Shown: positions 1 through 64,000 of the stretch, one piece after another | How positions within the stretch are numbered: position 1 is the first letter of the stretch | Layout: each line of letters starts with the position of its first letter | Assembly (NCBI GenBank): GCA_964016885.1 | Contig: OZ024740.1 | Coordinates: forward strand, 387,252,001-387,316,000 | Direction: 5' to 3' | DNA: 64,000 nucleotides | Source of the DNA: Eledone cirrhosa | Taxonomy: Eukaryota | Position numbers and translations under genes: made by a program | The notes under the pieces: model-generated | The model's input: the letters and a program-made list of their open reading frames with translations, nothing else | Databases searched by the model: none | Told to the model about the DNA's origin: nothing

Positions 1-460
<460 letters not shown>

Positions 461-1489
461 ACATGTTAATGTATGTATCCGCACAATTTGCTTCAACATC
501 GACTATATTTAAAAAGGTAACCTGTCCCCGCGAAGCTAGTTATTCATGTCAAGCCGTGTATCACATACAGTTCCCTCGCTGTTGTGTGAGGATAAACACT
601 ACTCTGCTCTCCCGCAGGAACTTCGCGCTTTGCTGTACTAGTGAAAACAGATTACCAACGTAAAATCTTTTGTCCACCGTTAACGATTTCATATTACACG
701 GAGTGATTCGGCGTTTTTAAACTGTAATTTTGCAGTTAGCGACTTTCATAAATGGAAGTAAAAAGAGTTTTAAGTATTTAAGAAATTTATACAATCAGCT
801 CAAATGGTGTTGCCTCTTGCCGTGGCAGTGTTTATCAACGTTGTGTTCATTATGTGACACATTTCTGGAATATCTACTCCGATCATATTTGTATATATCT
901 ATGCAAAGAGTGTCACAAACATAAATATATTTATTTATAAATATAAATGCGTACAAAAACATTCACAAAGTATTTTATTCGAGTTTTCTATCGGCGTAAA
1001 GAAGGCTTTAATGGAAAACTGCCAGTTGTCTCCAAGTGTATCATGGGTAATACTGACGTCACTACCAGCCAAACAAAAGATGGCGAAGAAAGTGTGCGAA
1101 TGAATTGCTATGCTGCCAATACCCGTTCTTCCTCGACTTCGTCTCAATGCCGCTCAGTTCGTCCGAAACAAGACGACGACAACGACGACGACAAAACGAC
1201 GAAGTACTGTCATTACAATCGGTGTTGTTTGCTCAGCTCCGGCGGCCAAGTTGTTACACCGACCAGTAACAACAGTCCCAGAGCCGTCCCTACTACTACT
1301 ACAACAACAACAACATCCTCAACGGCATTCGGGGCCCCTTCTTCACCGCCTTCAACTCGTCGTCGTCGGAGACGACTTTGCCTTGGCCGTGGCAGTTCTG
1401 ACCCTTCTCTTGGCTGTCATTCTGGAGAAAGTAAAAAAGAGCAGATCCGTACGACTGCGAATCAATGTTATCAAAAGAAGCGTTCTGCC

Positions 1490-1585
1490 ATGGTGAGAAG
1501 CCGGTCCTGTTGTTGTTGTCAGTGTGACATCGTCGGCTTCGCCATACAATGCGACCAATGTATCGAGATAGATCTTTGTTTACAG
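1490..1585 (+). CDS. TADA2B: Transcriptional adapter 2-beta, coding exon 1 (first half of ZZ zinc finger)
   Basis: gccATGg Kozak at 1490; MVRSRSCCCCQCDIVGFAIQCDQCIEIDLCLQ matches the Ada2 ZZ pattern; ends CAG|GCAAGT (GC donor, phase 0). The frame is open upstream to 947, so the start could be earlier. Confidence 0.88.
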
Positions 1586-2049
1586 GCAAGTACTAATACA
1601 CATTCACCATTTACTCTGAAAACCTGATCCATTGGGTTTTTTATTTTGCTATTGTATTTCATGTTTACATCTTGCAGCTTCATTTTCTATGTGCATGCCG
1701 TATTTACAAACCAGGCAATACATCACTTATGATTACTTATATGTACTACAACACACACTTGTATGAAGCTATGAAATTTCTTCCTATTGAATATGATTAG
1801 TTTTACTAGATTCATTTATTTATATTGCCTCGGATCGACACCATTTCCCATTTATCCCTTGCAAGCTATACGGTCACTGTTTATGTTATCAACTTAAACT
1901 CTCTAAAATATGTCTTCGGATATTGTGCATTCAGTCAAAAGAAATACTATTTTAATACATTGATGCGTCTGAAAAAATTGTACGATCTTCTAAATATATA
2001 TATAATTGCTGGCTATTTTATTTTCTATGATCATTCTTATTTATAATAT

Positions 2050-2450
2050 AATGACTTGCTTCCCTTTCCTACTTCTCTCTCACTACCTCTCTCTGTTTAC
2101 CTTCAACACTGCTACTTACTCTATCTGTCTATTCTTTCTTTTCTCTCTCACTCTCTCTCCACACTTCTGTTTATGTAGCTTTTATAAGCGATGCAAACAA
2201 ATGGCTTCTACATTCAGATTTCTCTTCCCTGCTGACGTTTTCTGCTCCACTTCTGAGACCTCTTTCGTTATGAAAATGGAGGCATCATAAGCTTTAATAT
2301 TTTCCGATAGGAGGAAAACCTCCATATCCTTTCTGTAGCACGCCCATTCTTTATCTCCCACTTTTCTGTCTAGCTGTGGTGGTAGTCTGTGCGTCCCTGG
2401 TTATAATTTTGTTCATGGCCCCAGTTTGAATTTTATTAATTGACTATCAT
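2050..2450 (-). mobile_element. Possible Penelope-like element relic with degenerate hammerhead
   Basis: KIITRD...R...RKD.E.F.LS fragments resembling a GIY-YIG tail, then cttatga-tgcctcca..tggagca-gaaa-acgtc-agc. Confidence 0.4.
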
Positions 2451-4674
2451 ATCATGTTGCTTTGATATTTTCAAAATTAAAATTATTAGCAGTATGATGA
2501 TCCATGGCTATCCATAAATAGAATGACCCAATCTTTCCTTCTCTCTCTTTCACACGCGCGCGCATACACTCACACACCCAAACACACTCACAAAACCACC
2601 TATGTGTTGGGAATTGAGAAACACACATACACGCACACAAGGCATTAATTCCACTAGGATGATCGGATGTTCTATAAAATCTCCAATCAGTCTATAAAGT
2701 TGCTATTTTATTGTTATATTCCTTCTTTCTCCAAAAGAGTTATTTATTTGTCGTTTCATTCCTATGGCATGTTCATTATTATACACATCCTTTTTACATT
2801 CTCTCTTTCTCTCTGTATGTATGTATATATATAACATTTATACATACATGCATACATACACACAAACCTTGGAAAATGCTCATCTTCACTACTATGATTT
2901 ATTCCCAAGACTACTTTCTCCTCCATTTCATTCAGTTAAGAACTATGTTCTTTTTGTTATATCTGATGGCTGCTGATTATCCTGTTCTATCTCTTGCTTG
3001 TAGCTAAATGTTTCGTTGGTAAAACATTAGTTACTGTTCTATTGCTTCTGGCTCGTTTATTCACTAGGCGTTTTTGTTTGTTGTTGGGTTTTTCTCTTCT
3101 TTCTATCCGTCTATGATTCACTCAACATGTCTCAATTCACTTTACTTCCCCATCGCCTCTACCTTATTGAGTCGTGTTGGGAGGGGAATCCTGAACTATA
3201 TATTTTTTACTCTCGTGCTGTATTTCGTCGATTAGTTTCCGTTTCATGGCAGGGAAGTTTTATGAATATGGTTATTTTTCTCTCTAATATTACATTGCCA
3301 ATATGGGGGTGTGTGAGTTCGCATAAAGCAACGCATTGGTTTTTATACTTTTCTTTTTTGATTCTAGTATTTGAACGAAAGCTAACCTGATACTCAATTT
3401 AGTGAGTAATGAGAATAGGAAAGCCTCTCTTCCAACCCCACCCCGTACACTACCTGATCTCTACTAACACTTAATACTCAGCGATAATTACTAGGGAACA
3501 GTATGGTGTCAGGTTCACTCTTTACAGTAGTTGAAATGAGGCGATCGTGCTTTATGACTACTAGAATAAATGTATACACAGTTGACTCATAGTTAACACT
3601 GCGTGATAGAATCTGACGTCGAGTGCATAAATAATACAAAGCGTTTGATCTGATGATCAGTGGTAGATAAAATATATATGAAATAGAACATGTTGGTGCG
3701 CTCTGGGGAAAAGGGAAGTCTAATTATTTTAAGCTTGCTCTTTACCGGAGGAAAATGAAGCGGTTCAGAAATGTTAGATTTTCTTTCCTTGATTCGTGTC
3801 AATGTTGGCCACCATTTACTTGTCTTCTCAACTTTTAGTACGAGATAAACTGGTTTGTAAATCTTACGAGTAAACCTAGAGTGCTCTGATCGCTTCTTTT
3901 ATTTACTATATCACTGGTTAGATTGTAGGCGGGGCTATGTTGGTAGTAATTATCAGTCACGCAGCTAAAATTAGATATGTTTGCTTTGTGTAAACTTGAA
4001 CTCTTATCACTTTTGTCTAACCTAGAATTGTATGCAAATATTAACTGTATGAGTGCACATGAGATCTGGATTTTTATTAGAAGCATTGTTAAAGCCCCTT
4101 CAGTTTTCTTAGCGTATTTCTTATCCTTCCCATTTGTTCTTGAATATAGATTCACTGTAACAGCTGGAGCAACAGATAATAGTCCAAGTTCTCCTTTGTC
4201 GAGACTGTAGGCTTCCGGTTTAATCTGCTATTTTTAAACAGCGTATCCTAGATACAGGAAATTTATCTAACAATATATATATATGTAGTTGAAATGTTTT
4301 TGTTATGAAACTTGCAAGTATTTAGTTTATGTTGTACAATAACAAATAACATGCATTTTATTAGTTTTTGTCGAGTCATATTTATTAGTTTTTGTAGTCA
4401 TAAAAGAATGAAGCATTGAGTAAAATAAACGATGGGGATTGTCACGGTTGGAATGTCTTTATTCATAGGTTTTCTTAATCAAGACTGACAACGTTAGTAG
4501 TAGCATTAAGCATAATAGGGGTGTGTATGAAAACTATATTATATATAATATAGTTTAACGTGAAGTTACTGTAGGTTTATCCAGGTGAACACTTGATGTT
4601 TAGATTCACGTCTGTAGCGAGGTATAGAGCTAAACAGTGTAAATATAATAATATAATATAACAAATCGTCCTTG

Positions 4675-4746
<72 letters not shown>

Positions 4747-5106
4747 TAGTTGATACAAAATCACTGAAGGGTACACCCTAGTAAAGTACTCCATATACAG
4801 TCAAGCAACCTAAAAATATATATATACATATGTATGTTAAAATATAAAGGTAATTTGAACTGATTACATATATATATAATCAGTTAAAATGACTGTTATA
4901 TTTTAATAGTCACGTTTTAATATAGTTTCCTAATTTAAACCTAGATACTTTTAAATATATACTAAGACATTATTACCCTGGGTTGAAGAGGTGGAAGATG
5001 TAATAAAGTTGACTATTGTATTATAATTGATATGCTTATTTTTCATTTTTCTTTTCTTTCCTACATGCTCCATTCATTGGAATCTTCCTGGATGTTTCTA
5101 AAACAG

Positions 5107-5166
5107 TGCTTCTCCCTTGGTGCTGAAGTAGGTCCTCATCGCCGGGATCACAGTTACCGAATATTG
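5107..5166 (+). CDS. TADA2B: TADA2B exon 2 (second half of ZZ finger)
   Basis: aaacag|CFSLGAEVGPHRRDHSYRIL|gtgagt; recalled vertebrate TADA2B reads CFSAGAEIGHHRRYHGYQL. Confidence 0.95.
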
Positions 5167-8100
5167 GTGAGTTATCTTCTCTTTATTTCCTCTTGTGGCC
5201 TTCACGGCGTTTGTTTGACTTTTTTTTATTTATTCACTGCACGGAATTGCTCAATATATTAGTTGTATATTTATTGTTCACTTAAAAGGTTTGCATAGAA
5301 ATGTATAGGAAATTAATGTACCGTTCCTATTATAGTTAACCATACAGAAATAAATTTATTTTCGTTACTAATATCTCGGTCATGATATAAAAAAAAACAA
5401 CAAAACAACTCTCGACTGAAATCTAGCTTAGAACATTTAATGGCATGCTAGTAATGTTCATTTAAAACTCTGTGTATGCTGCTGCAGACTTTTCGATTTG
5501 ATATGCCATTGCTTCTCTATATTTTCATTCGTTGCCAATATGCATCCATAAACCCAGCAGACAGATTGCTTTCCCCTCTCACTATTGATTGCTTTCCGTT
5601 ATAGCTCGTTTGTAAGGTTATATATGAATGCTCTGATATTGTTGGAAGTCAACTAAACTACCTTGACGTTTCCGCCATTAGCATAATTTTACTGGTCTGT
5701 GTGGCGCTGTCAAAATTCTAGATTTATTCTCTGATGATTCTCGCTTAGTCACACACGCACTACCACCACTCTATTAGACTGTAGCGTTAGTCAGCTCATA
5801 AACATCTAGTTCCTACCTGCACTAGCTGCGTACTCATGCATTTACACATACAGACTGTGTTATGAACTGGTTGTACACAAGGGAAGCAGTCTCATAATTC
5901 AACGGCTTTCTTTTGCTGCCGTTAGCTTCTCTCTTTCCACCATATTTGCGTTGTTACTACTCGTGGTGGCCAACTTAGTCGTATTACTATCCTCTTTCTA
6001 TATACACTTTCCTGCTGTTTTCACGTTTGTTACTGTCTGTTCACCCCCTCCATTTAACCTCGTCCTTTTCGCTTATTTACAGCCGATTAGCAGCAAGTAA
6101 ACCCAGTACTCCAATCGTTTCTCTCTTTCTCTCAAGCATTTATTTATTCTATCCCAGCTTTATTTCCTTTGTACTAATTTTACCTCCTTCCCCACATCCT
6201 CGTCCCAGCCGGTCTTGTTTCTATTGTGTATACAAGAAACGAATTAATTTTCAGCAGGCTATGATCTCTTTTTTTAATCACAATCCTTTAAAATACCTTC
6301 ATCCCAGCTACGATCATATGTGTATATAAATATATACATATATGATAGTAGCATGTGTGTATGTATATATATGCACATTTAATATTTGGGCTTCTGCTGC
6401 TATCGTAGTTGTTTTCTTGAGCTCACATCATTATGATGGCTTCAACTATTTCAAAAGTAGAGTGTACTCACTATGAAACAAAATGTTTCCGTTATATTGA
6501 AGGCGTCACTATGATATGCTGTTGTTATTGTCGCTCTTCCTTCTACTACGCCTACTGCTCTTTCTCCTCTCTCTACTACCGTTGCTGCTACTACTACTCC
6601 TGTAATGCAGCTTTGTCTCTGCCATCTTTCTCCTCTTACTGGCGCCTTATGTCGTTCTTTATGTCTCCCGCCATACGTTTACATTATATTCCGTTTTGAA
6701 ATTGAGTATATGCGTGTCATTCTTTTATATATATATATTTCTCATATCGTGAACTATTCTTTTTGCGAATTGTACATTGTGTGCGTGTATTTTATCTGTT
6801 CATTGGTGAATGTACAAGCCCCATGTGTATGTATTTATAGTAATTTCAAGCGTTGTATGTGTACACCATTTGGTAAACTACGACATTGTTCTAATTTGAA
6901 TACGATTTTTCTTTGGACGTTATATTATGTCTGCTAATACTGCCTTCTCCCTCCTCCTGTCATAGTATTTATAGCCATGCACGTGAGCGCACGCGGTAAT
7001 ATTGCTCTTTGCAAAAATTCAATACTGTAAACGGAGCTTTTATGCACCTAAGCTAATCAATATCAACCACATAGCCTTTTCGTCGCATATATGTCGGAAA
7101 CGCAATTATGGATAATGCATATTTTGTATACATTCCAATGAAGATGAGTTGGCGACACTCACCCTTTGGATCACACAGTATTTTCTCCTCTTTTTTTCTC
7201 TCTCATAATATTAATCGGAATACCATTTCACTATAGCCAGCAGTGATCATCTACCTCTTAGACTGTAGAAGTCTGTCTGAAGAGAATTCAACTAATTGAT
7301 AGATTTGTAGTGAGTAGCAAACAAGAATATTTTAACGGATTATATCGAAGAATATAGTCATTAAATATTTGTATGGAGATATACAATCATTTCTCGTTGG
7401 TTTTCCTTTTAGATAAGTAAGCACTACACCAGAATGGGTAATATACTGGCATATACATGTTTTTTGTTTCTGTATTAGCAACATGTGAAACGGTTACAAC
7501 TGGCAATCAACAAAAACATTAAGGCTTCTACCTCCATGTCGTGGGTTCGATCCCCATGTCGTTGCTCCAGTCTACTCAGCTAAAGAAAAAAAATCGGACC
7601 CAGCAGCAATTGGGTGTTAAGTGTATAACCTACTGGGAAGAGTTTCTAGGCTTGGGACATGCTGAGCTAAGGTTGTTACTTCAAACTTGTATTTTTCTCA
7701 AGTATTGGAATTTGTCTAATTAAAGTAAGAATGCTAGAATATATATAGTCAAGAAACTGATTTACACTAAATTGGTTTACCTTTGTTGCTGTTTAACTCA
7801 GCTGTGATCATTCATTCCATCTTAAGGTATAGAGTATAATGTATCCTAGGTGCACATCTCCTTTATATATCTGTATATAAGGCAGTAGTAGGGTGTGATT
7901 TGAGGGCGATTTCATTGCAAGATTCCTATTCTTGTTTCTCAGAGTTAACATGATATTGGATTTAATGTTAATAAGGAGAATCAGTAATACATGTTTAGAT
8001 AAATGTACTTCTTTAAAATGATTGACTTAAAAAAAAATCTTTGTGTGGAAGTTCAGGAAACGGACTAGGTTTACATACAATGTCTACATGCTATGTTATT

Positions 8101-8399
8101 GTACATAATTGTATCAGCAAAGCTATATTTACTTGTGGTAAACACTTTTGTGTTGAGGATGCTGCTGTGTTCCATCCCTGAATACAGAAGTCAATGTCTC
8201 ATCAAACGGTGATACAGCTTTGTATGTGTTTTGGTTACTTCTACCCTGACACCAGAGATACCTACCAATATAGGTGATGGAATTTCGGCACAAAAGCATG
8301 AAATTAAGTGAATCAAGATATTGTAACTCTGAGCTAGATATCTTTGTCAACCCTAACACTTGATCTTATTTGATGGGCATTCATCACTGTATTAGATGT

Positions 8400-8820
8400 G
8401 CCATCCCTTGAGATGTCTTGCTTTCTCAGCAACCAGTGATAATTTTCTTGAGGTGTTTTCATACCTTTATGACTTGTCCCAAGCAACCAGTTAACCCTGG
8501 TTCCAACAAATACCCTGATATCTATCTCCATAGGAAAGCACGATGCCTTATATTCATTGTTTTCAGAGTTCAATGAGTTCACTGTGTCTTGTTAAATGTG
8601 TCACACATGTTCGTTTCCCAGGGAACTATCAGCCCTATCACTTTTAACACCTTCCTTTTCTGCTCTACATGATGAGTTCAGGTCATTTGGTAGATAATAC
8701 AGTTTTGGGTGATTCCCTACAGCCTATCTAATTTTAAATGTCATTGTACTGGGTTTCAGTTCAACTGAAAAATCTTTATCATTACTCACCAAAGTCCTTT
8801 TCATAGTATTACCATCTTTC
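8400..8820 (-). mobile_element. Decayed R2-group (HERO/NeSL-like) non-LTR retrotransposon, restriction-like endonuclease end
   Basis: TK*PELIM*SRK..VIGLIVPWETN...YKASCFPMEIDIRVFVG...SLVAEKA resembles RPDIVLWS..IELTVPWE...PVEVG.RGF...AE.AS. Confidence 0.7.
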
Positions 8821-10317
8821 TATACAATAAAAATGCTGTTTCACTATTACAACAGAATTATTTCGTACATACCACGGAGACCTGTCTTTACATGCAATAC
8901 TATATAAGCAAAAAAGTGCTGGTAAATGATCACTCATCCTGCTGGGAAAAGTAACCAAATCTCCAAACCACACTCGATGAAGGATTCATTGGACAATGTA
9001 GTCTTGGGGTTAAACAACTAGAATTTTTTTCCTAACACACACTACCTCCCAATTATTTTATTTCAGAAATAAATAACTGTGTACATCTTCAATGATTACT
9101 TTATATTCAAACCCAGAAATTAATTACACTTTGTTAACATGAATGATTGTTTTATATGTCATCACCATCATTTTACATATTTTTCCATACTGATATGGGT
9201 TGACTTCTTTCATAGAATCTTGTCACAATCTTTTGTCATCTGACTCACTTAACAAAGAAGACTAGTAGTTTTTATTGTTGAGTATGTGGGAGCTATTTTT
9301 GTCTCTTTTCTTTTATGTCAACATGATACTCATGATGTGTATCTACCTGCTATATGTACTACTCATCAAGCCAAAGAGAACCATTGCATGGTTGACCTGT
9401 AGAATTAGCAGTCTAATCTCCCTCAACAAAGAACATAGTGGATAATGTGGTCCGAGATAGCACAAACTATGTCTGAAAAATATTTCATCATAGGCCTACT
9501 CAATATATTCTTCACTTTTGTGTCTTATGTTTGTTTCTCATAAAGAAGAATGTGGATCTTTAAATAGCCTTGAGAAAAACATTTCAACTCCTTGGGTGCC
9601 AGAAATATACAGTGTTCCAAAAACGTACTGATACATTTTACTTTAGTTGTGAAGTGCAGATACAGATAAAGTGAATTGAACAAATTCAATCATTTACTGA
9701 ATATTTTTAACAATTTTTGGGAAAATGTGAAGATTGGCCTGGGGCGTTAAAAATACTAAAATACCAGTGATATTCAAAGAGGTATGAAAATAACTACTCT
9801 AAATAAAATTAATAGTATCATGCAGAGGAGTGGAGTATTTATTGTTTTGTGTATTCAGCATCTCTTGCTTTGACAATTCACAGTCAGTCTCCACTTTCAT
9901 GTGGTTATCACACACGAAAAAGAGTTGATTATTGTTTTAATGTTTAGTCAGTGCAGAATGGACAAGGCCCATGACGCTTTAAGGGACTCTAAAACTTAAA
10001 ATGGAAAAAACAATTTCCATTCTACCTTTAATTGATGGTGATATTTGCTATATAAAATATATTCATCATCCTCGTTTTTACATACTTTTTACCATGTTCA
10101 CATGGCTTAGATGGGTCCTTTCCAGTACAGCTTTTGTCCATTTGTTTCTTAACTTTGTCATTATAATGTTCAGTTTCTTAGGATCAGTTTTCACAATTAA
10201 AAATCAAAATTTGGTCAGTCAGTTATTGAATTGAACTTTTGTGTAGTTAGAATGAACAAAAAAAAAAAGATATATATTTAGAAAATATTTATTTGTTGTT
10301 TTTTAAGCCATACAGTA

Positions 10318-10401
10318 ATTAGACTGTCGATTTCAGTGAAAATCCTGGATATTAACAATATTAGACTGTCGATTTCAGTGAAAACCCTGGATATTAACAA
10401 T
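10318..10401. repeat. 42-bp tandem duplication
   Basis: attagactgtcgatttcagtgaaaa(t/c)cctggatattaacaat x2. Confidence 0.95.
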
Positions 10402-10861
10402 ATGACATTTTTATTCCATCCTTCAAAACAAGGATTTTACGTTTGTTTTTCATGCTGATATGTTGTGCAAGGCATTACAGTTGATGTCGATTCCTTTTCA
10501 GAGTTACTGCCCTTTTAGACAAAGGATGGCTTCTTGCTCATAGTTTCCACTTTTTGTCATGGTTTCTGCTGTTGGGTGTCCTTCCTAACACTAGAATATT
10601 ATTTTTAAAAGCTTTAAGTTTGAGTTGAATATATTTTTCTTTAAAAAACTATGTTTATATGTTAAAGCAATTATTTATATAGCAAAATACCTTTCCTACA
10701 ATTAATTACTCTAATATAAAGACTGGATACTTTTTTTGTCATTCAAGCAAATTAGAGCAAACAAAGCTATATACTTTGCTGGAATAAGATTTAGTTTAAA
10801 ATATTGTCACTTTTAACTTGTTGCAAAATCAAGCTATTTCTTTTCTTTTCTTTATCTACAG

Positions 10862-10959
10862 AGTGATATGATTGGACCTTTCAACATCCAGAAACCATGG
10901 TCTTTAGTTGAAGAAACTATGTTACTGGATGCTGTGGAACAATATGGATTTGGTAATTG
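10862..10959 (+). CDS. TADA2B: TADA2B exon 3 (SANT start)
   Basis: ctacag|SDMIGPFNIQKPWSLVEETMLLDAVEQYGFGNW|gtgagt, phase 0 to 2. Confidence 0.96.
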
Positions 10960-12534
10960 GTGAGTGATAATTTTTATTTTTCATGCTTTTAGTATTCAAT
11001 ACCATGCTTTCTTTCAAACTAGCATACGTATAACAAAATTTTGTTAGAATTAGTGAGCAAAAAAAACTTCTATGCGGTTGCTAACTTTGTTAAAAAGAAC
11101 AACCTAACTTCCCTCTGATGTTTTTAAAATTGTAATGCTGATTGAATAAAGAGGTTTGGACTAGACCTACATCTATTCTTAAATGAGTTGAGACATGTCG
11201 TACCTGATGTCCTTGTCTATGAGTTAGTTGCAAGCATTTGAAAAGCAACATGTGTGCCATATATCTGCTGCTTAAGCATGATTGGGGCTGTAAAACAACA
11301 GAAAGAATAACTTTTCCAGAACCAAGTATTTACACAATGATGTTTCTATATGCATTCAAGTTCTGCTTAAATAATCTGAAAGAAAGGGGGACTTTGTTTT
11401 GTTTTGTCAGAGAGAAGGGAGGGCAGTGGTTTCCATCACCCTTTTCAGAGCCTCTGAGACTGGTGGTAAGGAGGGAAGAAGGTACCCTTAAACTGGATAT
11501 GTGGACTGAATGCTTACAACAGAGCAGATTCTACAAAAGGCACTTGATGGTTGGGTAATGGTGTTAAACCAGTAGGTCACAGCAAAATTTGAATGCAAAG
11601 AGTCAGAAGAAATACTGCAAAATATCTTATCTGGCACTCTAATAATTTTGCCAATCCACTACCCTTTACTGTAAAAGATAAAACCTTTATAGCTGTTGAC
11701 TGATAAATATAAAGAATTAAAGGGAAGGAGCTAATCAATTAAACTGCTTAAAATTGATGATATTAATTTCCTGTTTCATACAATTGTGATTATCCTACTG
11801 AAAAGTAGGTGTATGGCAGTAGAGAGAACTATGTCTATAACTAATTGGTAGTTGCAGAACGTATTTTCTCAGCTGTAGATCAATGGAATAAATTGATAAG
11901 ACCTTATTGCTAGAAGATGAGGCAGCACTAAATTGATGTTAAAGCTTATTATATACATACTAGCAGTATCCCTATGATAAAACAACAGGGTTTATAGTAA
12001 AAAATATTTAATTTAATAATTCCTAGATGATAACATTCTATATAAAGAATCCTAAGGTTTTTCTTTACTCCGGTCATCACCATATTTTATTTTACATTCA
12101 TTTAAACCAATTACAATGAATTATGATGACTGTCTATTTATCTATTAGAATTCATGCTTTGTTGTTGTTATTCTTGCGCAAAAATAGGTACATTGATAAA
12201 TATACATAAATAGATAGCTACAGACAGACATATAGGTACATAGCTGTTGTGATACCACTGACCATCTAAATTATTGTTATAAACAAAGACTGGGGAACAC
12301 GCTCACATCTATATATACATTTTAATGCTTACACTGACATTTTGTGCTGCAAATTTTAATAGTATGCTGATATAAGGATGTGAAAAAAAAGTACTTGGTT
12401 ATATTGAAGGAAATCTGTGTTATTGAATGTAGGATAGGATTTTAAAATGTAGCTTAAATATATATAATTTAAAATGGCTTGGAAAGTAAAAGAATCATTG
12501 TTTGATAAAAATGGATCAAGTGTAGACTGGATCA

Positions 12535-13780
12535 GAATAATTTTGGTAAAAATAACTAGAGAATAAATTCCAAACCTGGAAGCAGGGACTAGAAAGAAAG
12601 GGTCTCAAAGTCAACATGACAAAGACTAAGGTCCTTGTAAGTAGACGAGAAAACAGAACCCAGATCCCCTCAGGGAAATGGCCTTGCTCAGTATGTAGGA
12701 AAGGTGTAGGTAGGAACTCCATTCTCTGCCCCAAATGCAAACAATGGGTACACAAATGATGTAGCGGGATCTCAGGAAGCTTAATTAAGAATGTAGGATT
12801 CACATGCAGCAGCTGTGCTGAAACAGCAAGCAGCAAACAGCCACAGGAAACAAGTACCACCAATCTCTGGGAGGGCCCTGTAGAAACAGTAGACAGCTTC
12901 TGCTACCTAGGTGACCGAATTAGCAACGGAGGTGGGTGTTCAGAAAGTAAAATAACTAGGGTAAGAACGGGATGGAAGAAGTTTAGGGAACTACTACCAC
13001 TGCTAGCTGCAAAAGGCTTCTCCCTCAGAATGAAAGGCAGACTGTATGATGCGTGTATCCGAACAGCGATGTTGCATGGTAGTGAGACCTGGGCGCTGAA
13101 GGTGGAAGACTTACGTAGATTAGAGAGAAACGAAGCCTGCATGCTCCGATGGATGTGTAACAGTAATATACGTGAACGACAAAGCATAAATGAATTGAGA
13201 GAGAGACTGAGCATAAGAGGAATCAAATGCTGTGTGCAGGAGAGGCGGTTGCGCTGGTATGGACATGTGATGCGTATGAAGGATGACAGCTGCATAAAAA
13301 GGTGCAGAGCACTAGAAGTTGATGGAAACCGCGGAGTGGGGAGACCCAAGATGACCTGGGATGAGGTGATAAAAGCCGACCTTACCCAACTACACCTCTC
13401 AAAGACAATGACACACGACCGTGACTTCTGGCGTCATGCAGTAATACAGAGTACCCGACCTCCCATGGGTACATGCTGAAGCATATAAACAATATGCCCC
13501 CACACCCCCCCACTGCAAGGTGGTCGTGGAGGTGCCACGGCAAAAAAGCACCCAGCCCACACTGTAAAGTGGACGTGTAGGCGCCACGAAAAAGCACCCA
13601 GCACTCACTGTAAATGAGGTTGGTGTTAGGAAGGGCATCCAGCTGTAGAAATCAAGCCAGATCAGTTCCTGTATGAGCAAGGCATGGTCAGCTGACCAGA
13701 CACTGCACACAACAGGACAACCCGTCTAACCCATGCTAGCGTGGAAGAACGGACGTAAAACGGTGATGATGATGATGATG
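12535..13780 (+). mobile_element. 5'-truncated RTE-clade LINE (RT C-terminal half, 3' UTR, (GAT)n tail)
   Basis: GLKVNMTKTKVL, FCYLGD, KGRLYDACIRTAMLHGSETW, RRLRWYGHVMRM, RGVGRPKMTW; one in-frame TGA near 12757; ends gatgatgatg. Confidence 0.95.
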
Positions 13781-13967
13781 AAAATGGCTTTAAAATGCTA
13801 TAGTTTAGAGATAATTAGAGCAATAGAAGTGTGATCATGTAATCTCGTAGTCTGACTATGAAAAAGAATTGAAAATAATAATGTGTATCATTCAAGTTTA
13901 GATATAAGGCCAGGAAAGCTTTGAATACATGGCTATAGAAGTATGAATTTGATATTTGTGGTGTGTG

Positions 13968-14004
<37 letters not shown>

Positions 14005-14009
<5 letters not shown>

Positions 14010-14740
14010 TTGATTGGAAATGAACGAAGCATGCATGCTCTGTTGGATGTGTAATAGTAATATACACAAACGGCAAAACATAAATGAACTAAGTGAGAAA
14101 TTAGGAATAAGAGGGATCAGATGCAGTTTATGTTGGTATGGTTATGTGATGCACATGAAGGACGACGGCTGTATAAAAAAGTACAGGGCGATCAAAGTTG
14201 ATGGAAGCTACGGAATAGGTAGACCCAGAAAAACCTGGGATGGGGTGATAAAAACTGACCTTACATACTTGCACCTCTCTCAGACAATGACACAGGATCG
14301 AGACCTTTGGCGCTACGCAGTAATACAGAAGACCCGCCTTCCCTTACATACGAACTTAAACCTACAGTCAGTAGGCATCTCTTAACGCAATATACAACCT
14401 CTACTCCATCCTTCCACTTCCACCCACACCACCCTTTCTCTGTAAAGTTATGTTGGTACCACAGAACATCCAGCCCACACTAAAGTGGTCGTATAGGTGT
14501 CACAACAAAAAGCACCCAGCCAACACTGTAAAATGGTCGTGTAGAGGACATGGTAAAAAGGCTCCCAGTCCACACTGTAAATGTGGTTGGCGCTGGGAAG
14601 GGGCATCCAGCCGTAGAAGACCTGCCAAAAATAGTTCTATACGAGCGAGACATGGTCATCCGACCAATCTTGCCTCAAGTGGGACAATCCCGTCTAACCC
14701 ATGCTAGCATGGAAGATAGACATTAAACGATGATGATGAT
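14005..14740 (+). mobile_element. RTE LINE 3' fragment, related subfamily
   Basis: NEACMLCWMC...WYGYVMHM...GRPRKTW, 3' UTR and (GAT)n tail. Confidence 0.92.
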
Positions 14741-14770
14741 GTATATATTATGTTTTCTTTGTTGTTGCAG

Positions 14771-14811
14771 GCATGACGTTGCAAACCATGTTGAAACTAG
14801 GAATGCTTCGG
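14771..14811 (+). CDS. TADA2B: TADA2B exon 4 (SANT)
   Basis: ttgcag|HDVANHVETRNAS|gtaagt, phase 2 to 1. Confidence 0.93.
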
Positions 14812-16007
14812 GTAAGTAGATTATTTTGTTTAAACTCTCAGAGCATATATAATTCTTTAATCTATATTAAAGTGGGTTATTAGTTCTAGTGAAACCAATA
14901 TTATATCTTGGATATGAGAGCTGCCTATTAGTCTAACACTTATTAACCCCACAGTAGGTTAAAAGTATAAAGCCTGAACTGTAGTATTGTGTAGACAATA
15001 GTTTATATTTCAGTGCCTGGTGCTATTGATTCCTATAGTAAAATAGTAGAAATCATAGGCTAACAGCTGCTCTATGTGAAGATCAACAGAAAGGGTATTG
15101 TGTTCTAGTCTCGTTTTTGTATCATGTTATACATTCTGTCAATATATGATTGTTGATGACATACAAAGTGACTCTTGGGGCATATTTTGAATGCTATCAT
15201 TGATTTGAGCTTTCAAGCTGACAAAGAAATTATTCTAAATAAAAACAATAATTGTAGCTAATTTACAATGTTTTGTGAGAGTAATTTTATGAAGCGATAT
15301 TCTAAATGATATAAAATGAATGTTATTTCCTGAAAGATCTCTTCAATCTTTACAAGGAAAAGCAACCGTTGGAGTGCTGGTGCCATAGTAAAATGTACTC
15401 AGTACATTGTAAAGGGGCTCGCATTAGGAAGAGCATATATATCTGATTTGTACGGTTGGTCTCATTTCTGAGGGAAAACACTTCATTTCCTGTATTGGTA
15501 ATATTAATATTGAAATTACGTTGGCTAGACACAAAATATTTTCAGAGTTAGGGATGAAGTATAGTTGTTGACTGGAATTGATTCCAGAATATTACTGATA
15601 GTGCTTATTTTTATCAATCTCATTTAAATTATAGTTCCAAAACATGAGCCATGAAATAAACTCTTTACTGCAGCTGCAGCTAGTCCAGTTCTCCCAACTG
15701 CACTAATTCCATATTAACATAGAATAATGTTGAGATTTCCTGAGTGTTGTGTAAGAAAATTAAAACCTCTAAATTATAAAGATCATCATATTATTCATGT
15801 TATCTCACAAACATATTCTTCCATTTTCGATTCCTTATTTCTACAGCTTTTTCTCTTGCTAATGTAGTTAAATTTTATGGTTATTAAACATTTGTTGCTA
15901 AATCTAATATTACTCTAATTATTTTATAATATATTTTTTCTGTTTAAATCATCTCATTACTGCTATACTGAAGAGTTTGGATTATCTTGTAATGTTTTCA
16001 ATGTGTG

Positions 16008-16042
<35 letters not shown>

Positions 16043-16135
16043 AAAAAAAATGTATATGCATTTATGTGTGTGTGTATGATATGTATATATATATACATAT
16101 ATATATGTAATATATTTTATTCTATTTATTTTCAG

Positions 16136-16186
16136 AGTGTCAAGAACATTATGCCTCATTTTATCTATTTGGTAGCATTGGGAAAG
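16136..16186 (+). CDS. TADA2B: TADA2B exon 5 (SANT end)
   Basis: tttcag|ECQEHYASFYLFGSIGK|gtaatt, phase 1 to 1. Confidence 0.93.
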
Positions 16187-16608
16187 GTAATTTTGAGTAA
16201 TTTCTTTAATATATTAAGTAAACTTCAATATTTAAAAATTATTTAACAAAGTTGTCTGTTAGAGAGAAACATTGTCACTCCTATAGAACAATGAAGTATA
16301 TTTAGTACCAGGTTTTCATATCTTGTTTTATTCCCACTAAACAGTCTGCTTGCCTGCCCCCCCCCCCCCCCCCCCCCCCATTTCTGTAATTTCCACTCTT
16401 ACTGTTATTGTAGTTTAGAGAATAACTGGCTATTGTTTCTCTTGGCATAATTTGCTGGTTTATTCATAGTTTTCAATTTAACTTCATTTGTTACTAATGC
16501 CATATGGCATTGCCAAATTATAGATGACTGCCTTCTCAACACTATAATGCAATGTTGCTTGTATAAAACCTAATTCTCTTCAGATTAAAATTAACATCCT
16601 GTAGTAAC

Positions 16609-16834
16609 TTAATCCTTTAGCATTTAAACTGGCTGTATCCGGCCAGAATTCTCCCACCTCTTTTTGTTCAAACTGGCCATAACTGGCCACGCATACTGAC
16701 GTTAGGGTATTGTTCTCAAAATAAATATCAAAATCTCACAGATTTGATATTTTGTGAGATAATTATGTCAGGTAAAGCCTTTACCATGAAAATACAATAG
16801 TAAATATAGAATAATGCAAATGCTAAAGGGTTAA
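16609..16834. mobile_element. TTAA-flanked piggyBac-like MITE (copies at 34505-34733, 53450-53663; partial at 43681-43850, 60060-60243)
   Basis: TTAA-(c/t)cctttagcattt ... aaatgctaaaggg-TTAA terminal inverted repeats with shared internal sequence. Confidence 0.85.
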
Positions 16835-17384
16835 AAGAAAGTATCTAAATACCAGCAAAGTACTGCTAAGCGTTCTTCTAAACAAATTTAAGGGAAAGGC
16901 AGAAGAATAGGCATGATTCAGGCCAAAAAGATGTACAACAGAATAGATATTTAACATCAGACTGCTGACTGAGAAACACCTGCAGCACCAATCTGAGAAA
17001 TGAATGTAAAACAGTTATTTCATAATTTGGTTACATGAATAATTAGATTTCTATGTCAGAGCCAGTAACTCTGTTGCTACTGTATGCCTAACAAGAGGCA
17101 GCAGCTAACATATTTTGAATTGAATATTTCCATTTCTGTAATATTTATATCTTCTGGATTGTATAATTGATGGCAATTTTATTTCTCCCCTTCCTCCTTG
17201 TGTGTATGTATGTGTTTTCCATGCCAACAAATATTTATGTGGATCTATTTGAATACTAAGTGTTGCCAAATTGTCTGGCATTTTATTTAAGATACTAAGT
17301 TCCATCTGAAAAGACCAAACTAAATTTAAAATATAGATTTTGTGGGTGTGTAAGTATGATAGTAAATGGATTAAATGTGTTAAT

Positions 17385-17730
17385 GGAGGCACATGGCTTA
17401 GTGGTTAGATCATTGGCCTTGCAATCGAAAGGTTGTGAGTTCAATTCTCAGACCGGGTGATGTGTTGTTTCCTTGAGCAAGACACTTTATTTCACATTGC
17501 TCCAGTTTACTCAGCTGTAGAAATGAGATGATAGGGACTGGGGTCCATATCATTCCACTGCAAAGTGGTTGTGGAGGTGCCATGGCAAAAAAGCACCCAG
17601 CACTCACTGTAAATGAGGTTGGTGTTAGGAAGGGCATCCAACTGTAGAAATCAAGCCAGAATCAGTTCCCGTCCCACCCTTGCAAGCAGGGAAAAAAACG
17701 GACGTAAAATGAAATGATGATGAATGATGA
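17385..17730 (+). mobile_element. tRNA-derived CORE-type SINE with RTE-like tail
   Basis: A box tggcttagtgg, B box gagttcaattc, CORE-like ccttgagcaagacacttt..cagctgtagaaatg, (ATG)n tail. Confidence 0.9.
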
Positions 17731-18011
17731 AATATATGACGTGGAGATTAGTAACAATGGAATGCATTAGAAATTAGTCGTTTCTCTTTGACAAATGTTT
17801 AACTTCAGAACCAGCCCATTCAAATCTATCTCTGCTTCTATGAAACAAAACCACCCATCTTAAAGAATTCCTATTGAAATTAAGATCTTCCAACATTATC
17901 TTATATAAGAACTATATTTTAAATTACTATCTTAGTAATGAAATAATAATTTTAGTAAAACCTTCAAACTTCTTCATTAATTAATTGAAATAGAGTGTAT
18001 TTTATTTGATA

Positions 18012-18560
18012 CTAGGCGAATTTGCCTGCGCTTTACACTTTTTTTTGTAAGAAAATTATGATTGATTTTAAATCTGATATAATTTATGGAGAAAAACATT
18101 ATTTTTTGTAATATATCAAATCAAAATTACATTATTAAATTTTATTCTTATTTTGTTTCTTGTAAATAATTTTTTTCAAAATATCAATTCGAAACTTGAT
18201 CATTTCATTTTTGTGTAAAGCATTATTTTCAAATTAGAAATTCAAAGTTCCAATACTCAAGTTATGGGCTTCCTAAATTTTCACTATAGGTGTCTTAATA
18301 TTATTGAAATTTGCTGAAATGTTGTGAATAGGCATCATATCTTGTCATTTACCTATGGTTTAAATGTCATAAATCGAAGGGAAAACATTTTCAGTGGGGG
18401 TTTGTGCCCCCGGGAAACCCTTTGATTAAAATGAAATATACTTTGCCCAGGGTACTTGGATATGTAGTTTCAGAATATATATGGTTATGGGGTCTATCTC
18501 CAAAGCTATAGGAGGAGTTCGTGAACAAACAGACAGGAACTACAACTTTATATATATAGA
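18012..18560 (-). mobile_element. Non-autonomous Helitron
   Basis: On the - strand it begins A|TCTATATATATAAAG and ends gcgcaggcaaattcgcCTAG|T; no TSD. Confidence 0.7.
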
Positions 18561-18815
18561 TATGGTCACAAAAGGTTTAATTACTCTTCGAGAATTGAAA
18601 TTGTTTTCAATGTGAAACTACAAGTTACTTGTGTGGATTTTAGAGTGTTCATTGTTTCATTGTTGCAAAAGAAGTACTTCAGTGGACAGATGGATGTGAT
18701 GTGAGCCAGTATTGTTTTTCTCTTCTTTTTTTTTTTCATTGTCATAAAAGCTATGTGCTCTTTATTTTTGTCAGGCTATAGATTTTATTTTATTTTGCTA
18801 CTTTTTTTTTTACAG

Positions 18816-18869
18816 CTGTATCAATTCCATGTTGCAGTGATTTTGGCCTTGATCTTCCTTCAACTGAAG
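18816..18869 (+). CDS. TADA2B: TADA2B exon 6 (linker)
   Basis: Polypyrimidine tract + tacag|AVSIPCCSDFGLDLPSTE|gtttgt, phase 1 to 1. Confidence 0.75.
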
Positions 18870-20956
18870 GTTTGTACCATTTGTAACATCTTAGCTGGTG
18901 ACAAGTCAGTTTTACTGGATAAAAATACTATACCATTATATCTAACTAAATATATTGTAAATATATTTTTTAAAATAGGTCTTACTGCAGAAAAGATTAA
19001 CTATTTTTTTTTTTTTTTTTTTTTTTTGTTAAACTGATTCAGTCTGATTAAATATTACAGGTGCAAGCTTAGCTGTATGATTAAGCACTTGGCTTTGCCA
19101 CCACCTGCTTTTGTATTTTATCCTTATGAAAGGGCTGACTTAAACCCTTGTGAATGAATTTGGTAGGCTGAATCTATAAAGACATTTGTCTTGAAAATAT
19201 GTTAGATTTTTAGGAAATAACAGTTGAATAGGTCTGGAAAAGGAAAACAGTGAACAGAAATGCCTATGAAAATTGAATCACTCATCTGCCATATATATGT
19301 GTGTGCAACTTAACAGTTGCATGTGTCAAGATTCATACTTTATTAAAAAAAATTGAGGGTTGATATCAGGACAAGCATCTGGCTGTATATAGAATGCCAG
19401 CATGTAAAATCAAACACAGAGGTGATGATAAGGACTTTTATCACTATTCCTTCACTTGGTTTTCCTTTTACTCTTGTAAAATGTATTTTAGAAGTTTTAC
19501 TATTTTTAGTTTGTATGTGTGTATATATATATATATACCATCATCGTCGTCGTTTTAACGTCCACTTTCCTGCTTGCATTTTTATTTATTTATTTGTGTA
19601 TAGCAAATTAAATTTTTTTTCCAGACTCTGTATCAAATCATAAGTTCAACAATACAGCCAATAACAATAATGAATCTGGTAAATATATTTTACATTCAAA
19701 CTGTTTATTTCTATTATTCAGACTGTATAGTATAAAATGAGTTCTATAATTTAAAGCAGACAAAGATTTCTTTACCATCGTTCTAATGAAAGGTTTGACA
19801 ATCTTTGTAATTAATTAAAACACCTAAGAAATCTCCAATGAGATACAACTTCATTGGAGACCAGCTAAACCTGCACAAGTGTGAGCTGTAAATTTAATTT
19901 CATTTTATTTCATATCCACTATACTATGTGTGCTGTTTCTTCCATCCGTCTACAACAGATTTTGTTCCTTTTAACTAGCAAACTTCCATTCTCTGATGCA
20001 CTTGCCTCTTATGTCTCATTACATACCACACTAAAACCTCCAAATCTCCATTTTCATAACTAAATACAAACAAGCTCACCACCTTTATCTTTGCTACAAA
20101 CATCAACTTTCAAGCTGACCATTAATTTCATCAAATTCACTTGTCTCGGAGGGCCTGCAAGGGCTTTCAATATTATTGTTCCTTTTTCTCAAAGTTGGTA
20201 AATTAGCTGTAGTTGTTAGGATAAGCGTTTGTACAAAATTCCCTGGAAAAACTATTTGTCAATTAAACCAGGAAAAAAAATCATGGCAATGTCTTACTAA
20301 AGAATTCAGAATAGAGCAGCAATGCAAAATAATTGCTGATTTATGCAGCGAGAGAGGTGTAACTGTTGGGCCTTTGTTATGTACTTTTCAAGAATGATTT
20401 TACAAGTATTTCTGTTAATAACAGAAAAAAATAATATTTTAAAATTGCTTGTGTATGACAGAAGAGAATACTAGGATGGTAGGATATAGTGAAACTTTGT
20501 TGGTATTGGAATATCTGGTCAGTGGCTTCAAATAAATGTACAAGGTTTTATTAAATTGTTGTTTGCTTAATCTCAAACCTTTAGTGAAATCTATAGAAAC
20601 TGTAGTGTCATACTAAATCTTGCCATAGTTAGTTATGTGTCTTATTTTCTGGGATCAACTTTGTTTTTCACTGTTCTGGTTTGACAAAGTAAATACCAGA
20701 TGTGTACCAGTATCAGTTCAATTCTCTGGTCACTTTTTTTAGCCTATTCATTAGTAGTAGTAGATGTGTTCTTGCTCTTGCTCAATGAAGCCGGGGTCAT
20801 CCTAAGCAAGTGATCCCAAAGCACCATAGTGCGTAGAGCCGACGAGTAATAGTAGTAGTCATGCAATATTTTTCTGTGAACTCTTGTAAAATGTTTTGAA
20901 TTTATGTTCTGTATATTATTTATGTGATATATAAATTAGTATTGTATTCTTTATAG

Positions 20957-21016
20957 AAACTGGTTCTGTGAATCATAAAAAAGTTTTGAACAATTCCATA
21001 AAAAAAGAAGAACCAG
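20957..21016 (+). CDS. TADA2B: TADA2B exon 7 (linker)
   Basis: ttatag|ETGSVNHKKVLNNSIKKEEP|gtgagt, phase 1 to 1. Confidence 0.75.
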
Positions 21017-21162
21017 GTGAGTGAGGGATTTTATTGGATATTGAAAATATACATGGTTATCAATTTATTTCAATAATTTTGAAACAGTATAAAAATAAGT
21101 TGTTACTAATTAATTTCTATTTAATTTTATGGAGTTCATTGTCTGTATTTATTTTGGTGCAG

Positions 21163-21242
21163 ATTGTGGAGTGGTACCTGCTGATAAGAACCACCATGTC
21201 AGGCGACGTAGCCTTCGTTATGTACTTTTCAGGGATGATTTT
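21163..21242 (+). CDS. TADA2B: TADA2B exon 8 (divergent Ada box 1)
   Basis: gtgcag|DCGVVPADKNHHVRRRSLRYVLFRDDF|gtaagt; corresponds to LGYMPLRDDY/F. Confidence 0.8.
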
Positions 21243-23187
21243 GTAAGTATTTCTCTTAATAACAAAAACATTTTTTCTTTTCTTTGCTAAGTAGGAATCA
21301 ACCTATTTGTTTCTGTAGATCAAGCATGGGCAACCATTTTTGAACAATGGGCTGCATGAGATGTAGCTCATCATAAGGCAGACCACACTACTAAAAAAAA
21401 AAAAAATCAAGGTAATTTTTGGTTAGGTGTATCATTCAGAAAGCCAAACTCGCTGCAGTTTGCCCATGACTGGTGTAGATAATCAAAATTATATAGAAGC
21501 ATGGTTTATGTGTCAACACTTAGTTAGTTTCTTCAAAGGAAAGAATCACATACTTAATCATCATCATTGTATATTCATTTTCCATGATTGCAAGAATTGC
21601 ACAATTCATTCCATCCTGAGTCACTTTTGTTAGTTGCAACAGTTGCACTTATTTCTCCTAGCCTACTCTGATTATGATCAGTTCCTACTTGATATATATT
21701 CACAGTTCCTGTTCATTCTTAACATTATCAAAATTCAGCTTTTTTAACATGGAGGCATGGTATTTTGGAGATAATTTCAAGAGATGTGTGACCTAATGGA
21801 ACACTAAACAAAAGCAGGCCTTTTGTGAAAATATCTGTGATCTTTTATTAAATCTTTGCTCAAGGATTTTGTTTAATGTCTTTGTAAAACATTTAAAATA
21901 TACTCCTGCATAAAGGTCGGTGGACAGTAAAAGAATAAAAATCAGTAAAATATAAAAGAAAGCTCTCAGAAGGTATGGTGATATGGAAATAGACAAATTG
22001 ATAGAAAAAACATAGAATGAATGTATCTTCCAAAATGATCCATGGTAGTGAAAGAATTTGATATAGTCATTGTATAAGTTGTAGGTGTGATGAAACTCAA
22101 TCATTTATGACTGAGTGTTTCAGTTGTTTGATCAACAGACCAACCTGTTTGTGAAATTAGCATAGTTCTCAGGGAGATTCAGTGTGATATGAATGACCTG
22201 TACAGCTGGGTGGACTGGAGTAGTATGAAATAAAATAACTTGCTCATACAGGACTGATTTTGGCTTGGATCTTATGGCTGGATGCTCTTCCTAACACCAA
22301 CCACATTTACAGTGTGGGCTGGGCGCTTTTTGTTATGACACCTTCACAACCACTTTACAGTGTGGGCTAAGCACTTTTTGTCGTGACACCTATGTGACCA
22401 CTTTATTTATATATATATATATACATATATACACAAGTAATAGTCAATCTCATGTGAAAGTTGACCCTAGTATTTCACGGATAACAGGTCAACATTTGTG
22501 GGTCAAGGTATCATCCTGTATGTAGAAATAACACTATTATAAAATCATCATGAATTTAAGGCAAATTTATGTTATTGCAAATACATATCTAAAACTAAAA
22601 ATGTACCCAAACAGGTGCCTACTTTACTGTAGCCTATAGCAGTGGCATACTGGTACATATATTACCCAGGGTAATATACAGTAATTATGAGATATAAATT
22701 GATTGTACTAAGCTAGTCTGTTAGGTTTGATGGATACAAGTAAAAGAGCATCTAAATGTTTATAAGAACTACACAGCCTTGTTTATGGATTTTGTTATTT
22801 ACTAGGACGTATGTTTTGATACATAGAATTGGTAATATTACTATAATTCATTGTTTTTATTTTTATTCGTTTAGAGATCAGTTGGGCTTCTGCCCTTGTT
22901 ATGGTACTTTGAATTCTAGCTTGAATTTCAAGCCTCTCAAAAGTAGTATCCATGTAATAGTCGACCCCATAAATTTAACCTTTAAAAAATGGTTGTGTAA
23001 AAGACACAGTAAAAAGCACTCAACACACACTTTAAATGTGGTTGGTGCTAGGAAGGCCATCCAGCTGTAGAAAACCAGCCAGAAATAGTCCTATATGAGT
23101 GAGACACAGTCATCTGACCCAACTTGCCTCTAAATGGGACCCATCTAACCCATACTAGCGTGGAAGATGGATGTTAAACAATGATGA

Positions 23188-23437
23188 TATATATAAAAAC
23201 AAAACTGACTGTCTGTATGCAGGTGATGCATTTCCAGTTTCCATCCGATTTTGTTCAAATTTGATACATCAGTTATTTAGCTCCTGTGGCATGTCAGCAT
23301 ATAGTTTAAATCTTGCTCTTTTCTAAAATAACAGAGTTCTGGGGCTATTTAAAGACAGCCATGTTGATGAGAGAGTGGAGTGGTCTTTATTTACAGTGGC
23401 AAAAGGTATGCCTGGCAACGATGGGCTCTTTTGCTAG
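23188..23437 (+). mobile_element. Short Helitron-like element (similar candidate at 11960-12320 -)
   Basis: Begins tatataaaaac..ctgtctgt and ends in hairpin gcctggcaacgatgggc + CTAG|T. Confidence 0.55.
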
Positions 23438-23765
23438 TATATATATATATACACATATATAATTGTTTCTACGTTAGGCACAAAGCCAGCAATTACCCAG
23501 TGCATTACTGGTACTTTATTTTATCGACCCCGTAAGGATGAAAGGCAATGTTTGCGTGTATGTATTATAAACCTAATTTGTAATGCTTCCTTTAATATAC
23601 TCATTTTTTAATTTTTATTTTTTGGCCTTAACACTAATTTACAGGTTGTGTACATCAGTTCTTTCAATGATTGTTTCGATTGGTTGTAGCTTAATTACCT
23701 TTGTTATTGCTATTGTTTTTTTCTTGTTTGTGTTCTATGTATAATCTATACATTTTATTCTATAG

Positions 23766-23838
23766 GTGTATGACAAGGATGCTGAATCTTTGATCAGTTC
23801 ATTATCTGTGGAGATAGATGATGAAGATTTAGATATAG
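23766..23838 (+). CDS. TADA2B: TADA2B exon 9
   Basis: ctatag|VYDKDAESLISSLSVEIDDEDLDI|gtaaga; matches YDxDAExLISxL..DD. Confidence 0.94.
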
Positions 23839-25183
23839 GTAAGATTTCAATTTCTATTTCATTGCTTAGCCTGATATGCATGCACACAAACACACACACA
23901 TTAATGGCCCCCTTTGTTCAGGACTGACTATGGGTGTAAACCTGAAAAAGTCCCCTCAAATGTGCATGTCTTGGCAAAGATTTTTGTAGAAGACCAGCAG
24001 GTCAGCCATGCATGCAAATCTCCCCTCTCCATGCCACTAATATTGTCCAAGGGAAAGGAAATGGCAATGACTGATACTATTTGGTACCAGTGTCATCACA
24101 ACTCATTTTTTTCTCACTGAGTAAACTGGAGCAGGAGGATACAATGTGCTACCCCTCCAGTAATCAAACTCACAACCATTTGATTGTACATCCAACACTC
24201 TAACCACTAAGCCACATGGTGATACCTCTAGCTATTTATTTCTACAGTTTTAATATCTCTTTTTAAACCGTCAGAAGAATTAATTGTATGTGGCAGATTT
24301 AGAATAGATGCATTTGATAGTTTATGTGTAATATCTGTAAAATTTGGGAAATTGTGTGAGTTTGTGTGCCATGTGGTGTGGTTGATTGTATTGTTTGGAG
24401 GGGGGGGGGGGGGCATTTCTTTTCCCTCCAAACATTGGAATTCACCTCTCTTCATGGCACATAAGCTTATTCAATTTTATGCTTTTTACTCATGCCATTT
24501 ATCTTGAGTTCCCAAGACTCAATTCTCTAATATGTAATAGGGCAGGGGTTGGCAGTAGGTGAACCATTAATTCCACTGCACTTGACATACACTTGTCATT
24601 CGTCCATGACATACTACCTTGCCCCTTTAAACTCTACCACATTTGCCATACGCCCTTTACACCATACTCGTCATCCTCCTATCCCTCCACCTATTCAATC
24701 TTACTCCATCCTTTTTACACCCACCCCGAAACACAGGACAAGTATTAACCCCCTCTCCCTTTAATAGAGTATGTTGAGCTCAGCAGTTAAGTTAATGGCT
24801 GATAACTTCCGTTGTGCTGGTGCCTTGATAAAACACAATCAATGCAATTTGTCAAGTTGTTGGTGATAGGATGAGTCGGGAGCTCTCTTCACTCCTATTA
24901 AAATCATGATAGTCTCCCCAGCGTTGGTGCCACTGTAAAATGTACTTTTGTCTAAGCAACAAGTATTTTGAGGTCATTTTCCCTGCTGAAGCTGGGGTTA
25001 GCTTTTCCATTTCACACTATCATCTACATCCCTCCTTACCAACTTTTATTTCCTCCTTTATCTTTAGTTAGGGCTTTTTTTGTCTTCCACTTCTATATTT
25101 ATTTCCATCACTTCTTAAATCATGGTGCTTTCATCTAAAGTTAGAGAAAATTAATTAATTCAAGTTTGCTTTGTATTTTGCAG

Positions 25184-25337
25184 CATTCAAATTGAGTCAA
25201 GTGGACACATATCGTCTTCGGTTACAAGAACGAGAACATAGGAAAAGGCTGGCTCGTGATTATGGCTTATTTCAGTTAAATGGTGGCAACAAATTTAAAT
25301 CCCAATATGCTAAAAAGAAAACTACAAAACTTGATAG
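25184..25337 (+). CDS. TADA2B: TADA2B exon 10
   Basis: ttgcag|AFKLSQVDTYRLRLQEREHRKRLARDYGLFQLNGGNKFKSQYAKKKTTKLDR|gtaaat. Confidence 0.95.
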
Positions 25338-27350
25338 GTAAATATTGGTATTGTCTTATTCAATTTATCTAATGTTTATCTTCAGTTTATTGAAGAATAA
25401 ACAAATTTTCCTGTATATTTGATTGAAATTGTTTAACTTGTGTGGCAAATCTATAACCCAGTGTCATCTTATACATTTCATAAAGTATTCACTATAGAGG
25501 AAATAAAATACTTTGAGTTTGTGACATTGTGAATTCCACTATTGTTGTTAGCTGCCGGGATACTGCATCCTTTAAAACCTCCATGCTTCCTGAAATTCAC
25601 CAACACTACACCTGATATTTCCCCTCCATACACACACACACATGTATCTGTGTGTATATATCATGACTCATACACTGTTCACTTTCCTGACATTTGTATA
25701 TTATTCTATGTACTATACATGCACCTTTGATGAGTTGTGCACCTGAGCACTACACAATAATTTCATTATTATTATCCTTGAACCCCAAATATGCCTTTTT
25801 TGATACATTACTGCATAGCACCAGTATTTGGTGGAATGGGGCAATCTATGACTTTTGTAATCCCATTGATATTCAAGCTTCTTGGTATTTCACTTGCAAG
25901 AAATGGGTAGATCAGTAAGATCCAGTTTACAACAGTCCTTTATAATAATTTGTTTGTGACATCTTCAAATATTGATGGAAAAATTGTTTCGATCATAACC
26001 AGCTGGAGTTTCTGTACTACAGAGATACTGTTTTAGTTGTTTTAGTCAATCAACTGTGACCATGCTAGGGCACCACCTTCAAGGCTTTAGTCTGCCTTAT
26101 TAACCATAGTACATATTTTATTGATCTCTTTGTTGAACTGGGAGGTAGCAGAACATGAAGGGATACTAATACAAACCATACCAGGTTTAGTCCAGTGTAA
26201 GTACATATATGGATGGATACAGACACATGCACTGGCTTCTGTAGTTTTCATCTGCCAAATTCAACTCATAAGATGGTCGTCAAGCCAAGGCTATAGTAGA
26301 AGACACTTGCTCGAAGTGACACACAGTAGGATCAAGCCTGGAGTCTCATGGTTGTAACATGAACTCCACCTGACCACAAATCATATTGTAGTTGTTATAA
26401 ATGTTTATTTATGTGAAAATGATTTGGATTATCAACATATATTATATGCCTCATGAATATAAAGTGAAGGCATGTGATTTAGGGGTTAGGATGCTGAGTT
26501 TGCAATTATATGGTCATGAGTTTGATTCCTAGACTGGGTGGCACATTGTGTGCTTAGTATATTTTATTTCATGTTGCTCTAGTTCACTCAATTTGAAAAG
26601 AAGATTTGCAATGACACTGAAGCTAAACTGTATTTCCCTTGAACAACATGAAATGCTTGGATGACTTCCACAAAACACCTTGCAAATCCATAGTCACTCA
26701 GTACCAAAAAGAGCCTAAATATATATCTCTTTCAACATTTATCACTTACTTAAACATGTTCATTCTCAACAAACTGCATATTTACAGTAAGGAGCCTTTA
26801 TATGGTCACTTGGCCTGCAAAAAATAGCAAATATCCTTCAGATTATATTCCCTATCTTGGATAATATGGTTCTAAATACAATGTCTAAAACTAAGGTGTG
26901 GTGATCATGACTGGAATGTTTTATATATAAATCTGCTCATTCTGAGTTCGTCTGTGACTAAACAACACATCTCCATTAAATTTAAAAGATGCGTGGAAGA
27001 ATCTACATTTTATAGTAAATATAACCTCTACATCAATAGTTCATTCTATAAAATTATATTGTAAAAAAACGATTACTAGTACATCAGAAAGGAAAGTGCA
27101 GTGCCCATCACCCTTTTTAGATACTTGGAAGGTATTTTAAAATTGAAAACCTGGTCCAAATGCTTGCAGCAGAGTTGTAGACTCTGCTAAAGGTCTCCAA
27201 AGTCCAGGTGCTAAGCGACAGATAAAGTCTACTATTCAAGTAGACCACAGCAGGGTTTGAACTTGGAATTTAAAAAGCTGCATGCTGTAACAGTTCTGCT
27301 AGTCCTCTGCACTTCACTTGTGCTTTATTTATTGGTCCTGAAAGAATGAA

Positions 27351-27447
27351 TGGTATAGTTAACCCTAGTGGGATATGGTATAGTTCACCCTAGTGGGATA
27401 TGGTATAGTTGACCCTAGTGAGATATGGTATAGTTGACTCTAGTGGA
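27351..27447. repeat. 25-bp tandem repeat x4 inside a decayed SINE
   Basis: tggtatagttNaccctagtgggata. Confidence 0.9.
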
Positions 27448-27725
27448 ATTTAAACTCAGAGCTGGAAGTAATTAAACAATGCATTTTCCCCTATATCCTA
27501 ACAACTCTGCTAATTCTGTTTTAAATCTTCAACAATATACAGTTCAAATATATTCTCATCATTTCCATACAAATTGTTTGTTAGAATTTAATAACCAAGT
27601 GTTGAAGCTTGGTAGATTTTTTTTATTGTTTATTGTTTCAAAAAATTATATTTAGTGTTTAAATTATATTTTGTTTTATTATCTCATTCTTAAATTGTGT
27701 TCCTTATTTCTTTTTCTTCATAAAG

Positions 27726-27805
27726 GGAGTTTCAAGAAAAGTTACGTGTGTTTGCAAAATTTCACACATTCCAGGAACATGTGCAGTATTATGAAAGTTT
27801 AGCGC
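27726..27805 (+). CDS. TADA2B: TADA2B exon 11
   Basis: ataaag|EFQEKLRVFAKFHTFQEHVQYYESLAR|gtaagt, phase 2 to 1. Confidence 0.92.
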
Positions 27806-29392
27806 GTAAGTTGCTTTTGCTTTCTAATAAGAATGTAATTTTAAACAAACTGTCATGTGATAATGGAATACTTTAAGGAGTTGTGGTTATACTTTGCAAA
27901 CTATTTTGTCACAAGATGTAAATACATGGCTTACATAAACAAATATGTGTAGAGAATGAAAAAATGCACCCAGTACTCTCTGTAAAGTAGTTGGGGATAG
28001 GCATGATAACCAGTTGTAGAAACTATGCAAAAATGATATGGTATGGAAAATGGATATAAGATGATGATGAAGAATTTTACACAAAATATGTTTACTTTTT
28101 TATGTTTTTTTTTTGTTACAGTTTAATAAAGAAATAGATGGTAGATATTGGTTTGACATAGTAAGAATGTTTACATTCATCTGTTTGCAAATATATATAT
28201 ATATATATATTTAGTAGCATGAAAGAGATAGTTGTAAAAAATGACTAAAAGATACATTGTGGAGTTTTGTTCATAGATATACCAATATCATCATCATCAT
28301 CATCATCATCATCATTTAACGTCCATCTTCCACGTTAGCATGGGTTAAACATCTTGAGTTTCTGTATATTCCCTATACTTCTTTCTTCAGTGTAATAAAA
28401 ATAATACAAAACTCTTTCAATTCTCTCCAACCATATAATAATAACAATTTTTTTTCAAGTATCTTTGGTTCTTAACGTCTACCTTAGATCTAATAACAAT
28501 TTATTTAGTACATTTTTTAAAATCATCAATGACAAAATTATAATTTTCTAATTGATTGTTGTGAGCCATGAAATTAAAATGTTGCTACTAAAAATGTATT
28601 ACATCATCTTCTTTGTTGGTGTTATATGTAGATTTTCGGGGATCTCTTAAGTATACAAACTGCAATATTGGTCAAATGGTACAGAACTCACAGAGTCATT
28701 AAAGTGTCAGGAAGAATACTTTATGATGATTGTTCACTGCATTCCAACAAACCTGTTTTTGGACAATTTCTACTAAATCATTACAGGATGTTAAGAGTTA
28801 ATTGGTTTTTATTTTATCTTCTACAGTCATATTTAGTCCAACACCAGACAGTTTGTGTTGGTGTTGATTCAAGTGGTGTTGTGTGTGAGTTCAAATCTTA
28901 CCATGGTCAACTCTGCTTTAATAATAATGAAATTATTTGCATCCTTTGATTTGATAAATAAAATACTAGAGTCCAGATTGGTGAAATTTTTAAAGCATTT
29001 GGAAAGATACCTTGTGGTATCAACTGTTCCAGCTCTGCGTGTTCTAAGTTTAAATCTGTCTCTTGTCACTAGGAAGAAATGGTGACACTTAAGCCAGGAG
29101 TGATCAGCTGATAGTATCAGTAATAGTGAAGACTAATAAAAAATATGGTTTCCTTTGACTTAAAGGATTGGTAATCTTCTAATCAATCATCATTGTAGTT
29201 AATTGCTCGCAATATTTGATATCAGATCATGCCATACTATTAATGACTCTGAAGAAGAAACCTGCACTCCAGATAAAAATCATTTGAAGAAGCCCACTTA
29301 TGAATGAAAAAGAATAGAAGACTTAAATCTAATTTAGTTTTGTACTTTCATTTCAGCTTATGGTGATTTATGTTAAAACTTTTATTTTACAG

Positions 29393-29464
29393 GTGAAAGA
29401 GATTTAAAAAGTCGAATTCGGGAATTATTCCGGTTCCGAAAAAATGGGTTAATGACTTATGCAG
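29393..29464 (+). CDS. TADA2B: TADA2B exon 12 (Ada box 3)
   Basis: ttacag|ERDLKSRIRELFRFRKNGLMTYA|gttagt; matches E..L..RI.EL..YR.NG. Confidence 0.94.
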
Positions 29465-31066
29465 GTTAGTATATGTATAAAAGTTCAATGTAAAAATTCA
29501 AGAAAGGTGGTGGCTATCTTTGTCGGCAAGAATCAGTTCAATAAAGAGCAAAGAGTGGATGATATTTGTGTGCTATGAAGAGAAGGGAATTATAATATTA
29601 TTAATTTTCTTGTCTGTGATTTGATATATTTTTGTTGTCTATGTTGATACTTAGGAGTTTGTTATGCTAACGTTATCTTCTATGCAGCTAGTTAACTCTT
29701 AATGTCCTGCAGTACATGAAACCATATTTGCAAGACATTCTTTATAAAATGACTGTTTATCTCATTAAAAATTAACTTTACACTAATGCTGAAATTTTTC
29801 ACAATGATCTGTCCAGTACTAAAGATACTAAACATTTGAATTAATGAACCTATTTTCTGCTAAATTATTGCAAGATGTTGAGTTAATGTGTGTGTGTATG
29901 TGACAGCTCCCACCTTTGCAGGTTTAGCTGGCCTCCTCCAAGGTATATCTCGTTGGAGGTCTCTTGGGTAATTTAATGATAGGGACCCCAGTCCTATAAT
30001 CTCATTTCTACAGCTGAGTAAACTGGAGCAACGTGAAATAAAGTGTCTTGCTCAAGGAAACAACACATCACTCGGTCCGAGAATTGAACTCACAACCTTT
30101 CGATTGCAAGCCCAATTCTCTAACCACTAAGCCATGCGCCTTCACAATGTGTGTGCACACTGTGCCTTATTTAGTTTCCTCTGTCCTGAAAATGCTCCTC
30201 ATTATTTTTAACTTCTTTGACTTGAAAATAATTATTTTCTACTGTGAATGAAAGGTGGCCAATTTAATTAGTATTTGACTGCTAAACTGTATCCATGGCC
30301 ACGAAACTACTTGGAAATAGGGAGTGTGCATAAACTACAAATCATGCTTGTAATAAACAAAATCACTAATTAACCCTTTCATTATCATATTCATAACTAT
30401 TTGAATTCGTTAAGGAAGTACTTGGATGGATTTACTAAAATAATTAATTATTTCATTATTAAGATGGTATTTGTAATATAATTTAACAAAATATTCTTGT
30501 CAAATTGTGTTGGAAGATATAAATTTAAATAGAAGCCTTTAAAATAAGGCAGTTTGGGGTGGGTTGATATCAAAAGGATTAACAAATATCTTGTTAGACA
30601 GAAGGGCTAAGGTCAGGTTTTCCTATGGCCCCAAAGAAGTTAACAGGAAACCACTCCATTGAATGAAGGATTCATTTGAAAAATACTAGATCCCCTCAAT
30701 CAATTGTTAATTTTGTATTGTGAAGTAGCATTTTTATGCCATGTATCCTTTTAGTACATTTTAAATATTTTTAATGCAGCTAACAATTATGAAGAGGATA
30801 GTAGCAGTTATAGAAACAAGAACAACAGGCACAGTTAACTTTGAAGGATTCAATTGTTTCTTTTCTATCCTAATATTGCTTTCTTTCATATTTTAAATAC
30901 TAGAAACGCCATCCAATTTTACGTGGTTTTTAGTGATTTCTAAGTGATTATGTTTAGCACTTGTAAGCAAAATAAGTTTTGTCTAAAATTCTTTAATAAA
31001 TTTGTTTACTATATATAGTTATTTATATTTATATATATATGTGTTTGTTATGTTTTGCTTTTGCAG

Positions 31067-31131
31067 AAGTTCTAGTGTTTAAAAATAAAAAATATAAAAG
31101 AGATAGAAGAAAAAATAACAACAAACGACTG
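31067..31131 (+). CDS. TADA2B: TADA2B exon 13
   Basis: ttgcag|EVLVFKNKKYKRDRRKNNNKRL|gtgagt, phase 1 to 0. Confidence 0.85.
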
Positions 31132-31429
31132 GTGAGTAATATACTGTTCCTTTTTACCATCAGCCCCTCCATCGTCTTTCATTACTTGTCACATTCATTA
31201 TCATCATAATCATCAATTCCAATTAAAAAAGGTTTTTTTTTTAGCAAAACAAAAACAGGTACTTTTGACTCAAATTTTTATTAGTTTTTACATGGCTATA
31301 TTTGTATTTGAATTTGAATTAAAGCATTGTCTTAAACATTTTCTGTTTGTCTGGTTCTCTCACACACTTAATTTGTATATATCATAGTAGAGCATTTTTT
31401 TTTTCTTTCTAATATTTTTATTTCTACAG

Positions 31430-31478
31430 TTTCAGAAACAAAATAAAAGAGAGAGAATAGGGAAGCAAGGAAGAATTG
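31430..31478 (+). CDS. TADA2B: TADA2B candidate exon 14
   Basis: ctacag|FQKQNKRERIGKQGRI|gtaata (phase 1); alternative GC donor AGA|GCAAGT after 31486 (phase 0). Confidence 0.6.
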
Positions 31479-32460
31479 GTAATAGAGCAAGTTAATGTAG
31501 ATATTACTCATAAGCATAAGTTAAGCTGCAATATAGCCAGGAAAAAAAACTTTAGTTAAACTTTATGGCAACAAAATACATTGTAGTTAAGCACCCCCAC
31601 CCAATCTGCAGGATTTACTTATCCCTTTCAAATAACTTTAAAAGTAATAAAGAATTTGGAGGGATTTTGTAATATAACCTAATTCTCATTATTAGGCTGG
31701 TGATTGGAACATAGCCTAACAAAATTGTCTTAAACTGATGTATAAGGCTGAACTTGGAGGAAACTATAACAGATTAAAATGACTAGAATTACCTTATTTC
31801 AATCTATTACAAGTATTGTGTTATTTTTTAGATACATTATGATGTTATCATCATTATCATCATCATCGTTTAATGTCCATTTTCCATGCTAGCATGGGTA
31901 GGGCAGGCTGTCCCTTTGGGAGAGATCAGGTCGGAGGACCGTGTTTCACTCACACAGGGCTGATTTTGGCTTGGTCCTAATGCCAACCTCATTTACAGTG
32001 TGTGTTGGGTGCTTTTTGTTGTGACACCTATATGACCACTTCATAGCGTAGGCTGGGCACTTTTTGTTGTGACTCCTACACGACCACTTTACAGTGTGGG
32101 CTTGGCAAGAAGATAGCGTTAAGGTATAAAATGGTGAACTGTTATCCTTGTTGAAAGTATTTTTTAATGTAGTGTTACTGAATTAAAATTCTAGAGTTTT
32201 TTTTAATTTGATTAGTAGAAATATTCAATCTATCTCTATTTAATCAACTATGTGACACATTCAAGTATTAATATTTAACTGTTGAATTTATAGAGATAAA
32301 CGTTTTGAAATGACTTTCATTCACTTGTCTCTGCATTTTAATGTGTATGTGTTTCAGTTTACCAATTATCAATACTACCAGTGTGCTCTAGATATCTTGT
32401 GGTATCACTGATACCTGTAATGTCTGATCAAGAATTAACTCAATTTTTGTTTTTGTCTAG

Positions 32461-32510
32461 GACAGCCGTTTGCAGGAAGAAGGGGAATTAATGGCTTCCG
32501 AAGAACTAAA
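32461..32510 (+). CDS. TADA2B: TADA2B candidate exon 15 (open in two frames)
   Basis: gtctag|...|gtaagc; reads GQPFAGRRGINGFRRTK or DSRLQEEGELMASEELK. Confidence 0.6.
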
Positions 32511-33727
32511 GTAAGCTTTATTCAAACTTTTAATACTCTGTTGCATATAAGATACCTTATAATGAATATTTCCATTTAATAAATTTAACTAGGAATTACC
32601 AAGATAATTTAAAATACATTTCTACATATACTTAATGCTATTACCATAGTGTTAGAAATTTTAGGTTTCATACTTTAAGCAATTAATACTTATTGTACTG
32701 TCTTTTACACTGTACTTCATGAGGATTCCCTATAACTTATAGAATTGAGATTTGATTGTGTGAAGTTTTACTGTTTCAAAAATAACTTATTTAGCAAGTT
32801 ATCAAATGATTTATATTTGAAATGCATAGGCCTTTTAATAAGTGTGATTGTTAGGTTTTGCATTCTTGTGTTTATTAGAGTTTTAATTACAAAATCTGTT
32901 GGAAATGAAATAAAATAAAAAGTTTAATTGCTGTATCTATGGTGACTTAAACTGTACACAGAGGGAACAAAACCCTATTTAAATGATTTCTGTGTCAATA
33001 AAAATGTCATTCAGTGTGACTGCAATATACACAAGGAAGTTTCAAATGAAAATGATGTAGTAGGTATTTGCTGTAAATTTTGTGGTATAAACTGACTGTT
33101 TAGGAATTATAGGTATCACCAGCTGCTGTCCATAGAGATAACATACATATATGGAGGATTGAAGTGAAAAACTGGTTATGATTTGGAAGTTTGTTACTAT
33201 TGATAGGCTAAGTAAAGAAATATTTGAGATGTGACCTCTTTGGCAAACCTCAATCAGAGCTGGCAAAAAGATATTTAAAAAAAATTTAACTAGAGATTGT
33301 AATATTTGTGTGGTATTGCCAACGTTGAGTCATCTCACCATTGTCAACTTGGTGCATCTAAATTGAAGCATTGAGGATGAATATATACCTAACTTCATGC
33401 ATAACGAAGGTTGGTAATGATACATCTTGATATATGTTTCTTTAATAATGTATAATAGTAATATAATACATTCATTAAAATATATCTAAATTTGCAGTAT
33501 TTGATTGTTAGTAAGCCGGAATATGATCAGGGCAGCGAGTAGCACAAAAGCCATACATTTAAACTGAATTAGTTGAAGTTTTAACTGAGATATATTTCAA
33601 CAAAATTATTTCCTAACATCCTTGGTAATTAATAGTAAAATATTAAAATTTAAATGGGTTGTTTTTAAGATTTTTGTCCTTTCATAGTAAATTTCATACT
33701 AGAATAAAATTTACTTATCTTTTTCAG

Positions 33728-33759
33728 AGAAAACTTAGATTTACAAGGAAAAGAACCCG
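33728..33759 (+). CDS. TADA2B: TADA2B candidate exon 16 (open in two frames)
   Basis: tttcag|...|gtaagt; reads RKLRFTRKRTR or ENLDLQGKEP. Confidence 0.55.
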
Positions 33760-33920
33760 GTAAGTAAAATTTGTAGATTTGTTTATTTGAAGTGTCATCA
33801 TTGATAACATATCATCACCATTATCATCCTTTTTCATCCATTTTTCCATGCTTGCGTAGATTGATATTTATATTGTAGTTTTAGTTCTTGAACTCAATAT
33901 TTTCACAATTGTATTTGCAG

Positions 33921-34004
33921 GCGGAAAATATGATATTTTCTATTTAGTTACAAGGAAACTGGCAGCTGTTTTTTGCATGAAGCATTTCCTAAAACAAATG
34001 ACAG
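33921..34004 (+). CDS. TADA2B: TADA2B candidate exon 17
   Basis: ttgcag|...ACAG|gtaagg; the basic frame stops at TGA 33931-33933, the other frame stays open (GGKYDIFYLVTRKLAAVFCMKHFLKQMT). Confidence 0.45.
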
Positions 34005-34970
34005 GTAAGGTTTATATCATCATTTCATTCATCATCATCATCATTTCATTTTACGTCCACTTTTTCCCTGCTTGCAAGGGTGGGACGGGAACATATATAT
34101 ATATATTTAAAGTTTAGTCAAGGAGGGAAGGACAGTGTCCATGGCTCTTTTTAGGGCTTTTAAGACTAGTATCAATATTAGAAATTATAATTTGACAGCT
34201 GATTTCACCTTTCATCTCCCGAATAAAAGTAGTGACTTAATGGATTATACATACCCCTTCCTTATAAATCTAAAAATCTGTTATGCTAGTTGTACAGTTG
34301 AAGAAATGATATAGGACATCAAATGATGAAATGCCTAACTTTATTTAATTTTGTCCTGTTCTAAGTTCAGGTAGTCTCATTGTCATCTTTCTTGAATCTA
34401 ATTGTACCTCAATATTTCTAGCCTTTTGCCTTTCAAAGAAATTATTAAGAGGCAGTAAGGCACTAGGCATAATATAATGCCTTGTCATATTTAGTCAAGT
34501 CCTTTTAACCCTTTAGCAATTAAACCAGCCATATCCGGCTAGAATTCTCTCACCTTTTTCTGTTCAAACCGGCTGTAACCAGCCACTCATACTGATGTTA
34601 AGATATTGTTCTCAAAATAAATAATATTAAAATCTCATAGATTCAATATTATGTGGGATAATTATATGAGATAAACCCTTTATCATGAAAATATAATAGT
34701 AAATATAGTTATATATAAATGCTAAAGGGTTAAGAGGCAAGTGATGGTAGAAGCAGTAGGGTAGAAGAGAACATCATGCCTTGCAGTATTTGTTACATCC
34801 CTTTACATTCTGCAAGGGTCACTGTTGCCTTGCGTTGCTGTAAAATAGAATATGGACAAGTGTCAAGTTCTGAGGTCAATTTAATCAATATATCCCTTTC
34901 TCCCAAATCTTGTATGAATGGTAGAAATATTGTTATTGTTTTATTTTATGTTATTTATTTTTTCTTGTAG

Positions 34971-35017
34971 GTTTATCTATGGCCGCAGCCTCTCTAATCA
35001 ATCACAGTATGGCTTGA
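34971..35017 (+). CDS. TADA2B: TADA2B candidate terminal exon (coding part, or purely 3' UTR)
   Basis: Strong acceptor ttttttcttgtag|; GLSMAAASLINHSMA* if entered in phase 1. Confidence 0.35.
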
Positions 35018-36119
35018 ATGATGACAGCCTCGTCAACTGAACTATTCCTCGTTACTGAGATTGTTTTATTGTTGTACCTCTGCTACAGAAAAGCTACCAT
35101 TGCTGACTGTGGAGTGTTTCATTTCACTTTTCTATGGAACTGTGTAAAGCAATGCCATTGGTGTGCTGCAGAGAAACAACAGCAAACGTTTCTGCTACAC
35201 TGCTCAACAACTGGAAGGAGGCAGTTGAAGGTGCATTGTAACAGGTCTGGTCAAGGCTAGCTCCATAATGACAACTGGGAGTGTTCATAGTCTTCTTGAC
35301 TGTATCTGCTTGAGGAAGAAGGGGAGGGAGTCCTTTCCCCTCCTCATCCTTCACACAACTGGATAGGCTGATACGACTGTTGTAATGGGTATTTTGCTTG
35401 ATCAAAGTCAGGCAGGACCATGGCTACTGTCACAGCAACTACCAGAATTACCGACAGTCTGCGATATCTGGTCTGTAATCGCAGATCAAGCCTGATTAAG
35501 CAAACCTATGATCAAAAGCATTCCAGCCTTGACTATTGTCCTTATTTCAGATATACTGTATCTAAAACTACATTATTTAATATGTCCTTCCTTTTTTTAA
35601 GACAGCAACATATAATTTAAAAGATGCTTGACTGTTATTTCTAACAGTTTGAGCAACCACTTAGAAGCTCCTTCTTTCATTGGTTCACTGGTATAAGATC
35701 CTAATTTCTTTTTCTTTTCTAAGTGCTAAAGTTAAACATCTTTATGATGGTGATTCGTTCATTCCATGTATTGATTTTGACAACTATCAGGCTCCTCAGA
35801 TCATTTCTACTAATAATAACTGAATGTAGGCTGAGGGGCCATATATATTAGAGAAATGTTGAAATGGAAGTATAAGCTGGTCACCCATACATTAAGTTTA
35901 GGTCACCACTGCTCAAGGGATGATTGGAGAGCTCTGATTTCCATACGATTAATGATTACTCATCTTAAAATTCCTTTAGACAACTTGTGATCCAAATTAA
36001 CTCAGGAGGCTGAAATACTTTAAGAACAGTCTCACTGGTGTGTGTTCCAAGTATTTCAAACTCAGTTGAGTGTTGGGATTCTGAGCACATTTTTGCCCTA
36101 CACTCAAAAATTTAGCTGT

Positions 36120-37560
36120 TCAGAGATTTGGTTTGTTAACTCCTACAAATAGATATGACTAATAAACAATCTTTTTTTCTCTAGCAATAACCAACCATAA
36201 TTTTATCCAATAAATACTCAGTAAAGAAGCAGATAAGTTGGTTTATACATCCACCTCTATGCTGCCGAGGTTGTTATTTTTTGAGGAAGTATATTAATTT
36301 GTCATACCTTTATAACTGTAGTAATCCCATCCCTTATCACTCCAGCTTTGTAATGAACTTAAATTTGGATCTAAGGTGTCAATTTACCATCTGAACCTCT
36401 TGCAAAGACTATCCAATCATTTGGCTGGGATGAAAACTTTATCCAGTGTTTGTTGTGTTATTTTCTCTAAAAAGAAGTTAGTTGGCTGAACAAGATACCA
36501 CCAGTTATTCAAGTATTGATTTATACTATAAATACAATCATAGAAACTTAAAAATTTTCTAGAACCCATAATCCTAAAAATATTATCTTTTGTATATTGA
36601 GCAATCAAATTATGTCAGGTTCATGTTACTCTAACTAGTCCTATTTTAATTTTTATTATTTAGAGGTTTCAATGATTCTGCTATATTCTTTGCAGTTTGC
36701 CAGAGTCGTGTCAAGAAGGTGAATTTGCAAAAGTATCTTTATTTAAAGTTCATCTTTTAAGACCGCCACATATATTTTATCTTCCAGGTCAACTTCATCT
36801 CTATCCATCTTATCAATAATTTCCTTAATTGTTGATATTGGTTCATATAAATATTTCACCAACACTTGATTGCTCAATGTTTTATCAAATTGAGGTAATC
36901 TTTTGTCATAGAGTCTTCAATATATGATTGAATCATATTCTCTGAACCAAGAGCTAAACCAAGGAGAGATCTTATATTAAATTTGCCATATCAACAAAAT
37001 GGTCAAACTCAAAGTTTTGTTTGACACAGGCGAACATATCAGCATTCCACACTCCTTTCCAGTTTCAGGCCATGTATCATTTAAAATCACTTTTAGAACA
37101 ATATGGTTAACTTCATCTGTAGTACTTACTGATGGCCAGCGTTGTCTTTTGTGATTCTCACAACAAATTGTAAGAACAAAGTTTTCTCAGGGTGTTGTAC
37201 TTCATCTATACAAACCGAGTAAAGAAAACAAATCATTGATAAAATTGTATGAGCTGGTGGGAAATCCATGGGATTTCCATATTTTAGGAGTTTCTAAACA
37301 AGCAAGAGTTCTTTTCTTAAATGTCTGAACAGTCTTGGAATGACTAACAGCTGACTTTCTCAGTCATATATGTAGAAAAGTTGTGATTTTCAACTTTTTG
37401 AGGATAGATGCAATCTAAAGTGGTGGGATTATGTTAAATATATTTGTACAGTCATTTCCTAGTGTGTGGATGTCTTGCTTTCCTTTGTCTAAGTATTCAA
37501 ACTCTTGCCAGGATATTTGTTCGGAAGCAATGTGTGAGAAAAGATTATTTAAAAACATTG
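36120..37560 (-). pseudogene. Endogenous viral element: decayed L (RdRp) gene of a non-segmented negative-strand RNA virus (Mononegavirales/Jingchuvirales-like)
   Basis: Hand translation across stops and frameshifts gives, in the expected order: LGNDCTNIFNIIPPL*IASIL; LFSLLGLYR*; HKRQRWPSV...ILNDTWPET; KQNFEFDHFVDMANLI*DLS; WFREYD...VLVKYL...IKEIIDKM...EDKIYVAVLKDEL*IK; RYFCKFTFLTRLWQTAKNIAES; NMNLT*F; HRGG; YLFVGVN. Edges uncertain (may span ~35700-37850). Confidence 0.85.
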
Positions 37561-39413
37561 TATCATCTTCATCATGATCATTTAACATCTGTTTTCCCTG
37601 CTAGCAACTATTTTTGTTTTTCTACTCAAATACTGAATGCCAATTAGATTCCCATAAAAACAAGGAGATAGGTGTTTTAGCTTCTTGATATATTTCAGTT
37701 GATCCCATAACCTTCTCAATTCGATAGAGCTTGCATTTACAATTATACAAAATTTGAATGGTCTAATTGAGGATGCAAGTATCTGGTACATTATTACTAA
37801 CTTGTGAATCAGTATTTCTTGTATATGCGGTTCTGGTTTTGTCCTGATAGATACACACATCCATATATACAAGCCCACACACCAAAATTACCAACTGAGA
37901 TGCCAGACAAATCTAAGATGAGCTACCTCTTCACTGACTTGGCAAATATCTTGTAGCTCATCTGCTAAAAATAGCAATTTAAGCTCCCTCAAATCACACC
38001 TTACTGTCTTAAAATAAGGAAGGATACATTGGATAATATAGTCCTAGATACACCATTCCTGGGGAAAATTTTTGGTAGTCTTAGCTGGAATGTCTTTGGC
38101 CATAAGTTTGCTCATTCAGTGAGAGCTGACTTATTGCTACACAACTATAAATGCTGACTGCTAGACTAAGGGGCCACTGCCATGACATCAAACAACTGGA
38201 AGTATTGTGACAGTCTGTTCTGTTTGGTGCTGGGCTGTCGTGCTCTCCTCTCCTTGTATGGTGCAGTCAGGGCTATACCACAACAACAACTGAACATGTT
38301 AACAATTAAGAGATTCAACTATTGTTCTCATACTTGCCTCTTTATCTCCCATTTTCCCCCTTGACTATATTTTTGTCATCATCCCAATTCTGTCTGCCTC
38401 TTTCTCTTCCTTTATTTGACTTTTAATTCTATTTTCCCTCTCTCTTGTACCATCCTTCTTTAATTTTCTTTCACTCCCCTTCTTTCCCTTCATTCTCTCT
38501 CTCTTCTACCTTCTCTTTCTCATAACAGTTACTGCTGTTGGTTGTGACTTTTAAACCTTACTGAGACACTGTGGAAATTTTGGATAAACCAATGTACATA
38601 AATTATTTACTTCAGTGAAGTTACCACTTGATGGGTGAAAGCCTGTTAGTCTGATATAGTGTATGTACCACACAATGAATGTTAGTGTATGTAAGCATTG
38701 ATGTACATTTAGGAGAGTGTGTAATATAGTTTTCATCTTTTCTTTTTCACATCACTCATTTATTGCTACTCACAAGCAATAACTTTATTTATTGACTTAA
38801 TTCTTTATAAAACTGCAAATTTATATCTGTTGCAAAAGCTGTTACTTTATAAGGCTTTCAATTAAAACCACAAGTTATTACAAAAAAAAATTCAATAAAA
38901 TAAAAATAACAACTACAACAACAAAAAATGCAAGGTCTTTTAATAACTATATCTGCGTGGCTTTTCATCCTTGTTTTTCTTTTGTTTGTTTATGTTTATA
39001 TATATATACTCCACTCTTTTATTGGTTTCAGTCATTAGACTGCAGTTATGCTGAGACAAAGTCTGGTATTTATTTTATTGATCTCCTTTTGTTGAACCAC
39101 TAAATTGCAGGATAATAAACAAGCGCAGACACAGACAGATGGACACATAAATTTGTATACACAACAGACTTGTCTGCCAAATTTCAATTACAAGTCATTA
39201 ATCAACCTGAGACCGTAGTAGAAGACACTTACCCAAAGTGCCATGCAGTGGGATGGAACATGAAACCCTGTAGTTGCAATGTGAACTCCTTAACTACACA
39301 GCCATTTAATATACATATGTATATATACAGTTGATAATTCTTTTTCTGAAATCTAAAAGCTGAGATATTTTCAAATTTTACAGATAATTAAACGATAATG
39401 ATAAAATGTATAT

Positions 39414-39720
39414 TGGCTTAGTGGTTAGAGCATTGGCCTTGCAATCGAAAGGTTGTGAGTTCAATTCTCAGACTGTGTGATGTGTTTATTTCACATTGCT
39501 CCAGTTTACTCAGCTGTAGAAATGAGATGATAGGGACTGGGGTCCCTATCATCCCACTGCAAAGTGGTTGTGGAGGTGCCTCGGCAAAAAAGCACCCAGC
39601 ACTCACTGTAAATGAGGTTGGTGTTAGGAATAGGTATTCAGCTGTAGAAATCAAGCCAGAATCAGTTCCCGTCCCACCGTTGCAAGTATGGACAAGCGGA
39701 CGTAAAATGATGGTGATGAG
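39414..39720 (+). mobile_element. Same CORE-SINE family
   Basis: Near-identical to 17394-17720. Confidence 0.9.
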
Positions 39721-40371
39721 ACAGAAGGAGAGTTGGCAGAATATTAAACAAAATACATTGTGGATTTTGGTTACATTCTGACATCAAATTCTACTTGAGT
39801 AAGTTATACAGTTCATCCTTACAATGTTATATAATCAACTGTTCTCTTCCAAGATAGTCACAGCCCAAATAATGTTAATATAATCTAAACAACAATGAGT
39901 GTTCCTGTTCATACGATCAATGGAACAGCCTGATCATGAAATTAACGTGTACCCTTAATGTAGTTCTTGGAGATTCAGCATGACAATATGACAAGGTTGG
40001 CTCATCTAATTACAACTACAACTCAATTTTGCCAACTGAGTGGACTGGATCAATGTGAAATTGTCTTGCTCAAGGACACTGCTGAGAATTGACCCTGCAT
40101 TTTCACAATTTTAATAATAGAGGTACAAAATGACAGTTGATGGTTAAGCAAGGTACATAACTCTGCTTTAGTTTGCAAGTTCTTGTCTATTGTCGTTTGG
40201 TTAGCAGTTTAAGTGACAGTTGCTCCAACAAAAAATTGACGCAAGTCTTGGATATAAAGCAGTAAAAGAAAAATAACAAAAATCTGTTATACTTCATTGT
40301 CTTCTATTTGATCCTCCAGTAATGCACTGGGTAATTGCTGGCCTTGTGCCTAAAGTAGAAACAATTATTTT

Positions 40372-40560
40372 TGGGGATTGGCAGTATTGGTAGAGGGTCG
40401 GACGCCATGCTTTGATGCATAGAGTTACGGCCCTTGCCATTCTGAGTTCAAATCCCGCTGAGGTTAACTTTGCTTTTCATCCTTACAGGGTCGATAAAAT
40501 AAAGTACCAGTAATACACTGGGTAATTGCTGGCCTTGTGCCTAAAGTAGAAACAATTATT
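40372..40560 (+). mobile_element. Second tRNA-like SINE family with Meta-like central domain (copies at 44402-44613 -, 43870-44005 -, 45390-45530 -, 48675-48845 -, 54475-54590 -)
   Basis: gagttcaaatccc B box followed by tttcatcctt..ggtcgataaaataaagtaccag, recurring many times in the window. Confidence 0.75.
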
Positions 40561-41714
40561 TTTTATATTGTTTAGTCAGGGAGGAAAGCACACTGCCTAT
40601 GATCCATTCCAAGACTGGTGGAAGGTTTCTTCAAACTAGAGACCCTGCCTGAATGTTTGCAGCAGGGTGGACAAGGCTGGAGATGGGGAGGAAGGTATCC
40701 TAATATTGGAGATCTTGTCTGATACCTCCCAACAGAGTGAACTTACTGGTCAACCAGAATGCTTTGGTCAGTTATATCAACCCTGGTACTTGCTTTATTG
40801 CCATATATTTGTGGAAAGTCAAAGTCTACCTTGGCAAGGCTTGACGTCAACTTAATAGATCAAAATATTTTATATCTCGTTTCTTAATCCGAGGAGGGGA
40901 ATATTGACTAGAGTTTTTAACCTATTTGAGACCATATTTCTAATAAAATACATTTCCTATGTATTGTAATAACTTTTCAAAATAATCAAGAATCTGTAAG
41001 GAATTGGTAACAATAACTGATATTAAGATAGCTGTTTGGAACACATCACAACAAAAAATCCTTGCATAAAACTGATGGAAGGTTTTAATTTAGATACCAA
41101 ACACTTTAGAACAGACGGCTCTGTATAGTGAAATGAGAGGCAGTACCAGTTGGGTTGGTATTGAAGGGTTAACTTTAGAGTGGAAAAATATGAAGCTGAG
41201 TATAATTTTCAGTTTGAATTGCTACAGGCTATTAGTTGAGGGTAACAAGTTTAAATTATTGGATTATAGAACTATAACAACAAAAATAAACATTACTGCT
41301 TTCATTATTTGCCAATGTTGGTATAGTGTTATTGGGAAAATAATATTCCCTGTATCATCTTAGCAATGAGTCAGTGATCTAATAACTGAACTCACTACAA
41401 CCTAATATGGCTTTCTAACTCCTTTCTTCATTACCTTCCATCAACTCAAACACTTTTTTTTATCCAGCATACATTAGCTTCTATATATTACTACCATGAC
41501 AACCACATCTGTCAATAAGACGGACTTTATATGGTAACTAAATGTGGTTTGCTAGAAATAACAGCCAAATTATATGCTACCTTAAAAAAGGAAGGACTTA
41601 TTAGATAATGTAATCCAAGATAAGTTAATCAAGGCTGATCTGCCAATACATTGAATACACTGCTGTTTTCTCTTAGATATGTATGGATATTACATATTGT
41701 ATTATTCAATCTCT

Positions 41715-42050
41715 CAGACTGCAGGACAGATTATATGATGCATGTTTGAACTGCTGAGACATGGGCCTTGAGTGCAAATTTGCAGCTGATAAACAGAAAC
41801 GAGGCATGCATGCTTTACTAGATGTGTAATGCCAGTGCATAAATGAACTGAGAAAAGTTAAGTATAAGAATTGATTGTAGCATACAAGAGAAAGGGTTAG
41901 AATGGGCATGTGATGGATAAAGAGAGCAAGTGTTGTATAAAAAGGGCCGAGTACTTGAAGTAGATGGAACCTGTGGAGGGGAGACAAAGGAAGGCAGTTG
42001 GAAAGACTGACCTCACCAAGGATATGACACAGGACTAGCTGATTGGTGAT
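41715..42050 (+). mobile_element. Highly decayed RTE LINE fragment
   Basis: DNA similarity to 13030-13420 (GRLYDAC, ETW, NEACML). Confidence 0.7.
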
Positions 42051-42679
42051 AAAACAAAAAAAACACCCAACTCATTCACATGTACAAGCTCTGTGATATT
42101 GAAAGTGGTGAGAGACCAGAGGCTACAGTGTTTGGCAAGCAAGTGGAGACGTAAGGTTTGAGAGGACTCTTCAAACTAACCTAGTGCTGGTGTCAATAAA
42201 ATGCATCCATTATATCCTATAAAGTTTTAATGTTGATGTTAGAAAAAAATGGACCCAGTAGACTCTGCAAAATCGTAGTGGTGGTGCCATGAAAAAACAC
42301 CCATTACACCCTGTAAGACAGTTGGTGTTAGGAGGGACATTCAACCATAGAAATGATGCTAAATATGGAATGTATGAACAAAATAATTCTCTGGTCTTGG
42401 ACTGTAACAACTCGTCCAACCCATGCCTGTGTGAAAAGTAGGTGTAAAATAATGATTGTTAACATGTTTAAAAGCTGTAATAGTAAATATTTATGAGTGG
42501 TAAAGATTTTATTTCCTAAGAGTCCTTCAGCTAATAACTGCTGTAAAAATGAACCATATATCATAATCTTGTAATACCAACTGACAACACTGAATGACAG
42601 ATGATTGTATTTTAAATTAATTTAATGACGTGAAAACATGACTGAATTTGCTCTTGTCAATTAGTTACTGTAGTGACCT

Positions 42680-42910
42680 ACATTCCGCGGGCTCACATAC
42701 ATTCTCTGTGCGTGATTTGGCTCAGTTCAGCCAATCAGCGCCAGTAGAAGAGGATGTATCCCTACGCGCCCTGAGGAAGAAATTCCCCGCGAAGATTTGA
42801 AGAATCTCTCTCTTGTACCGGAAACTTCAAGCCAGCAACACGCATAATGTAACGGTGAGATTTGCACCCTAGCCTCGCCGGCTTAACGGCGCAATGGCAC
42901 ATTCCCTTTT
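42680..42910. promoter_or_regulatory. Orphan CpG-rich, promoter-like island
   Basis: Dense CpG in a CpG-depleted background; AGCCAATCAG, CCGGAA and TTTGAA motifs. Confidence 0.45.
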
Positions 42911-44804
42911 GTAACCTCTTTTTATCTGTAATTTCAACCATATAAGTTAACAAACATTGTTTGTACTACATCAAAAATAAACAAACATTTCATCTCTAAT
43001 TGCTGCTGTTGAAATCATTATTATGTTACTCGTGTCTCAATAACATCTATAATCCATGCTGCTGGAATTGGCGACCTGACGAAAGGAATATTGTAAATAG
43101 ATGGTAAATAGATCGAGGGACCTTCCCTCACGTCTATGTCAACAAGATAATCCAACGAGGATACTATCACTTACCACACTGGCAACTAACGACCTTCAAT
43201 CATCTACCCTGTTAAAGTGGCGACTACTCTATAACCACTACCTGCTAAATTACCAATAACAATGTATTGCTGTTACGACAACCATTACTACTACTACTAC
43301 TACAACTATCACCAGTACTATTACTACTACTAGTACTATCACCAGTACTATTACTTCTATCACTACTACAACTATTCTTACCAACACCATTACTACTACT
43401 ACTGGAGCCAATCAACTACATCAATATTGCAAAGGTTATGAGAACTGTCATTCCTCATTGAAATAAATACAAGTACAATATAGCGATGTCTTGCATAACC
43501 CTTTCATTACTATATTTCTAATGAAAGACAATACTTATGATTTTCAAATAATTTTGGAGATAATGAAAAATTTGGAAGGATTTAGTTCTATAACTGATTT
43601 TTTTCATTCTGAAACTAGTGTTTGGAACATAACTTAACAAATGTTCTTATATAAAATTATTAATTTTAAACATGAACACTTTAACCCTTTAGCATTTAAA
43701 CTGGCTGTATCCGGCCAGAATTCTCTCACCTCTTTCTGTTCAACATGGATGGAACCGGCCACTTATACTGATGTTAAGGTATTGTTCTCAAAATAAAAAA
43801 TATCAAAATCTCAGATTCGATACTATGTGAGGTAAAGCCTTTACCGTGAAAATATGAATGTAAAAAAAAACTGGTACTTTATTTTATCAACCTCATAAGG
43901 ATGAAAGGCAAATCTAACTTCAGTGGGATTTGAATTCAGAGCGTAAAGGGCCATAACTCTGTGCTGTGAAGTAGTGTGTCCAATGCTCTACCGATTCTGC
44001 CAGTATAATATTAAAGATTAGGGAAAAGGAGAATATCTATGCAGAACTAATGAGGAATCTGTAGATACTCCACCCTGACTATGCCTTCAGATTTATACCT
44101 GGGATATGTTAGTAACTGCCTCAGTACAAATCTTGAGAAGCTAGGCTTCACATAACATGACTAGTTAGGAAGAACAATCCATTAATGGAGCTGTAAAAAT
44201 ATGTAAAACATTCTAAAATTTGTGCATGTAATAACTGCATATACACATGTATATACAAAACGTGTGTACATAACTCAAATCATACAGACCCACACATACA
44301 ATAATATCCATACGTGCATGCATACATATTTACCTAGTTAATGTCTAAATTCCAATGAAAGAGACTTGTGTCTATGTTAGAAACCAGTCTCTTTCTATAA
44401 AATAATTGTTTCTACTTTAGGCACAAGGCTAGCAATTTGAAGGGAAGGGGAAAGTTGATTAAATCATCTCCAGTGCATTACTGGTACTTTATTTTATTGA
44501 CCCCTTAAGGATGACAGGCAAAGCTGACCTCGCCAAGATTTGAATTCAGAATGTAAAGAGCCGTACCTCTATGCTGTTAAGCATGTCTGACGCTCTACTG
44601 ATTCTGCCAATGCACCAAACTAGAAATGCATACATACATAGTTTCTGTTTACCAAACCAAAACAAAACGAAAAAAAGAAAAAGTGTTTGTGAAGTGAACT
44701 CCTTAACCACACAACCATGCCTGCAACTATGATTAAAATTACAAATTAATGAAGACAAAATATCAAAGTTTTATATGGAAATGTATTGAAAATTATAAAT
44801 ATTT

Positions 44805-44810
44805 TTTATT
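44805..44810 (-). promoter_or_regulatory. Candidate poly(A) signal of the ankyrin gene
   Basis: AATAAA on the - strand about 1.25 kb past the stop codon, in a T-rich context. Confidence 0.35.
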
Positions 44811-46055
44811 GACAAAAATAAATTAAATAAAAAAAAAACACTGAAAAATTTGTAGAAACTGGTGAATTAAGACATCCAATCAAAATGTTTTAAAAAAATG
44901 AGCAAAAGTTTTTGTTATGCTTCTTCTTATTCTTTATAGCTAGCTTTTTTTTAGCATAGGCCATCAATAAAGTTGCAGTAAACCAAATCCCAAATTAGTT
45001 TGCCATACCCAATTGGACATTATTTGCTTGTATCACAACCTACAGTTTCACTTCTATAAATCCAAGACTTCATGCCTGAGGATCAAATAATTTTATTTTC
45101 ATAGTTATTGCCTATGAAAGTTGCAAGAAGCTTCTGCTCAAATCGATATGTAAGATTATAAATAAATGTTTCAGAAGTAAAAAAATAAATAAAACATATA
45201 GAAAAATATCACTTTGGTATAAGTTAAGCACAACCATATAATGCTTGGTGTATAAAAGCAAAACACAAATGATAGTGAGAGCTGAGAGGTATATAAAAGG
45301 TAACTTTCTTATCCTCTATCTAATAATGATTTCTAAAACAAGAACAAGGCCACACATGATTGTGGGAGGTATATAAGTCAATAATATTGACCCAGTATTT
45401 GACTGGTACTTATTTTAGTGACCTCCAGCAAGATAAAAGTCAAAATCGACCTCAGTGGGATTTGAACTCAGAATGTAATAAGTTGAAACGAAATACTGCA
45501 AAGCATTTTGTTTGATAATCCACTGCCTTTCTGCCAAATAATAATAATAATAAAAATAAAATATGACAAGCTAGAAAGAAAATTTGATAAGTGTTATGAT
45601 TACCTGAACAATATAATACTTACAATAAAAATATGAGATTAAATTTAGTGATTAAAATTAGATTCTGCAATAAAAGGATCTTTAACTGCTCTGAGGAGGA
45701 ATGTTTTGTTTTTCATTTTATACATATTATAGAAGTTTGGTGGTGAGCATCATAAAAAGTAGCTGTAGCTATTTCAATTCACTTATATTGGTAATAGTTT
45801 CAAGAAAGATAAACATCATGGCTCCTATTTTAACCCTCCTCTGAAGTCAATAAATCTATTTACCTCTGATTAAGTGACTTTGTTTATCACTCTTCTATGA
45901 TATAATAAAACATTGATTGAATGATAGCTGTTTTGACATTTTTTCTAGTATTTTTTTGTTTAATAAACATATTTAGCAATGCTCACCAGCATGCACTTGC
46001 TTCTATTGTGTTCACCAATTTTTACTAGCATTGTGTACACCCGTACCACTAGCAT

Positions 46056-46570
46056 TTACCAATATTCCAAGTCTGAGTCTCCTTCATTTGCAAAGAAATC
46101 AGAATCTTCACTTGAGCTGTCATATGGAATTTGTCTTTCAAACAACAAACTAGTAGTATCGATGTAAAAAGAAGAAAATAGAACCAACATTCTGTGGAAC
46201 AAAAGTTCAATTAAAAGGTTCAGTAAGGATGTCTGAGGTAAGGAAAAGTGAGAAAGAAATCTCTGTAGAAGTTTTTTATCAAGAACTGTATTGATAAATT
46301 CTTGATAGATATCTCGATCATATATATCAGAAACGTTTTCATAGAAAGATCGTGCTTCCTGATTCAGTAAGGAAGCCATGTAGCAGATATTATTGCAGAA
46401 AAACTCTTGGAAGATGACTCTAACACACAATTGTTTTAGGGTAGCTGTAGTCTGACCAAACAACATGTTAATAGTTTGTGTAGAAATGGGCATCCAATGG
46501 ATAAATTCTGGAAAAAAGTCTTTCATGTGATCCCCTAGTTCTTTTACAATATCGTCAGTTACAAAATGAC
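46056..46570 (-). CDS. Ankyrin/SOCS-like protein last coding exon (BC-box-like motif, acidic tail)
   Basis: ttctag|GHFVTDD...TATLKQLCVRVIF...SLPQTSLLNLL...DSSSEDSDFFANEGDSDLEYW*. Confidence 0.88.
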
Positions 46571-47988
46571 CTAGAAATAGAAACAAAATGATATTAAAAG
46601 AAAGTTAACATAAACTTGTGAAGGTGCATGGCCTAGTGGTTAAGGTATTGCAATTATAATCATGTCATGGGTTTGATTCCTGAACTGGGTTGTGTGTTGT
46701 GTTCATAAGCAAAACACTTCTTTTCATGTTGCACCAGTATACTCAGGTGAAAATAGTAGCTGGGGTTTCAACTCTGTGATGGACTGGTGTCCTGTCCAGT
46801 GGGGAGTCTTATACTCTCAGTCATTTAACACCAAGGAAACTGAGATAAGCACCAGCCTAATGAGCTTCTGGGCTTGCAACAGATCTTAGACTTTTTTTAG
46901 AACATAAACTATAACATATTTATATGAGAAACAAAACAAAAAATGAAACAAATAGCAGTTATAGACTTTTTTTCTTCAGTGATTTCATCTTTGACCAAAT
47001 AGTTTGTAACCAAACATATTTCAAAATTAGTTACTCTAATACTTTTTCATCAGCACATTACTTTGCCATACTAAGACAACTCTGGATTAACCATTAAGCA
47101 AAATAAAATGCTTTGTGCTTCTAAAGTTTTTAATCTGACTGCTCTAGGGCAAAAGAGTCTCTAACTTCTAATGATAACAAGTCCTATAACCTTATGGATT
47201 GTAGGAAGGAGAACCTCCATAGTATCTCAAAGTAGTTATCATAGAAGAATCTGTTCTCTAAATTATATTCACAGGGAAACTTAACTTAATACTTTAAACC
47301 AATGAAACTATTCCCATTTTTACACAGCTGTTGTAAATTATAGCAATGAGTTGTTTCTATTTATAGCTTGAGGCACTATGCCATTTAAGAGTTAAATGTA
47401 GTCATTGGTGATAGTATGTAAACTGCCAAACATTGACTATCCATGCTTTCAGCTAAGGTACAATTTTATCATAGATTGACCCAGATTTCCCTTTGAGAAA
47501 CAAATCATCATCATCATCGTTTAACGTCCATCTTCCACACTTGCATGGGTTTATCTAGTGATACAGTTGTTGACTATTGCATTAAGGTTATGATAAGACA
47601 TTTGTAGAGAATAGCAGGTTAGGCCTGCACAACAAACATCCCATGCTGGTACCTTCTCTCTACAGTTTACGATAGTGAACTATTGACTACAAAAAAAAAA
47701 AAAATACTAAAGCAGAAGTTAGCTTTGTGGACCCATGATAAGATTCATATTCATTATGGGGTATTTTTTCAGGCAATGTTTTACAGCTGGATGCCGTTCC
47801 TGGTGCCAACTCTTTTAATCACCTCTTATGACATACAGAGAGACGATGAATCTATTCTAGGAAAATAGGTCTTAAATGATGATGATGATGATGATACACA
47901 CAGTAGTACTATTGACAAATTTTCAAGCTATAAACTATGTTTAATTTTTTTATTATTATTTCTAGACAACAAAAAAGAAACAACTTAC

Positions 47989-48110
47989 CTGAATCAACAA
48001 GGTGAGAAAATTTTCGAGAAGCTTGGATGAGGCACCGAAAGTTATGTTGAAGGCGTAGAGATCTCTGAGCAGGGAAGGATAGGGACACACAAAATAGAGG
48101 AGACAATTTC
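47989..48110 (-). CDS. Ankyrin/SOCS-like protein exon
   Basis: ttacag|KLSPLFCVSLSFPAQRSLRLQHNFRCLIQASRKFSHLVDSG|gtaagt, phase 2 to 1. Confidence 0.88.
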
Positions 48111-50124
48111 CTGTAAATAATAATAATGGTTATTAGGTACCTTGCCTAAATTTGATAGTGACATACAGTTGATTAAATAAATCTCAGTACTGGACTGGTA
48201 CATAGTTTATTGAGCTCGGAAGTTTGCATTTAAAGGTGATCCCAATAAGATTTGAGCTTAGAACAATAAAAATGAAATAAAATACTACAAAGTATTTTGA
48301 ACAAATTAACAATACAATACACACCCTAGAATTGAAACATGGGAGTGCTAGTGCCACAATAAAATACATTCAGCCCACACAGTAAAGTGGTACAATAAAA
48401 TACATAGGTAAAGAGGTAGTGCTGGTACCACAATGAAAAGCTCCCAGTCCATCCTGTCTGGTGGTAGCGGTGGTGCCATGATAAAATGCACCTGGTACGG
48501 GCAAAAAGTGTTTGGTATTAGTAAGGGCATCCAGCCATTAGAACCGTGCCAAAACGGAACATGTGAACGGGCTGCTGTCAGGCCTCAGAATGTGACAATC
48601 TGTCTAACACATACAAGCATGGTAATAAACACAAAACAATGATGATGATGATGGTGAGGGGGGGGGGGGGGTATTCAATGCTCTAATAATTCTACTAATC
48701 CACATTTCTGGATTGGTACTTTATTTAACAACCTCAAAAGGAAGAAAAGTAAAGTTGACCATAGCTGAATTTGAACTCACAGTACAGTGAGCTGAAACAA
48801 ATACCACAAGGTATTTAATTTGCCACTCTGATGTCAGCCAATTTACCACTACCACTACTACTACTACTACAATGACAACTTCAATATTATCAACATTACT
48901 GTAACAAGTAGCAGCAGCACTACCACCACCAGCACCTGTGCAACCAGCAGTATTACCTGTTTCTAATCAACACACGAACAATATAGAGCAGGTGTAACAG
49001 GTGTGACTAAACAAAGGTTCCAGTTTCATTTTCTACTTGCATTGTTCCTGCAATCAATTCAGACGACTTTGAATCATTTTGAACCTGCCTTATATCGCTC
49101 CTAATTTACGGACCACGACTATGGAGATAGAAGACCTCATTGTAATGCCTGTAAAATAACCTTTCTCCCATGTGTTGACTTAGTAATCAATACTGTATTA
49201 TTTTTGTGTCAAATCTCTCTTCTCGTGTTTCGAATGTTGCATTCGTTGCTTGTTTTTGTTTTGAACCTCATTCCAATATGGCGGCCTGAAGAATTGTGGG
49301 ACTTTCATGTAAATAAAGTGTCTGTAGTTGCTCATGTTGGTTTCAGCCAACCAAATTAAATTAATATTCTACTTTATGATATTGAGTATTTTTCCTTTAT
49401 TAATTACTCCCCCTAATATTTCAGTTGGTTGAGCACTGTAACTGATCAGAGGTTGACATGCTGAACAAATGGTGAAATATATAATTATAAATTCTCTGAA
49501 AGATATCACCATCACAAACAAAAGACTCTATACTAAGCACCTCAATAAGAAGACTGTCAATGTGTTGAGACGAATGAACTGGAAGGCTTTGCTTTCAATA
49601 AAGGTGTGTTCATTTTCAAGACTGATAAAAACTATCTGTACCTTAAAGATTTGGAAAAATTCAAGGAATACCTTATAAAGCATATTCAAAACATGAAATT
49701 TAATTATTGTGCCATTAGCTTTTAAAGTGATTGCAACAATATCTAGAGCCCCTTAACATTTCTAGTTTAAGACTGGCTGCCAATAGAAACTTCTGTATGC
49801 AAATAATCTAACCCATATAGCTGAAACTATCCATTTAAAACCAGACAACTGCATTGATTGTGTTAACACAAGTTGCATTTGAGATTTAAGGATCATAAGG
49901 ATAATTTTGCTAATATTTCCAAATGCAGACTAATAAATCCCATGGAAAGCAACCAAGATATAGTCAATAAACATCAAAGATATCTGGCTTTAGTGATAAA
50001 ATAGATTTCATATAACCTTTCCCAATTAATAATAATAATTGTTACTACATTTGGCACAAGGCCAGCAATTATCCCAGTGCATTACTGGTACTTTATTTTA
50101 TCGAACCCAGTTCTAGCCACCATA

Positions 50125-50943
50125 TACAAACTGTGTCAGAAAAAATACTTTGGGGTCATCAAAAATAATTTCAAATTTAAACAACCAACTACAAGTTTTC
50201 CCCATCAAAATAATCCTCCATGAGTCTAACACACTTTCCCATCCTTCTCTGCCATGCCTTCATGCACTCCTGGAAAGATTTTCTTGGGATTCTCTGCAAC
50301 TCCATCGTCAATGCACTCTTGAATGCTTTCATGTCCAGAAAACAGGTTATACTCAAAGATCCATGATTCATCACTGGTGATGACTCGCCCCAGCAAGTCT
50401 AGTTTGGTTTCAAGATGCTCAAGGATATCCTGACACACCTGCCTATACCGCTACTTCTGGTCATTGTTCAGCAGCTTTGGCACCATCTTCGTGCAGATCT
50501 TCGATCAGTTGAACAGTCAGCCGACAATTGTCACACACCACCTACCTCCCGTGCTCAACGTTGGCCTCAGTCCTGCTCATTGAAGGCTTTCCACTGCTGG
50601 GGGTCGTCTTCCACCTTTTGTGCCACTCAAAAACCTGTGACCACGATGTCGTTTCATCTCCATACACTTACTGCAGTATTCCAAGTGCTTCTGATGGAGT
50701 TTTCCCAGTTGGACCAGAAACTTCAGATTGGTTCATTGCTCTGTGCCCATCACTCAATAGCCTAAAATTGAGGAGTTGTTAACAAAAGCACGTGAAAAAA
50801 CATACAATAGCTGCAGAGAGCTGAGATTGCAGTTATATACTCCCTGGATATTACGTCACATGGTGACACAACCTGCTAATCCCTACCCCACTGATAGCTT
50901 ACACAGCACACTAAGCCCTGTTACTTCTCTGACACATCTCATA
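50125..50943 (-). mobile_element. Internally deleted mariner transposon
   Basis: Imperfect TIRs tacaaactgtgtcagaaaaaatac / tatgagatgtgtcagagaagtaac; transposase pieces RVITSDESWIFEY and WQRRMGKCV...YFDG directly adjacent. Confidence 0.88.
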
Positions 50944-51354
50944 GTATGAACATGGCTACAAATGCAGCTAAGTGCTTCTTAATCCTGATAAATATCCATT
51001 TCTTTGCAGCCCATAGATATCGCAAAATCTTTAATAAGAATTCCATGAAAGTTAGTCATAGTTGTTCAAGTCAAATAGAGTCCCAGATATTTAATGAGAA
51101 TAAAGTAGCAAGAAACAAAAATTAACAGCAGACCCATATATCCAAAAGTTCAACAACAAAAAAGGAGCAAAGGGAGAATACAGACAAAGCAGAGAGGGGG
51201 GGGGAACACATTCATACTTGGAAAGGAAGCAGAAAAGAGAAAAATAAGGCATTAGTTCAAACTAGAGAAAGAGATATAGCAGAAAGAAAACCAACAAATC
51301 CACAATGGAGACTAGAATGTAGATAGAACATCTAGATTTCAGTAAATCACTCAC

Positions 51355-51497
51355 CGTTTCTGTTTAGGATTTTGTATAACTGTGGCACGGATTGAGGGGT
51401 CAGCATTTCTAATGAGTAATTGGTAGCAACACTCTGTGTCAGCACGGATAACACAATGGAATAATGCTGTTTGACCTTTGTGGTTTTTTACATTAAG
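51355..51497 (-). CDS. Ankyrin/SOCS-like protein exon (ankyrin repeat)
   Basis: tttcag|LNVKNHKGQTALFHCVIRADTECCYQLLIRNADPSIRATVIQNPKQKR|gtgagt. Confidence 0.92.
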
Positions 51498-52051
51498 CTG
51501 AAATGGAGAAAAAAACAAAACAAATGGTATCTGAATATCACTGAAAAACACTGGAATAACCAAGAGATCAAGATAACATCTTGATTGAAGGGTTATAAAT
51601 TTATATGAAGTCACTAACACAAACTGTTTTCTGAACCAAACCTGTTCTCATTTAAATGACAATGGTAACATAAGAAAGAGAATGGTGTTGCTATTGAAGT
51701 AATTAGGTAGTTTTCAGTTAAGTCTATTTAAGCAGACATATGATAAGAATGTAACCAATCAAATGTTCAGATCCTACACATGCTACAGTTCATTATGAAG
51801 AAGTATAATAGTTAAATGCATATCTATAGTTCATATGCCTGACTGTGAATATGAGAAACGCCCTTAACTCTGCTTAGTTCAGTTTATTTAGCTGTCAGGA
51901 AAGTATACAAGATCATCATTGGATGTTACCACAAATAAAACAGTATCTCCTCACATGGAAGGTTTATCTATAATCTCCTTAACACTGTGAAATCAGAATT
52001 AAGCATAGGGCGTTTAAAAGTTCCTCGTGGCTCAGATGTTCGCATTTTACT

Positions 52052-52283
52052 TTTAACCCTTTTGTTACTACATTTCTAATAAAATACATTTTAATTAATT
52101 AAGAATTTGGGAGGAATTTACAAAAATCATGATATCATTAATATGGTATTTGTATCATAGCAAAATGTGCTTATATACAATTATATTAGAAAGTTTTAAT
52201 TTAAATAGGAACCTTTTAAAATGGGTTATTTTGTTTCATAGAAACATGGGTGGTTTTGAGAGGGTCAGTTTCAAAAGGGTTAA
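52052..52283. mobile_element. Second TTAA/CCC MITE family (relatives at 30371-30582, 40916-41173, 43495-43680, 55200-55438)
   Basis: ttaaccctttt ... aaaagggttaa ends and shared AT-rich core. Confidence 0.65.
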
Positions 52284-53924
52284 TGCTTTAATCCAGTCTT
52301 CAAATAAATTGTTCTTATGAGCTTTCTTCTTTGTGGCCTCATCTTCATGAGTAGCAGGTTTGCAGATAGGTCTCAACCTTTTACAGTTGAAGTTCCTAAA
52401 TGTAATTATAAATTCTAGTCTAAGAGTTTCTTCTCTCACATCATCATCATCATTGTTTAACGTCTATCTTCCACGCTAGCATGGGTTTAGACATCTCATC
52501 TATATGAGATTTATGAGAGAAGCAACATCAATCATCATCTCTCTCCTTAAATTATGTTCTCTCTGTCTTGCACTTTCCCCTTCTCAGAAATCCCACGCAT
52601 TTTAATGGCTTTATTGCCTTGCTTAAAGTAAGTATATAAAAAAAAAAAAACGTTTGTAATGGGCAGTGTGATTTTGTGATAGTTCATAGTATCTTCAAAT
52701 TTGGTGAATAATAACTAATCTTGTGTATTAACTTGTTTGGGGCAGATATGGAGTCTTCAATAAATTTGTTTTTTTTCAAAAGGAGCAGTACCCATACCTT
52801 TTTTCAGGGCTTCCAAGACTGGCAGGAGGGAGGGAAGAAGTATCTTCAAACTGCATTCTAGCAACAGTGTGAACTCTGCTAAAAACACCCTTGGACAAGT
52901 GTTAGTTTTAAGTTAGACCAGAGATTAAGTCTACCACCTAAGTAGGTCATGGTGGAATTTCAACTTTGAAGGCAAGAAGCCATAACACATATTGCAAGGT
53001 TGATTCTTCCAGCCCACCACTTTAGATTGGTACTTTATTTATAAACCTCACAAAGATAAAAGCCAAAGTTCACCCCAGTAGTATTTGCTTGGTATAAACA
53101 TTTCTGTGCATTATACAAATACTGATATTTGTATAAATTAAAGAGCTGCTTATTGGATAAAATGCTTCTTCATGGTAATCACTTTGGCTCTTTATGGTCT
53201 GAGTCCCAATCCTGTTGAGGTCAACTTTGTCTTTCATGCTTTCAAGGTCAATAAATAAAGTATCAGTCTAGTACTGGGATTGATTCTTCTTCTATATCTC
53301 TCTCATTCCCTCTCTTTATCTGGAAGACATCAGCAGTTGGACAGGGATGAGCTCAGCCAGGTTTTTAAAAATGCCCAAGATACACAGTATATCTCTGCAG
53401 TGCCCATTTGGTATCACCAGTAATTAAGAGATCTTGGTATGACAGATGTTTAACCTTTAGCATTCACATTACTCTATATATACTATTATATTTTCATGTT
53501 AAAGGATTTACCTCACATAATATCGAATCTATGAGATTTTGAAAGTATTTATTTTGAGAACAATACCTTAACATCAGTTTGAGCGACCAGTTACAGCCAG
53601 TTTCAACAGAAAGAGGTACAGAATTCTGGACGGTTTTGGCTGGTTTGAACATTAAAGGGTTAAACCAAAGGTTTTGGATTTAATTTATGTTATTATATTA
53701 TTGATGTTGATTATCAATTTTTTTAAATAAGGAACTAAATTATTGATACTTTTATAGAAATGTGACTTTGTCTTTAAAATATATTTATACCTTTATTAAT
53801 AATCTTTATCTAACCAACTAACAAATTTAGGAAAATGGAACTAATAAATAGAATAGAAAGGAAGGTAGACTAGCAAACAAAATTAAATTAAAGTAAAAAC
53901 CAAAAGATTTAAAGTATTTCTTAC

Positions 53925-54232
53925 ATCAATATCACTCTGATTGAGAAAAAAGTGAAAAAAATCTTTTTTCACTCCTTCAATGGAGACATTATCTTCTAAA
54001 GTGTTATCACTTGAAGTTGGTGAGAGATCATCAATTTGTCTGTAGTCTGATTCACAGATTGAAATATCCAACAGACACAATAATGGTGAATTATGTCTTT
54101 GGTCAATAGCATTGATGTTGCCCTCATTTTCATATAGCAGTTTGGCCATTTCAATGTCAAAGCCACGGATTGCTAAAGTGTGCAGTGGAGTCTGGTGGTC
54201 TTCATCCTTAATGTTGGGTTCACCACCAGTTG
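53925..54232 (-). CDS. Ankyrin/SOCS-like protein exon (ankyrin repeats)
   Basis: tcacag|TGGEPNIKDEDHQTPLHTLAIRGFDIEMAKLLYENEGNINAIDQRHNSPLLCL...QSDID|gtaaga; TPLH and N..D....SPL motifs. Confidence 0.92.
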
Positions 54233-55654
54233 CTGTGAAAGAAATACAATGAAACTGTAATTTAATGATGATGTAATGGCTAATACCTGCACAGGTTTCA
54301 CCAGCCTCATATGAGGCTTCTGTGTGTTTAATGACAGGGGCCACAATCTTGTCATGTAACCCTTCTTTCGGTGACAGGAGGTGGGATTTAAACTCAGAAG
54401 GTACAAACCTAGAACAAATACAACAAAGCATCCCATCTGATGCTCTAATAATTCTGCTAGTTCATCATCCTTGTCTGAAAGAATGAAAGAGAAAGTTGAC
54501 CTTGGCAGGATTTGAACTCAGAGAGCAGAGAGCCAAAACAAATACCACAAGCCATTTAATCTGATGCCTTGACAACCCTGCTAATTCACTGGCTTGTATT
54601 TTACAATTTTCAAATGACTATTAACCTAATTAATCATGCTATTAAGTTGTTTAACAGCATCATTTGATCAACTTCCAGTCAATCACCTTTAAATGGAATG
54701 AACTCAGAACCTTTATTTCTAATGTATGGTTTTTAATACTCTGAATCCATCAGTCAGTGTCCTGTTAAAGTAAAAGGATACCTTAACCCTTTTGATAACA
54801 AACTATTTGAAACAACCCATGATTCTACAATATTAAGCTGTTTCTTAGAAAATGTAGAGATCTCTGGTGCAGAAAATAACTGTAAATACAGTTGACTGCT
54901 TTAAATAACAGCTTTGAAAATCAGGTAAAATACCTCTATAGACAAAAAAAAATGACCAGCAACTGCTACATAAAACCAAACTCTGTACCTCTCAAATTCC
55001 AGCAGAGTGCTCTTAACCATTGAGTTAAATGGCCCATGACAATAACTTCTGTTTAAATAAAAAGCTATACAAACAGCTATACGAAAAGCTATACGAACAG
55101 CATTTCAAAGGTAAACAAATAAAACATTGAGTAGATTGAAATTCTTAGAAAATGTAGTTACAGTTATTTTCTGTGTTTGAGATTTCTACATTTCCAAAGG
55201 ATTTCAATCTAGTCACAGCTCCGATAGTTTACCTTCAAAATTAAGCTGTTTATTTCATCTAAAAAATGTCCATTCTAATTCTATATTAGAACGTTTGTTA
55301 AGTTATGTCCCAAATACGAGCTATATAATGAGAAAGTTAGTTATATTATTATATCCCTCCACATTCTTGATTATTTAAAAAATGTTTTGAAAATCACAGA
55401 CAATAATTTTATTGGAAATATGGCAGTAAAAGAGTTAAGATAAGTGGAGATTTAACTGACTGACATTTAATGCAGGGTCAGTTTTGTAGAAAATTAAGAT
55501 TATAGTAATAACTCATCTGAAAAATATATATATATATGCACTATAAGTGACATAGCTGGAGTGTGAGCCACCCGGGGAAACCCTTCAGTTTGCTATCCCC
55601 AGGCCCCAACAAAAAATACATATTGCTCTTAATATATACATATAACTCTTAAAG

Positions 55655-56049
55655 TTCATTCATTTCATTTCATTTCATTTTACGTCCACTTTTCCCTGCT
55701 TGCAAGGGTGGGACGGGAACTGATTCTGGCTTGATTTCTACAGCTGGATGCCCTTCCTAACACCAACCTCATTTACAGTGAGTGGTGGGTGCTTTTTTGC
55801 CGTCGTGCCTACACGTCCACTTTACAGTGTGGGCTGGGTGCTTTTTTGCTGTGGCACCTCCACGATCACTTTGCAGTGGAATGATAAGGACCCCAGTTCC
55901 TATCATCTCATTTCTACAGCTGAGTAAACTGGAGCAATGTAAAATAAAGTGTCTTGCTCAAGGAAACAACACATCACCCGGTCTGAGAATTGAACTCACA
56001 ACCTTTCGATTGCAAGGCCAATGCTCTAACCACTAAGCCATGTGCCTCC
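55655..56049 (-). mobile_element. Same CORE-SINE family (partial relatives at 29975-30143 -, 26465-26600 +, 46620-46890 +)
   Basis: Reverse complement of the 17385 element with one extra internal repeat unit. Confidence 0.9.
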
Positions 56050-56069
56050 AAAGTTATATATATATTAAC

Positions 56070-56290
56070 TAAATGGGTGAAGAAGTCTCAAGAAATGCCA
56101 GTAGAAGGAAGACGCAGTAGAGGAAGACCACGAAAAAGATGGGCAGAGGTGGTGAGAGTAGACCTCAGATCACTGAAACTCACCGAGGAGATGACAAAGG
56201 ACCGTCACAAGTGGAGAGATGCTGTGCTGAATAGGACCTGTCCCACCCTTGCAAGCAGGGAAAAGCGGACGTAAAATGATGATGATGATA
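56070..56290 (+). mobile_element. RTE LINE extreme 3' end
   Basis: VEGRRSRGRPRKRWAEVVRVDL...DRHKWR, then tail ggacgtaaaatgatgatg. Confidence 0.85.
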
Positions 56291-56734
56291 ACTAGTCTGT
56301 GTACAATTATAATATTATGCTGCAGCATTAAAAGAACACTTATAGCCTACAGCAGACTCAGAAGTACTGCTCCCATAAAAGTGTCGCTCAGGGTGGACCC
56401 CCCTCCTCCTCTAGCTACGCTACTGTTCACTATGTATGTAGAGTTAGAATACTATCCTGTAACCTATGGGAAAGGAGATGGGCACCACCGAGTATTTCTA
56501 AGACCTATTGAAATGCCATGATGTCAAACTTAAATGCTATGGTACCATTTATTATCTGAAATCTGTATGCTTTATGTTGTATATATAAGAGAAATGATCA
56601 AGAGCTAATCAGATAGCTAATTATATATTTTATTATAACAGTCACAGCATATAAACTTTACCTTTAATTTTTTTCATGATAGTCTTTTACAAAAAATAGA
56701 ACAAATAATTATATATGTGACCATATTGGATTAT

Positions 56735-57910
56735 ATAATAATAATAATAATGAAATTATTGTGTACAGTGCTCAGGTGCACTACAACTCATCAAAGGTGC
56801 ATGTATAGTACATAGAATAATATACAAATGTCAGGGAAGTGAATAGTGTAGGAGTCATGATATACATGTGTGCGTGTGTATGGAGGGGGAATATTAGGTG
56901 TAGTGTTGGCGAATCTCAGGAAGCATGGAGGTTTTAAAGGATGCAGTGTCTCGACTGCTAATAACTGATGCAGGTAGTTTGTTCCATGCTTCAGCAACTC
57001 TGAGCGTGAAAAAATGTTTCCGAAAGTCATGGGAACTGTGCTGATTTCTGACTTTGTGGTCATGCTCATGTGTGTTAGACACATGGAAATCAAAAAGGTA
57101 CTCAGGGTTGTTGTTGGCAAGATGGTTAATAATTTTGTGGGTGTTTACCAAGTCAGTTGCCAGGCGTCGGAGCTTCAATGTATCCATGCCCAGGGAAGCA
57201 AGGCGTTCAGAGTATGGTAGATGCTTGACGGAGGGTTTCACTTGGTTGCACGTCTCTGAACAGTTTCCAGGCGGTCAATGTTCTGAGCAAGATAGGGGTT
57301 CCAGACTGGTGATGCAAATTCTAAGTGTGGCCGCACCATAGCTATATACAGCTTTAAATAGATAGCTGGAGAGCTGCTGACAAAGGTCTTGCTGAGTGAT
57401 GCCAAGATACACTCGGCCTTTTTGAGAATTTTAGAGATGTGCTTTGTCCAACACAAATCGAAGCTGACCGTAATGCCCAGGTCACGTTCACAAGAAGACT
57501 TCTTGATATTAGTGTTGTGGACGCTGGGTTTTTACTCCAAAAATGCATGGTGGTACACATGTCCACAGCCAACTTGAGTTGCCAGTCTGTGAACCGTTGC
57601 TGCATTGTGTCCAGGTCTGATTGCAGGAAAGATCTATAGTGTACAGGATCTGTCCTTTTTATCTCAAGGTACAGCTTGATGTCATCTGCATATTTGAGTA
57701 CTGTGGCATTCTTTAAGTTGGCATCTATGTCATTAATATATGCCACAAACAAAAGGGGTCAAGAACCCTGTGGTATACCAGATGACATCTTATATGGTAA
57801 GGAATGCTGTCCTAGAACCATGACTACCTCTCTTCGACTCAGAATGAAGGACTTCAACCAGTTAAAAAGATCATTCTGACACCCATTGCAGAGAGTTTTG
57901 CCATAAGTCT
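56735..57910 (-). mobile_element. 5'-truncated CR1-type LINE (RT), frameshifted
   Basis: SGIPQGS, KYADDIKLY, MVRPHLEFASPVWNP, VQRRATK, FFTLRVAEAWNKLP; (ATT)n tail. Confidence 0.93.
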
Positions 57911-57986
57911 TCTGTTATGATAAGATTCTGTTATGATATTTGTTTATATTACAAAGCTAAGATAGAAATTACAAACCAAAGCTTAC

Positions 57987-58108
57987 CCAAAATAGTAAAA
58001 ACTAGTTGCTCACAAATCTCTTTGACCTCATATAGATTATATACAATTTTATTACTGAAGCCGATAACAATATCATCATTAGGATTCCAGCATTCACTTG
58101 CAGATAAT
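57987..58108 (-). CDS. Ankyrin/SOCS-like protein exon
   Basis: ttccag|LSASECWNPNDDIVIGFSNKIVYNLYEVKEICEQLVFTIL|gtaagc; joins the next exon as FTILATGGEPNIKD (ankyrin pattern). Confidence 0.8.
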
Positions 58109-58169
58109 CTGGAAATAAAATAAATATGAAGATTTCTTTGAAAAACTGGATCAAAAGAAATATTATATA

Positions 58170-58323
58170 ACTCATTATTATAATAATAATAAAATTATTG
58201 TGTACAGTGCTCAGGTGCACTACAACTCATCAAAGGTGCATGTATAGTACATAGAATAATGTACAAATGTCAGGAAAGCAAACAGTATATGAGTCATGAT
58301 ATACACACAGACACACACACATG

Positions 58324-58418
<95 letters not shown>

Positions 58419-58535
58419 GGAGAATATCAGGTGTAGTGTTGGCGCATCTCAGGAAGCATGGACATTTTAAAGGATGCAGTATCCCGACAGCTAACAACTG
58501 ATGCAGGTAGTTTGTTCCATGCTTCAGCAACTCAA
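58170..58535 (-). mobile_element. CR1 3'-end fragment with expanded (GT)n; another copy at 25533-25775 (+)
   Basis: Matches 56740-57000. Confidence 0.88.
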
Positions 58536-59471
58536 GGAACAATAACATACTATTTGTATATCAGGAGTTCTAAAACTCTATGTGCAATAGGACAAAATTA
58601 AACAATATTTTATAAAACGAAACTGTTCTGAGTTTAAATGATAGCAGATTATGTCTATAAACAATACAGAAATGGTGTCAAATATTTTGAAATGGGTCAA
58701 TTGGATGACATCATTTTGGCACTACCCATACAGCCCGGCTGCTTGGGTGTCATAATCAGTTTTGGTGATGATATTTTTGATGACAGACAATTTAGTACTA
58801 AAGGCAGACTAACACACACACACACACACATACACACACACATACATACACACACACAAATAAACTTATACAGAAAAAAAGAGAAGAGAGAGAGAAATAT
58901 TAAAATGTTACATATAAAGAAAAACATACAAATACAGAGAGGCAAAGAGAGGGATTAAAAAACCACACAATGGCAGAGAGAGAGGTAGAGCAGGAGGGGG
59001 GGGGGGGGGGGCTGGCAGTTGAAGTAGTTTAGTAGCAATAAGTAGTAGAAGTTAGTTATGTAGAATAATAGCAAAATATAAATTTATCTTGTGTTGTCAG
59101 TTATGGATTCAATGATTTGTTCAATTAGTTGATTACTTATAAGGAGTTACCCCATTCTACATAACTCAACTGACACTCAATACATCCATGTATCTGTCAT
59201 TCTCCCGGATAAAAGTGTTTTTGCAGACTTAATATAAGGGGAGGGGGACACTATAATATTGTAAGTGCTTAGTACCTCAAAAGGACTTAAACCAGCCATA
59301 ACTATAGATATATTGATAAAGAAATAAGGAGATTCACATATATAGGAATGGAAGTTAATTTTTATATGTGAAAGGTCATACTACAAACCTGATTACACAC
59401 ACAATAATACACAAACCCCCAAAGTATATATTAACTGCATGCATACATTAAAAAACAAGATATGCAACTAC

Positions 59472-59578
59472 CTTCCAGACTTTGACCATTCCAAATATCT
59501 GGTAACAATATTATAAAAATCAACGATTAACTCAATCGGAGATTTTCCTGGGCCAATGAATTCAGAACCATTTGTCAC
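59472..59578 (-). CDS. Ankyrin-repeat / SOCS-box-like protein, first exon found in window
   Basis: ttctag|VTNGSEFIGPGKSPIELIVDFYNIVTRYLEWSKSG|gtagtt; only one frame open; phase 2 fits next exon. Confidence 0.7.
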
Positions 59579-59689
59579 CTAGAAAAAACAAAACAAACAA
59601 ACAAGATATATGAAAGCATATACAATATGTTTATGTATAATAAATGTACAAGAGTTTCATTATGAATGTTTTAACCATTTAACATAAAC

Positions 59690-60045
59690 ATACACCCCAA
59701 CCCACTACCCCACTCCATCCTCCCACTCCCGCCAACACCACCCTTTCTCTATAAAGTTATGTTGGTACTACAACATCCAGTCCAAACTAATGAGGTCATG
59801 TAGGTGTCACGACAAAAAACACACAGTCCACGATGTAATGTGGCCGTGTAGGTAACACGGTAAAAAGTTCCCAGTCCACACTGTAAATGTGGTTGGTGTT
59901 AAGAAGGGCATCCAGCTGTAGAAAACCTGCCAGACAGTCCTATAGGAGCGAGACATGGTCACCCGACCAATCTTGCCTCAAGTGGGACAACTCCCGTCTA
60001 ACCCATTCTAGCGTGGAAGATAGACGTTAAACGACAATGATGATT
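59690..60045 (+). mobile_element. RTE 3'-UTR-derived repeat (others at 63200-63510 +, 22985-23187 +, 31855-32100 -, 22250-22405 -)
   Basis: Near-identical to 14400-14740 and 13480-13780 (aaaagcacccagc..cactgtaaa repeats, aagggcatccagctgtagaa). Confidence 0.85.
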
Positions 60046-61314
60046 ACTCTATATATCCTATTTTTCACGGTAAAGGCTTTATTTCACATAATTATCTCAC
60101 ATATTGAATCTATGAGATTTTGATATTATTTATTTTGAGAACAATACCTTAACGTTGGTACGATATACAGGACTAGTTATAGCCTCGTTGAACAGAAAGA
60201 GGTGAGAGAATTCTGGCTGGATATGGCCGGTTAAAGAGTTAAGCTGTGATCATGTCACAGCTATCTCAATAACTAGTGAGAATGCCAGACAGCTGTTTCT
60301 GGATTTTTATCATTCATTGGTGACATTTACTCACTATATATATACTGTCAATGATCAAAAACTTCTGGAACATTCTTCATGTATACAAAGGATGTGTATT
60401 GTTTTTCATGTGCCAAGTGACAGGTTAAAATGTATTCAACAAGAGAGTGTGAACTTTAAATTTGACTATATGTATTGTTTGGAGCTATATATATAGTTAT
60501 ATGAGGGTATCCTTTGAGTATCTTAACATGGGTTGAGCCCATTTCACAAATACTCCACAGTCATAAGAAGAATGAATTTTACCAAACTGAATTTCTCTTG
60601 ACACATACTACATGAAGTAACATCATCATCATCATCATCATTTAACATGTTTTCTATTCTGGTAATGTGTATCATCATGCATTTGCATAAATCTATAAAC
60701 CTCTTTTGAACAGCATTTGAAATATTAAGAAACAAATATACTGGTAAACTTAAAGAATAGATGATCTAAACAAAAGAAATGCTTGGAAAGAGTGTTTCTG
60801 ACTCAATATTTATAAATAGTTTTTAAAAAAGATAGAGTGAATAGAAATTCTATAAAAATGTAAAAGTAGGACATTACCCACACCAGCACACCCATTACAC
60901 TCAATATCAAATATTTTTGTCAAGTGATTCAGGCAAACAACTCGTCTGAGCACTCAGTAAAGTGTGGGAACATATCTAATTGAGATGTAGGCTCTCCTTC
61001 CCCACCGGGCCTATCTGATGACCTTTCTACCCCTTGTTAGCATGAAAAATAGATATTAAATGATTCTTCACCTGGACTTCCTCTTTCCCCAGAATTCCTC
61101 TCACTATTTCCCATGTATGCATCAAATGACTAGCTTATAACAATATACCATATAAGCTCATGCTAGCGTCCACCTTCTTTTTACTGTGCTCAAATCTATT
61201 CATTAGGCACCTATTGGCATCTATCATACAGCCCATTTCCATAAAATATAAAAAATGTTAAATATTGCATAATATAATTTAAATCAGACATGTCAAACTG
61301 AGGGTCCCCTGAGA

Positions 61315-61752
61315 GCCACATGGGTCACATGTGTTGTCTAAGGACAACATGGGTCACATGTGTTGTCTGAGGGCCACATGGGTTACATGTGTTGTCTGAG
61401 GGCCACATATGTGTTGTCTGAGGGCCACATGGGTCACATATGTGTTGTCTGAGGACCACATGGGTCACATGTGTTGTCTGAGGACCACATGGGTCACATA
61501 TGTGTTGTCTGAGGGCCACATGGGTCACATATGTGTTGTCTGAGGACCACATGGGTCACGTGTTGTCTGAAGGCCACATAGGTCACATATGTGTTGTCTG
61601 AGGGCCACATGGGTCACATATGTGTTGTCTGAGGACCACATAGGTCACGTGTTGTCTGAGGACCACATAGGTCACATGTGTTGTCTGAGGGCCACATGGG
61701 TCACATATGTGTTGTCTGAGGGCCACATGGGTCACGTGTTGTCTGAGGACCA
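61315..61752. repeat. ~28-32 bp minisatellite (ccacatgggtcaca(ta)tgtgttgtctgagg)n, about 15 units
   Basis: Direct tandem repeats visible. Confidence 0.95.
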
Positions 61753-61843
61753 CACACAACAACTAATTGAACACATTACAACACATTTTTTTAAATTTTA
61801 TATACAAAGATAAAACATGCTCGCGCTGTAAAAACCTTTGTGC

Positions 61844-61917
61844 GGGCTGCAGGTGTGCTTGTAAAGGGCCGCAGGTGTGCTTGTAAAGGGCCGCAGGTGT
61901 GCTTGTAAAGGGCCGCA
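61844..61917. repeat. 22-bp tandem repeat gggccgcaggtgtgcttgtaaa x3
   Basis: Direct. Confidence 0.95.
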
Positions 61918-61999
61918 TGTTTGTCATGCCTGGTTTAAAATATTTATTTAGAATATCTAAATACAGAAAGTAATAAAAAAAAACTATAGCACCACCTTA

Positions 62000-63190
62000 C
62001 AGTGTGGGCTGGGGGAGGTGCTGGGAGTTGGAGAGGTAGATCTAGGGTGGGGCAATTACCAGGTAAGGGGTAGATTGAGGGAGGAGTGTTAGGATATGGG
62101 AGGTGTATAGAAGGGGGATGGAGGTGAAGGTGGTGCATACTAGATGTATGCTTCAACCTGTGCACATGGGAAGGGGGTTCTTTTGTATTACTGCATAATG
62201 CCAGAGATCTCGATCTTGTCATTGCCTTTGAGAGGTCAGTTTTATCACCTCATCCCAGGTCTTCTTAGGTCTTCCTACTCCATAGTTAGCATCAACTTTG
62301 AGCCCCCTGCACCTTTTTATACAGCTGTCTTCCAGCATATGCATCACATGTCCTTACCAATTCAATCTCCTCTCCTGCACACTGCATCTGATCCCTCTTA
62401 TACTCAGTTTACTGTTCATGTATATTACTATTATACATCCATTGAAGCATTTCTTACCAATCTTTGTCATTTTGAGGAAGAAAACTTTTGTAGCTAGCAG
62501 TGGCAGTAGCTCCCTGAACTTTTTCCAACCCATTTTTACTCTGGCTTCCTGAACACCTACCTCCACTGTTAATTTGGTCACCCTGGAAGCAGTCAACTGC
62601 GTCTACAGAAACTTCCAAGAATGTGATAGCACTTGTTCCCTGTGAGTGTTTGTTACTTACTGCTCCTATGCAATGGCCACAAGTAAAACCTACTTTCTGA
62701 GCTAACCTACCTGAGATCCCACTACATCTCTTGTGTACCCATAGCTTGCATTTGGGACAGAGGATGGAATATCTACCAACCCCTTTCCTACACACTGAGC
62801 AGGGCCATTTTCCAGAAGGGATCAGGACCTTGTTTTCTTTACTACTCACAATAGAACTTTGGTCTTTGCCAAGTGGACTTTAAGACCTTTTGATTCCAGG
62901 TTATACTTCCAAGTCAGTCATTTTTTCTCTAGTTTTATCATAGATTCAACTATGAGAAAGTTAGATCATCAGCATACACGAGTTCCTATGAGCATCCAGT
63001 TTTAAACTCTACTGTTACGGCCTGGAGGATGATAATAAACAGAGGAGGGCTAAGGGCAGAGCCTTGGTGGACCCCAACTTGCACACTAATCTCCCCGCTA
63101 TAGTCATCATTAACTTTAACCTTGCTAACAGCACCTCTGTACATGGCTTATACTGCTCTCACTAGCCACTCTTCTACTCCTAGTTTCCTT
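62000..63190 (-). mobile_element. RTE LINE fragment including RT core
   Basis: GVHQGSALSPLLF...YADDL, then the GKWPCSVCRKGVG finger and RRLNW; frameshifted. Confidence 0.92.
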
Positions 63191-63489
63191 AGTGACCAAA
63201 GGCGATGACACATGAAGAATATAGACAATATGCCCTCACCCCCTCGCACTGCAAATTGGTCATGGAGGTGTCACGACAAAAAAGCACCCAGTCCACACTG
63301 TAAAGTAGATGTGTAGGCACCACGGAAAAAAAGCACCCAGCACTCATTGTAAATGAGGTTGGTGTTAGGAAGGGCATCCAGCTGTAGAAATCAAGCTAGA
63401 ATCAGTTCCCATATGAGCAAGACAAGGTCAGCCGACCTTATATTGCACACAGGACAACCTGTCTAGCGTGGAAGAATCGACATAAAACA

Positions 63490-63521
63490 GTGATGATGAT
63501 GATGATGATACACACACACAC

Positions 63522-63600
<79 letters not shown>

Positions 63601-63842
63601 CATATATACATAGATACATCATCATCATCATCATTTCATTTTACATCCGCTTTTTTCCTGCTTGCAAGGGTGGAACAAATACATATATATATATACATAC
63701 ATACATATATGTACATACATACATACATATATGTACATACATACATATATGTACATACATACATATATGTACATACATACATACATACATATACATACAT
63801 ACATACATATATGTACATACATACATATACATACATACATAT
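63490..63842. repeat. (GAT)n, (TA)n and (TACA)n microsatellite cluster
   Basis: Direct. Confidence 0.95.
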
Positions 63843-64000
63843 GGTGGCTGCCAACTCGTTTTCGAGTACAGCCACTACTTTATATCCATGTAGGAGAACC
63901 CCTACCGAATCACTGAATGAGTGTGACTTTTTAGTCCAGCCAGCGACTTGAAAACTCTGGTACAAACACTACACTTGTGACAATTATTGACACATAGTGC

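Follow-up and report, generated by a model that had tools for sequence, protein, structure and literature searches.

The 64,000-base stretch of DNA analysed here (the window; C1:387,252,001-387,316,000, on a chromosome-scale contig of a 3.0-Gb assembly) almost certainly carries an endogenous viral element (EVE) derived from the polymerase (L) gene of a negative-strand RNA virus. What survives is a relic of part of L rather than a polymerase. Taking all steps together, we consider it likely that the locus holds an L fragment of a Berhavirus-like nyamivirus, which would have been copied from mRNA by a LINE, fixed, and left to decay without function since before two host organisms split. The original prediction had described a decayed L gene of a negative-strand virus on the minus strand. 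The mononegaviral L homology stood, over 37498-36664, and the part comprising catalytic motifs A to C did not. All 12 peptides listed in support of it do lie on the minus strand at about the predicted positions, across three frames.

We searched the main frame (37558-36746, minus strand, X at stops) with phmmer against 1,835,955,588 protein representatives (index-free). The sole match at E<=0.001 was P0121 (E 5.8e-8, 29% identity, aa 212-480), the L protein encoded by Beihai rhabdo-like virus 3 (hereafter BhRLV3; Berhavirus sipunculi, Nyamiviridae; YP_009666292.1), and chuviral L was absent from the matches in this search of 1.84e9 proteins. The first 737 aa of BhRLV3 L, as a genome-wide query, led back to the locus at E 3.9e-9. 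A profile from 17 nyamivirus-like L proteins gave iE 4.8e-18 at 37498-36752, with collinear pieces in the remaining two frames (37058-36954 and 36744-36673). Frameshift-aware profile alignment scored 133.1 at the locus, above every control (maximum 20.4 in 100 shuffles and 22.5 in 120 natural pieces of the window; 15.7 on the opposite strand). Related L proteins reached E<=0.004 at the locus in 14 of 39 cases, all nyamivirus-like or adjoining that clade. A match to PF00946 had also been expected and was found indirectly, via P0121, on which PF00946 scores 371.8 bits: single-frame Pfam scans gave no family in any of six frames, and a stricter genome-wide PF00946 search returned seven matches, the locus not among them. 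A PDB sequence search with one frame gave no match below E 1.4. Fossils of this kind escape routine Pfam screening, and a family-level profile detects them.

The core of the fragment runs from the N-terminal RdRp region through the KExK...RxFxKxT..R.WQT..KNIA block and ends before motif A (Table 1). Its frame segments are 37498-37049, 37049-36957, 36955-36749 and 36747-36670, with 7 stops in 276 codons and three frameshifts (near 37049, 36956 and 36748). The upstream extension is weaker, with an anchored gain of 7.7 against a maximum of 4.5 in 100 shuffles; scored alone, it was matched by 5/100 shuffles (frameshift-aware) and 2-3/100 (decay-aware). L-derived sequence therefore stops near 36664, and its beginning is probably to be placed upstream of the core, near 37760. 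LLGLYR, put forward as a conserved motif, is a chance look-alike; the sequence that aligns with the family motif GLWKxxG[HF]P is KIWKSHGFP. Its GFP ending is common to Macroli virus, Girado virus 3 and the unnamed P0123, and is missing in 14 of the 17 nyamivirus-like rows.

Table 1. Features of the window (positions 1-64,000) and other L fossils of the genome (contig:position)
Feature	Position	Strand	Remarks
Core of fossil L fragment	36664..37498	-	~aa 212-515 of BhRLV3 L
Weaker upstream extension of L fragment	37499..37762	-	~aa 117-211; CFYGNLIGI 37662-37636 vs DFFGDLVVL
KIWKSHGFP	37285-37259	-	counterpart of family motif GLWKxxG[HF]P
A-rich tract, candidate decayed poly(A) tail	36661-36642	-	15 A in 20, at end of L homology
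46-bp 3' end of high-copy repeat, (GAT)n tail	37607-37562	-	inside L-like stretch, same orientation; in organism B too
Single-copy DNA, treated as host flank	35680..36640		no detectable L signal; holds the three weak motifs first proposed as A to C
Old ~200-bp dispersed repeat	35470..35680		70-84% identical to many genomic copies
Second copy of ~200-bp repeat family	37945..38150		inverted relative to first, 70% identical
Ankyrin-repeat exon	53886-54461	-	likely part of a host gene
Open frame	46056-46604	-	7 kb beyond ankyrin exon; no Pfam match
Calponin-homology match, weak	3838-4227	-	E 0.058; possible host exon
226-aa open frame	947-1627	+	no Pfam match; possible host exon
LINE remnant	56894-57758	-	RT match PF00078 at 57357-57758
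LINE remnant	12760-13479	+	frame recurs at many genomic loci
Tandem array	61309-61754		29-31-base units, 15 copies
Rhabdovirus-like L fossil	C3:130160003-130164890		~aa 25-1740, few stops
Rhabdovirus-like L pieces, scrambled	C3:37502164-37502850
Rhabdovirus-like L pieces, scrambled	C27:16994000-16997800		both orientations; DNA ~75% identical to C3:130 Mb element
Divergent L fossil	C23:16220970-16223000		PF00946 matches in three pieces; very long branch, unplaced
Second berhavirus-like L fossil	C14:6237475-6237942		~aa 446-614; stops and deletions

The original prediction extended the element to 36120 and read NMNLT*F, HRGG and FVGVN (36627-36135) as motifs A to C. L homology stops at ~aa 515, near 36664, and these three matches are at chance level in four scorings: local scoring was equalled by 38/60 shuffles, scoring anchored to motif C by 42/100 and decay-aware codon scoring by 85/100, and a full-length profile on both strands did not rise above chance. 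By the same four scorings, catalytic motifs A, B and C (GDNQ) were undetected downstream of the core. This absence is informative because family conservation is higher over aa 514-740 (42%) than over the detected core (33%), and because the same decay-aware test detected a second fossil, on C14, for profile positions 540-620 (53.7 vs a shuffle maximum of 20.9; 0/100). Motif B in the nyamivirus-like family reads EGxRQKGW, without GG.EG, and HRGG therefore cannot be its counterpart. SDKGWD (36341-36324) and RGGCINQ (36258-36238) lie at roughly the family spacing by eye, and were rejected with the B-C block at chance (32 and 44/100 shuffles). With motifs A to C undetectable and the frame broken, the element cannot encode a working polymerase, and in all likelihood it has no protein function.

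To place the virus, we collected references with BhRLV3 L as query (39 matches among 8000 scored candidates), and the set therefore leans towards BhRLV3; it includes three of the seven ICTV Berhavirus species and no named Crustavirus, Socyvirus, Tapwovirus, artovirus or chuvirus. In a maximum-likelihood tree built from the single main frame together with 36 references (204 of 612 columns filled), the fragment fell within a 17-row nyamivirus clade (support 99/98) and, inside it, in a five-row clade with BhRLV3, Macroli virus, Girado virus 3 and P0123 (93/89). BhRLV3 as its sister received 83/72, the fragment being a long branch with 34% of columns filled. A mixture-model quick tree (25 of 37 rows) returned the five-row clade at SH 91 and the 17-row clade at SH 90, with no starred set holding the fragment, and a further quick tree gave the berhavirus grouping at SH 89, unstarred. 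Macroli virus and Girado virus 3 are Berhavirus species per ICTV, according to the accessible part of the 2024 update (PMC12282299). AU tests, on groupings chosen after the tree was seen, rejected sister relationships at p 0.0099 for the single bornavirus, 5.6e-6 for three animal rhabdoviruses, 0.029 for Nyavirus and 0.0061 for the formi/orino clade. Frameshift-aware scores per reference were 110.5 for BhRLV3, 51.5-91.5 for other named nyamiviruses, 23.5 for borna and 15.5-25 for 12 sampled rows of the rhabdovirus set. Rhabdoviral identity was rejected on that AU result and on searches at the locus: none of the best 25 rows from tblastn with 120 rhabdovirus-type L proteins lay there, and a 40-sequence rhabdovirus profile gave no signal.

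We infer family and genus from the tree on 204 columns: the source virus very probably belonged to Nyamiviridae and probably to the Berhavirus clade. The expected mononegaviral affinity was thus borne out and refined, in a tree that holds no chuviruses. A source in another Monjiviricetes lineage (chuvirus-, arto- or lispivirus-like, or an unnamed family beside Nyamiviridae) would fit a best identity of only 29% and the three unnamed rows P0137, P0138 and P0140, which branch immediately beyond the nyamivirus clade and reach 48-53.5 in frameshift-aware alignment. It would also fit a reference set without chuviruses, for which a search from the divergent C23 fossil yielded 0 of 174 candidates under a 2000-aa length limit that excludes longer L proteins. 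We nevertheless consider such a source improbable, given that the search of 1.84e9 protein representatives found a berhavirus alone, that the GFP ending is common to berhaviruses, and that clade support is high.

The host is likely a cephalopod, as had been predicted. Hemocyanin domain PF14830 has 39 matches in the genome, and one functional unit scored 658.6 and 650 bits on the single-unit chains 4yd9_C and 1js8_A, against at most 459.5 on other single units; we take these two entries to be squid and octopus hemocyanins, and the host is therefore placed among cephalopods. The hemocyanin copies themselves comprise three in tandem at C1:173.74-173.91 Mb, an inverted pair at C26:21.93-22.02 Mb and two divergent units at C27:61-67 kb.

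The stretch is present in five of the eight sequencing runs listed, none of them an RNA data set, and our comparison uses four (X1, X2, X5 and X6). Contigs of X1, X2 and X5 span the element and its lower flank. X1 and X2 (organism A) show no differences from the stretch and are possibly the source of the assembly itself. In X5 (organism B, a separate study), one 3050-base contig over 35000-37606 carries 177 substitutions in 2608 positions (6.8%) and 99 gap letters; a second contig over 37876-38300 differs at 27/425 positions (6.4%), and the listed pieces leave 37607-37875 unspanned. The organism B evidence for the element is this one contig of one run, the coverage of RAD-seq run X6 missing the unique part. 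The ancient integration that had been proposed is thus matched by an orthologous locus, with flank, in a second organism. Because organism B's locus carries both the insertion and the repeat tail within it, both predate the A-B split. Vertical inheritance and a junction to host DNA, by which an EVE is recognised, were both found.

These data also bear on contamination. Berhaviruses have been recorded in sipunculids, echinoderms and flatworms but not in this host group, as might be expected if the sequence came from a parasite, prey, a live virus or misassembly. However, the locus carries stops and frameshifts on a chromosome-scale contig, in two runs contigs lead from it into host flank with an even, single-copy depth, and the orthologue with flank comes from a separate organism in a separate study. 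Chance resemblance faces a score six times the control maximum. We regard this whole set of explanations as vanishingly unlikely.

In X5, divergence was 105/1627 (6.5%) in the part with the element and 72/981 (7.3%) in the flank (Fisher p 0.38), a coarse comparison, since ~680 bases of the 1627-base part are not L-derived and the individual differences available cover 40 of 280 rows. Indels between the organisms inside the core measure 2, 5, 2, 3 and 2 bases and include frame-breaking ones. Under a neutral model, 7 stops are expected at ~0.2 substitutions/site (95% range ~0.06-0.6), and divergence since the A-B split is ~0.035 substitutions/site per lineage. The insertion is therefore roughly several times older than the split, an estimate biased young by frame choice through alignment. 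The element appears to have decayed neutrally since before the host split. Its persistence in two species could instead reflect retention as a source of small RNAs (piRNA-type) against related viruses, a use reported for a mosquito EVE in the accessible part of one study (PMC7522710). We think this very unlikely: divergence is close to the flank rate, the element stands alone with no dense EVE cluster in the window, and decay of ~0.2 substitutions/site would leave little match to a living virus.

The fragment is single-copy, with further copies found neither by DNA nor by its own frame genome-wide (DNA searches skip common words and score best candidates only); beyond short repeats, 35000-38500 has no other DNA match in the genome. 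It is a single, broken, internal L piece in mRNA sense. The A-rich tract at the end of the homology suggests a LINE-made retrocopy. Its A-richness is equalled by 64 of 4264 comparable window spans, in AT-rich DNA and for a tract seen before testing, and it falls within L instead of marking the natural gene end. The best target-site duplication candidate was reached by 115/1000 random stretches, for an old element with a fuzzy 5' end. Nuclear replication of nyamiviruses has been shown for Nyamanini virus (PMC10010136), and in LINE-made borna- and filovirus fossils from mononegaviral mRNA often just the poly(A) remains, according to the accessible text of PMC2912400. Under the explanation we favor, a berhavirus-like nyamivirus would have infected host germ cells or early embryos, with its mRNA present in the germ-cell nucleus. 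At a nick in a chromosome, a host LINE reverse transcriptase could then have used an A-ended piece of L transcript as template for target-primed reverse transcription from the A-rich 3' end, giving a 5'-truncated copy that would later have decayed and acquired a short retroelement insertion.

The integration route is the weakest step of this explanation, and we weigh a LINE evenly against all other routes. Recombination with cDNA of an LTR retrotransposon (Ty3/Gypsy), or viral cDNA being trapped at a double-strand break, is a somewhat less likely but real contender. Either would suit a fragment whose ends are internal to L on both sides and whose target-site duplication is not significant, and another L fossil, at C3:130.16 Mb, lies ~500 bases from a Ty3/Gypsy-type pol ORF. 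By contrast, 29-38.8 kb contains no ORF of at least 100 aa besides a 101-aa frame that belongs to the element itself, in its upstream part, 35400-38200 has no Pfam match, the flanks to 35000 and 38500 are single-copy save short repeats, and the start of the A tract coincides with the end of homology, all of which speak against these two routes.

Two other repeats were considered as agents of integration and rejected. The 46-bp (GAT)n repeat end is apparently a retroelement tail and likely a later, 5'-truncated insertion; it sits 5' of the core, inside the upstream L match, and is therefore in the wrong place to be the priming end of a chimeric retrocopy. An inverted 170-bp pair flanking the element could resemble the ends of a transposon carrying it. 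The family is dispersed, however, with an inverted partner within 1.5 kb at two of 14 loci (L029 and L033), and the second ~200-bp copy is likely an independent insertion and the pairing likely a coincidence. Elsewhere in the window, the minus strand likely also carries an ankyrin/SOCS-box host gene, which would end ~8 kb upstream of the fossil, the open frame beyond the ankyrin exon bearing what we take to be a SOCS-box-like motif.

At least five other L fossils occur in the genome (Table 1), a floor set by PF00946 and protein searches with a stricter first look. Over 437 aa, the rhabdovirus-like fossil at C3:130.16 Mb shares ~50% identity with sigma- and vesiculoviruses, and it looks much younger than the berhavirus-like element at C1. 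It terminates in internal duplications of 212 and 78 bases, 99% identical to earlier parts, and the neighboring pol ORF (901 aa; RT, RNase H and integrase) is on the opposite strand. The C23 fossil is chuvirus-like only by one motif. Across 85 columns the C14 fossil shares 41% identity with BhRLV3, and it clusters with the C1 element (SH 81, in a quick tree with few shared columns). Since the two have no blastn DNA match and a permissive alignment was marginal (1/300 shuffles), they are likely separate insertions. A genome-wide PF06407 search for nucleoprotein fossils gave no match, its positive controls being silent too. Of the 10-13 kb negative-sense genome that typifies the enveloped nyamiviruses, with gene order N, P, G, L, the locus preserves a piece of L.

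Compared with BhRLV3 L, the C1 element is collinear over ~aa 117-515 and has WKSHG, RWPS, TW.E, FD.F.D...L..D.. and R.WQT..KNIA in common with it. However, it is 29% identical, broken and less than a quarter of L; no motif A-C, capping region or other viral gene was detected in the window; and the BhRLV3 host is a sipunculid. Nyamivirus-like L EVEs have been described, in the accessible parts of the respective papers, from zebrafish (PMC2912400), the isopod Armadillidium vulgare (PMC4231630) and Lepidoptera (PMC12548735). These are likewise germline L fragments from the same virus family, but as described there they are Midway/Nyamanini-related or assigned at family level and occur in fish and arthropods, whereas the C1 element groups with Berhavirus and lies in a mollusc. 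LINE-1-made endogenous bornavirus-like elements, going by the accessible text of PMC2912400, resemble it as single gene pieces of a nuclear-replicating mononegavirus, at low copy and with an A-rich 3' remnant. They differ in belonging to another family (a borna sister was rejected here), and the C1 element ends inside the gene and has no open frame, transcription start signal or significant target-site duplication.

Berhavirus hosts are given as sipunculids, echinoderms and flatworms (PMC10010136, PMC12282299, in their accessible parts). The 2021 ICTV profile names no mollusc among nyamivirus hosts (PMC10010136), and the accessible part of the 2024 update, which adds flatworms to Berhavirus, mentions no octopus, squid or cephalopod (PMC12282299). 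Nor are Mononegavirales mentioned in the accessible part of bioRxiv 10.1101/2021.04.21.440720. Rhabdoviruses have been reported from cephalopod transcriptomes (Rey-Campos et al. 2023, as cited in the accessible part of PMC11097642), and negative-strand viruses in cephalopods are therefore not new as such. No cephalopod nyamivirus or cephalopod mononegaviral EVE appeared in the literature searched, which took in few subscription papers and not supplementary EVE catalogues. As far as that search extends, the C1 EVE is new for its host group and virus genus. It is ordinary in kind and involves no new mechanism.

We give even weight, for and against, to a broader reading, in which an undescribed cephalopod-associated branch of Berhavirus infected this lineage over a long period, entered the germline at least twice (C1 and C14:6.237 Mb, which group together), and left the first molluscan record of Nyamiviridae. 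Metagenomic sequences are confounded by prey and parasites and cannot show host infection, which a germline fossil does directly, as a record that such a virus reached cells of the host lineage. The orthologue gives a calibration point for Nyamiviridae once both hosts are named and dated. If the broader reading is true, a minimum age would be tied to the host split and, together with the rhabdovirus-like and unplaced L fossils, cephalopod genomes would hold a so far unread archive covering at least three lineages of negative-strand RNA viruses.
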